The notes under the pieces are model-generated. The model had not been told where the DNA came from. It saw only the letters and a program-made list of their open reading frames with translations, and made no database searches. Shown here piece after piece: positions 1-27,765 of a stretch of 27,765 nucleotides of DNA; position 1 is the first letter of the stretch, and each line of letters starts with the position of its first letter. The stretch lies in the IMG/VR virus record IMGVR_UViG_3300032218_002295. One strand, written 5' to 3'. The position numbers and the translations under genes were made by a program. Origin of the DNA: an uncultured virus (IMG/VR IMGVR_UViG_3300032218_002295) (lineage: Duplodnaviria > Heunggongvirae > Uroviricota > Caudoviricetes).

Positions 1-338
1 TGCATCATTGCTGCTTTTCCGATTGTCATCAATACCGGGTGGTGCTCTTTAAGAGCCATACCCCGCATCAATGATTCTTTGGTCTTACTAGTGCTACTGT
101 AAGGACCATCGAAGAAATACTGTGATGCTGCAATAGCAAATAAACCCAATGACATTTCTGGATTTGCAGAGTTGGTGTGAACCTCATCTGCAAGATTGAA
201 CCAGAAGTCTGGGTCATACTTGCTGAAGTTGGCATAGTCGCAGAACATTGGCTTATAATTAATAAGCACAACGAGCTGCGCTATGTCCGACTTCTCAGCA
301 TCACGTTTGAGAGCCCTATCTAGAATCTCTCTGAACAT
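1..338 (-). CDS. Hypothetical protein, truncated at window start (MFREILDRALKRDAEKSDIAQLVVLINYKPMF...)
   Basis: Not in the ORF track. GGGAGG SD 5 nt before ATG at 338, directly after the VWA gene stop. The frame stays open to base 1. Confidence 0.8.
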   Translation of the reverse strand, partial: MFREILDRALKRDAEKSDIAQLVVLINYKPMFCDYANFSKYDPDFWFNLADEVHTNSANPEMSLGLFAIAASQYFFDGPYSSTSKTKESLMRGMALKEHHPVLMTIGKAAMM

Positions 339-349
339 GATTGCCTCCC

Positions 350-2335
350 TTATCTACTTATCCTGCGCTTTTTGATTGCACCAACTACTACCGATTTGGC
401 TAGTTGGAGTAGGTCTTTGCCGCCATTGATTCGGGCAAAGATTTCTGCACCATGCTGCAGATCATAGCGTGGCTTACCGTGCTGCGCTATGAACTGGCTG
501 TTTGTGTTGGAGACGTCATTGTATGACGCTTCATCCATGATGAGAACTAGAGTTGTTAGAACTCCACGCTTACCGAGTCGCGTAATGATGTCGTTGTTCT
601 TGGCGGAATCAAAGATACCGTCAGTAATAAGGAACATCATCTTGTTAGCTTTTTGAGACATCATAAAGGTTCGCTCAGCTAGGAGCAACGAATCGTGAGG
701 ATCCGTGCCACCATTACCAAAGATGAACCGATAGTTTGTCCTCTCGGCTTTGTCTGTCTTACGATATGCAGTCTCATTCTTATCATCGAATGCATACACT
801 GTAACCGGACAATCAATACTCTCAAGAGCACGCTTAATAGTCCAGCATGCAATTGAGGCTTTTTGATCATTACGTCCAGAACACATTGAAGACGAACGAT
901 CGATTAAGATAACAGCTTCAATGTCTGTGGAGTCATCCCCCTCAGTCCATTGATCGAAAGCTTTATCGATCTCAGCACCACGCATAACACGTAGAACATT
1001 CAGCTTGCCAGTTGGAGTCTCTCGAAGCCAACCTGGTTCTGAATCATCTTTGAGCTTACGTAGTTCATTAGCAAACTTTTTATAATCCATAAGTGCTGCG
1101 GCTGGAACTCTGGTGCTCTCGAACTTACCGAGTGGTGCATCAGCATCCCAGTTCTCATCACCATGGACGATAATGTTTTGCTTGCGCTTGATATCTTTGA
1201 TAACATCTTTTCTATTGTAAATAGTTTGGAGGTCATCATTTAGTTTGTCATTCAGATCTTTGGGAAGTCCACCCTCACTTTTGACGTGGGTATTACCCCA
1301 GGTCTTGCTAAGGGATTCATTCTTCTGCTGATTCTTTTCACGTTCTTGAATTGCTTCATCAGCAGTCTGTGTAATAGTCTCGCCACTACCTTGAGGCATA
1401 CCACCCGGTGTATTACCAGGAGTAATACTTATAGGACCTTCTCCATCACCTTCGCCACTACTTTCTGTTGGCATACAGCCACCAGTCTGTGGTGTTTCTT
1501 GTGATTGTTCGGCAGGTTCTTTTGGTATGTAGAAAGACTCAGGCTTACCCATTCCATTTGCAACTTTAGCATCACGCTCTTGCGCTTTGCCAGGCTCTGG
1601 TCTACCCTTTTTAATAGGTAAACGAGAGTCGCAACCACCAAGACCACACTGAGGTGGAATATCTAACTGAGATATTACCAAGTCATGGAACTCTTGAATG
1701 AGTTTTTCTGCTCGCTTATAATCCCGAGGGAATGCTAAGCAACGATACTCATTGGTGATGCGTTGAATGTCTGGGATAAGTTCTGGCTTATAGAACAGAT
1801 CTCTGAATGCTTCACGAATACCGACGTCAATGTGTCTACGACCTGCAATGAGAGGATAGTTAGTAAAGGCAGCGTCTGGTGTGCTTTGAAGCCACACTAA
1901 AGCTGCAGTCTGAAGATACGGCATAACACTTGGATACCTAGCACAGAGTAAAGACTCGATGCGTTGATCTTCCAGGATATTGAATGCAGTATAGTAATCA
2001 TTATTGATTACCCACTTTACTAGGTTAGTTCCCTCACGAGGTGTATAGAAATGATGGGCTAGCTCATGGTAGTTGAGGCCAGAGAGCTTAGTTAGCATTT
2101 CCATAGACATATCGCCGATGTATTTTTCGTTGATATATATGTTTTCACCATCGGACCAAGTAACAGCCGGACCATCCGATACAACATTAACGTTGATTGG
2201 ATCGCCTGTGAGGATGCGGTCAGCACCCTCATAGACCCGAGACATAGCTGAGAGCTGTAAAGCTCTCAGCTGTGCCGCTTCGGTCTTAACTGCACTGGAA
2301 CGACGGCTAGACTCTTCATCATCTATATACGCCAT
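350..2335 (-). CDS. CobT-like / VWA-domain protein with N-terminal HEXXH metallopeptidase-like region (partner of the adjacent AAA+ ATPase)
   Basis: NYHELAH (HEXXH) and FNILEDQRIE motifs, an acidic/Gly-Pro linker, and a C-terminal VWA with MIDAS DRSSS, GGT and ITDG. Lies directly downstream of a MoxR-type ATPase. Confidence 0.9.
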   Translation of the reverse strand: MAYIDDEESSRRSSAVKTEAAQLRALQLSAMSRVYEGADRILTGDPINVNVVSDGPAVTWSDGENIYINEKYIGDMSMEMLTKLSGLNYHELAHHFYTPREGTNLVKWVINNDYYTAFNILEDQRIESLLCARYPSVMPYLQTAALVWLQSTPDAAFTNYPLIAGRRHIDVGIREAFRDLFYKPELIPDIQRITNEYRCLAFPRDYKRAEKLIQEFHDLVISQLDIPPQCGLGGCDSRLPIKKGRPEPGKAQERDAKVANGMGKPESFYIPKEPAEQSQETPQTGGCMPTESSGEGDGEGPISITPGNTPGGMPQGSGETITQTADEAIQEREKNQQKNESLSKTWGNTHVKSEGGLPKDLNDKLNDDLQTIYNRKDVIKDIKRKQNIIVHGDENWDADAPLGKFESTRVPAAALMDYKKFANELRKLKDDSEPGWLRETPTGKLNVLRVMRGAEIDKAFDQWTEGDDSTDIEAVILIDRSSSMCSGRNDQKASIACWTIKRALESIDCPVTVYAFDDKNETAYRKTDKAERTNYRFIFGNGGTDPHDSLLLAERTFMMSQKANKMMFLITDGIFDSAKNNDIITRLGKRGVLTTLVLIMDEASYNDVSNTNSQFIAQHGKPRYDLQHGAEIFARINGGKDLLQLAKSVVVGAIKKRRISR

Positions 2336-2347
2336 TATCGTCCTTCT

Positions 2348-3790
2348 CTACTTGTTGTTGGATTTCAGCCAAGCATCGACTTCTTCGCCAATGGTCTCAA
2401 CTGCGGGATCTGTTGCTGTATTCGCTTCGTCTTTATGTAAGCCGAAGTCTGACTTGATATTGTATTCGTGTGTCATGAGGACAAGTGCAACCTTTTCTTG
2501 CTCTTCTTTATCGAAGTGAGCAACAAAGTTAGCAATTGCGAACTCATAATTGAACTGAACAATTTCTTCAAGCTCCATCAACATGTTGGTTGAGATAGGT
2601 GTATCAATCTCACCCTTAGCAGACTCACTGCGTAATTGCTTAGCAATTGTGAGAATTGCCTTGGACTTAACCAACTTGGCTTCTACTTCATCGTCATAAT
2701 CCCATGGAATTTGGATTGTAAAACGATTTCGCATTGCGAAGTTGAGTGGAGTGGTGCCGATGTAATCTGGATTCATAGTAGCAAATACAGTCAGGTCTGG
2801 ATGAGCCTGAATGGTTTCACCATGATGATCCAGAAGAATCAAACAACGACGACCATCAATCAAGGAATACAGGATGGTATAGATCTTAGGTGAGATGAAG
2901 TTCAATTCGTCAAGAATTAAAACACCACCATTACGGACAACGTCAGTTACTGGACCGTCAATCCACTCAAAGCCACCTTTACCGTCTGGAACATATTTTC
3001 CAATCAGTTGGCTTGGCTCAAGAGCAGCATTACCGGATACAGCAGCAAGACGTAGTCTATTTTTTGCAGCCCATGCAATAACAGATGTTGTTTTACCAGG
3101 GCCAGTTGGGCCGTAGATAAGAACTTCACGCTTATTGGCTCGTGCATAGTCGAAGACATCAAAGTCAAGAACACCACCCGTTAGATTACGGTTGATATAC
3201 TTGTCAGCAGCTTCGATAGGGGGAATACTTGCCAGGGCGATCTTGAGTTTGCCGGAAGAATTAACTTCCTCATACTCAACATCCTCAATCACAACGTCAG
3301 CCTGAACGGCGTCAGCGGCGATTGTTTGTGTTGGCGATGCAATGAATGGCGTTTCTTCTTGAGAATCACGTTGACGACGTAAGTCAATAACTTGTGCTTC
3401 TAATGATGTGTCATTGCTGCTGACCTGATCGTGAAGAGATGTGATTCGTTGTGCAACTGAACCAAACTCCTCATCTTTCTCAGCATTCTCATAAGCAGAC
3501 ATTGCCTTTGTAGACAATACAGGGGACCAACCATTCTCACGAATGGCTTGCTCATCTGCTGCTGTAACATGAATGCCAAGCGGCTTAACAGTAATGTATT
3601 CATTAGAAGACATAGTTGTATTCAACAATACAGGCAGAGAAGTTTCTTCCCAGCGGTTGTGTTTCCCCGCTGTTCCGTCTGTTGTGCGTGAATAGACTTT
3701 GGTTGTCCCATCGATAGGAACGATAAGAGTTTGTCGCTTCTTATCTTCCATAGACGGTTCATATGTCTCTACGAACATCGCTATATTCAT
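2348..3790 (-). CDS. MoxR/CbbQ/CobS-type AAA+ ATPase with long N-terminal extension
   Basis: Walker A GPTGPGKT, Walker B VLILDELN, sensor-1 ATMNP, Arg finger AMRNRF and the family-typical EWIDGPV segment. VWA partner is adjacent. Confidence 0.92.
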   Translation of the reverse strand: MNIAMFVETYEPSMEDKKRQTLIVPIDGTTKVYSRTTDGTAGKHNRWEETSLPVLLNTTMSSNEYITVKPLGIHVTAADEQAIRENGWSPVLSTKAMSAYENAEKDEEFGSVAQRITSLHDQVSSNDTSLEAQVIDLRRQRDSQEETPFIASPTQTIAADAVQADVVIEDVEYEEVNSSGKLKIALASIPPIEAADKYINRNLTGGVLDFDVFDYARANKREVLIYGPTGPGKTTSVIAWAAKNRLRLAAVSGNAALEPSQLIGKYVPDGKGGFEWIDGPVTDVVRNGGVLILDELNFISPKIYTILYSLIDGRRCLILLDHHGETIQAHPDLTVFATMNPDYIGTTPLNFAMRNRFTIQIPWDYDDEVEAKLVKSKAILTIAKQLRSESAKGEIDTPISTNMLMELEEIVQFNYEFAIANFVAHFDKEEQEKVALVLMTHEYNIKSDFGLHKDEANTATDPAVETIGEEVDAWLKSNNK

Positions 3791-3846
3791 TTGCCTTACC
3801 CTTTCAGTTTGAGGTTAACTGCATACCTGAATTGATATGCAGGCCG

Positions 3847-3891
3847 TGTGCTAGTTAGGATTCGAACCTAACATTAGCGCCAACCTAGCAC
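3847..3891 (-). ncRNA. Minimal tRNA-like element (acceptor stem + T arm, no anticodon arm)
   Basis: Minus strand reads GTGCTAG-GTTGGCGCTAATG-TTAGG-TTCGAAT-CCTAA-CTAGCAC-A: perfect 7-bp acceptor stem, 5-bp T stem, canonical T loop, discriminator A, no CCA. Confidence 0.75.
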
Positions 3892-3893
3892 TG

Positions 3894-3938
3894 AAAGAAG
3901 AGAAGAGCCAGCGCCGATAGCAGACACGCTGGCCCTTC
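3894..3938 (-). terminator. Terminator-like hairpin upstream of the tRNA-like element
   Basis: Minus strand GAAGGGCCAGCGT...GCGCTGGCTCTTC (13-bp stem with G-U pairs) followed by pyrimidine tract TCTTCTTT. Confidence 0.5.
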
Positions 3939-4100
3939 ACCTACAGATTACTTACTCAATGAAGAAGATACTTTAGTTGTGATATCGCACTTGTACCCCA
4001 CGCTATAGTTCTAAAAAGAATCACCGATAAACAGACGTGCATTCGAATTAGAGACTGCAATGACCGACGTTGCTTACTCCCTGTTTCTCTAATAAAGAGC

Positions 4101-4763
4101 CTAGCCCTCGGTAGGTTCTTCGTCAAGGATGAAGCCGGTTGCAATATCTAATCGCAGCGGCTTTCCATCCCACTCAGTAGGTATGTTTTTACCACCCCAC
4201 TGAATCTTTCCTGTTTCTTTACACGAACTACACGCAGCAATTTCGCGGTGTGGTTCTGAGGTATTATTATTGGTGCAGTGATGAAAGATGCCTATAGATC
4301 TATTATCAAATGTCTTGATAGTTCTATAAGGAGAAGAATCACCATTACAAGTAAAGGTAAATGTTCCTTGACCTCTGCATTTAGAGCAGCGTCTAACCTT
4401 TAGTGGTGTAGTTGGGTCAAAACTACGGTGTAAATAATACTTGCCGTTTTTATAACCTAACTCTTTGAGGTTTGCATACTGGGCAACAACTCTACGAATA
4501 GATGGTCGCATAGCCCGCCAATTGGTTGTGTCGGGCAAGATTACAACACCATTAGGTTTGTATGTTAGAAATACAAAACTATGATAGTTGTATCGCAAGT
4601 GAATTGTTTCTGAATCAATAAGATACAGAGTCAATCCACGGTCATATAAATACCGCTTTTCATCTGGCGTTTGACCTGCTTTTATAAATGCTAAGGCTGA
4701 ATCAAAGTCATGGACTTTAGCGTCTTTATTACAGGGCAGGATTTGTTCAAGATCTACTGGCAA
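4101..4763 (-). CDS. Hypothetical protein with DnaJ-type zinc-finger motifs
   Basis: CSKCRGQG and CSSCKETG (CxxCxGxG-like). AGGAGG SD 6 nt before TTG at 4763, which fits better than the track start at 4811. Confidence 0.75.
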   Translation of the reverse strand: MPVDLEQILPCNKDAKVHDFDSALAFIKAGQTPDEKRYLYDRGLTLYLIDSETIHLRYNYHSFVFLTYKPNGVVILPDTTNWRAMRPSIRRVVAQYANLKELGYKNGKYYLHRSFDPTTPLKVRRCSKCRGQGTFTFTCNGDSSPYRTIKTFDNRSIGIFHHCTNNNTSEPHREIAACSSCKETGKIQWGGKNIPTEWDGKPLRLDIATGFILDEEPTEG

Positions 4764-4773
4764 TATACACCTC

Positions 4774-5091
4774 CTAGATGTCGTGGATCTTTTTCTTGCG
4801 TAGTTTGGCACGTTGCTCTTGTGTCATTCCACCCCAGATACCATAGTTCTGTTCAGTATCAAAGGCAAACTGACGACAGGCGTCGATAACGGGACACTGT
4901 GCACAGATTGCTAAAGCTCTCTGTATTCGAGCGTCTTTAACTTCACCACGCTCCATGTCCTCATAGAAGAAATCATCTCCACCTATTTGATTACATAGGG
5001 CTTGATCTTGCCATTTCCAGTTTGAATATACTGGAGCTGGCATCTTCTGATTGATTAGGGGTGGTTTGTATCTCTTACTTTTCGTAGACAT
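4774..5091 (-). CDS. whiB: WhiB-family (Wbl) Fe-S transcription regulator
   Basis: W..QALC, DFFY, AICAQCPVIDAC (four Cys), YGIWGGMT turn and a basic C-terminus. Start uncertain (5091 or 5100). Confidence 0.95.
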   Translation of the reverse strand: MSTKSKRYKPPLINQKMPAPVYSNWKWQDQALCNQIGGDDFFYEDMERGEVKDARIQRALAICAQCPVIDACRQFAFDTEQNYGIWGGMTQEQRAKLRKKKIHDI

Positions 5092-5341
5092 CGATCTCAA
5101 GCCTCAATACATCTGATGTATCTTGACTTTGGAACAACTTAACTACATTCTTCTTGTCAACTACAATGCCTGAGTCATCCCATCCGTAAGGGGATACAAA
5201 TAGGAACTCACGCTTATCTTCACAAGAAGGGGTTACCATACGGACATCAGCGATGTTATTAAGATCGATAGGTGCGCCGTATTCATAACTGTATTTGCGT
5301 ATTTCACGTAACAATTTACGTGTTTTAATTGCTTTAAACAC
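5075..5341 (-). CDS. Hypothetical protein
   Basis: AAAGGAG SD before GTG at 5341. Overlaps the whiB start in an operon-like arrangement. Confidence 0.75.
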   Translation of the reverse strand: MFKAIKTRKLLREIRKYSYEYGAPIDLNNIADVRMVTPSCEDKREFLFVSPYGWDDSGIVVDKKNVVKLFQSQDTSDVLRLEIDVYEK

Positions 5342-5366
5342 TAGCCTTCTCCTTTATTATGAGTGA

Positions 5367-5431
5367 TGAGCCTTTTTACCTTAGGTCATGCTCAGGACCA
5401 AGTAGCAGTTTTAATTAACATGCTCAGGTTA
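5367..5431 (-). promoter_or_regulatory. Tandem H-type pseudoknot-like RNA elements sharing loop CCUGAGCAUG
   Basis: Minus strand TAAC-CTGAGCAT-GTTA-ATTAAAAC-TGCT, then GGTC-CTGAGCAT-GACC-TAAGGTAAAAAG-GCTCA. Different stems, same loop, and A-rich tails complementary to the loop. Confidence 0.6.
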
Positions 5432-5524
5432 TTTGTGCAGCGGAAGAGACGATTTCAACACCCAGTGTTTCCCAGTCAAGTCGCTACCCAATGCTATGTG
5501 CGGCCGTGTTTGTGTTGGCGCACG

Positions 5525-5659
5525 TTATTCTGGGCGGGCAAGCTTATCAATGTCAGTGATTAGGTCTTTAACCTGCTCCTGCATTAATTCAAGCTGTTCT
5601 TCCAGAGATGCGAATAGAATATTTAAGTCTTGAACTATTCTCTTGATTTCACTACTCAT
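5525..5659 (-). CDS. Small coiled-coil protein, 44 aa (MSSEIKRIVQDLNILFASLEEQLELMQEQVKDLITDIDKLARPE)
   Basis: Below the ORF-track cutoff. GGAGG SD, ATGA overlap with the upstream stop, and a heptad pattern. Confidence 0.75.
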   Translation of the reverse strand: MSSEIKRIVQDLNILFASLEEQLELMQEQVKDLITDIDKLARPE

Positions 5660-5901
5660 GATGCCTCCGGAGTATTGAACATACTCCATCCATCTTCATT
5701 AATAGTGTATGGATGTTCAGCCCAGTAAGGTAAGCCATTGTCATCAATGTGCCAATGACCAACTAGACCTGAGATGTTCTTAGATTTAGGGATGACACGA
5801 ACCCATGTAGTTACATTGAGAACGTGCATCTTCAGTTTATTTGGTAAGCGTAAGAACACTTTGCCCGGAATCTTGTCGTAGATCCTTGCTTGTATGTTCA
5901 C
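5656..5901 (-). CDS. Hypothetical protein
   Basis: GGAGG SD 5 nt before GTG at 5901 (track start 5913). Stop is coupled to the next gene. Confidence 0.7.
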   Translation of the reverse strand: MNIQARIYDKIPGKVFLRLPNKLKMHVLNVTTWVRVIPKSKNISGLVGHWHIDDNGLPYWAEHPYTINEDGWSMFNTPEAS

Positions 5902-6010
5902 AGTTACCTCCATTCAATTTAATCAACTCTTTTGCAAAGACTATTGCAATAGTATTAATTGAGATTGGTTGACTTGATTTGATATTAAGATTGAACTGAT
6001 ACTGGTGCAT
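5837..6010 (-). CDS. Possible small protein, 57 aa (MHQYQFNLNIKSSQPISINTIAIVFAKELIKLNGG...)
   Basis: AAGGGAG SD before ATG at 6010, but it overlaps both neighbours, including ~65 nt of the downstream gene. Confidence 0.45.
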   Translation of the reverse strand: MHQYQFNLNIKSSQPISINTIAIVFAKELIKLNGGNCEHTSKDLRQDSGQSVLTLTK

Positions 6011-6266
6011 CAGATTCTCCCTTTTTGTAGACCTTTCCAGTCTTCCAATGTGGGATAGATGGGTGGTCAGCACGACCACCTAATGCTTTCCAGGCTTCAC
6101 GTCGAGCGTGTCCAGCCGCACTGCGACCTTCTACACGACCAGGACGTGATTCGAACTTAACCTTGACACCATCAGGGCCAGGATTCTTTTTCCATGCTTT
6201 ACCATTTGGACGGTTATCATTACGTCCTGTGCTTTTGGCGTTTCCGCCACCTTTACCCTTTGCCAC
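5985..6266 (-). CDS. Small Gly/Lys/Arg-rich hypothetical protein
   Basis: AAAGGAG SD before GTG at 6266. Basic, low-complexity sequence. Confidence 0.75.
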   Translation of the reverse strand: MAKGKGGGNAKSTGRNDNRPNGKAWKKNPGPDGVKVKFESRPGRVEGRSAAGHARREAWKALGGRADHPSIPHWKTGKVYKKGESDAPVSVQS

Positions 6267-6287
6267 TTAAGGCTCCTTTCGGGGGGA

Positions 6288-6791
6288 TTATTTACGCTGA
6301 GGAGACGATCTCCACAGATGATCACTTGCAGACTTAACATTTATAGCTGCTAAGCCCATTTCAACCAGCACATCATCGATGCGCCATTTCAACTCCTCTA
6401 ACGCACGAGGAGTGAATTTCATAAGTGCAATTTCCTTCTCATCTTGAATCATTAAGAAGGCTGATTCACCATCACTACAGCCGATGGTGTATGCAGTCTT
6501 GGTTTTGAAGACATTGCTCGTATGTGCGAATAGGGGATTGAGCAAGCCATGTCGTTTCCAAGCACCGACAATATCAAGGCAATTAGGTTCATCGCTTGAT
6601 TCTGTGCGGCGCCGGCGTTTGTTTGTGTTGGCAGCACTATTAGCCATATCAATGGCCTCATCTTCATGCTGTGTTATTGATTCGAGCTTGGCTTGGTTAT
6701 CTTTGATGACATCAGGATTAGAATTAATCTCATCCAATTTATCCTCAACCATATCCATAGCCTTGCGACTAGGAGTCTTTCTCTTAGTCAT
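6288..6791 (-). CDS. Hypothetical protein
   Basis: GGAGG SD, ATG coupled to the upstream stop, 167 aa. Confidence 0.8.
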   Translation of the reverse strand: MTKRKTPSRKAMDMVEDKLDEINSNPDVIKDNQAKLESITQHEDEAIDMANSAANTNKRRRRTESSDEPNCLDIVGAWKRHGLLNPLFAHTSNVFKTKTAYTIGCSDGESAFLMIQDEKEIALMKFTPRALEELKWRIDDVLVEMGLAAINVKSASDHLWRSSPQRK

Positions 6792-6889
6792 TTATTCCTC
6801 CGAACTATTGCAACAGTAATCCTAGTTACTATGTAACCAAAGACTAGCATTAGCAATGATGTGTCGGAGATGTCGAGGTGAATTATCAC
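6788..6889 (-). CDS. Small membrane peptide, 33 aa (MIIHLDISDTSLLMLVFGYIVTRITVAIVRRNK)
   Basis: AGGAGG SD 5 nt before GTG at 6889. Hydrophobic helix with a basic tail; ATGA overlap with the next gene. Confidence 0.7.
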   Translation of the reverse strand: MIIHLDISDTSLLMLVFGYIVTRITVAIVRRNK

Positions 6890-6926
6890 CGCTTCCTCCT
6901 ATGGTTCGGGCATTACTATCTGTCGA

Positions 6927-7157
6927 GAGACAGATAGGGAGCACACTCATGCTATACGTATCGATCTGTAATCGTAGTTAGAGCGCAGGCTGCAGACCAT
7001 TACTCGTTCTCAGAGCTCACACGGCTATCAGATATATATGCTCTGTTACCCAATAGCCTCACATCTCCTTTTGCGTGATTACATAGGCATGCCGAGGACG
7101 CACGGCTGTGGCCTCGGACGTAGATGTATAACTCTGAGTGTGCTTCCTACCAGTCCC
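6927..7157 (-). ncRNA. Candidate structured RNA element A (23-bp closing stem)
   Basis: Arms 6927-6949 and 7135-7157 are complementary (19 Watson-Crick, 2 G-U, 2 mismatches on minus). Nested inner stems and a pseudoknot at 7011-7058. Strand uncertain. Confidence 0.55.
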
Positions 7158-7264
7158 TACTTATGTTCTTTCATGTGGTTCTGCAAGGTGATGTGTGCAA
7201 AGCCAGAGCGAACCTCTATCTCTTTCTTACATACCTTACAGACCACAACCCTACCGGCTGCCAC
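7157..7264 (-). CDS. C2H2-like zinc-finger miniprotein, 35 aa (MAAGRVVVCKVCKKEIEVRSGFAHITLQNHMKEHK)
   Basis: TAGTG stop/start coupling, AGGA SD, and C-x2-C-x17-H-x3-H. Confidence 0.75.
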   Translation of the reverse strand: MAAGRVVVCKVCKKEIEVRSGFAHITLQNHMKEHK

Positions 7265-7530
7265 TAGTGATTCCTAGTAGTGAAATACTCCGCAGCATCA
7301 TTGACGTTATCAAAGTATTCACCCCACACGCAGCCCCCTGTGTGATGGTTGTAAGTCCATACAACAAAGGGATGGTATGAAGATGCCGGAGCATAACAAA
7401 GGATTACGTCTGAGCCTGGCATTCCTGGTTTTAGATTAAGAACGGTAGCGCCACTTGAGACACCACCATCACCCTGAAGGATGGTTCCAATCTTTATAGT
7501 TACAATTTCGGGGGACAATTTAGCCCTCAC
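7264..7530 (-). CDS. Hypothetical protein
   Basis: GTGA coupling with the upstream gene; aromatic-rich C-terminal half (HPFVVWTY...WGEYF). Confidence 0.75.
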   Translation of the reverse strand: MRAKLSPEIVTIKIGTILQGDGGVSSGATVLNLKPGMPGSDVILCYAPASSYHPFVVWTYNHHTGGCVWGEYFDNVNDAAEYFTTRNH

Positions 7531-7766
7531 TTTCTTAGTAGTCGGAACAGGTATCTAACCCACCAAGCATGGGTGGCAAAGAGCCTGTCTTTTGTTTCAT
7601 CAATACATACATCAAAGATTTCCGATTTGGGATTGTAATTAGTCATTACATCTTTGATTGCATCGTTGAGGAATAGAGAATCGTTTGCGGTGTAATCCTC
7701 GCGGTCTATCTTAGGCTCTTCACCTGAGTAATAGATAGATACAAGGATTGTCTTGCGCTTCAGCAT
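7527..7766 (-). CDS. Hypothetical protein
   Basis: AAAGGAGG SD and TAATG coupling. Confidence 0.75.
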   Translation of the reverse strand: MLKRKTILVSIYYSGEEPKIDREDYTANDSLFLNDAIKDVMTNYNPKSEIFDVCIDETKDRLFATHAWWVRYLFRLLRK

Positions 7767-7942
7767 TACTTGCCTCCTTTAGGCCAATAACAATCGAGGG
7801 AAGACTTGAAACAATAATGGTCTCCCATCCAATTGATGTGATCCATCAGGAACGTCCCAACGGAGAGCACAGCAATGATGAGGGAAGACCAGAAGATGTA
7901 TCTACACGCTGTTCTTACTTGGTAGTATCTCTTGGTTCTCAT
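7766..7942 (-). CDS. Small membrane protein, 58 aa (MRTKRYYQVRTACRYIFWSSLIIAVLSVGTFLMDHINWMGDHYCFKSSLDCYWPKGGK)
   Basis: Not in the track. GAAAGGA SD, basic N-terminus plus one hydrophobic helix, TAATG coupling to the next gene. Confidence 0.75.
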   Translation of the reverse strand: MRTKRYYQVRTACRYIFWSSLIIAVLSVGTFLMDHINWMGDHYCFKSSLDCYWPKGGK

Positions 7943-7972
7943 TGCATTCCTTTCACCTCACTACCAGATAGG

Positions 7973-8197
7973 TAGAGAGGGGCAGACACACTGAGCATAG
8001 AAGGAATGAGATTAAGAGTCTATGGCCGGCCTTTGTAACGAGTCCAACATCTTAGCTGAATTTATCTGTGTGTTATCTTCTCAGGCGAGCGACATCTATG
8101 GCGGGGTTCAGCACCACTCATGGTCTCCCGGATCATAGTAAAACGTCCTCACTCTTAGGCTACATCTTCTATCACTCAATGTGCCTGCCTCCCTCTA
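7973..8197 (-). ncRNA. Candidate structured RNA element B (~31-bp closing stem)
   Basis: Arms 7973-8003 and 8166-8197 are complementary. Four plus-strand A-C oppositions become G-U on minus. Nested TAAGAGT/ACTCTTA, CCGG/CCGG and GCTGAA/TTCAGC stems. Confidence 0.6.
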
Positions 8198-8262
8198 ACT
8201 TTCGCGGGAAAAATTTCGCGGGGGGATTTTTACTGTGGTAAAGCAATAGATACATAGAGAGA

Positions 8263-8359
8263 GATAGATAGTGGTATTCCCATACTCGCCACCCATTTAC
8301 AGGCATAAAGCCAATGGTGGTTGCTAGTAACTACAGGGAGTATCAGCCCACTATCTACC
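8263..8359 (-). other. Structured non-coding element C
   Basis: Minus strand GGTAGATAGTGG/CCACTATCTATC 12-bp closing stem with inner ATACTC/GAGTAT pairing. No ORF. Confidence 0.45.
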
Positions 8360-8410
8360 TTTCACCAGATACCTAGAAGCAAGACATCCAAATTAAACTT
8401 GAAAAAGTAT

Positions 8411-8448
8411 AAAAAAAAGGGGAGACCGTGATGATACACAGTCTCCCC
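8411..8448 (-). terminator. Intrinsic terminator after the six-Cys peptide gene
   Basis: Minus strand GGGGAGACTGTG-TATCAT-CACGGTCTCCCC followed by T8. Confidence 0.85.
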
Positions 8449-8461
8449 TCCTTCTATGAGA

Positions 8462-8566
8462 TTAGCAAGTAACCTCGGGTGAGCAATCCGACCACTCAAG
8501 TCGGCACTCGTCGATGTTATGCATTAGACATACATAACAGCCGTCTGTCTCACAGTCGTGGGACAT
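8462..8566 (-). CDS. Six-cysteine acidic peptide, 34 aa (MSHDCETDGCYVCLMHNIDECRLEWSDCSPEVTC)
   Basis: AAGGAGGTG SD 6 nt before ATG at 8566; intrinsic terminator 13 nt after the stop. Confidence 0.7.
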   Translation of the reverse strand: MSHDCETDGCYVCLMHNIDECRLEWSDCSPEVTC

Positions 8567-8620
8567 AGATACCACCTCCTTCCAATGGTGTTGCTATGGA
8601 GGTGTAAGGCTACAAGAGAT

Positions 8621-8634
8621 GTTTCACGTGAAAC
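8621..8634. promoter_or_regulatory. parS: parS-like palindrome GTTTCACGTGAAAC
   Basis: Exact match to the 14-bp Streptomyces/Mycobacterium parS core and 15/16 to TGTTTCACGTGAAACA. Intergenic. Confidence 0.65.
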
Positions 8635-8722
8635 TATCTGATAATAGCCAGAGATGCCCGTCCCAGACCTGGTGTTACAACCGGAGAGCGAGTGCCTGCC
8701 TTATGTAGTGGCTAAACAGCCA

Positions 8723-8756
8723 TAGCCAGACAGGAGGTTTCCCCCCTGCCTGACTA
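8723..8756 (-). other. 15-bp RNA hairpin with GAAA tetraloop
   Basis: Minus strand TAGTCAGGCAGGGGG-GAAA-CCTCCTGTCTGGCTA. Three G-U pairs and a GNRA loop define the strand. No U tract. Confidence 0.7.
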
Positions 8757-8777
8757 GAGCCTTTTAGACCCTGCCGA

Positions 8778-9353
8778 TTACCCTTGGAATGTTCCCTTGA
8801 GTAATGCGAAGATTGGCAGCAAGAGATTTTTAGCCTCTTGTGTCATCTCCTGACCCAGAACCGCCTCAACAGATGCTTTGAAGGCTGGTGCGGTAGAAGC
8901 AAGTGATGCTTGTGCTTCTGCCTTAGCAGCCTTATCCGCTTCCTTCTTGAGAGCGATAGCAGCAGCCTTGGATGCTAGAACATCCTTGGCTTCATCGACA
9001 GACATGGAAAGGCAAGACTTGATGTCTTCCCAATTGACTGAGGTGAATGCGGCAACAACTTCTGCCTCAATGCCCTTAGCAATAAGAGCACCGAGATAGA
9101 TTGGTCGTTGATACCCATTGGTAAGGAACTTCTTATCAACAGACTCAGCGTCTGTCTTATCTCCACGATTTGCCATAGCAGCAATGACCTTGCCACGAGT
9201 GTCCGATAGCAGGTCGTCAATAGACCCGCCGTCATAGAAGAACGAAGCAACAGCGCGACGAACTTCTGGGGCGGCGAGATTTGCGTTACCAGCAACGAAT
9301 ACACTCTGTGATACAGAGTCAAGGCTTACAGCCTCTTGTGTGATTGTAGACAT
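8778..9353 (-). CDS. Hypothetical Ala-rich helical protein, first gene of the leftward arm
   Basis: 191-aa ORF with protein-like composition and a weak AGGT SD. No recognisable motif. Confidence 0.8.
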   Translation of the reverse strand: MSTITQEAVSLDSVSQSVFVAGNANLAAPEVRRAVASFFYDGGSIDDLLSDTRGKVIAAMANRGDKTDAESVDKKFLTNGYQRPIYLGALIAKGIEAEVVAAFTSVNWEDIKSCLSMSVDEAKDVLASKAAAIALKKEADKAAKAEAQASLASTAPAFKASVEAVLGQEMTQEAKNLLLPIFALLKGTFQG

Positions 9354-9573
9354 GGCTACCTATCTGGGAATACATACGCTACCAATTTGATAGCGTAGAG
9401 GTATGCCCGTGTGTGGCTGGGAGTCGAACACGCAAAGGGTCGCGCCGTATGGTGAAGCCATACGCCAGAATGTTTATGTTGGAACATCGTTACCGAACCC
9501 ACACGAAGGCAGGACTGAACGGCAGGGCATAACACCCGCTAATGGATAATTTTATGAGATAAAAAAAATACAT

Positions 9574-9602
9574 AAAAAAAGCACAAGGCTCTCGCCTTGC
9601 GC
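9574..9602 (-). terminator. Intrinsic terminator-like hairpin in the divergent region
   Basis: Minus strand GCGCAAGGC-GAGA-GCCTTGTGC followed by T7; GNRA loop and one G-U pair. Confidence 0.7.
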
Positions 9603-9784
9603 TAGCGGGCTACATCATCAACCGCCGTTCATTATGTATGGTATTGACCACCGATAATGACCCCCATGGGTTAAACGAACGCTGTGAACCATATCTCCAG
9701 GTGAGACAGGCAACCATGACCTATGGTGTGATGGCAGTGGCCTAAAAAATTTCAAGGTCGGGGGAATATTAAGCAGTGGCTTGG

Positions 9785-9793
9785 TGTTATTAT
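9785..9793 (+). promoter_or_regulatory. Extended -10 promoter for hsp20
   Basis: TG-T-TATTAT, followed by a 5' hairpin (TGTCCT...GGGACA) at the expected +1. Confidence 0.5.
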
Positions 9794-9846
9794 TAGCTGT
9801 CCTGCCAATCGGGGGACAAATCAACCTATATCGTCTAAGGAGATAT

Positions 9847-10281
9847 ATGCACATCACTTATGCTCAGAATCAATCTCAAACCTTCAATTCACTATACCCA
9901 GGCTTCACTAAATGGGCAATTGGGTTTGATCCTCTAATTAATACTTTCAATCAGATCTCACAGTCTAAAGATAACTATCCTCCATATAACGTTCGCAAAG
10001 AGGGGGAGCAACACATCCTAGAACTAGCTGTAGCTGGATTTACTAAGGATGAACTAGACATTGAGGTCAAAGAACTTCTACTAACAGTGACGGGCACCAA
10101 AGCCAAGAATGAGGCGGAGTATGTTTATCAGGGCATCTCAGCAAAGAGCTTCTCTCGGGAGTTCGCTTTGGCGGAGTATGTCATCGTCAAGGGAGCCAAG
10201 TTCCAGGATGGTCTACTTACTATCACCCTGGAGCAGGAGCTTCCTGAAGAGAAAAAGGCTAAAACCATCAGTATCGAGTAA
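9847..10281 (+). CDS. Small heat-shock protein (Hsp20/IbpA-like)
   Basis: IGFD, NYPPYNV, ILELAVAGF, YVYQGI...FSREFAL, A.FQDGLLTI and C-terminal IxI (ISI). AAGGAG SD before ATG at 9847 (track start 9781 is too long). Confidence 0.95.
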   Translation: MHITYAQNQSQTFNSLYPGFTKWAIGFDPLINTFNQISQSKDNYPPYNVRKEGEQHILELAVAGFTKDELDIEVKELLLTVTGTKAKNEAEYVYQGISAKSFSREFALAEYVIVKGAKFQDGLLTITLEQELPEEKKAKTISIE

Positions 10282-10295
10282 TCTGTACTGACACG

Positions 10296-10330
10296 AAGGC
10301 CTCCCTACCACTGGTACGGGAGGTCTTTGT
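10296..10330 (+). terminator. Hairpin/terminator after hsp20
   Basis: AAGGCCCTCCC...GGGAGGTCTT followed by TGT; imperfect stem. Confidence 0.45.
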
Positions 10331-10372
10331 CTATGGTATGCTTTACGGGCATCGAAACGAGAGGGTTTTAAA

Positions 10373-10939
10373 TTGACTACACTTGCTGCTATACAAGGTA
10401 AAGGCTGGTCAGTAATAGGTTGCGATAGCCGTGCATCCGATGAAGACGGACGTTTTATGGAGTTAGCTACTCCAAAGGTCATTGATAATGCTGGAGTACT
10501 CATTGCAGTCTCTGGAGCATCTCGCGGTGGAAACATTACACAGTTCGGATGGAAACCCCCTAAGCCACGTGCAGGCGAAGATCTAGATATCTTTATGACT
10601 AAGAAGTTTATCCCTAGCATGCGTAAGGCTTTCCAGGATGCAGGTTATGATGCTAAGGATGATGGAGATGCTGCTTGGCAGGATTCTAACCTCATTATCT
10701 CTGTAAGAGGAACCCTCTACCCGATCTTTAATGATTACTCTTGGGATAGAGAAGCCCGCAACGTTTATTACGCCGGATCTGGTGGCGACCTTGCAATGGG
10801 TGCATTAGAGATATTAGATTACACAAAAGCAAAAACACCACAGGCCGCCGAAAAACTGCTCCGCAAAGCTATTGAAGCTGCGTGCAAGCATGACATATAT
10901 TCGGGTGGAGAGATTCACACATACATCCAAGAAGCGTAA
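10373..10939 (+). CDS. HslV/proteasome-beta-like Ntn threonine protease
   Basis: M-TTLAAI N-terminal Thr nucleophile, GCDSR (Asp17), Lys near position 33 (TPKV), YYAGSGG, and C-terminal HDIYSGGEI. Confidence 0.88.
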   Translation: MTTLAAIQGKGWSVIGCDSRASDEDGRFMELATPKVIDNAGVLIAVSGASRGGNITQFGWKPPKPRAGEDLDIFMTKKFIPSMRKAFQDAGYDAKDDGDAAWQDSNLIISVRGTLYPIFNDYSWDREARNVYYAGSGGDLAMGALEILDYTKAKTPQAAEKLLRKAIEAACKHDIYSGGEIHTYIQEA

Positions 10940-10956
10940 TCACAAAAATTGCCCGC

Positions 10957-10992
10957 GTTCAAGGCTTGTGATTTAATAATTTCTGAGACTAT
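10957..10992 (+). promoter_or_regulatory. Candidate late promoter P1 (probably leaderless transcript)
   Basis: GTTCA-N25-GACTAT (alternative -10 GAGACT), with ATG at 10998 at the expected +1 and no SD. Confidence 0.45.
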
Positions 10993-10997
10993 TAACT

Positions 10998-11243
10998 ATG
11001 GCACTTGATAAAGATCAATTAAAACACCCCCGAAAAAGACGTGCCATTTATGTGGGTGGGGTTATGATCCCCGTTTATTCTTTTTGGTTTGGCGGAGGGG
11101 GCGCTATAACTACTGCCACTGAAGGACCTAATCACGAAGCTCAAGAAACTCCCGAACAAGAAGCTGGAGAACAAGCTAGTGCCCCAACTACAGGATCAGC
11201 TGCCGCAGGTGGAGACGCCTCAGCAGCAGCAACCTCGGTGTGA
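10998..11243 (+). CDS. Hypothetical protein, probably leaderless
   Basis: 81 aa; basic N-terminus, hydrophobic core, acidic/Ala-rich tail. Confidence 0.65.
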   Translation: MALDKDQLKHPRKRRAIYVGGVMIPVYSFWFGGGGAITTATEGPNHEAQETPEQEAGEQASAPTTGSAAAGGDASAAATSV

Positions 11244-11376
11244 TCGCTGCTCTGCCAGAGCATTGATCCAATGTCAGCTCCCGTTTGGCGAGCTTTACTT
11301 CTGCAATCACCACTACAATGAGCACTCTATTGCCCTTACAAATAAGGGTGGAATTGCTAAACTTCTCAATAATTAG
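11179..11376 (+). CDS. Small zinc-binding protein (CDRC...FCNHH)
   Basis: RCDRCSARA...GELYFCNHH motif resembles small actinobacterial zinc-ribbon proteins. GGAG SD before GTG. Confidence 0.75.
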   Translation: MPQLQDQLPQVETPQQQQPRCDRCSARALIQCQLPFGELYFCNHHYNEHSIALTNKGGIAKLLNN

Positions 11377-11398
11377 TGTGACGAGTTAGGACTTAAGA

Positions 11399-12241
11399 GT
11401 GCCAATAGGTAAGGGTGGGTTTGAACCCGTTCAGGCTGGTAATAACAGCGGAGGCTTTTTCAAAAAAGTCAATAATATTGCTTCCGGCATTTTTAAAGCC
11501 AACCAGCAAAAGCAATGGTTCGATTACACACAGGACCGCAAAGATGAGGGTGTACTCCATCGCTATGCAGCTGAGGGTGCAGCAAAAAAATTAGATCGTC
11601 AATCAGAATTTGATTTAGCACATAAGTGGGTTATGACTCACGGATCTGACTATGTAGAGGATCCTATGAGTAAAAAGAAGACCCGAGTTACTCGTAAAGG
11701 CGTTACCGCCGGTCGTTATAACACTGGACAGGCAGATTCTAGTGGTGAGACTTATGGTGATAAGTTAATTAAGAATACAGAACTTAAACAAAAAATTGCA
11801 AATACAACTCTTGAAGCACGCAGATTAGCTGCTGAAAACAAGAAAAAGAATACAACTAAGAAAAAAAATAACGGCAAGCCACCAAAAAATAATAACGATA
11901 ATGATACTCCCCCACCTCCTCCAAGTGGCGGTGGCGGTGGTGCAGCAGTTCAATCAAAGCCTAAAGGTGGAGCTAAAACTAAGGCTAAAGCACCTGAAAC
12001 ATTTGCTGCTCTTCCTGCTAAAGCATCTAAAGGCAAAATAGGGCCAAGCGTAACTGAAGCACAGCCTTCTTCTCCCGGTTTTGGTGGGGGACCTACTTTT
12101 GATGGCGCTGGAAATAATACACAAAGCGCTGCAGGTAAAGCGTACGCAAAAAAGAAAACGCAATCTTCAAGTAAAGTATCTATGCCTAAAGCTACAGCAG
12201 CACAACCTAGAGTTAAGAAAGCTACCGGAGGATCCATCTAA
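11399..12241 (+). CDS. Lys/Pro/Gly-rich hypothetical protein
   Basis: 280 aa, AGGA SD, TAATG coupling to the next gene, disordered basic C-terminal half. Confidence 0.8.
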   Translation: MPIGKGGFEPVQAGNNSGGFFKKVNNIASGIFKANQQKQWFDYTQDRKDEGVLHRYAAEGAAKKLDRQSEFDLAHKWVMTHGSDYVEDPMSKKKTRVTRKGVTAGRYNTGQADSSGETYGDKLIKNTELKQKIANTTLEARRLAAENKKKNTTKKKNNGKPPKNNNDNDTPPPPPSGGGGGAAVQSKPKGGAKTKAKAPETFAALPAKASKGKIGPSVTEAQPSSPGFGGGPTFDGAGNNTQSAAGKAYAKKKTQSSSKVSMPKATAAQPRVKKATGGSI

Positions 12242-13995
12242 TGGCAAGTTCAGGCAATCGCGTAATTAAGCAGAAGACAGAGAAGGCGAAGAAGTATCAA
12301 CGCGAATCTCGTAAAGCACGTGAAATTGGTCTTTCTACTCCAGAAGAGTATCGTAAGAGTGCCGTAAATATTACAGAGCGCCCTAAGAAAGCTGAACGTG
12401 AAGCACAGGCTGAAGCGGATGCTGCAAGTCGTGATGCCGCAGCTAAATCTATACCGGGCGATAAGGGTGCTTTAAAACCATTAAAGTTAGAAGCTAAAGA
12501 CTACGAACTTAAGAGTAATGCTGGTCACCAAGATGTAAAACCAGTTGTAGAAAAGAAAGCTAAGCGTGCTCTTGCAGAACGCTCCTTAGGTCAGGGATTA
12601 TCTAGAGTAGGTCGTTCTGGAGATATCCGCCCACTTGTTGGTGCAGAGGCTGAAAAAGCAGCAAATGTTCTTGCAGCTAATGATAAAGAACTAACTAAAG
12701 GGTTTACTAAGCGCGCTCAAGCTAGAGAAGATAAAGAGACTAAAGCTCGCGCTGACGTACCTAAGTCAGTAAAAGAAGCTCGTGGAGCTCGCCGTATAAA
12801 GAAAGCCAAGGTAGAGAAGTATATTAATGCTTCTAAGCCTGTTGCTCAGCTCCCAGAAGCTGAGGCAAAAGGCGCACCCCGTGCTAATACCGGTAAAAAA
12901 GTTAAGGGTAAGTGGGTACGCACTGATGGTCCATCTCAGCAACCTGGTGAGGGTAAAGCCGGCATTCTTAATATGGGAGATATTGCAACTCCTGCAGGAG
13001 AACTTTCTCCAGGACGTCGCCGCAAGATTGAGCGTAAAGCTGCATACAACGCTAGAAAATCTCAAGAGTCATCTATTGTTCTTGGAGATATTAGAACTAA
13101 GAAAAGTCGACGCATTACTACAAAAGATAAAATTACTCCTGGTTATAAGGGTGCTGGACTACTAGGTACACGTACATCTTCTGCAATTAATGCTAAAAAT
13201 GAGACAGAATCTCAAAAGACAGATTTACGTGCACGTAAAAAAGCAGCAAGTATTGACTCTAGAAGAGATGCATTAAAGAAGAGCCTATTAAAAAAAGCTG
13301 AAAAAGTTGAAGGCCCAGAAAAAGCAAAGATTGAAGCTACAGCTCACAGCATTATTCGTGAGCCAGAAAAAGCAGATGGAAGTCGTCCAGGACCAACTAA
13401 AAAGATTACAATTGATGATGAACGTGACCTTACAAAGCGTTATACACGCGAAGTTCCAGTAGGAGCACCACGTAAAGTAGAGCGCACATCTGCTATGAAG
13501 GGTCGCATTCAGATGAATAGAACTGGTGAGATTACTCATCAGCCAGATCGCCCTACAGAAACTCCGACTGGAGTTATGGGGTCTCATGAGGATCGTTTAC
13601 ATGCATTGACTAAGTGGATGCGAGTACCTGTAGAAGGCAAACCAGGGGGTGCTGATTTAGAGCCTGTGCATCTTCGTAGTTATATGAAGCATCTTGCTCA
13701 AAAGAAAAATGTTCGTTACAATGAGCAAGGCATGACTGCAGCATTGTTTGAATCTAGGGATACGCACCCAGAAAGGTTCAATAAGCTTCACCAGGAAGCT
13801 TTAGAACATCGTACTAAGCGTATTGGTCAGGTTAATGAGCAGCGTGAGCGTGCAGCAGCTAAGGCTAAGGAAAAGCGTATGATGGAAAAGGAAGGCCGTG
13901 GCGGAAAGCGCGCTACAGCTAAACCTCTGAACATTATCTCTAATGTTACCGGCAAGAGCTTTACTGAGCTAAAAAATGGCAAACCGAAAGCGTAA
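12241..13995 (+). CDS. Large Lys/Arg-rich hypothetical protein
   Basis: 584-aa ORF, highly basic, no recognisable catalytic motif. Confidence 0.85.
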   Translation: MASSGNRVIKQKTEKAKKYQRESRKAREIGLSTPEEYRKSAVNITERPKKAEREAQAEADAASRDAAAKSIPGDKGALKPLKLEAKDYELKSNAGHQDVKPVVEKKAKRALAERSLGQGLSRVGRSGDIRPLVGAEAEKAANVLAANDKELTKGFTKRAQAREDKETKARADVPKSVKEARGARRIKKAKVEKYINASKPVAQLPEAEAKGAPRANTGKKVKGKWVRTDGPSQQPGEGKAGILNMGDIATPAGELSPGRRRKIERKAAYNARKSQESSIVLGDIRTKKSRRITTKDKITPGYKGAGLLGTRTSSAINAKNETESQKTDLRARKKAASIDSRRDALKKSLLKKAEKVEGPEKAKIEATAHSIIREPEKADGSRPGPTKKITIDDERDLTKRYTREVPVGAPRKVERTSAMKGRIQMNRTGEITHQPDRPTETPTGVMGSHEDRLHALTKWMRVPVEGKPGGADLEPVHLRSYMKHLAQKKNVRYNEQGMTAALFESRDTHPERFNKLHQEALEHRTKRIGQVNEQRERAAAKAKEKRMMEKEGRGGKRATAKPLNIISNVTGKSFTELKNGKPKA

Positions 13996-14266
13996 GCAGC
14001 GCCCACCAGTTAGTGATCTTGCAAAAAAGACGACTAATTTAGGCGATGTCAAATGGCATGCAGATGAGCAAAAGCATAGTTGGACTTGCGATAATTGCAA
14101 TGAAACTATAAAAGCTGACCCAGCCATGCATAATCGTCGTTTAAACTTAAGCCAATTTGCTAAAGAAAACCATACAAAGGTTATTTGGGGCAAAGCTATG
14201 GATCATGTCCGTAGAAATTGTGGGCCAGAGCCTAGACCAGCATATCGGAAGGACATCGATGGCTAA
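13976..14266 (+). CDS. Hypothetical protein with CxxC...HxxxxC zinc motif
   Basis: WTCDNC and DHVRRNC; overlaps both neighbours in operon fashion. Confidence 0.7.
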   Translation: MANRKRKQRPPVSDLAKKTTNLGDVKWHADEQKHSWTCDNCNETIKADPAMHNRRLNLSQFAKENHTKVIWGKAMDHVRRNCGPEPRPAYRKDIDG

Positions 14267-14465
14267 AGCTATTAAAGTATCCGGTAAGAAGCATGTTATC
14301 AAGAAAAACAAAAAGGGCGAGGTAATTGTTGACCATGCTGGTAAAAATGACCCTAAATGGGATAAAATTAATTTAACTAAAAAAGCTGGGGCTAAAACCA
14401 TAACTCAGGGAGTTGCAGCTACAAAACAATGGCATAAAACCCACCCACACAAGAAGGGCAAGTAA
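14259..14465 (+). CDS. Small basic hypothetical protein (MAKAIKVSGKKHVIKKNKKG...)
   Basis: AAGGA SD before ATG at 14259 (track start 14157 is too long); TAATG coupling. Confidence 0.75.
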   Translation: MAKAIKVSGKKHVIKKNKKGEVIVDHAGKNDPKWDKINLTKKAGAKTITQGVAATKQWHKTHPHKKGK

Positions 14466-14743
14466 TGGCTACAGCTACTAAGAAAAAGTCTCCTGCTTGG
14501 ACCCGTAAAGAGGGTCAAAACCCAAATGGTGGGTTAAATGCTAAAGGTCGTGCCTCTGCTAAAAAAGAGGGACATAACCTTAAACCCCCTGTAAAAAAGG
14601 AAGAAGCAGCTAAATCAAAGAAGTCTGCTGCTCGTCGTAAGTCTTATTGCGCCCGTTCTGCTGGACAGGCAAAACAATTTCCAAAAGCAGCTAAAGATCC
14701 TAATAGCCGTTTAAATAAAGCAAGAAGGGCGTGGGACTGCTAA
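14465..14743 (+). CDS. Conserved small basic phage protein (DUF6321-like)
   Basis: SPAWTRKEGQNPNGGLNAKGRAS...RRKSYCAR...KDPNSRLNKARRAWDC resembles a widespread phage family. DUF label is from memory and unverified. Confidence 0.75.
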   Translation: MATATKKKSPAWTRKEGQNPNGGLNAKGRASAKKEGHNLKPPVKKEEAAKSKKSAARRKSYCARSAGQAKQFPKAAKDPNSRLNKARRAWDC

Positions 14744-15027
14744 TGACTATTGATAGAGCAAATAATCCAAAACGTAGGGCTAAAATTCCAGGCGTTAGAG
14801 ATATTTTTTCAGCAAGAGTTATTAATGCCATCAGTAATGAAGAGGGGCACGAGTTAAATAAAAAATGGGTAGATGAGCGTACATATATGAATAGCCCTCA
14901 AAAATCTTCCATGAAGTATTCGGAGTCTAAGTATGGCGATAAAAATCCTAGGTCACGTAATAACCCCGCTTTTAAGGGCAGTAGAAATGACCCAGATTCT
15001 CCAAACTACGCTAATAGGGGCAAATAA
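14743..15027 (+). CDS. Basic hypothetical protein
   Basis: TAATG coupling at both ends (start 14743 rather than 14731). Confidence 0.75.
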   Translation: MTIDRANNPKRRAKIPGVRDIFSARVINAISNEEGHELNKKWVDERTYMNSPQKSSMKYSESKYGDKNPRSRNNPAFKGSRNDPDSPNYANRGK

Positions 15028-15332
15028 TGGCAACTAAGAAGAAAGCCGTAGCTGGTGGCAAAGAGTATAAAGGTTCTGCTGCTAATGGTGGCAGAAAAAT
15101 TATCGTAGAGCACTACAAAGATAGCTCCGGTAGGTGGAGAACTACCTCCAAGAATGCTGCTAAGGCTAAGTACGAGAAAAAACACGGCAAGTTACCTAAG
15201 GGCACAGACGTAGACCACAAAGATAATAACCACGATAATGATAGTGCTAGCAATCTTCGTCCCCTAAAGCACGGTAAAAATACTGCCAAAGAGAATAAAC
15301 GTCGCGCAGGCAAAAAGGAGAATCAGAAATGA
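15027..15332 (+). CDS. HNH-motif protein
   Basis: DVDHKDNNHDNDSASNLRPLKHGKN, an HNH/HNN beta-beta-alpha-metal signature. Confidence 0.8.
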   Translation: MATKKKAVAGGKEYKGSAANGGRKIIVEHYKDSSGRWRTTSKNAAKAKYEKKHGKLPKGTDVDHKDNNHDNDSASNLRPLKHGKNTAKENKRRAGKKENQK

Positions 15333-15514
15333 TTACAAACCCATCTTCCAATGTCAATGATCCTCGAGAAAAAGGCATGGATGATATTGATGCCCTAATT
15401 GCGGGCGGCGGCAAAAATATTGACTGGACTGTTATGGCCAGTCAGGCAGCAAAGGACTTACGTAAAAATAAGGCGCATATCGAAAACCGCAAGGACGAAG
15501 AGCCAAACTACTAA
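15329..15514 (+). CDS. Hypothetical protein
   Basis: AAGGAG SD, ATGA coupling, 61 aa. Confidence 0.7.
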   Translation: MITNPSSNVNDPREKGMDDIDALIAGGGKNIDWTVMASQAAKDLRKNKAHIENRKDEEPNY

Positions 15515-15550
15515 GTTAGCACGGACGTGGGGGCAAAAGATCAGGATACT
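15515..15550 (+). promoter_or_regulatory. Candidate late promoter P2
   Basis: GTTAG-CA-CGGAC-N18-GATACT, upstream of 15603. Confidence 0.5.
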
Positions 15551-15602
15551 TATACCCGCGCCCCGATCAGGCGCTTATACCACTCTAGAGAAAAGGTAAA
15601 TA

Positions 15603-16547
15603 ATGGCAACAAATAACGATGGACACGTACTTGATTCTTCAGGTAACGTAGCCGTAGATTTCGTATGGGGTAACTTTGCCCCTCAGCCTAATGACGTTCG
15701 ACTTGCATCACCTTCACAGACAGTCACTGTCGGTGGAAGCCAGAATGTTAGCTGGACAAACTATGGCACAAAGAACAGCGGATACCTAGATTTCGCAGCA
15801 GATAGCCACGCTATCATTGAAGCTGAGTGGTCAGGATACCCATCATTCACAGCAGGAACAGGAAAGTTCAACATCACCCAGGTTTCTGGCGATGGAACAA
15901 CCGTTCGCTTTGAGTCATACAACGAGCTTACAGCTGGAGATGTCGTTACTATCACAGGATGCGACACATTTAATCTTTCATCAGCTACAGTAGCTAAGGC
16001 TACACGTGATTACTTCACAGTAACCAATTCAACAACAGGTTCACTTATCAACATCAACAATGGTATCGTACAGCTTTCAAATGCTCTAACAGCAGCTGAT
16101 GGCGCATTTGTGTCAGGCGTTGCATATGTTCGTGTTCCAAATGTTGTTGGTCTTGTTCTCGCTTCAGCTCAAGATGCCCTTGCTGACGCAGAACTTACAG
16201 TAACAACCGCTTCTGCTGTAACCCCAGCTATCTCTAACGTAGCTCGTACAGGTACTTTGGTAACTATCACAACTGCAGCAGCTCATGGCTATGCAGCAGG
16301 TGACTCAGCTGTAATCGCAGCTGTAACTAACACAGCTGTAAACGGAACATTTACCCTTGTTTCAGCTTCAGGCTCAACCCTTACATACAACACTGTATCT
16401 TCCGGAACAATTGCTTCAGGCGCAGATACGGGTACTGTTAAGGTTGCAGCTCGTGCCAATACAGTTAAGACACAGTCTATTGCTGCTGGTACAGCTTCAG
16501 TTGCAGTTGCTGCCGCAATTACAATCACACCTTACTACGCTTCATAA
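15603..16547 (+). CDS. Probable virion protein with beta-rich repeats and a split PASTA-like domain
   Basis: VRVPNVVGLVLASAQDALADAELTV and TVKTQSIAAG...AAITIT (the two PASTA halves), plus two ~55-aa beta repeats. Codon bias resembles the major capsid gene. Confidence 0.8.
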   Translation: MATNNDGHVLDSSGNVAVDFVWGNFAPQPNDVRLASPSQTVTVGGSQNVSWTNYGTKNSGYLDFAADSHAIIEAEWSGYPSFTAGTGKFNITQVSGDGTTVRFESYNELTAGDVVTITGCDTFNLSSATVAKATRDYFTVTNSTTGSLININNGIVQLSNALTAADGAFVSGVAYVRVPNVVGLVLASAQDALADAELTVTTASAVTPAISNVARTGTLVTITTAAAHGYAAGDSAVIAAVTNTAVNGTFTLVSASGSTLTYNTVSSGTIASGADTGTVKVAARANTVKTQSIAAGTASVAVAAAITITPYYAS

Positions 16548-16560
16548 TCTCAACACAAAC

Positions 16561-16593
16561 AAAAAGCCCCCAGCTAATAACTGGGGGCTTTTT
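16561..16593. terminator. Bidirectional intrinsic terminator
   Basis: AAAAAGCCCCCAG-CTAATAA-CTGGGGGCTTTTT between convergent genes. Confidence 0.9.
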
Positions 16594-16603
16594 GCTTTGC
16601 TAA

Positions 16604-17143
16604 TTATCCGGGAAATTTAGATAACCAGATTGTCACAGCTGGTTCTGATGCAGACCCATCGTATGCATTAGGGCCTACGCCCCAAGATCCAAAGTTCTCA
16701 CCATGTGAGCTCATGTAGTATGCGGCTTGAGCATTTGTAACTGGATCGAGTAGCTCAGCATCTTTAGAGATACCAAACTTTTCCCGTCGTTCTGATCCTA
16801 GGCTTCCTCGCATGTTAATTTGAAAAAGACCATAAGAATCGTCGCCAGTTGATGCGTTTCCATTATGGGATAGGGGATGGCCACGAGATTCTCTCATTAC
16901 AATGGCCCAGGCAGTTCTTAGAGATTTTCCTGAAAAACCTACTAACTTGAGTAGATCTGCCAGTTCCGTATCTGAGAGGCTTGTTGCTCCCCGATATTGG
17001 TCTAAGCCTGTCTTTACTTGTGTAGACACAGTTGACCCGTCATTAACGGGACCTGCGGGTTCTGCGGCCCAAGCCGATTGACTTAAAGGAAGTAGAACCG
17101 TTAAAGCTAATACACTTACTTTACGTTTTCCATTAAAATTCAC
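16604..17143 (-). CDS. Secreted lysozyme-like / SLT lytic transglycosylase
   Basis: Signal peptide ending AWA, AIVMRES (catalytic Glu), DSYGLFQIN, LLDPVTNAQAA. AGGAG SD before GTG. Confidence 0.9.
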   Translation of the reverse strand: MNFNGKRKVSVLALTVLLPLSQSAWAAEPAGPVNDGSTVSTQVKTGLDQYRGATSLSDTELADLLKLVGFSGKSLRTAWAIVMRESRGHPLSHNGNASTGDDSYGLFQINMRGSLGSERREKFGISKDAELLDPVTNAQAAYYMSSHGENFGSWGVGPNAYDGSASEPAVTIWLSKFPG

Positions 17144-17280
17144 ACTATCTCCTAGGCTAGAAGGCCAGTTCTTACCCTATATGACTGTCACTCATATAAA
17201 GCAACCTAGCGTCTGTCTGCTAGGTTCGTACTGCAACCCTTTTGTTACGTAGTTAGTGATGGCCCAGTCGCCTGGGCCAT
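17144..17280 (-). promoter_or_regulatory. Structured 5' leader (four hairpins) of the transglycosylase gene
   Basis: ATGGCCCAG-GCGA-CTGGGCCAT; GTAAC/GTTGC stem; AACCTAGC-AGACAGAC-GCTAGGTT; TATATGA-GTGACAG-TCATATA; then the SD. Confidence 0.65.
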
Positions 17281-17286
17281 GGATAT

Positions 17287-17316
17287 ACCGTAGCAGTAAC
17301 TACAGGGGGTCTGCAA
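17287..17316 (-). promoter_or_regulatory. SigA-type promoter of the transglycosylase gene
   Basis: TTGCAG-N18-TACGGT with TGn extension. The predicted +1 falls at the first base of the GNRA hairpin. Confidence 0.55.
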
Positions 17317-17362
17317 CCGCCAACGTGCGGTAGACTTTATTGTTCTAGAAAGGACGCTAAGT

Positions 17363-17626
17363 ATGCCAAAATGCAATATTTGTGATAATAAGGCAGTATT
17401 CCAGATAAATAACCCTGGAGCTGAGGTTCAACGTTTTTGTAGTGAACACCTGCCATGGTTTATTAACCGCGTAATTCTACCTGCACACGTACAAGTTTTG
17501 AATGAACCAAAGCCAGAACCAGTGAAGGAAGATAAGGCAGCTAATGAGAGTCGAAAGAATAGCAACAAAGCAAGTACACCCGGTACCGACGAAAGTGCAC
17601 CAGCCGAGGGGTCCCTTCCCGCCTGA
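17363..17626 (+). CDS. Small zinc-binding protein (CNIC...FCSEH)
   Basis: AAGGA SD; CxxC plus CxxH; TAGACT -10 upstream. Confidence 0.7.
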   Translation: MPKCNICDNKAVFQINNPGAEVQRFCSEHLPWFINRVILPAHVQVLNEPKPEPVKEDKAANESRKNSNKASTPGTDESAPAEGSLPA

Positions 17627-17801
17627 GGTTTTAGCCGAGTCTAAAATTGTTAGAGACTACATTAAGCAGGCAGATGACGGTGGAGAACAGGATTCTGTAG
17701 AGGGTACCGCCCAAAACAACTTTCAGCCAACTCGTTGGTTTAGATGCAATGATTGCAGTATGCTTGTATCAGAGGCTCAATTAGAAACCCACTCTTGTTA
17801 A
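17544..17801 (+). CDS. Hypothetical protein with C-terminal zinc finger (CNDC...HSC)
   Basis: FRCNDCSMLVSEAQLETHSC; TAAGG SD. Overlaps the disordered tail of the previous ORF by 83 nt. Confidence 0.7.
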   Translation: MRVERIATKQVHPVPTKVHQPRGPFPPEVLAESKIVRDYIKQADDGGEQDSVEGTAQNNFQPTRWFRCNDCSMLVSEAQLETHSC

Positions 17802-17809
17802 GGTAACAC

Positions 17810-18433
17810 ATGTCAGACTCACTTGCGGAACAGTATCGAAAATTAGCTCAAGTAGAGCTTAATCGTGGTTCTCGCATGAGCAATGCCGATAGATCTAGAT
17901 TTAACCAACTTGCTACTCAAAAGATCATTAATGACAAAATCGCTAAAGATATTGAAAAGGGTCGTCAATACCTAAAAGAGGCTGAAGAACTCTTTGGAAC
18001 TACTGAGCCAGGTAAGCCAAATAACGTAGTTGATTACCGTTATGACCTTAGAGAGTATTACGGGGCTAATGGTCATTATATATCTCCTGAAGACATGGTT
18101 TTACATGGTCCGGCTGATTTTTCTGGAATTGATGTAGAAGTACCTACATCCACCAGTATGCCAGATCGTCCCCGCACTGTAGCTGCTGCCTATGACCGTG
18201 GGCGTAAGACTTTGACCATAGTTTTTGGTACAGGCAAGATTTATAACTATTATGATGTTGAAGACGGGGAATGGGTAGATTTTAAGAATTTAGACACAAA
18301 ATGGAAATACATACGAGATGTACTTGATAATAAACCTCGTGGTTATGCTAATAGGGGTCAAATTCCTCCACAGCTAAACTACGTAGCTTATCGAGCATAT
18401 CGTCTATCTCAGATTGGAAAAACTCTAAAGTAA
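17810..18433 (+). CDS. KTSC-domain protein
   Basis: AAAYDRGRKTLTIVFGTGKIYNYYDVEDGEWVDFKNLDTKWKYI follows the KTSC pattern (YD...L.I.F..G..Y.Y..V....F....S/TK.Y). Confidence 0.8.
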   Translation: MSDSLAEQYRKLAQVELNRGSRMSNADRSRFNQLATQKIINDKIAKDIEKGRQYLKEAEELFGTTEPGKPNNVVDYRYDLREYYGANGHYISPEDMVLHGPADFSGIDVEVPTSTSMPDRPRTVAAAYDRGRKTLTIVFGTGKIYNYYDVEDGEWVDFKNLDTKWKYIRDVLDNKPRGYANRGQIPPQLNYVAYRAYRLSQIGKTLK

Positions 18434-18744
18434 TGGCACAGACACGGGATATAGGGCAATTCTACTGGCACGGTATTAAATATTCAGTTAAGCCTAAAGA
18501 ACTTAAAGAACCGGCAGAAACCCAAGAGATAGATCCACCTTTTAGATTTGGAAAAGGCTATGCATTTCGCCTACCATTTAGCAGACGAGGCCTTGTAATA
18601 GGCCGTTGGAGAGAGACCGGCTTTAATGAGCATGAAGCCCTTACCTTTGCTGTAAACGGACGCGGCCTTACCAAGGATGAGATAGACTTAGATTATATTA
18701 GATATGGGGCAAAAGATGATTCAGATAAAGTTCAAAAAGCGTAA
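18433..18744 (+). CDS. Hypothetical protein
   Basis: TAATG coupling, 103 aa. Confidence 0.75.
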   Translation: MAQTRDIGQFYWHGIKYSVKPKELKEPAETQEIDPPFRFGKGYAFRLPFSRRGLVIGRWRETGFNEHEALTFAVNGRGLTKDEIDLDYIRYGAKDDSDKVQKA

Positions 18745-18967
18745 AAAGTCTATTCAGAGAGAACTAACTCGAGTTCAGAAGAGAATTCAGCTTTTGAACA
18801 ATGACGATCTTGTTGCATGGGCTGAAAACTCTATTTATGATATTGCTAGAAACCTTTCGTCCTGGAGAAAGACAAAAGACCCTTTTTACTTAGACGAAGC
18901 AAATATGGCATCTGAAGTTCTTCATGAGGCTATCCACCTAGTTCATAAGAGAGAAACTGATGCGTGA
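18704..18967 (+). CDS. Hypothetical helical protein immediately upstream of terminase
   Basis: Overlaps the terminase start. Alternative ATG at 18716. Confidence 0.7.
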   Translation: MGQKMIQIKFKKRKKSIQRELTRVQKRIQLLNNDDLVAWAENSIYDIARNLSSWRKTKDPFYLDEANMASEVLHEAIHLVHKRETDA

Positions 18968-20648
18968 AGATTATGATTTTGAAGACTTTGAGCAAAATAG
19001 CGACGAGTTTGATTTAGCTGATGACATCCTTAATTTTGAGGATGAAGAAGAGGAAGTAGAATATGAGCCCGAAGAAGAAGACGATGATCTTGATGATGGT
19101 GATCCTGACGGCTTTACTCCCCTTAGCGATGAAGAGTTTGAAGAAGAAGATGATGGGTTGGATGAGCTCTCTAGAGAGTTCGTTGCATCACTTGTAGATA
19201 AAATTATGTCTTTCATGAAGCTCCTAGTGGGCCATGATCTACACCCATATCAGAAGCCTTTAGCACGCCGAATTATTGAGTCAGTAATTATTAATGACGG
19301 TGAAGAAGTAACAGCTCTTGCAGCACGTCAGTCAGGTAAATCTGAAACTATTGCTAATACTGTAGCTACCCTTATGGTTATTCTTCCACGCTTGGCACGC
19401 ATGTATCCTGACCTATTAGGAAAGTTTGGGGACGGTATCTGGGTTGGCATGTTTGCTCCTGTACAAGCACAGGCAGAAACATTGTACTCTAGAACCGTAT
19501 CCCGCCTAACAAGTGAGAATGCTCTTGAGATCCTCGGAGATCCCGAGATTGACGATGCCACAGCTAAAAGCCCAGGAGTTACACGAAATATTAAACTTAA
19601 GAACTCTGGCTCTACCCTTATGATGATGACAGCCAACCCAAGAGCTAAAATTGAATCTAAGTCTTTTCACTTAATAATTATTGATGAGTGTCAAGAAGCA
19701 GATGACTTTATTGTTTCTAAGTCTATTTCCCCTATGGGAGCTTATTACAACGCTACAATTGTAAAGACTGGTACCCCAACAACTTCTAAGAATAACTTTT
19801 ATAGGGCTATTCAACTTAACAAACGACGTCAAACAAGCCGTTCTTCCAAACAGAACCATTTTCAATGGGACTGGAAAGATGTGGCAAAATTTAACGCTAA
19901 CTATGAAAAGTTCATCCGTAAAGAAATGCTGCGAGTGGGAGAAGAGTCTGATGAATTTCAGATGTCTTATAATTGCAAGTGGTTGCTAGAACGAGGTATG
20001 TTCATCACCTCAGGAATTATGGACGATCTTGGGGATACATCTCAAGAAGTGCAGAAGTCATACCATATGTCGCCCGTAGTTGTGGGTATTAATCCAGCCC
20101 GTAAAATGGACTCTACAGTTGTAACAGTAGTGTGGGTTGACTGGGACCGTCCAGATGAGTTTGGATATTACGATCATAGAGTACTTAATTGGCTAGAAAT
20201 CCAAGGAGATGACTGGGAAGAGCAGTATTTCCAAATAGTAAACTTCTTAGGAAACTATGACGTATATGCCGTAGCTGTAGACGCTAACGGTGTAGGAGAT
20301 GCCGTAGCCCAACGTTTAAAGATGCTATTACCTAGAGCTGAGGTAATGTCTATAACCTCCAGCCCCACCGAACAATCTAAGCGTTGGAAGCACATGCAAG
20401 CCCTTATTCAACGTCAGTTAATTTCATGGCCTGCCCATGCAAAGACTCGACGCCTAAGAATTTGGAAGCGTTTTTATCAGCAGATGGTGGATGCTGAAGT
20501 TCGGTATAAAGGACCTAACTTTTTAGTGGCTGCCCCCGATGAAGCTCATGCCCACGATGACTTTGTTGACTCCTTGGCCCTGGCCTGTTCATTAACTCAA
20601 GAGCTAGTTATGCCTACTGTTGAAGTTAGTTCGTCACCGTTCTTTTAA
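18960..20648 (+). CDS. terL: Terminase large subunit
   Basis: LHPYQ Q-motif, Walker A ARQSGKS, Walker B LIIIDE, coupling motif GTP, VAVDANGVG, and C-terminal HDDFVDSLALA. Confidence 0.95.
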   Translation: MREDYDFEDFEQNSDEFDLADDILNFEDEEEEVEYEPEEEDDDLDDGDPDGFTPLSDEEFEEEDDGLDELSREFVASLVDKIMSFMKLLVGHDLHPYQKPLARRIIESVIINDGEEVTALAARQSGKSETIANTVATLMVILPRLARMYPDLLGKFGDGIWVGMFAPVQAQAETLYSRTVSRLTSENALEILGDPEIDDATAKSPGVTRNIKLKNSGSTLMMMTANPRAKIESKSFHLIIIDECQEADDFIVSKSISPMGAYYNATIVKTGTPTTSKNNFYRAIQLNKRRQTSRSSKQNHFQWDWKDVAKFNANYEKFIRKEMLRVGEESDEFQMSYNCKWLLERGMFITSGIMDDLGDTSQEVQKSYHMSPVVVGINPARKMDSTVVTVVWVDWDRPDEFGYYDHRVLNWLEIQGDDWEEQYFQIVNFLGNYDVYAVAVDANGVGDAVAQRLKMLLPRAEVMSITSSPTEQSKRWKHMQALIQRQLISWPAHAKTRRLRIWKRFYQQMVDAEVRYKGPNFLVAAPDEAHAHDDFVDSLALACSLTQELVMPTVEVSSSPFF

Positions 20649-20659
20649 ATAACCTCAAG

Positions 20660-20695
20660 GTTTAGACACTAAAAACACCTATTTGGGTGGAAACT
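20660..20695 (+). promoter_or_regulatory. Candidate late promoter P3
   Basis: GTTTA-N25-GAAACT, containing GACAC. Confidence 0.55.
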
Positions 20696-20736
20696 ATACC
20701 CGAGGACCTCAATCCCAACCCTATAGGAGAAAAACA

Positions 20737-21141
20737 ATGGCAGAAAACATTGCACCAAACCCAGGATTCCCTGAGAAGGTTGGCGCCACTTACGAACGTA
20801 AGATGAGCCCAGCTGCTCCAGGTCTCCGTGGACCACTTCGTTTTGAAGAAGGTATTGCTACAGATACTGACGTACCTAATGATTTCCAACTTGGAATTAA
20901 TCAGGGATACGACACTCCAGCTAGTCGTCCAAACCACAATGAAGCTGTGCACACTAAGCCAGCTGCAGAAACAATGAGCGAGCGCGCTCACGTAGGTTCT
21001 GCTGCTTGGGTAGAAGCACCAACATTCATTTCTGAATACGAGAACGGTAACTTTCAGGATTATGCTGAAGCTACTATTGAAGAAGTATTCCGTAGTGGCG
21101 GTCGCTACGAGCGTCCTAACCCAGCTCGAGTTAACGACTAA
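20737..21141 (+). CDS. Probable head-associated hypothetical protein (MAENIAPNPGFPE...)
   Basis: AGGAGA SD before ATG at 20737 (track start 20683 is too long). High-expression codon style; lies between terminase and portal. Confidence 0.8.
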   Translation: MAENIAPNPGFPEKVGATYERKMSPAAPGLRGPLRFEEGIATDTDVPNDFQLGINQGYDTPASRPNHNEAVHTKPAAETMSERAHVGSAAWVEAPTFISEYENGNFQDYAEATIEEVFRSGGRYERPNPARVND

Positions 21142-21160
21142 CTAAGGTACAATTTAAGTA

Positions 21161-21201
21161 GGGTACCCGGTCTTGTACCCCTTCTCCGAGACCGGGCACC
21201 C
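21161..21201 (+). other. Intergenic stem-loop
   Basis: GGGTACCCGGTCTTG...CGAGACCGGGCACCC, ~15 bp, preceded by TACAAT (21148-21153) and followed by an AGGAG SD. Confidence 0.6.
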
Positions 21202-21220
21202 CTTAATTTAGGAGATAACT

Positions 21221-21490
21221 GTGGCAAAAGTTGCTAAGAACCAGAAGTTGTGGAACAGCATCATGCGACAGGCAAAATCTAAATATCCAACAAGAAGTCC
21301 AAATGCTCACACAAATCAAGCAGCTAATCGTTGGGCCTCACAAGAATATGCACGTGAGGGTGGAGAATGGGTAAGCTCTATCAGAGAAGTTCCAGGAAAT
21401 CTTAGAGATCTTAAAACTGAAGCAGTTAAAAAGAAAAAAGCAAAGATAGCAAAAATTAAACGAGATAAAAAAAGGGCGGGGTTAGTTTAA
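21221..21490 (+). CDS. Small basic hypothetical protein
   Basis: AGGAG SD, GTG start; NQKLWNSI...AKSKYP...WASQEYAREGGEW. Confidence 0.8.
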   Translation: MAKVAKNQKLWNSIMRQAKSKYPTRSPNAHTNQAANRWASQEYAREGGEWVSSIREVPGNLRDLKTEAVKKKKAKIAKIKRDKKRAGLV

Positions 21491-21493
21491 TAA

Positions 21494-23200
21494 ATGAGTA
21501 TTGATTTTAGTCCTCCGTCGTATAGAGCCGCGTCCTCTGATCTTACTATTTCTATTTCCCCACTGGGACTTGTTGAACTTGCTGATGAAGAGTTTGAAGT
21601 ACACGGTCCTCGTCTAAACCGGTACTCACTTAACTGGGCAATGTATCTCGGCCACCACTGGCCTTATCGCCGTGAACTTGGCGAATCACAGATGGTATAT
21701 AACTACTACCGTGCATTTACAGATTATTTAATTAACTTTACTTTTGGTCGCGGAGCATCATTCCGTAGCCCCCACTCAACTGAAGCAATCATTCCAGACA
21801 TCTTAAAGCGTGTGTGGGAAACTGATAATGATAAGCATGGTGTTCTTTGGGAAATGGGACAGCAAGGCGGGGTCTCAGGAGACTGCTTTGTTAAAGTAGC
21901 CTATGAAGAGGGTTTTGAAGATCCATCAGGACGTAAGCATCCAGGAAAGGTTCGTGTTCTTCCTTTAAATGCTTCTTTCTGTTTTCCAGAGTTTCACCCA
22001 CACGATCGTTCTCGTCTTATTAGATTTAAACTCAAGTATCGTTTCTGGGGTACATCTCTAGAAGGTACTCGTCAGGTATATACATACACTGAGATTCTTA
22101 CAGACGATCGCATTGAAGAATATATCAATGACGAACTTATTGATTCACGCCCTAATCCAATTGGCGTAGTTCCTATTGTTCATATCCCTAACGTACGTGT
22201 ATCAGGTTCCCCATGGGGACTTTCTGATTGTCACGACATCATCGTACTTAATCGTAATTATAACGAAGTAGCTACAGACGTTGCAGACATCATTAACTAC
22301 CATGCGGCACCCGTTACAGTTATTACCGGTGCTAAGGCCTCGTCCCTAGAAAAGGGACCTAAAAAGGTCTGGGGCGGTCTTCCTAAAGACGCCCAAGTCT
22401 TTAACCTTGAGGGCGGAGGATCCGGCCTTGACGGTGCTATGAAATATCTAGAAATCATTAAGCGTGCTATGCACGAAATGATTGGTGTTCCAGAAACTGC
22501 ACTTGGTCAGATCCAGCCTATTTCTAATACCTCTGGTGTGGCGTTGTCTATTCAATTCCAGCCATTGATGAATCGCTATCAGCAAAAAATAGTTCAGTAT
22601 GGTGAGGGTCTTCGTAGAATCAACGAGCTTATTCTTTTGACCGTTGCTTTAAAAGAACCAGAATTACTTACCTACAACCCAGACTTTAATGGTCCAATTC
22701 GTGGAGATCAACTTCCCGTATTAGATCCAAATAATTCAATGACCTACCAGAGCGTAGTTCATTTCCCACAACCTCTACCTCTCGATAAGCTCATTGTTCT
22801 TAATGAGATCCAGAGTAAGATGGGTCTTAATCTTGAGAGCCGTCGTGGAGCCCTTGCTACTCTTGGCGAAGAATTCCCAGATGAAAAGCTTGAAGAGATT
22901 CGTACAGAGCTTATTGAAGACGCCAAATCAGACGGCGCACTTAACCTACTCAAAGCACAGGTTAACTCAGCTATTGCCTCTCTCACCGGAATTATCCCTG
23001 ACGGTGGTGGGGAATTGCCTCCAGGAGCTGCTCCTGGGGACGGGACCGGTCCAGGACCTAGCGGACAGCCTGGGGTTGTTACCCCATTTGAGGCTCAGAC
23101 TCTGGATGAGATGGCATCAGAACTCGTTACCAAAGCCTATGGAACTAAACTTCCAACACAGCGTGGTGGCGATGACGATATGAAGTACCCAGAAGGGTAA
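21494..23200 (+). CDS. Portal protein (SPP1 gp6-like)
   Basis: 568 aa after terminase; YNYYRAFTD, NPIGVVPIVHIPN, PWGLSD and NTSGVALSI motifs typical of the family. Confidence 0.9.
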   Translation: MSIDFSPPSYRAASSDLTISISPLGLVELADEEFEVHGPRLNRYSLNWAMYLGHHWPYRRELGESQMVYNYYRAFTDYLINFTFGRGASFRSPHSTEAIIPDILKRVWETDNDKHGVLWEMGQQGGVSGDCFVKVAYEEGFEDPSGRKHPGKVRVLPLNASFCFPEFHPHDRSRLIRFKLKYRFWGTSLEGTRQVYTYTEILTDDRIEEYINDELIDSRPNPIGVVPIVHIPNVRVSGSPWGLSDCHDIIVLNRNYNEVATDVADIINYHAAPVTVITGAKASSLEKGPKKVWGGLPKDAQVFNLEGGGSGLDGAMKYLEIIKRAMHEMIGVPETALGQIQPISNTSGVALSIQFQPLMNRYQQKIVQYGEGLRRINELILLTVALKEPELLTYNPDFNGPIRGDQLPVLDPNNSMTYQSVVHFPQPLPLDKLIVLNEIQSKMGLNLESRRGALATLGEEFPDEKLEEIRTELIEDAKSDGALNLLKAQVNSAIASLTGIIPDGGGELPPGAAPGDGTGPGPSGQPGVVTPFEAQTLDEMASELVTKAYGTKLPTQRGGDDDMKYPEG

Positions 23201-23205
23201 AAAAC

Positions 23206-23241
23206 GTTTAGGCTGACAAACTCCTTAATTTTTGGAAGCCT
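23206..23241 (+). promoter_or_regulatory. Candidate late promoter P4 (scaffold-capsid)
   Basis: GTTTA-GG-CTGAC-N18-AAGCCT. Confidence 0.55.
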
Positions 23242-23315
23242 TTACTCACTAAATTAATCCGCAGGTCATCGTGATATTTATTCGGACAACGACCTCTTAA
23301 ACCTAAGGAATAAAC

Positions 23316-24077
23316 ATGTCAGAAACAACCGACGTTGTAGACAGTCCAGCAGCTCAGGAAGCATTCCTAGCTGATGTACCTAAAGCAACAGAAACACCAG
23401 TTACACCCATCCAAGCGCAAAACTCAAAGGGCTATACCGAAGAGGATTTGAAGCGAGTAAGAGAGCAAGAGAAATCTAAGCTCTATCCTCAAATTGATTC
23501 TCTTAAAGAAGAACTTAATGTTCTTAAAAGAGAGCGCGAAGAACGACTCCTAGAGGCTGACCGCCTACGTGAGGAGCAAGAAGCAGAGGCAAAAAAGAAA
23601 GCCGAAGCTGAGATGGATGTCCGCCAACTTCTTGAGACTAAAGAAAAAGAATGGGCGGAGAAGTTAGAAGCTGAGCGCGTAGAGCGCGAAAGAGCTTTTC
23701 TTTTGCTAGACCGTGAACGCCAATATTCAGAATTAACAGAATATCGCAACTCACGAGTATCGCAAGAGCAAGACAATATTCTTCCTGAATTGCTTGATCT
23801 AATTTCTGGTAATACCCGAGATGAGATTGAATCTAGCATTTTAGGCCTCAAGGAACGATCAGCTCGTATTCTTGATTCAGCGCAAGCAGCTACCCAAAGT
23901 TTGCGTCGCGAAATGACGGGGACAAGAACAACCTTGCCTCCGACTTTGGAGAATAACTCGGATCAACAACAGTTTACAGCGGAACAAATCGCCGCTATGT
24001 CGGTTGCTGACTATGCAAAATATCGCTCGAGACTACTACCTAATGTAGGTTCGAATAGCAAGGGAATCTTCGGGTAA
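23316..24077 (+). CDS. Capsid scaffolding protein
   Basis: Acidic coiled coil between portal and capsid, with a C-terminal IAAMSVADYAKYR helix. Confidence 0.85.
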   Translation: MSETTDVVDSPAAQEAFLADVPKATETPVTPIQAQNSKGYTEEDLKRVREQEKSKLYPQIDSLKEELNVLKREREERLLEADRLREEQEAEAKKKAEAEMDVRQLLETKEKEWAEKLEAERVERERAFLLLDRERQYSELTEYRNSRVSQEQDNILPELLDLISGNTRDEIESSILGLKERSARILDSAQAATQSLRREMTGTRTTLPPTLENNSDQQQFTAEQIAAMSVADYAKYRSRLLPNVGSNSKGIFG

Positions 24078-24122
24078 ATAAGTAACACGTCCATTCATTA
24101 ATGACTAAGGAGTAATACCGAC

Positions 24123-25199
24123 ATGGCATCAGCCGTAACAGGTACCGGCAATCTAGCCGCTGCCCCAACAGCGTATTCTGGCGCTAACAGCCAGCTTACA
24201 CAAGCAATTCAGACAATCTGGTCGAAGGAAATCCTTTTCCAGTCAATGCCTATTCTTCGCTTCGAACAGTTCGCTGTTAAGAAGACAGAACTAGGAGTTG
24301 CACCTGGTCTCCAGATCAACTTCATGCGTTACAACAACCTTGGCTTCGCATCTTCACTAGTTGAAGGTGTTCGTATGTCAACAAACGCACTTACAGCACA
24401 GCAGTTCTCAATCACAGTTGCAGAGCATGGCTATGCAATTGCTGTTTCAGAGCTTCTATTGAACGCATCATTCGATGACGTAATGGCATCAGCTTCACGT
24501 CTTCTTGGCCGTAACATGGCCCTATACCTAGATGGTCAGGCACGTGACACACTCATGGCCGCATCTTCTGTCATCTACGGTTATGACCGTACAGGTGTAT
24601 CAGGAGTCAACTCATGGTACGACGCAGGAACAGCAGCAACATCACGTGCAGAGCTAACAGGTACTTCATACCTAACAACAGCAACCGTTAAGGATGCAGT
24701 TGAAACTCTAGCAACCAAGAACATCCCAAGGTTGGGCGAGACCTACGTTGCATTCGTACACCCACACCAGTCACGTCGTCTCCGCGATAACGCAGAGTTC
24801 ATTGAAGTGACTAAGTACGCTGCTCCAGGTAACTTCATGCTAGGTGAAATTGGTCGTCTATACGACACAGTATTCATCGAAACAACTCAGGTTCAGAAGG
24901 TAACAAACGGTGCTGGTTCAGGCTATTCAGCTGACACAGCAGTAGCTGCATCTTCAATTGTTTACCCAACTGGCGGAGGTTACACAACTCCTGTTACAAA
25001 GACAGGTAACGGTAACAAGGATCGTTATTCAGCAATCTTCATTGGTGATAACGCATTTGGTCACGCTATTTCACTTCCAGTTGAACTCCGCGATGGCGGT
25101 ATTCTTGACTTCGGTCGTGAGCATGCATTGGCTTGGTACGCTATTTACGGTCTTGGTCTTATTACTGACCAGTCTGTATTGATTGCAGAAACCAACTAA
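24123..25199 (+). CDS. Major capsid protein (N4-gp56-like family)
   Basis: 358 aa; LRFEQFA, YVAFVHPHQ, GEIGRLYDTVFIET and DFGREHALAWY; strongest codon bias; follows scaffold. Confidence 0.93.
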   Translation: MASAVTGTGNLAAAPTAYSGANSQLTQAIQTIWSKEILFQSMPILRFEQFAVKKTELGVAPGLQINFMRYNNLGFASSLVEGVRMSTNALTAQQFSITVAEHGYAIAVSELLLNASFDDVMASASRLLGRNMALYLDGQARDTLMAASSVIYGYDRTGVSGVNSWYDAGTAATSRAELTGTSYLTTATVKDAVETLATKNIPRLGETYVAFVHPHQSRRLRDNAEFIEVTKYAAPGNFMLGEIGRLYDTVFIETTQVQKVTNGAGSGYSADTAVAASSIVYPTGGGYTTPVTKTGNGNKDRYSAIFIGDNAFGHAISLPVELRDGGILDFGREHALAWYAIYGLGLITDQSVLIAETN

Positions 25200-25210
25200 T
25201 TTAATAACCC

Positions 25211-25244
25211 TTGGGGAGGCGGGGCTTGAAATCCGCCTCCCCAA
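25211..25244 (+). terminator. Stem-loop after capsid gene (partial terminator or mRNA stabiliser)
   Basis: TTGGGGAGGCGG...CCGCCTCCCCAA 12-bp stem; no U tract. Confidence 0.65.
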
Positions 25245-25270
25245 CATAAACATTTAGGAGAATAATAATC

Positions 25271-25636
25271 GTGGCAAAAGCAAAAGTAACAGACGTAACT
25301 GGTCGTCAACGTGAAGAATTGATCAAGGCAAATGCCGAGGCACTTCTTAAGCGCTCAGAAGAAATGAGCATCGCTACACAACTTGACGCAGTTCGTCTAG
25401 AAACAGAAGTACTTGACTTGACAGTCGAGGGTGAGCCAACCGTAATCGATGAGGTTGAAAGCGTAGGCGTAGACCTAGCTGATGATTCCCAGGTTATCCG
25501 CGTTGCAGAAGATTTAGACTTTGTAACTATTGGTGTTGGAAAGCACTATTCGTTCAAAGCCGGTCAAAAGTATAAGGTTGCAAAGCATGTGGCGACACAT
25601 TTGCAAGAAAAGGGTTATCTTTACGACCGCCTCTAG
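25271..25636 (+). CDS. Hypothetical head-module protein
   Basis: AGGAG SD, GTG start, directly after capsid. Confidence 0.8.
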   Translation: MAKAKVTDVTGRQREELIKANAEALLKRSEEMSIATQLDAVRLETEVLDLTVEGEPTVIDEVESVGVDLADDSQVIRVAEDLDFVTIGVGKHYSFKAGQKYKVAKHVATHLQEKGYLYDRL

Positions 25637-25651
25637 TCGCTAATCTAGATC

Positions 25652-25698
25652 GCCCACTTCGACAGCTGCCCTCTTGTCGGAGTGGGCCCTATTTGTTT
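25652..25698 (+). terminator. Terminator-like hairpin
   Basis: GCCCACTTCGACAG...TTGTCGGAGTGGGC with G-U pairs, followed by CCTATTTGTTT. Confidence 0.6.
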
Positions 25699-25730
25699 AA
25701 CCTGACTATTTGGACTTATTAGTAGATGAT
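25695..25730 (+). promoter_or_regulatory. Candidate late promoter P5
   Basis: GTTTA-AC-CTGAC-N18-GATGAT. Confidence 0.55.
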
Positions 25731-25768
25731 AATCCTATAGCTTAGCTGGTGGAAGAGGATAAGGATTA

Positions 25769-26866
25769 GTGGCAAATATTCAAACCCTAGCCAATAGGCT
25801 TAGAGCCGAGATTGGCGATATAGGTAGATTCTTTGATGAGAATTTCACTGGCGATGGCCGCACCCGTAGATTCCAACTTTCTGTTTCTCCTGTAAAAGGA
25901 TTATCTCTTAAAGTTTTAGTAAATGGGGTAGATGTATCTGCCACCACTGCTGTTGAAGAAGTTAGCGGATTATTTGAACTAGCTAACGTTGCAGCTGATA
26001 ATGCAACAATCGAAGTATCTGGCACACAGTATAAATACTTTACTGATGTTGAAATCCAGCAATATGTAATTAATGCTTTTTATGAGCATGCTTATACCAC
26101 TACCGATTCAAATGGCAGTTTAGCAACTATGGCCTCCCTACCGGTTATTGATGAGTACCCATTAGTAATCCTAGCTACAAGCATGGCCCTCTATACTCTT
26201 GCTACAGATGCTGCATTTGATATTGATATTATTTCACCAGATGGTGTTTCTATTCCTAGATCTGAGCGTTACCGCCAGCTTATGGAAGTAGTACAGCAAA
26301 GAAAAGAACAATACCGTGAGCTTTGTTCTTTGCTCGGTATTGGTATGTACCGTATTGAGGTTACTACTCTACGCCGCATTAGCCGACGCACAAATCGCTA
26401 CGTACCTGTATATCGTCCACAGGAAGTTGACGACGGTTCTATTCCACAAAGAGTTTATTTATCTATGCCTACTTATGGAGATATTACCCCTCCATCATCA
26501 GTTCCAACAAAAGACTTGTCTATGTACTCAGGAGATGATTTCTGCCTAGACTTGGCTTTTGACCATGATTTAACTCACTATACAGCCCTCTCTCAAATTC
26601 GTTTATATCCCCAGCTTCCAGCTAATCAAGTCGGACCATTACTACTAGCTACCTTTGAAATAACTAAATCTGCCTCTATATCAGGGGGTATTTTAGATAA
26701 ACTTAGCTTATACTTACCTAGTTCTGTTACAGCAGACTTGCCTCGCACAGCATATTGGGACCTACAACTTACGGACAATACTACCGGACACGTTAAAACA
26801 TACCTCCAAGGCAAGATCTTTACCAAGGCTCAGGTAACAACAACTAACGGAGATTTCCATGTGTAA
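25769..26866 (+). CDS. Probable head-completion / head-tail adaptor protein with extra beta domains
   Basis: [11 protein letters not shown]...[11 protein letters not shown] adaptor-like helices interrupted by an FTGDG beta domain. C-terminal [10 protein letters not shown]...AYWDLQL...TYLQGK domain. Position after capsid. Confidence 0.7.
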
Positions 26867-27765
26867 TATTTGCGGTGACCCAAGCAATAATTGCGAAGAG
26901 CCACGCCTTCTTGGTATTTCCGGTGATGGAAATCCAAGCGTTATTCGTTTAGGTTTAGATTCAGGATCAATGCCTTCGGGCTCAACAGGCCCTATGGGAC
27001 CTACAGGTCCAATTGGACATACTGGACCTACCGGTTCTACTGGCCCAACTGGCCCATCAGTTACTGGTCCTACAGGCCATGCTGGCCCAACAGGTGTAAC
27101 TGGCCCAACAGGTTCACGTGGTTTACAGGGAGATCCAGGTCCTACAGGACCTCAAGGTGCTACAGGACCTCAAGGTAACCTAGGACCAACGGGTGCTACT
27201 GGCGCCGCATCAACTGTTCCAGGCCCAACTGGTCCTCAAGGACCTGCAGGTTCTACGGGTGTTGCGGGCCAATCAATTACTGGACCTACTGGTGCACGTG
27301 GTGCAACCGGCCCACAAGGTGTTCCTGGTGAACAAGGTGTTGCAGGTGCAACAGGCCCTACAGGTGCAACTGGTTCACAAGGAACAGCTGGACCTACAGG
27401 TGCAACAGGCACTAGAGGTTTACAGGGATTAGAAGGACCTACAGGTCCTCAGGGCGATCAAGGTTCACAAGGAACAGCTGGACCTACAGGTGCACAAGGC
27501 GCACGTGGTGCTACAGGATCTGCGGGTATTCAAGGTGTTCAAGGTGTAGCTGGAGATACTGGTCCTGCTGGACCAACAGGCCCTAGAGGTCTTGTTGGAC
27601 CTACAGGCGGTGTAGGACCTACTGGTGCAACTGGTGCTGCAAGTACAGTTCCTGGACCAACAGGACCTACCGGTGCTCAAGGTACCTCAATTAATATTCA
27701 AGGAAGTCTTGCAAATTCTGGACTTCTATCTACAATCACAAATCCACAACGCAATGATGCTTACA
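26859..27765 (+). CDS. Collagen-like (Gly-Pro-Thr-rich) fibre protein, truncated at window end
   Basis: Not in the track because it has no stop. GGAG SD, ATG at 26859 ([19 protein letters not shown]...), then Gly-X-Y triplets from ~26979 to ~27690. Confidence 0.92.
27372..27494 (+). repeat. 33-bp exact direct repeat within the collagen region
   Basis: GGTTCACAAGGAACAGCTGGACCTACAGGTGCA at 27372-27404 and 27462-27494, in frame and 90 nt apart. Confidence 0.9.

Follow-up and report, generated by a model that had tools for sequence, protein, structure and literature searches.

Introduction

The leader of a phage ATPase gene contains what looks like half of a tRNA, and the question is whether this element is what is left of a tRNA gene, a site that acts in DNA, or an RNA signal with a function of its own. 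The locus lies in a 27,765-nt stretch of DNA from an uncultured virus of the Caudoviricetes (IMG/VR record IMGVR_UViG_3300032218_002295), and this whole stretch is referred to as the window. An earlier note on this DNA, made from its letters, had described a tRNA mimic and proposed either a processing switch that frees the Shine-Dalgarno (SD) sequence of the ATPase gene or a released mini-tRNA decoy.

Structure of the element and its leader

The 45-nt tRNA-like fold at 3847-3891 on the minus strand, upstream of the phage ATPase gene, is made of 7+5 bp, all of them perfect (Table 1), and has no D stem, anticodon arm or variable arm. This confirms the mimic without an anticodon arm of the earlier note and adds the missing D stem to its description. 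An alternative 6+6 stack is possible through a G3872-C3854 pair. When a descriptor was used that called for the T loop, a T stem of at least 4 bp, an acceptor of at least 5 bp, a stack of at least 11 bp and a linker of 7-20 nt, the window gave 1 match and 200 dinucleotide shuffles gave 0. A strict descriptor run over 202 loci (750,882 bases) matched only members of the mini-tRNA family described below. The unconstrained minimum free energy fold of 3780-3960 (z = -4.05) shows the T arm, both neighbouring hairpins and the outer helix, with the caveat that it pairs the linker with 3813-3818 and does not draw the full acceptor stem. That linker pairing is not conserved among relatives.

Table 1. 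Features of the element, its leader and the adjacent genes in the window
Feature	Position	Strand	Details
Upstream GC-rich hairpin GGGCCAGCG/CGCTGGCTC	3905..3935	(-)	9 bp including one G-U, 13-nt loop
Pyrimidine tract ending CTTTCA; 5' strand of outer helix P1, anti-SD-like	3892..3900	(-)	CTTTCA = 3897-3892
Acceptor stem, 5' strand GTGCTAG	3885..3891	(-)	
Linker GTTGGCGCTAATG	3872..3884	(-)	13 nt, TGG/GG inside, D-loop mimic
T arm TTAGG / TTCGAAT / CCTAA	3855..3871	(-)	
T stem TTAGG	3871-3867	(-)	
T loop TTCGAAT	3866-3860	(-)	
T stem CCTAA	3859-3855	(-)	
Acceptor stem, 3' strand CTAGCAC	3848..3854	(-)	
Discriminator A (3847), then C	3846..3847	(-)	CCA not encoded
Hairpin 2 CTGCATATC/GGTATGCAG	3819..3842	(-)	9 bp including one G-U; begins 4 nt past the discriminator
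TGAAAGGGTAAGG, 3' strand of P1, overlapping the SD region	3794..3806	(-)	
AAA_5 ATPase (MoxR/CbbQ/NorQ/CobS-like), 480 aa	2348..3790	(-)	Gene served by the leader
Partner protein, 661 aa, C-terminal VWA domain	350..2335	(-)	Pfam VWA_2 3.9e-4 (below cut-off), CobT_C 0.15

The acceptor stem, a TTCRANY T arm, G53-C61 and the discriminator are shared with tRNAs, but just 13 nt separate the acceptor stem from the T stem, and a cloverleaf with D and anticodon arms is not formed. ARAGORN found 0 genes in the window and Rfam RF00005 gave no match at E up to 10. Thus the Rfam and ARAGORN searches suggested in the earlier note do not call the element, while the covariation check suggested alongside them was positive, as set out in the next section.

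The ATPase matched Pfam AAA_5 (9.1e-20) and phrog_249 (1.2e-45), and Midasin, NorQ, CbbQ and CobS among PDB entries; its VWA partner gave no PDB match and no TROVE domain even at E up to 10. No ORF of at least 40 aa overlaps 3791-3955. RNA coverage was taken from contigs of four metatranscriptome runs (X7, X11, X12 and X13), with pieces on 3152-3385, 3500-3650 and 3687-3837 in X7 and on 3944-4190, 3972-4189 and 3951-4180 in X11-X13, and 3838-3943 is spanned by none of them.

The hairpin downstream of the element is present as first noted. The upstream hairpin, whose loop bears the motif GTCTGCTATCGG (3925-3914), had been called terminator-like, but it is not a canonical terminator: a terminator scan called 0 terminators, with 3905-3935 covered, and the hairpin, kept in clade A relatives and in L001, is missing in clade B, a second lake-phage clade in which the element directly follows the upstream stop codon. 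The CTTTCA/TGAAAG pairing is also present as described, and TGAAAG (3806-3801) adjoins the purine-rich SD region ahead of the ATG at 3790-3788. One relative (L002) has TTCTCA/TGAGAA at this place, which amounts to two compensatory changes. However, among 14 leaders the anti-SD helix is strong in seven, weak or moderate in five, the window among them, and absent in two. An SD-freeing switch is thus only partly supported, and the helix is not a general feature.

Conservation and covariation

Thirteen leaders, picked via the N-terminus of the ATPase and not via the RNA, were aligned. In this alignment 97.3% of cells pair and compensatory double changes were found in 8 of the 12 pairs, compared to 25-47% paired in slid controls. 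The 33 distinct hits of a model derived from the leaders gave a similar picture (98.9% of cells pair, double changes in 10 of 11 pairs), and five of the six T-stem pairs show compensatory changes. The T loop of the 13 leaders fits TTCRANY with G53 and C61; G53, C56, A58 and C61 are invariant and T55 is nearly so, and GG is present in the linker of 12 of them. The single pair within the linker of the 41-nt form covaries as well (GC 13, CG 7, AU 1; n=21). Among family copies the linker follows the consensus A-N-Y-GGCA-N-AC, although the constancy of linker and acceptor sequence is partly imposed by the search patterns used.

The flanks are constant as well. G1 was found in 31 of 32 copies and both A73 and C74 in all 32, and position -1 is an A in 25 of 32, which stands opposite A73 and hence is unable to pair. 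The base after C74 varies (T 17, G 12, C 2, A 1; n=32), and CCA could be read in no trailer. In 27 of 32 members the element is followed within 45 nt by a hairpin with a stability of -7 kcal/mol or better, and the sequences of these hairpins are unrelated. On this comparative evidence the stems of the mini-tRNA are maintained by selection, and the earlier argument that intact stems speak against simple decay is borne out by the covarying pairs.

The element is not found everywhere that the ATPase is. The T arm is replaced by a plain hairpin, with the outer stem retained, in several relatives (L006-8, L142 and L161), a different hairpin takes the place of the element in the L005 leader, and of 21 distinct stretches upstream of ATPase genes across the wider family, 15 contain nothing comparable. 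These element-free leaders suggest that the ATPase can be expressed without the element.

One explanation is that the element is a decaying tRNA of the phage, left without function after an internal deletion. The D-loop-like linker would fit such an origin, as would an acceptor and trailer that resemble phage tRNA-Met, a tRNA-Met slot upstream of the leader that is variable (a full tRNA or none, with a mini form in a similarly placed gap), and the loss of the T arm at the ATPase leader of some relatives. However, the compensatory changes largely refute this reading, and the element persists among phages with ATPases only 57% identical. Across lake phages and those of Streptomyces and Mycobacterium it is invariably placed between cistrons in one and the same layout. 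The earlier note had named a full tRNA at the same slot in relatives as a sign of recent deletion, and none carry one. A remnant would account for the origin of the element and not for its maintenance, and we regard it as very improbable. A named full-length ancestor was also sought: 34 tRNAs in viral contigs share the acceptor ends of the window, and the 10 that were inspected were Gln, Trp, Gly, Met, Lys, Cys and Leu. These assorted identities mean that no ancestor can be named.

It is extremely improbable that the element acts at the level of DNA, whether as an attP core copied from a host tRNA (its 3' half), as a site bound by proteins or as a cruciform. The usual att core in tRNA genes consists of the T arm and the 3' strand of the acceptor, both of which are here, but the 5' acceptor strand is present too. 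Of 185,579 species genomes (genome_contigs), none contained an exact match to the 21-nt 3' half, and a full-length tRNA pattern with the acceptor and T loop of the window had 0 matches there too. The host tRNA 3' end or att core raised in the earlier note thus had no match in these searches. No integrase family was found among the 38 ORFs of the window that were scanned. A DNA-level site also fits poorly with eight copies in one genome on one strand and with G-U pairs that on the element strand fit RNA read in the gene sense, and only that strand.

A family of mini-tRNAs between early genes

By its sequence and predicted fold, the window element belongs, as a 45-nt variant, to a conserved family of mini-tRNAs that measure 41-45 nt and have no anticodon. 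Members, which in actinobacterial phages occupy gaps between early genes, have an acceptor of 5-7 bp, a linker with GG, a T arm of 5-6 bp and a discriminator A followed by C. By the model derived from the leaders, Streptomyces phage Endor2 has 8 copies, Mycobacterium phage Konstantine has 6, and 7 are carried by a record whose sequence, across the compared stretch, equals that of Streptomyces phage Danzina. The family is thus spread over lake phages and phages of Streptomyces and Mycobacterium, and its place between cistrons follows one layout in all of them. The earlier note had tied the element to the AAA+/VWA operon, and this does not hold, since it recurs among many unrelated early genes of Streptomyces and Mycobacterium phages.

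The Endor2 and Konstantine copies that were checked all occupy gaps between early genes, a short way past a stop codon, and the usual order is stop codon, mini-tRNA, hairpin (in most copies), ribosome site and start. The 8 Endor2 matches are on one strand and fill 8 of the 11 gaps of at least 60 nt in the 6.5 kb examined. The distance from stop codon to element is 6-15 nt in seven of them and 109 nt in the other, and from the end of the element to the next start it is 32-51 nt. GenBank lists one of these copies as an 83-nt "tRNA-Arg". Among 10 gaps in Konstantine, at least 2 hold a T-arm element recognised by eye beyond the 6 model matches. The anti-SD helix is not a feature of the Endor2 copies, where the stop codon is so close in most cases. 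Given this and the patchy occurrence of the anti-SD helix among leaders, SD unmasking is at most a clade-level addition.

Related contigs show the same arrangement with other tRNA-like elements. Three of them lie within one 2.3-kb operon stretch of G002, each past a stop codon. A genuine tRNA-Met in G004-G006 is found in a matching layout of hairpin, tRNA, A-CGG and hairpin, and G002 has a mini form that shares the acceptor stem of this tRNA-Met in a similarly placed gap. The tRNA-Met slot upstream of the leader varies, with the full tRNA in G004-G006 and the corresponding window segment (5380-5500) without a tRNA-like element.

The window from 3300 to 4600 had no blastn match among GenBank phages, the record G001, the nearest one, gave no match, a scan of viral contigs with an SD/start pattern returned 19 stretches, of which 7 were the ATPase leader and all in known contigs, and a clade-A pattern search found only 3 contigs, all known. 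A literature search on these elements, which covered main texts and took in PMC7650747, PMC10656467, PMC10732093 and PMC3029335, found no description of this mini-tRNA family.

The regular layout could also reflect a structure that acts uncleaved in the mRNA, either as an intercistronic stabiliser or insulator or through an elbow read by the ribosome or a tRNA-binding factor for re-initiation. The fixed spacing in Endor2, both to the next start and to the close stop codon of 7 of the 8 copies, is consistent with this, as are the plain stable hairpin that stands at the same place in some relatives and the connection that P1 makes between the element and the SD region in the clade of the window. 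However, a generic structure has no need of the T loop, G53-C61, the linker GG, an unpaired A73 or an invariant C74. We know of no bacterial precedent for a re-initiation device of this kind, and consider an uncleaved role decidedly unlikely.

Comparison with known tRNA-like systems

In animal mitochondria, tRNAs in polycistronic RNA separate the genes and are recognised by enzymes of tRNA processing. These are working tRNAs, whereas the phage mini-tRNAs cannot decode. Processing of mascRNA by RNase P and RNase Z sets the ends of the flanking RNA, and mascRNA/menRNA (from MALAT1 and MEN-beta; RF01684) are likewise tRNA-like modules within a longer transcript. However, mascRNA is eukaryotic and retains a stem like an anticodon arm, which the mini-tRNA is without. 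The window had no match to RF01684, and two relatives reached 26.9 and 21.6 bits, short of the gathering score (42.5 bits), so the element does not belong to this family. In the TMERs of murine gammaherpesvirus 68, a hairpin directly follows a tRNA-like unit. There the hairpins are pre-miRNAs, and that of the mini-tRNA stands before an SD and start codon. The C4 antisense RNA of phages P1 and P7, reportedly described by Hartmann et al. in 1995, is said to be an RNase P substrate in the leader of the operon that it controls. C4 and the mini-tRNA are both phage-borne and embedded in an operon leader, but C4 is single-copy, works by antisense pairing and does not mimic a T arm or elbow as the mini-tRNA does.

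The closest likeness in placement is to t-elements, which Forner et al. 2007 (PMC1920247) present as tRNA-like elements considered to guide cleavage by RNase P and RNase Z, from which the 5' and 3' ends of plant mitochondrial mRNAs arise. Their GGTTCRANYCC T-arm motif is also present in the window, as GGTTCGAATCC, and both are non-canonical tRNA-like folds in longer transcripts adjoining coding regions. The mini-tRNAs are intercistronic, on the gene strand and past stop codons, the longer transcript being putative. RNAs of t-elements with non-encoded C or CCA-like tails have been observed (PMC1920247). The t-elements as described there (PMC1920247) are organellar and form non-canonical cloverleaves, whereas the mini-tRNAs are phage-borne with a bacterial host, and at 41-45 nt they have no D stem or anticodon arm, are repeated gap after gap, and are putative cleavage sites.

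Hairpins of an acceptor stem and a T stem-loop are efficient substrates of RNase P (McClain et al. 1987, as relayed in PMC11143913). In its anatomy the element agrees with the earlier statement that acceptor and T arm make a minimal substrate for tRNA end processing. The synthetic substrates (McClain, Guerrier-Takada and Altman 1987, as relayed in PMC11143913) likewise stack acceptor and T stem-loop coaxially, have their cleavage site at G1 and leave the discriminator unpaired, but the mini-tRNA is natural, carries a D-loop-like insert of 11-13 nt and encodes no CCA. Of the parts of a minimal RNase P substrate, G1 and an unpaired 5' leader are present and the stack of about 12 bp measures 12 bp for the window element and 11 bp for the 41-nt form; in place of a 3' RCCA end there is A, C and then T, G, C or A.

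The tRNA-like domain of tmRNA and YrlA share with the mini-tRNA an acceptor-like stem, a T arm, a D-loop-like GG and the lack of an anticodon arm, and in M. smegmatis RNase P cleaves YrlA, to which CA is added in vivo (PMC4201824). Membership in either group was rejected. The tmRNA identity pair G3-U70 is absent, with G3-C70 in 13 of 13 leaders, there is no tag frame, and ARAGORN called no tmRNA. As for YrlA and Y RNA, no Ro60/TROVE gene lies nearby, no Ro-binding stem was found, and no Rfam family matched at the element.

A proposed role in segmenting early RNA

What a model has to account for is the fold, its conservation and covariation, the repeated intercistronic placement and the invariant flanks. 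We lean towards a signal in cis at which host RNase P and/or RNase Z would segment the polycistronic early RNA, and consider this probable on balance. In this model the early region would be transcribed into polycistronic RNA, in which each mini-tRNA may fold into a coaxial acceptor/T-arm helix with a tRNA-like elbow. The host enzymes that process tRNA ends, which would require just the acceptor/T-arm half of a tRNA, could then bind the element and cut 5' of G1 (RNase P) and/or past the discriminator (RNase Z). Such cutting would part adjacent cistrons and may change RNA stability and translation: the downstream mRNA would start with the conserved hairpin, which may shield its 5' end, and the upstream RNA would terminate in the mini-tRNA or, in the clade of the window, in the GC-rich hairpin. 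In that clade an RNase P cut would also remove the pyrimidine strand that pairs with the SD of the ATPase and so relieve a partial masking. Cutting by RNase P in Endor2 would expose the 3' end of the upstream cistron, and this favours RNase Z or another mode there.

Two observations weigh against this model. One is the lack of an encoded CCA together with the 11-bp rather than 12-bp stack of the 41-nt form. The other is that linker and acceptor are conserved beyond the apparent needs of RNase P or RNase Z, which hints at another reader or a function in trans.

Such a function has been considered in the form of a released mini-tRNA that is itself the product. It would be an abundant, probably CCA-tailed RNA without an anticodon, made from many copies per operon. 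Its role in trans would be that of a sponge or decoy, aimed at host factors able to recognise an acceptor end and elbow, such as tRNA-modifying or CCA-adding enzymes, RNase P, or defence toxins acting on tRNA 3' ends. The up to 8 near-identical copies per genome fit this idea, as do the retention of the elbow-forming GG and the conservation of linker, A73 and C74 beyond the apparent needs of simple processing, and stable or CCA-tailed products are reported for t-elements and M. smegmatis YrlA (PMC1920247 and PMC4201824). However, part of this constancy comes from the search patterns, there is no known target, and the single copy in the window and in each of its closest relatives is a poor fit for a dosage-dependent design. 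The strict intercistronic placement, followed by hairpin, SD and start, points to a role in cis. A decoy is therefore unlikely, though it deserves to be kept in view.

Significance

The reading of the mini-tRNA as mRNA punctuation would take in SEA-PHAGES genomes that have long been studied, such as Konstantine and the Camvirus/BD Streptomyces phages. Laboratory hosts allow direct tests, with M. smegmatis and Konstantine or Streptomyces and either Endor2 or Danzina. If the reading is true, it would explain the regular 80-100-nt gaps of early operons, correct mis-annotations such as the "tRNA-Arg" of Endor2, and supply a compact processing module, driven by host enzymes, for synthetic operons in Actinobacteria. 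The linker GG and the covarying lone pair would serve as a natural minimal model of the tRNA elbow.

A wider proposal is that actinobacterial phages use a mitochondrion-like punctuation by mini-tRNAs, in which cuts by both RNase P and RNase Z would segment and activate cistrons and at the same time release a CCA-tailed pool acting in trans, with host tRNA-directed enzymes or anti-phage toxins on acceptor ends as its targets. Taken together, these parts make a quite unlikely whole. A punctuation role for tRNA-like elements has so far been documented in organelles, in archaea and in eukaryotic long non-coding RNAs. If the cuts proposed here are real, a natural and repeated minimal tRNA half would serve as mRNA punctuation in bacteria and their phages as well.

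Results

The 45-nt mini-tRNA in the leader of the ATPase gene, a tRNA-like fold without an anticodon arm, is under selection. Relatives of the leader were sampled through the ATPase protein and not through the RNA, and in the resulting alignment of 13 distinct sequences (A3) 97.3% of cells are paired. The covariation score of A3 was 0.639 compared with 0.220 in shuffles, none of 500 of which scored as high, and when the structure was slid by 1-3 columns just 25-47% of cells were paired. The covariation in relatives by which the earlier note had wanted the fold to be judged is thus present, with both-sided changes in 8 of 12 pairs, and its argument that intact stems speak against simple decay holds as well: covariation contradicts a functionless tRNA relic, which we consider very improbable. 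The T stem of A3 occurs as TTAGG/CCTAA, TCAGG/CCTGA, ACAAG/CTTGT, CAAGG/CCTTG and CAGGG/CCCTG, G53, T54, C56, A58 and C61 are invariant, and T55 is present in 12 of 13 sequences, as is the linker GG. The exception is locus L001, where the linker has AG and the T loop has TGC for TTC; this joint change, a single case, is only suggestive of the tRNA-elbow contacts of G18/G19 to U55/C56. Among 33 distinct matches to R1, the covariance model built from A3, 98.9% of cells are paired and double changes are seen in 10 of 11 pairs, in an alignment that, being fitted to R1, is biased towards it. In 21 pattern-selected 41-mers, where the search pattern prescribed the acceptor, the GG and part of the T loop, which are uninformative for that reason, the lone linker pair (columns 7 and 13), which closes a 5-nt Y-G-G-C-A loop, is GC 13 times, CG 7 times and AU once, and is never unpaired. 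G-U pairs place the polarity of the element on the sense strand.

All stems that the earlier note had described were found in place (see table). ARAGORN reported no tRNA or tmRNA in the window and Rfam had no match at the element, either for the whole window at gathering thresholds or for 3500-4300 with E up to 10, so neither of the tools suggested by that note recognizes the mini-tRNA. A descriptor of the fold, which asked for a T loop, minimum lengths of 4 bp for the T stem, 5 bp for the acceptor and 11 bp for the stack, and a linker of 7-20 nt, matched once in the window, and 200 dinucleotide shuffles gave no match. Free MFE folding of 3780-3960 yields an unusually stable structure (z = -4.05; equaled by 0 of 200 shuffles), and in it the linker is paired elsewhere, a pairing that relatives do not conserve, and the acceptor stem is not drawn whole.

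Features of the window and of related loci
Feature	Record	Coordinates	Strand	Basis or remark
Upstream GC-rich hairpin	window	3935-3905	minus	sequence
Pyrimidine tract with CTTTCA at its end	window	CTTTCA 3897-3892	minus	sequence
Acceptor strand GTGCTAG	window	3891-3885	minus	sequence
13-nt linker GTTGGCGCTAATG	window	3884-3872	minus	sequence
T stem TTAGG	window	3871-3867	minus	sequence
T loop TTCGAAT	window	3866-3860	minus	sequence
T stem CCTAA	window	3859-3855	minus	sequence
Acceptor strand CTAGCAC	window	3854-3848	minus	sequence
Discriminator A	window	3847	minus	CGGC next, then second hairpin
Second hairpin CTGCATATC/GGTATGCAG	window	3842-3819	minus	sequence
TGAAAG, then purine-rich SD region	window	TGAAAG 3806-3801	minus	sequence
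ATG of 480-aa ORF	window	3790-3788	minus	sequence
WhiB gene	window	4774-5100		basis for phage context
HSP20-family protein	window	9781-10281		window ORF scan
Protein with weak C-terminal proteasome-subunit family match	window	10373-10939		window ORF scan
Collagen-repeat protein	window	26859-27764		window ORF scan
12-mer CCAACACAAACA	window	499-510, 3323-3334, 5507-5518, 6620-6631	minus	copy count
12-mer CCAACACAAACA	window	9471-9482	minus	copy count
12-mer CCAACACAAACA	window	16550-16561, 25241-25252	plus	copy count
tRNA-like elements	G002 (L187)	3294-3336, 4537-4616, 5565-5605
Variable tRNA slot upstream of leader	L185	1204-1278		compared locus

The window comes from a tailed phage infecting an actinobacterium; it also encodes a lysozyme-like protein, and its other arm carries terminase, SPP1-type portal and capsid genes. 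The gene 3' of the leader encodes a MoxR/CbbQ/NorQ/CobS-like AAA_5 ATPase (Pfam 9.1e-20; phrog_249 1.2e-45) with PDB matches to Midasin, NorQ, CbbQ and CobS, and is followed by a gene for a protein of 661 aa that matches VWA weakly at its C-terminus and lacks a TROVE domain. The approximately 310 nt from the conserved upstream gene, encoding 236 aa, to the ATPase hold no ORF common to relatives. Metatranscriptome contigs from three studies (X11, X12 and X13) cover only 3944-4190, 3972-4189 and 3951-4180, respectively, and, compared with the window, show two substitutions and, at 4013 and 4071, two indels of 1 nt; the indels argue that the ORF at 3956-4144 is non-coding. The stretch 3944-4190 takes in the final 90 nt of the 236-aa gene plus the non-coding DNA up to the hairpin; a locally abundant RNA is possible there.

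Two other repeats were seen in the window. The 12-mer CCAACACAAACA has four exact and three one-mismatch copies (0.24 expected); the exact copies all share the strand of the leftward genes, two fall within the ATPase and VWA genes, and the copy at 5507-5518 forms a hairpin loop whose equivalent hairpin in relatives lies directly 5' of tRNA-Met. GTCTG-N1-2-TATCGG occurs only twice, at 4024-4036 and 3914-3925 (minus), with a separation of 111 nt. Both sites lie upstream of the ATPase, and one is within the loop of the hairpin that precedes the mini-tRNA. Relatives keep the two copies and also a CTATAGCGTGG box (3998-4008, minus), whose distance from the motif varies from 16 to 28 nt; the motif could be a protein operator or promoter element.

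The ATPase search gave 8 viral loci and an alignment-based search 78, including 26 close relatives (51-77% identity), and a metagenome scan with a degenerate N-terminal-peptide pattern gave 72 stretches, 16 of which encode this ATPase. Among metagenome leaders of sufficient length for a judgement, 13 of 15 have the mini-tRNA and the other two a variant. The 26 close viral loci comprise 21 distinct upstream stretches: four have the mini-tRNA, one has the variant, one is not comparable, and 15 have no counterpart, the ATPase directly adjoining the upstream gene or the stretch containing nothing but plain hairpins. ATPase leaders fall into two sequence groups. Elements of group A (window, L002/L143, L003/L004/L141/L145) read GTGCTA(G)...(C)TAGCAC-A and span 42-45 nt. 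Those of group B (L001, L124/125/127/170, L129/133/149/155, L147) read GCGTG...CACGC-A, are always 41 nt and lie a few bases 3' of the upstream ORF's stop codon, without a hairpin before them. Variant leaders (L006-8, L142, L161) retain an outer stem, GTGGCTAG/CTAGCCAC in L006 (about 2905-2955) and ATGGCTAG/CTAGCCAT in L142, and have a covarying 7-bp hairpin in place of the T arm, set between conserved internal-loop strands (T/C)AGGG and TCTTG. The L005 leader has another hairpin.

In the window R1 matched the mini-tRNA site only (45.7 bits; next best 9.3), and four related 99-105-kb genomes have one strong site each; G002 has an additional, weaker one (25 bits; GCGCTG-linker-TGTGG-TTCGATT-CCACA-CAGCGC-A). 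Patterns of the group B form matched 33 and 29 stretches of viral contigs, up to two per genome and mostly in 48-51-kb genomes. These are Streptomyces phages: a 541-nt stretch from them matched 46 GenBank records, all Streptomyces phages, including Endor2, phiCAM, Amela, Verse and Sitrop. R1 was also run over whole phage records, and found eight matches in Endor2 (MT711979.1), seven in a record of 50.8 kb that over 3 kb is 100% identical to Streptomyces phage Danzina, six in a 69-kb record 99.4% identical to Mycobacterium phage Konstantine and four in a 49.5-kb low-GC metagenomic phage, all on one strand in each, and one strong match in a 95-kb phage.

Placement between genes is repeated. Across the 6.5 kb of Endor2 examined, 8 of 11 gaps of at least 60 nt hold a copy, which starts 6-15 nt past the stop codon in seven cases and 109 nt past it in the eighth, with 32-51 nt between its end and the next start; the acceptor stems covary (GCGTG/CACGC, GGGTG/CACCC, GCCTG/CAGGC, GCGCG/CGCGC). 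In Konstantine 6 of 10 gaps have an R1 match, and at least two further gaps have a T-arm element of the same design with different stems. Konstantine (L315) gaps 38840-38961, 40568-40653 and 43371-43519 also contain a palindrome type, CTTGGGCTAGCC(C/T)AAG, and a conserved AGAACGGAC-like block lies directly 5' of most start codons. The GenBank record of Endor2 has an 83-nt "tRNA-Arg" (L273 3210-3292 = MT711979.1 44378-44460) that overlaps the upstream CDS by 34 nt and of which only the last 41 nt are the mini-tRNA; the annotation in Sitrop is identical.

The immediate flanks were counted over 32 distinct family members. The discriminator A and the C after it are invariant (32/32), the first base is G in 31, the base before it is A in 25, and 27 have a hairpin of -7 kcal/mol or stronger no more than 45 nt downstream. 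The base following the C is T in 17, G in 12, C in 2 and A in 1, so CCA is not encoded. This pattern defines a module of stop codon, mini-tRNA, A-C, hairpin, SD and start. A released mini-tRNA that acts in trans, for example as a decoy or sponge, would fit the copy number and the strongly conserved linker and A-C end, whereas the window has a single copy, and we regard it as unlikely. An att core or DNA-level role is scarcely credible, as the repetition is strand-specific, no integrase family is present among 38 ORFs scanned, and two scans of 185,579 species genomes were empty; a match to a host tRNA 3' end was what the earlier note had named as a sign of an att core.

The anti-SD helix (P1), which pairs the tract just 5' of the element with the SD region, is predicted in all group A and several group B leaders, and CTTTCA/TGAAAG in the window versus TTCTCA/TGAGAA in L002 amounts to two compensatory changes. 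Ranked in 14 leaders against other 14-mers of the same upstream DNA, it is outstanding in seven (no more than 0.7% of 14-mers as good), unremarkable in the window (25% as good) and four others, and absent in two. It is no feature of Endor2 gaps, in which stop codon and element are only 6-15 nt apart in 7 of 8 cases. The switch freeing the SD that had been proposed earlier therefore stands only in part: the predicted pairing, the compensatory changes and the seven outstanding leaders support it, whereas the window itself, the two leaders lacking the helix and Endor2 do not. For the window's clade the helix may contribute to translational control; SD unmasking is not the core function of the mini-tRNA. 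An uncleaved structural or translational role for the element appears decidedly unlikely.

Discussion

Three related genomes (G004, G005, G006) have canonical tRNA-Met(CAT) genes on the ATPase strand, at 1.4-2 kb upstream of the ATPase, and their flanks match those of the mini-tRNA (hairpin, tRNA, A-CGG, hairpin). About 2.2 kb upstream of its ATPase, G002 has a second mini-tRNA, which has the acceptor stem of tRNA-Met and lies in a similarly placed gap. A third G002 element (4537-4616) has a 5-bp acceptor, TGG linker, 7-bp T stem and A then CGG, with a 9-bp hairpin where the anticodon arm would be; all three belong to one operon, each 3' of a stop codon. The tRNA slot varies, and in the window the homologous stretch (5380-5500) has no tRNA-like element. 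Given the shared flanks and acceptor stem, the mini forms look like descendants of phage tRNAs that lost the D stem, anticodon arm and variable arm. The part retained is exactly what end-processing enzymes read.

tRNA-like processing marks are known from mascRNA and mitochondrial tRNA punctuation. The idea is also established for plant mitochondrial t-elements, at which RNase P and RNase Z cut to give mRNA ends (PMC1920247). Hairpins of acceptor and T stem-loop serve RNase P well as substrates (McClain et al. 1987, as described in PMC11143913), and a tRNA-like Y RNA of M. smegmatis is cleaved by RNase P and has CA added in vivo (PMC4201824). Rfam 15 has no family for the element, and the literature searched, including passages of phage genome papers, does not mention the mini-tRNA family.

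We lean towards a model in which each mini-tRNA marks a site where host RNase P, RNase Z or both cleave the early polycistronic RNA. The hairpin that starts 2-4 nt past the discriminator would then lie at the 5' end newly made on the downstream mRNA and would protect this RNA. In gaps of the Endor2 type, the RNase Z cut alone would leave structured ends on both products, and in the window's clade the upstream GC-rich hairpin could shield the 3' end made by RNase P.

Follow-up and report, generated by a model that had tools for sequence, protein, structure and literature searches.

An island of covarying RNA structures at the 5'-proximal end of a leftward operon in an uncultured freshwater phage lineage

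Long RNA helices within operons are known from several systems that differ in what the helices enclose and how they spread. In the early region of phage T7, RNase III processing signals take the form of irregular hairpins between the genes of a polycistronic unit. In bacterial rRNA operons, processing stems flank the 16S and 23S rRNAs. Correia and ERIC sequences are transcribed bacterial inverted-repeat elements that are cut by RNases and exist as dispersed, near-identical mobile copies. At the DNA level, chromosomal parS sites are palindromes with a consensus shared by Actinomycetota and Bacillota. In the promoter-early stem-loops (PeSLs) of T4-type phages, a strong sigma-70 promoter is joined to a terminator stem-loop (PMC2839356).

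What is known of the phages that infect abundant uncultured freshwater bacteria comes almost entirely from protein annotation. We analyzed a window of 27,765 nucleotides from an uncultured virus (IMG/VR IMGVR_UViG_3300032218_002295), in which positions 6916-9640 (the island) are the 5'-proximal part of a leftward (minus-strand) operon belonging to a ~99-kb uncultured freshwater phage lineage; the host is probably actinobacterial. An earlier sequence-only reading had described the island as about half non-coding, with folded gaps alternating with microprotein genes. The ORF map and the conserved genes bear this out: the minus-strand ORFs zf35, o88, o79, o58, o37, and P0001 total ~1480 of 2725 nt, leaving ~46% non-coding. 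That the gaps fold was also confirmed, with minus-strand z-scores between -2.9 and -6.0 computed from 200 dinucleotide shuffles (-6.0 for 9354-9640; the others are in Table 1), and the minus (sense) strand outfolds the plus strand in 7/7 elements. Strong folding alone is not distinctive of the island because the entire left arm folds well: in a 200-nt scan, z fell below -2.5 in 10/18 windows of the island, 17/45 elsewhere in the left arm, and 15/118 in the right arm. What sets the island apart is the combination of long closing stems on domains C, B, and A (22-35 bp, purine-rich/pyrimidine-rich) and covariation in relatives. The two strong same-strand terminators of the sequence-only reading, T1 and T2, were recovered in a minus-strand scan together with a third, weak 7-pair site inside P0001; both are G+C-rich hairpins followed by a U-run, as expected of intrinsic terminators, and both positions are conserved. 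Promoter-like sites number three between 6000 and 10500 (7.1 expected), with none at A, B, or C, and neither the promoter scan nor the upstream alignment placed a promoter for the leftward unit with confidence.

Table 1. Features of the island and its flanks, in the order of leftward transcription (z, minus-strand folding z-score)
Feature	Position	Strand	Description
Upstream block	9630..9790		two GCCACTGCC direct repeats, CCTTGAAA, CCTGTCTCACCTGG, TAACCCATAGGGG
Leader helix H1	9516..9629	-	P_a (GAACGGCGG/CUGCCGUUC) and P_b (CCCGCUA/UAGCGGG); z -6.1
Invariant 16-mer	9605..9620	-	UGAUGAUGUAGCCCGC, inside H1
Terminator T1	9603..9580	-	stem, followed by U-run; inside H1
Leader domain H2, cloverleaf-like	9400..9515	-	closing helix UGCCU..GUGUGG / CCACAC..GGGCA; z -4.3
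Hairpin H3 and P0001 ribosome-binding region	9354..9399	-	CCCAGAUAGGUAGCC-AUG; RNAalifold pairs 288-292/298-302 of alignment
P0001	8778..9353	-	191 aa, function unassigned; anchor gene for relatives
Structured stretch after P0001 stop	8576..8777	-	z -4.1; runs into o37 ribosome-binding site
parS-like palindrome	8620..8635		TGTTTCACGTGAAACT
o37	8462..8575	-	Cys-rich microprotein gene; probable ATG 8566 after GGAGG
Terminator T2	8412..8455	-	19-pair stem and U-run; conserved in L003, L006
Element C	8247..8375	-	member of repeated stem family, 73-nt apical insert; inverted repeat I2; z -3.2
Element B	7973..8197	-	225-nt rod-like domain, closing stem ~34 bp; z -4.4 to -4.9
o58	7766..7942	-	small gene
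o79	7527..7766	-	small gene
o88	7264..7530	-	small gene
zf35	7157..7264	-	small gene
Element A	6917..7156	-	240-nt branched domain, begins at zf35 stop codon; base stem ~32 pairs; z -2.9
tm33	6788..6889	-	33-aa hydrophobic microprotein gene, directly after A; GGAGGA ribosome-binding site

With P0001 as an anchor, we found seven related metagenomic contigs (from ~99-kb phages), which together with the window form the comparison set. As far as the contigs reach, they keep the order leader, P0001, hairpins, T2, C, B, o88, zf35, and A. Aligning these syntenic regions, the check proposed by the sequence-only reading, revealed conserved gaps with pairs changed on both sides in H2 (14/31), A (15/63), C (9/22), and the relatives' form of B (5/94), counts that draw on only three to eight sequences in about three clades. 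In H2, 94.3% of 212 cells are paired, against 30-59% in slid alignments, and in A, 97.1% of 242 cells, against 31-44%; none of 500 shuffles reached the observed value in either case, with the proviso that the H2 alignment was fitted to its model and that the A structure was derived from the alignment later used for counting. The model of H2 (R1) finds one copy per locus in 8/8 sequences (E between 1e-16 and 1e-32) and one per complete genome in 3/3. Element A is conserved in L003, L005 (where the contig end cuts it), and L006, C aligns with positional homologues in L001, L003, L005, and L006, and the B-type fold of three close sequences has 94 pairs at -97.8 kcal/mol. Across 16 stems, representing 14 of the 20 listed stem pairs and two of the 17 inverted repeats, the sense strand carries 36 G-U against 22 A-C pairs, and many G-U pairs are invariant in A and the B-type fold.

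The conserved gaps and the compensatory changes in their stems show that these are not decayed inverted repeats. The structures are real and covarying, they are encoded on the sense strand, and none corresponds to a described RNA family. Rfam 15 gave no match in the whole window at the gathering threshold, only terminator-like noise between 6700 and 9950 at E<=10 (best E 0.34, no tRNA-clan match), and nothing at the island elements of the seven relatives at E<=1; ARAGORN predicted no tRNA or tmRNA gene. The earlier reading is partly supported: its undescribed structures are there, while its proposal that one early transcript is cut into sRNAs plus mRNAs, with RNase III and antitermination, is a conjecture. 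The substitution pattern indicates that selection acting on the RNA preserves the structures. About 1.2 kb of one early operon is given over to RNA structure kept by compensatory evolution, including three 225-285-nt domains and a leader whose terminator is nested in a long-range helix. That the gaps are instead unrecognized coding sequence or chance folding is highly improbable. Two real small genes, zf35 and tm33, did lie hidden in gaps, and z-scores are low throughout the left arm; even so, A contains indels that are not multiples of three, the B-type sequences have frame-breaking 1-nt indels, no conserved ORF was found in the gaps, and the paired fractions of 94-97% lie far from the slid controls.

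The leader (U, ~280 nt) begins with the long-range helix H1, which closes around the invariant 16-mer, T1, and an A/U-rich spacer, and continues into H2. The architecture of H1 is recovered in the minimum-free-energy fold of 8/8 sequences; P_b is seen in four complementary variants, and L004 and L007 have a coordinated 1-nt deletion in P_a. A terminator/antiterminator attenuator was considered and set aside, as the P_a and P_b partners are made only after the T1 U-run, to the 3' side of which they sit in 8/8 sequences; for the same reason, the H1 helix cannot alone explain passage of T1. A broader proposal treats the elements as cis-regulatory switches: the choice between stopping at T1 and reading through would be made by a protein, by a ribosome on the AUG-AUG-UAG mini-frame, or by a ligand at the 16-mer or the cloverleaf-like domain. 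In its extension to A, a ribosome translating zf35 as far as the stop codon would open the base stem, so that CUAUCUGUC could pair with GACAGAUAG and set the expression of tm33 and o167. The placement of the invariant 16-mer in an internal loop adjoining T1 fits such a switch, as do the conserved unpaired loops of H2 and A, an alternative GGCGG/CCGCC hairpin that by sequence inspection excludes both P_a and P_b, and the geometry of A, whose base stem starts inside the zf35 stop codon and whose 3' strand (CUAUCUGUC) has a conserved alternative partner in the downstream GACAGAUAG. Covariation carries no information on the alternative pairings, all of which are invariant. Against the proposal, no antiterminator lies 5' of the T1 3' strand, with the covarying partners following the U-run, and riboswitch, T-box, and leader families returned no match; moreover, the interiors of B and of the element at the A position are swapped between clades, which would be odd for sensors of a ligand or protein. 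We regard switching as rather unlikely.

H2 combines features reminiscent of tRNA. Besides its closing helix, it has a 3-bp hairpin with a GG loop and two or three more hairpins, one with the loop UCCCUU, and 7/8 sequences carry the T-loop-like motif GUUCGAYUCC 5 nt 5' of the 3' closing strand (L006 has GUUCAAUUCC); no 5-bp T-stem can be drawn. Folding is much stronger on the sense strand (z -4.3 against -0.3 for the antisense). This elbow-like combination of a GG loop with a T-loop-like motif at an exact distance from the closing strand is one argument for reading the leader, B, and A as stable non-coding RNAs (225-285 nt) that are autonomous and would work in trans on host or phage partners, e.g., as decoys or scaffolds; they would be excised from the operon or transcribed within it, with the stems defining only their ends. 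The domains are large and branch several times, covary strongly, keep conserved loops, and match no known family, and T1 is near enough to the presumed start to yield a short RNA of ~58 nt. However, clades differ in the interiors of B and of the element at the A position, and no partner protein emerged: L7Ae was not found in the relatives, and P0001 has no recognizable RNA-binding fold. We consider this reading unlikely, although domains released as stable RNAs would be new large phage non-coding RNAs. A more speculative version, which we hold to be just as unlikely, makes the island a phage "non-coding RNA operon", from which stems resembling rRNA processing stalks would release the leader, B, and A (225-285 nt), one with a tRNA-elbow mimic, to act in trans on host machinery or defense in early infection, while a parS-like site would recruit host ParB.

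A, B, and C are closed by stems of one repeat family, which is confined to the island and has further copies in relatives. For instance, TGTATCTCYC occurs five times in two complete genomes, each time inside the island on the sense strand. Among L003, L005, and L006, homology ends at the stems, and a stem copy with 93% identity sits at a different position in a relative. The sequence-only reading had related A to B; their closing stems and common end motifs support this, but their interiors do not align, so that the two are not homologous along their length, and the interior of C aligns with neither. Along the same lines, the 285-nt positional homologues of B in L003, L005, and L006 have flanks and stem ends in common with the window's B and an unlike interior, and in L001 the place of A is taken by another closed domain. 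It is the position that is conserved, not the sequence, which fits a generic structural role.

These repeats and breakpoints also bear on a DNA-level explanation, in which the stems are miniature inverted repeats or cassette junctions, spreading or recombining within a hyperplastic stretch of DNA, and RNA folding is a by-product. In its favor are the island-confined stem family, the homology breakpoints on the stems, the near-identical copy at a different position in a relative, and the microgenes between stems, which vary among close relatives. Nevertheless, A, B, C, and the leader are syntenic and single-copy, with compensatory changes through their interiors, beyond the terminal repeats; the sense strand folds better throughout and keeps many G-U pairs invariant; the three interiors within one genome are unrelated; and no promoter, the hallmark of the T4 cassettes, was found at the stems. 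We consider this account decidedly unlikely. Like Correia and ERIC elements, those of the island have terminal inverted repeats that give long RNA hairpins within operons; unlike them, they are syntenic, with mutually unrelated interiors. A miniature inverted-repeat transposable element was accordingly rejected as a description, although one stem with 93% identity does occur at a second position in a relative. The likeness to PeSLs lies in stem-loops repeated in a variable small-gene region, at which differences between close relatives start and stop (PMC2839356); the island stems differ in being much longer, in enclosing structured inserts, and in that no promoter was found at them. A PeSL cassette was also rejected: the repeats and breakpoints are present, but A, B, and C have neither a promoter-like site nor a U-run and are not among the minus-strand terminator-like sites.

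Our preferred reading, to which we give a probability of roughly 0.45, is that the elements are cis-acting punctuation of the early transcript, i.e., signals for processing by a dsRNA nuclease and for end protection and, in addition, joints where cassettes of microgenes recombine. In this proposal, the elements would have the following roles. (i) The P_a/P_b helix would join the nucleotides that directly follow the presumed start to a segment on the far side of T1, so that read-through RNA, or a second RNA starting in the A/U-rich spacer, would have a clamped 5' end or a ~16-bp duplex. (ii) The long, near-perfect helices closing A, B, and C, together with the hairpin after P0001, would be substrates of a host RNase III-type double-strand nuclease, whose cuts would yield separately stable transcript units, and would double as protective end structures. 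(iii) T1 and T2 would delimit transcription units. Since the closing stems are a repeated family, we propose that they also form the joints at which genomes swap microgene cassettes.

As in the T7 early region, related irregular hairpins separate genes of an early polycistronic unit on its sense strand, a terminator closes the unit, and the helices are of nuclease-substrate length (at least about two turns; here 22-35 bp). Unlike the T7 signals, to which they are unrelated in sequence, the island stems close payloads of 30-240 nt that have covarying structure of their own, and cleavage of these stems is a prediction. The resemblance to rRNA processing stems lies in remote 5' and 3' arms that pair around a structured RNA, so that a cut through the duplex would release it; in the island, the payloads are not rRNA and sit between protein-coding microgenes. 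Several points weigh against punctuation. The conserved unpaired loops (the near-invariant GUUCGAYUCC, UCCCUU, and the invariant 16-mer) and the multi-branched shapes of A, H2, and B exceed the needs of a nuclease site and point to specific partners. In addition, none of the three complete relative genomes encodes an RNase III, so that a host enzyme must be assumed. The placing of the P_a and P_b partners beyond the T1 U-run, the lack of a confidently located promoter, and the small number of sequences behind the covariation count against it too. Should the stems be processing signals, T7-like message punctuation would occur in an unrelated phage group, combined with cassette shuffling similar to that of T4 PeSLs. 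With either outcome, processing or release as stable RNAs, the island offers defined, mutable elements with clear experimental read-outs.

P0001 is the sole part of the island covered by RNA-library contigs (four runs), which show that this gene is expressed. In three runs, the contigs begin at 9370, stopping 17 nt before the P0001 start codon, and in two of these they also end 3 nt past its stop codon, a weak hint of message processing, given that all runs come from a single study and that assembly edges are not true RNA ends and may reflect strain variation. The protein has ten homologues (49-97% identity) and no match in Pfam or PHROG; its AlphaFold model is all-helical (pLDDT 84) and matched nothing in the PDB at E<=0.001.

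Downstream of P0001, the structured stretch comprises a long hairpin (CAGGCAGGGG..CCCCUGUCUGG), GGCUGUUUAGCC, a conserved hairpin (CUCYCC..UUGUAACACCAG..GGGRG), and a hairpin whose apex is TGTTTCACGTGAAACT; blocks are conserved in the eight sequences, and covariation is partial. The sequence-only reading had placed a parS in mid-island, and a parS-like 16-bp palindrome is indeed found there, matching 15/16 bases of the chromosomal consensus, with one mismatch. The window, L004, and L008 have its exact 14-nt core (GTTTCACGTGAAAC), which carries one mismatch in L001. The phage copy differs from chromosomal parS in topping an RNA hairpin within an operon and in being missing from one clade (L003, L005, and L006). 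As no ParB_N gene occurs in the three complete relatives, any binding of the site would presumably need a host protein.

On the other side of the leader, the upstream block (~170 nt) has long invariant stretches in 8/8 sequences. RNAalifold gave 9630-9790 no covariation support (covariation term +0.69, 1/24 pairs compensatory), and the block is probably promoter or operator DNA of the leftward unit. The sequence-only reading had passed over this conserved, covariation-free DNA, as it had the stem repeat family, the breakpoints on the stems, and the leader with its nested terminator.

The microgenes differ widely in their conservation. No homologue of o58 or o79 was found in the relatives, nor one of o37 by sequence, at whose position L005 has other Cys-rich micro-ORFs. 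The o88 gene is conserved at 54-78%, and its stop codon is overlapped by the GTG start of zf35, which encodes a 35-aa CxxC..H..H protein kept in L001, L003, L005, and L006. Beyond A, the end of tm33 overlaps the start of o167, and a similar 37-aa ORF occupies the same place in L003 and L006.

The window is phage DNA. Minus-strand genes run up to ~9640 and include a CobS/CobT-like AAA_5 and VWA pair and a WhiB-like factor, and plus-strand genes for Hsp20, an HslV-like peptidase, terminase, portal, major head protein, and collagen-like fibres follow from ~9848; thus, the island at 6916–9640 lies at the head of the leftward arm and adjoins the divergence point. The Hsp20 gene itself probably starts at an ATG behind AAGGAG rather than at the listed TTG, and the ~70 nt between the two sites are kept as non-coding DNA in relatives. 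Compared by blastn with 50,697 phage records, 6800–9700 gave zero matches.

The sequence-only reading had described roughly half of the island as non-coding, which is borne out, with minus-strand ORFs totaling ~54% of the stretch; the position 7157–7264, which it treated as a boundary, actually holds a conserved 35-aa gene, zf35. Its claim that nearly every gap folds also stands: minus-strand z-scores against shuffles are −2.9 for A, −4.4 for B, −3.2 for C, −4.1 for the stretch it called the peptide leader, and −6.0 for 9354–9640, and the minus strand folds better than the plus strand in 7/7 elements. In a 200-nt scan, z < −2.5 was reached in 10/18 scan windows inside the island, 17/45 in the rest of the left arm, and 15/118 in the right arm; as the left arm is also low, folding alone does not distinguish the island. 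The island is distinguished by its long closing stems: there is one local inverted repeat of at least 16 nt in 1–6950, and A, B, and C are clustered in 6900–8400. The two same-strand terminators proposed earlier, T1 and T2, are intrinsic terminators on the minus strand. A promoter-like site scan and an upstream alignment placed no promoter with confidence. Elsewhere, either strand of the first 349 nt of the window forms very strong folds (z = −8.7 and −7.0), although an open frame overlaps this part.

Coordinates of features in the window and in related contigs
Feature	Position	Strand	Remark
Leader	9629–9354	−	H1 and H2 lie within it
H1	9516–9629	−	leader part with helices P_a and P_b
T1	9603–9580	−	intrinsic terminator
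H2	9400–9515	−	cloverleaf-like leader domain
P0001 gene	8778–9353	−	191 aa
RNA-library contig cover	8775–9370; 8825–9370; 8820–9209		two runs; one run; one run
parS-like palindrome	8620–8635
o37	8462–8575		Cys-rich microgene
Cys-rich microproteins, L005	4722–4910; 5058–5171		same slot as o37
T2	8455–8412	−	intrinsic terminator
C	8247–8375	−	structured element
B	7973–8197	−	structured element
o88	7264–7530	−	small gene
zf35	7157–7264	−	small gene
A	6917–7156	−	structured element
Hsp20 start	9848	+	probable ATG; listed TTG at 9781
Strongly folding end	1–349	both	open frame 3–338
tRNA-like minihelix	3845–3897	−	in gap 3791–4100
Palindrome	16557–16597		between genes 15603–16547 (+) and 16604–17143 (−)
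TCGGGGGA	7508–7515; 9758–9765; 9809–9816	+	three copies
tRNA genes, L008	2539–2609; 2731–2812
tRNA gene, L001	3842–3912

Relatives were sought with P0001 as the anchor, which has 10 homologues, and seven distinct contigs came from scans of IMG/VR and JGI metagenomes (L001/L007, L002, L003, L004, L005, L006, and L008); three of them are ~99-kb records rated complete. By blastn, 9848–8632 is ~71% conserved in four contigs, 7506–6917 is matched in three, and T2 is matched in two; no blastn match to the interior of B or C was found in the relative contigs. The covariation base is three to eight sequences from approximately three clades. Searches of the complete relatives for RNase III, L7Ae, and ParB_N found none of the three (0/3 genomes for each). 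Three further searches were set aside. The invariant 16-mer of the leader occurs at 46 loci in IMG/VR, of which only the four contigs already known are real; 41 others lack a flank match, and one (L024), with only 21 nt in common, was taken as a chance match. A 20-base pattern matched 14 times among 185,579 species genomes, always in G+C-rich coding DNA, with neither flank similarity nor a match to the H2 covariance model; these are chance matches only and give no host or prophage clue. Lastly, o88 was used to widen the family; its distant homologues (motif QGDGGVS..YHPFV.W; 26–38% identity) occur in 22 further viral contigs (L072–L093) that have none of the neighboring genes in common and no zf35, P0001, or H2-model match.

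We consider it highly probable, at about 0.85, that selection acts on the elements as RNA structures of the minus strand and that they are undescribed in Rfam 15. The covariation for which the sequence-only reading had looked to syntenic alignments was found, as compensatory changes in H2, A, C, and the B-type element. In the leader, 8/8 sequences fold the same way from GAACGGCGG on. P_a (8–9 bp) and P_b enclose T1, its U-run, and an A/U-rich spacer, with the invariant UGAUGAUGUAGCCCGC between the two helices; P_b has four sequence variants, each self-complementary across the helix (CCCGCUA/UAGCGGG, GCCACA/UGUGGC, GCACACU/AGUGUGC, and GCUAGGC/GCCUAGC), and in L004 and L007 each strand of P_a is shorter by one nucleotide, a matched deletion. 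Upstream of the leader, 170 nt are conserved as long invariant blocks with no covariation, which we read as promoter or operator DNA. The covariance model of H2 finds one copy per locus (8/8) and one per complete genome (3/3). In the alignment of these eight matches, fitted to the model with a cut-off of E ≤ 1e-5 that excluded a ninth weak match (E = 0.13), 94.3% of 212 cells are paired and 14/31 pairs are changed on both sides, a result equaled by 0/500 shuffles; slid-partner controls gave 30–59% paired.

Element A, kept in L003, L006, and L005, where the contig end cuts it, has 63 pairs, with 97.1% of 242 cells paired and 15 pairs changed on both sides; again, 0/500 shuffles were equal, and slid controls were 31–44% paired. 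It begins within the zf35 stop codon; in L001, this position is taken by a different closed domain. Aligned with positional homologues in four relatives, C has 22 pairs, nine changed on both sides. At the site of B, three relatives (L003, L005, and L006) have a 285-nt element that shares only flanks and stem ends with B of the window; it forms 94 pairs (−97.8 kcal/mol), five of them compensatory among three close sequences, and shows 1-nt indels and many G-U pairs that do not vary. Hidden coding or chance folding is barely credible: indels in A and the B-type element are not multiples of three, and coding is therefore ruled out there. Of the likeness between A and B claimed earlier, the similar stem ends stand; in sequence, A, B, and C are alike nowhere else. 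The neighboring zf35 encodes a CxxC..17..HxxxH protein kept in all four relatives reaching this point and, from an overlapping TAGTG, appears to be translationally coupled to o88.

The closing stems form a repeated family. They share sequence, the 5′ arm is rich in purines and the 3′ arm in pyrimidines in 13/16 stems examined, and relatives have three to five such stems within ~2.7 kb. The motif TGTATCTCYC has six copies in the three complete genomes: five, each on the sense strand, belong to the islands of G003 and G004, and one is elsewhere in G002; its reversed control pattern has one copy. The stems are where homology among L003, L005, and L006 breaks, one L003 stem is 93% identical to an L005 stem at another position, and microgenes between stems vary among close relatives. 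The family resembles the PeSL cassettes of T4-type phages (PMC2839356), whose two defining parts are a promoter and a terminator stem-loop; neither is present at A, B, or C.

A conserved hairpin set follows the P0001 stop codon, and the parS placed earlier in the middle of the island is a parS-like palindrome, with a 15/16 match to the parS consensus. This palindrome is the apex of one of the hairpins. The window, L004, and L008 have its 14-nt core without mismatch, L001 differs from it at one position, and L003, L005, and L006 lack it; in the L001 clade, the hairpin is lengthened by G-U pairs possible on the sense strand only. The slot between these hairpins and T2 holds different Cys-rich microproteins in the window and in L005.

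As to how the elements act, message punctuation is the best fit, which we infer tentatively and at somewhat below even odds. A host RNase III-type enzyme would cut the long helices, which would also serve as protective ends; T1 and T2 would delimit the units, and the repeated stems would double as recombination joints. Message punctuation is favored because the helices are long, because position and stem are kept while interiors are swapped between clades, and because genes and elements alternate. Against it are the conserved loops and branched shapes of H2, A, and B, and the passage of T1 is left unexplained. Action as regulatory switches is unlikely. For it, the 3′ strand of the base stem of A has a conserved alternative partner just downstream; against it, the P_a/P_b partners lie beyond the U-run, which means that their helix cannot determine whether transcription ends at T1. 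That helix can form only in a transcript that has passed T1, or when a short terminated RNA pairs with an mRNA starting in the spacer.

Autonomous trans-acting RNAs are a still more doubtful alternative, and DNA-level repeats are slightly less probable again. As to expression, among 13 runs listed, four are RNA libraries, from one freshwater study, and each yielded one contig, 93–98% identical (8–29 differences), covering P0001 only. The P0001 gene is thus present in RNA libraries, and the coincidence of contig ends with its borders is a weak hint of a discrete unit; the stretch outside 8775–9370 is without cover in these runs, which is evidence neither for nor against transcription. P0001 is all-helical, with no Pfam or PHROG match and no PDB fold match, and the Atlas gives only viral hypothetical proteins.

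The elements were proposed as undescribed RNAs, and Rfam, at gathering and permissive thresholds, gave no match for them in the window or relatives; ARAGORN found nothing in the window. The four IMG/VR sample numbers are absent from six supplements of a viral structured RNA catalogue (PMC10690425), in whose alignment files parts of the elements may already be listed. H2 has a nearly invariant GUUCGAYUCC (7/8 sequences; GUUCAAUUCC in L006) 5 nt ahead of the 3′ closing strand, together with a small GG-loop hairpin. The two resemble a tRNA elbow; neither ARAGORN nor the Rfam tRNA model recognizes H2 as a tRNA.

On the other arm, past Hsp20, tRNA genes are present in the related contigs L008 and L001, and the window has none by ARAGORN. 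On its minus strand is a tRNA-like minihelix, called by neither ARAGORN nor Rfam, with a 7-bp acceptor-like stem (GUGCUAG/CUAGCAC) and a perfect T-arm (UUAGG-UUCGAAU-CCUAA), and with D and anticodon arms absent. The plus-strand copies of TCGGGGGA exceed the 0.44 expected (three matches in 0/100 shuffles), and its complement, UCCCCCGA, also stands before the B-type element in relatives. Finally, a near-perfect 20-nt palindrome with A and T runs on either side, between convergent genes, is probably a bidirectional terminator.

Follow-up and report, generated by a model that had tools for sequence, protein, structure and literature searches.

The ydaO riboswitch (RF00379), which responds to c-di-AMP and has a pseudo-symmetric fold, controls wall hydrolase genes of actinobacteria, rpfA among them. 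Riboswitches of the purine type are built around a three-way-junction aptamer with several conserved junction nucleotides, and distinct riboswitch classes that share one ligand are known. Phages possess translational operators with alternative mRNA folds, as in lambda cIII and Mu com/mom. A further RNA, the YjbJ motif, has been described as a weak candidate riboswitch in front of a lytic transglycosylase gene of Streptococcus, with 40 representatives, all from Streptococcus, placed ~30 nt upstream of the Shine-Dalgarno (SD) sequence of a gene with an AUG start (PMC11109978).

The locus described here is the leader of an SLT_3 lytic transglycosylase gene in an uncultured phage. With ydaO it has in common a long structured leader, a gene for a peptidoglycan-cleaving enzyme, an actinobacterial setting and a presumed action in cis; unlike ydaO, it gives no covariance-model match to RF00379, folds into a three-way junction with two capped hairpins, and is carried only by phages, whose likely host order is devoid of RF00379 and of the c-di-AMP cyclase domain in the 41 genomes sampled. 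It is similar to purine-type aptamers in its closing helix, its two near-equal hairpins, its loops of 7-8 nt with conserved sequence and its place directly 5' of the ribosome-binding site (RBS), and differs from them in junction strands of 0-2 nt, in the lack of conserved loop-loop complementarity in our alignment and in having no Rfam match. Like lambda cIII and Mu com/mom, to which we liken it by description, it belongs to a phage gene at which rival folds may block or free the RBS, possibly under a protein effector, but it is much larger and conserved across many phages. It is also, like YjbJ, an orphan conserved RNA motif 5' of a lytic transglycosylase gene; YjbJ, however, is chromosomal and from a different phylum. 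The literature searched, at the level of listings and abstracts, contained no description of the leader motif.

The transglycosylase gene and its leader

The window, by which we mean the whole stretch of 27,765 nucleotides that was analysed, has a G+C content of ~44% and the content of phage DNA, with genes for TerL (18960-20648), portal (21494-23200) and major head protein (24123-25199) on the plus strand. The leader lies on the minus strand within a 219-nt gap that separates divergent genes (Table 1). A preliminary description of this DNA, made from the sequence, had proposed a leader of 137 nt in front of the transglycosylase, and we find it at that length, followed by AGGAG and a GTG start. 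The encoded protein matches Pfam SLT_3 (7.7e-17, 62 bits against a cut-off of 27) and SLT (2.9e-6), with the signal peptide called by eye from the translation and not by a predictor. Between this gene and the convergent gene sits a terminator-like hairpin; ending there, the SLT gene looks like a single-gene unit on the strand opposite to its neighbours. A simple terminator scan did not list this hairpin, probably because its A and T runs pair together.

Table 1 Positions of the leader, its predicted promoter, its gene and the type B leaders
Feature	Position	Strand	Basis or remark
Putative -35 hexamer, TTGCAG	17316-17311	-	TTGC kept in 81/89
Box in promoter spacer, TGTAGTTAC	17304-17296	-	TGTAnTTAC nearly invariant in alignment A4
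Putative extended -10, TGcTACGGT (TGnTAnnnT)	17295-17287	-	Conservation pattern
Leader	17280-17144	-	137 nt, 5' of SLT_3 transglycosylase gene
P1 hairpin, 9 bp, GCGA loop	17280-17259	-	All 9 pairs with compensatory changes
A/C-rich single-stranded linker CACUAACUACGUAACAAA, candidate anti-RBS strand (P0)	17258-17241	-	Complementarity to GGAGAUAGUG
P2 5' strand: P2a AGGGU, bulge UG, P2b CAGUAC	17240-17228	-	RNAalifold and covariation
P3 hairpin, 8 bp, loop AGACAGAC	17226-17203	-	All 8 pairs compensatory, 98.9% of cells pair
P4 hairpin, 7 bp, extendable, loop GUGACAG	17201-17175	-	All 7 core pairs covary
P2 3' strand: GAACUG (P2b), GCCUU (P2a)	17171-17161	-	Same covarying pairs as 5' strand
Near-invariant tail CUAGCCUAGGAGAUAGU with Shine-Dalgarno (GGAG 17152-17149)	17160-17144	-	Alignment A4
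GTG start codon	17143-17141	-	Same in 89/89 sequences
Out-of-frame ATG at +11	17133-17131	-	TG invariant, A before it in at least 90% (G otherwise)
SLT_3 lytic transglycosylase gene, 179 aa	17143-16604	-	N-terminal signal peptide predicted from translation
Terminator-like bidirectional hairpin	16593-16561	.	A5, GCCCCCAG, loop, CUGGGGGC, T5; read from sequence
Type B leader carriers	~200 nt before TTG		L031, L036, L044, L046-L047, L049, L053, L056, L058, L064-L066, L070, L073-L075, L077, L080-L081

Leader and gene recur together in uncultured phages

A protein-guided scan of viral contigs returned 596 proteins related to the SLT protein, and the loci of the best 80 were taken further. Four close relatives already displayed compensatory changes in three hairpins and GNRA loop variants in the first, and a covariance model (R1) built from these four and the window gave full-length matches in 48 of 81 sources, at 85-235 bits, each ending at the start codon. 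Scanning with a motif pattern extended the family to at least 120 stretches of uncultured viral contigs, with a GTG 13-14 nt downstream of the TCTAG box in every true instance. Among the matches listed, 114 ORFs behind the motif are complete, with lengths of 171-187 aa, and a further 55 extend past the end of the retrieved DNA; all of the 22 diverse motif-linked representatives that we compared with Pfam carry SLT_3. The signal-peptide regions of the motif-linked proteins diverge widely and the leader is far better conserved, so that the leader would also be a usable marker for this phage group.

Among cultured phages, a DNA search gave no match, and a protein search gave 22 records, none covering 80% of the query, with no cultured carrier; the best protein matches there come from Streptomyces phages at 48-50% identity. 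The comparison with Rfam that the preliminary description had suggested likewise yielded no family, either at gathering score over the whole window or at E<=10 over positions 17050-17450 (Rfam 15). That description had also seen no ydaO consensus, in agreement with the absence of any RF00379 match at the gathering score or at E<=10, and had spoken of an uncharacterised cis-acting structured RNA, a view that the strong conservation, covariation and strand asymmetry of the leader bear out. The leader is a real, conserved, folded RNA family that is absent from Rfam.

A long-range helix closes a three-way junction

The structure was analysed on an alignment (A4) of 89 distinct sequences made with MAFFT and not fitted to any structure. 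A 187-nt stretch folds better than its shuffled versions (z = -2.95), 2 of 200 shuffles being equally good. For a structure of 36 pairs in four helices (P1-P4), 91.7% of alignment cells pair, against 72.4% in shuffled alignments (0 of 500 reach the observed value) and 25-45% in slid controls, in which partners were moved by 1-3 columns. Compensatory changes are found in 31 of the 36 pairs among the 89 sequences, and this conservation in relatives is more telling than the folding energy. G.U outnumbers A.C by 321 to 53 among 2998 cells; judged by this excess, the RNA has the same orientation as the SLT gene, and it is very unlikely that the element works as double-stranded DNA.

In the covariation model, the architecture is a 5' hairpin, P1, followed by a long-range helix, P2, which closes a three-way junction with P3 and P4. 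Mutual information and RNAalifold, applied independently to A4, both pointed to P2. Its first part, P2a, pairs AGRR of an AAAAGGG box with YYYU of a UGGCYYU box. An invariant UG bulge separates it from P2b, in which CA and the variable base next to it pair with another variable base and the UG that follows. Covariation is seen at pairs 102:180 (GC 61, AU 25, GU 3), 103:179 (GC 83, AU 5, GU 1) and 109:175 (AU 53, GC 30, UA 1, GU 1, unpaired 4), and the strands of the junction measure only 0-2 nt. This arrangement replaces the series of four consecutive hairpins in the preliminary description. Its perfect 9-bp GCGA hairpin, P1, stands as read, with loops that are often GNRA across the relatives, and two of the three further hairpins, P3 and P4, are borne out by covariation; the remaining one, hairpin 2 (GUAAC/GUUGC), undergoes no compensatory change and conflicts with the covarying long-range pair.

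The unpaired parts that are invariant or nearly so are the GUGACAG loop of P4, identical in 88 of 89 sequences, a GUUGCA element, UGG, and a 20-nt tail that includes SD and GTG. The loop of P3 is far more variable, with only A1, G2, A3 and A7 invariant; the twin GACAG loops noted earlier are thus a feature of the largest clade, but not of the family as a whole, in which P3 loops such as AGAAAGAG, AGACATAG, AGAAATAG and AGACCGAC occur. The complement of GUGACAG is found nowhere else in the window, that of the P3 loop occurs in the window at chance level only, and inspection of A4 revealed no conserved loop-loop complementarity.

Several other elements were considered and rejected. An ATG in P1 opens an 11-codon frame that could have encoded a leader peptide, but this frame is confined to the window's clade and is not conserved. 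A 10-nt complementarity in the window (GTAGTTACTG/CACTAACTAC) is lost in relatives. RNAalifold also proposed a helix between CCCUG of the promoter spacer and the SD, yet this part of the spacer varies (GGGGTG, GTACTG, ACACCG and others) with the tail unchanged, and CCCUG lies upstream of the predicted transcript start. A separate matter is the out-of-frame ATG at +11 within the gene, which is conserved at the nucleotide level (GTG in three sequences) while residues 4 and 5, whose codons overlap it, vary (N/D/Y/H/S and G/E/A/D/V). The short frame that it opens is not conserved among the few sequences inspected by eye, where both its length and its sequence looked variable.

A predicted promoter places the transcript start at P1

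Sequence conservation begins abruptly at GGTTGC and is low farther upstream. All 89 sequences have TAnnnT, with diverse middle triplets, at a distance of 18 nt from TTGC, and 83 of the 89 have TG in front of it; in actinobacteria the -10 consensus is TANNNT. From this conservation pattern and that consensus, we infer a -35/extended -10 promoter (TTGC, 18 nt, TGnTAnnnT) with +1 at ~17280, at the foot of P1, which fits the start that had been predicted earlier at the foot of the first hairpin. A scan with the E. coli consensus for promoters of the sigma-70/SigA type, whose -35 and -10 hexamers are 16-18 nt apart, calls nothing here.

The near-invariance of TGTAnTTAC is unusual for a promoter spacer, and this box may be a regulator site. 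In the window it occurs once at 0 mismatches; if up to 2 mismatches are allowed, 3 matches are obtained where chance predicts 2.5.

Competing pairings suggest a translational gate

Our preferred reading, held with moderate confidence, is that this RNA is a phage-borne, cis-acting structured 5' leader of ~137-140 nt that most likely gates translation of the SLT_3 gene; as such it would probably control when the transglycosylase is made. Transcription would proceed from the leader's own conserved promoter of host type, giving an mRNA that begins with P1 and continues with the A/C-rich linker, the compact P2/P3/P4 domain, the SD and GUG. The SD begins 8 nt past P2a, so that a sensor-like domain would abut the ribosome-binding site. 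The P2 domain would bring the upstream linker alongside the RBS, which the linker could then cover. A second possible cover is the pyrimidine tract, which when not so engaged supplies the 3' strand of P2a. The P2 fold would compete with a near-isoenergetic GUAAC:GUUGC fold.

In every variant the linker can pair with the RBS, always in the same register; in the window, 8 of 10 positions of CACUAACUAC match GGAGAUAGUG. Across the family the resulting helix, P0, is 71% paired and contains one covarying pair, 86:194 (U-A 63, C-G 7), in which sequences with a GGGG SD have C in place of the linker U. The near-invariance of the tail puts most RBS pairings beyond the reach of covariation. Predicted occlusion is strongest in the GCACCUCC clade, where the minimum free energy (MFE) structure pairs the linker with GGAG and GUGC, the spacer being bulged, and leaves the SD unpaired with a probability of 0.17-0.22 and the start codon with one of 0.01-0.03; linker:RBS duplexes of this clade reach about -10 kcal/mol (p 0.01-0.05). 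The duplex of the window's own clade, at -6.9 kcal/mol (p = 0.22), is no better than in shuffles, and a U-to-A change in 19 sequences weakens the pairing further. When linkers and tails were swapped, cognate pairs were weakly favoured over non-cognate ones (-7.7 against -6.7 kcal/mol). The alternative hairpin between pyrimidine tract and SD loses one pair in about half of the sequences, which have C at column 181.

Over 87 sequences, the calculated energies of the P2 and hairpin-2 folds lie 2.0 +/- 3.2 kcal/mol apart. The thermodynamic MFE favours the hairpin-2 fold in 63 of these 87, whereas covariation favours P2: where column 103 changes, its P2 partner 179 follows and its hairpin-2 partner 93 does not. 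The strongest non-Watson-Crick covariation, 86:90 (UU 63, AA 19), weakens linker:SD pairing and hairpin 2 together, and could thereby preserve a balance between the folds. A different switch had been suggested in the preliminary description, in which CCTAG of the third hairpin's arm pairs alternatively with CTAGG overlapping the SD. This pairing has 89% standard pairs, no better than shuffles, and no compensatory change, and 37 of the 89 sequences cannot form the pair at its centre, so that we do not retain it.

Whereas the conservation of the leader, its structure, its strand and its link to the gene are established, the promoter with its +1, the gate and an effector that acts on it are inferred. 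We weigh three possibilities for the effector almost alike: a phage or host protein is slightly ahead, a small molecule comes next, and close behind is the case of no effector at all, the structure simply providing fixed tuning or stabilisation. If the leader is regulatory, it constitutes a new, well-defined RNA family of ~140 nt, with a three-way junction, an invariant loop and an invariant bulge. Its role would be to control a secreted enzyme that cleaves peptidoglycan, in uncultured phages whose probable hosts, the Nanopelagicales, are a dominant group of freshwater bacteria. Few phage-specific classes of riboswitch or operator are known, and the leader is a further candidate.

Orthologous genes carry a second, unrelated leader

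Among the best 80 of the 596 SLT loci, 33 are without the motif described so far (type A). At 30 of these 33 we found a different conserved leader, type B, of ~185 nt, which lies behind its own extended -10 and runs up to a TTG start codon that is invariant. RNAalifold gives type B a structure of 48 pairs, 14 of them with compensatory changes, which includes a predicted hairpin covering the SD. Type B has no match in Rfam, the sole hit being a chance-level one to snoR101 (E = 0.66), and model R2 does not detect it. The two leaders are alike in gene family, position, possession of an extended -10, non-AUG start, covarying helices and absence from Rfam; they differ in that their sequences and folds are unrelated, and in that the hairpin sequestering the SD is clearer in type B.

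The presence of two unrelated, elaborate leaders at the same gene suggests that control of this transglycosylase matters and, if the leaders are regulatory, argues for strong selection on tight post-transcriptional control. The second leader also offers a natural paired system for finding the effector.

The phages probably infect Nanopelagicales

A WhiB-family transcription factor gene in the window (4774-5100, minus strand, Pfam 2.3e-20) points to an actinobacterial host, WhiB being a marker of actinobacteria and their phages. We also scanned cellular assemblies, using one genome per species. Six stretches were returned, of which one (L206, 1484-1645, minus strand) was confirmed by the covariance model and the other five were chance matches. 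This sole copy in a cellular assembly lacks P1 and retains P2-P4 and the tail; the contig that carries it, 15 kb long and phage-like, belongs to a MAG of Candidatus Nanopelagicaceae. Within the order of this MAG, the motif is present in 1 of 151 genomes, namely the MAG itself, and the SLT protein in 1 of 101 genomes sampled; type B DNA was found in none of 301 genomes in a search that had no positive control. The host is thus probably a member of Nanopelagicales, tentatively so, the binning of a MAG being weak evidence for a host.

In the same order, we detected RF00379 in 0 of 41 genomes sampled (control positive in 2 of 14) and the c-di-AMP cyclase domain (DAC, PF02457) in 0 of 41 (control positive in 11 of 14). 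With neither in the sampled genomes, c-di-AMP is unlikely as the effector if the host is Nanopelagicales.

Alternative explanations for the leader

The best-surviving alternative, possible though on the unlikely side, is a true small-molecule riboswitch, in which P2/P3/P4 would be an aptamer that binds some metabolite or signal of the host and thereby shifts the P2 fold against the alternative fold, exposing or hiding the RBS. The leader has the conserved, covarying structured domain expected of a riboswitch (91.7% paired, 31 of 36 pairs compensatory), a multi-helix junction with an invariant unpaired UG bulge, UGG and GUGACAG loop, two near-isoenergetic folds and a single gene family with which it is strictly associated. 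The pair of unrelated conserved leaders at one gene likewise resembles riboswitch classes that share a ligand, types A and B then being two classes for one signal. Against this, junction strands of 0-2 nt leave no clear ligand pocket, the distribution is confined to one phage group (1 of 151 genomes in the order of the MAG), and the gene context offers no candidate ligand. A bolder version, which we regard as speculative and fairly improbable, has types A and B as phage riboswitches that read the same host-cell signal and time production of the exported lytic transglycosylase. If true, the two would form a riboswitch pair for lysis timing or wall remodelling that is confined to phages of the most abundant actinobacteria in fresh water, hosts that apparently lack c-di-AMP signalling.

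A fixed element that does not switch would need only P1 and the compact domain, which would block 5'-end-dependent decay and set a low, constant translation from GUG. A hairpin at the predicted 5' end, an invariant non-AUG start and RBS pairing that is not significant in the window's own clade are all compatible with it. A stabiliser, however, has no need of a 7-nt loop and a bulge that are both invariant, nor of a near-invariant 20-nt tail, and P1, its most stabiliser-like part, is dispensable in L206, which makes this explanation rather unlikely.

We regard transcription attenuation, with P3 and the U-rich run behind it as an intrinsic terminator, as very unlikely. A terminator scan does flag P3 with GCTTTATATG in the window, and one clade has six U after P3, but this run supplies the 5' strand of P4, where it covaries with the opposite strand, and variants such as ACCCUAGAC have no U run at all. 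P3 was accordingly rejected as an intrinsic terminator, its U run being replaced in several lineages.

Control by c-di-AMP through a ydaO-like riboswitch would suit a wall hydrolase gene in a phage that carries an actinobacterial-type WhiB, but the lack of a match to RF00379 or any other Rfam family even at E<=10, together with the absence of both RF00379 and the DAC domain from the genomes sampled in the order of the sole cellular carrier, a tentative host assignment, leaves it highly improbable. A signal at the DNA level, such as repressor operators or a packaging site near the terminase operon, might be expected in a divergent-gene region rich in inverted repeats upstream of the packaging module, but it can be dismissed as extremely improbable, given stems that conserve pairing and not sequence, a G.U to A.C ratio that is a signature of single-stranded RNA, and a long-range helix with fixed spacing to the start codon that would make no sense for a DNA site.

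Further features of the window

The divergent neighbour of the leader, an ORF at 17363-17626 on the plus strand, encodes 87 aa beginning with MPKCNIC and containing CxxC and CxxH motifs, and several relatives have an M-x-K-C-x-x-C start at the equivalent position. The product is a small zinc-finger protein, and as such a candidate RNA- or DNA-binding partner adjoining the leader. Elsewhere on the plus strand, an HSP20/alpha-crystallin gene (9781-10281) is followed by an ORF (10373-10939) with a C-terminal match to a proteasome subunit (2.3e-6), and an ORF at 26859-27764, which runs off the end of the window, has collagen triple-helix repeats (4.3e-31) and probably encodes a fibre or tail protein. 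A gene pair on the minus strand encodes a VWA-domain protein (350-2335) and an AAA_5 ATPase (2348-3790), the latter matching PHROG 249 ('porphyrin biosynthesis') and thus CobS/CobT-like. Finally, a stretch of ~1 kb (7766-8778) has no ORF of at least 60 aa on either strand.
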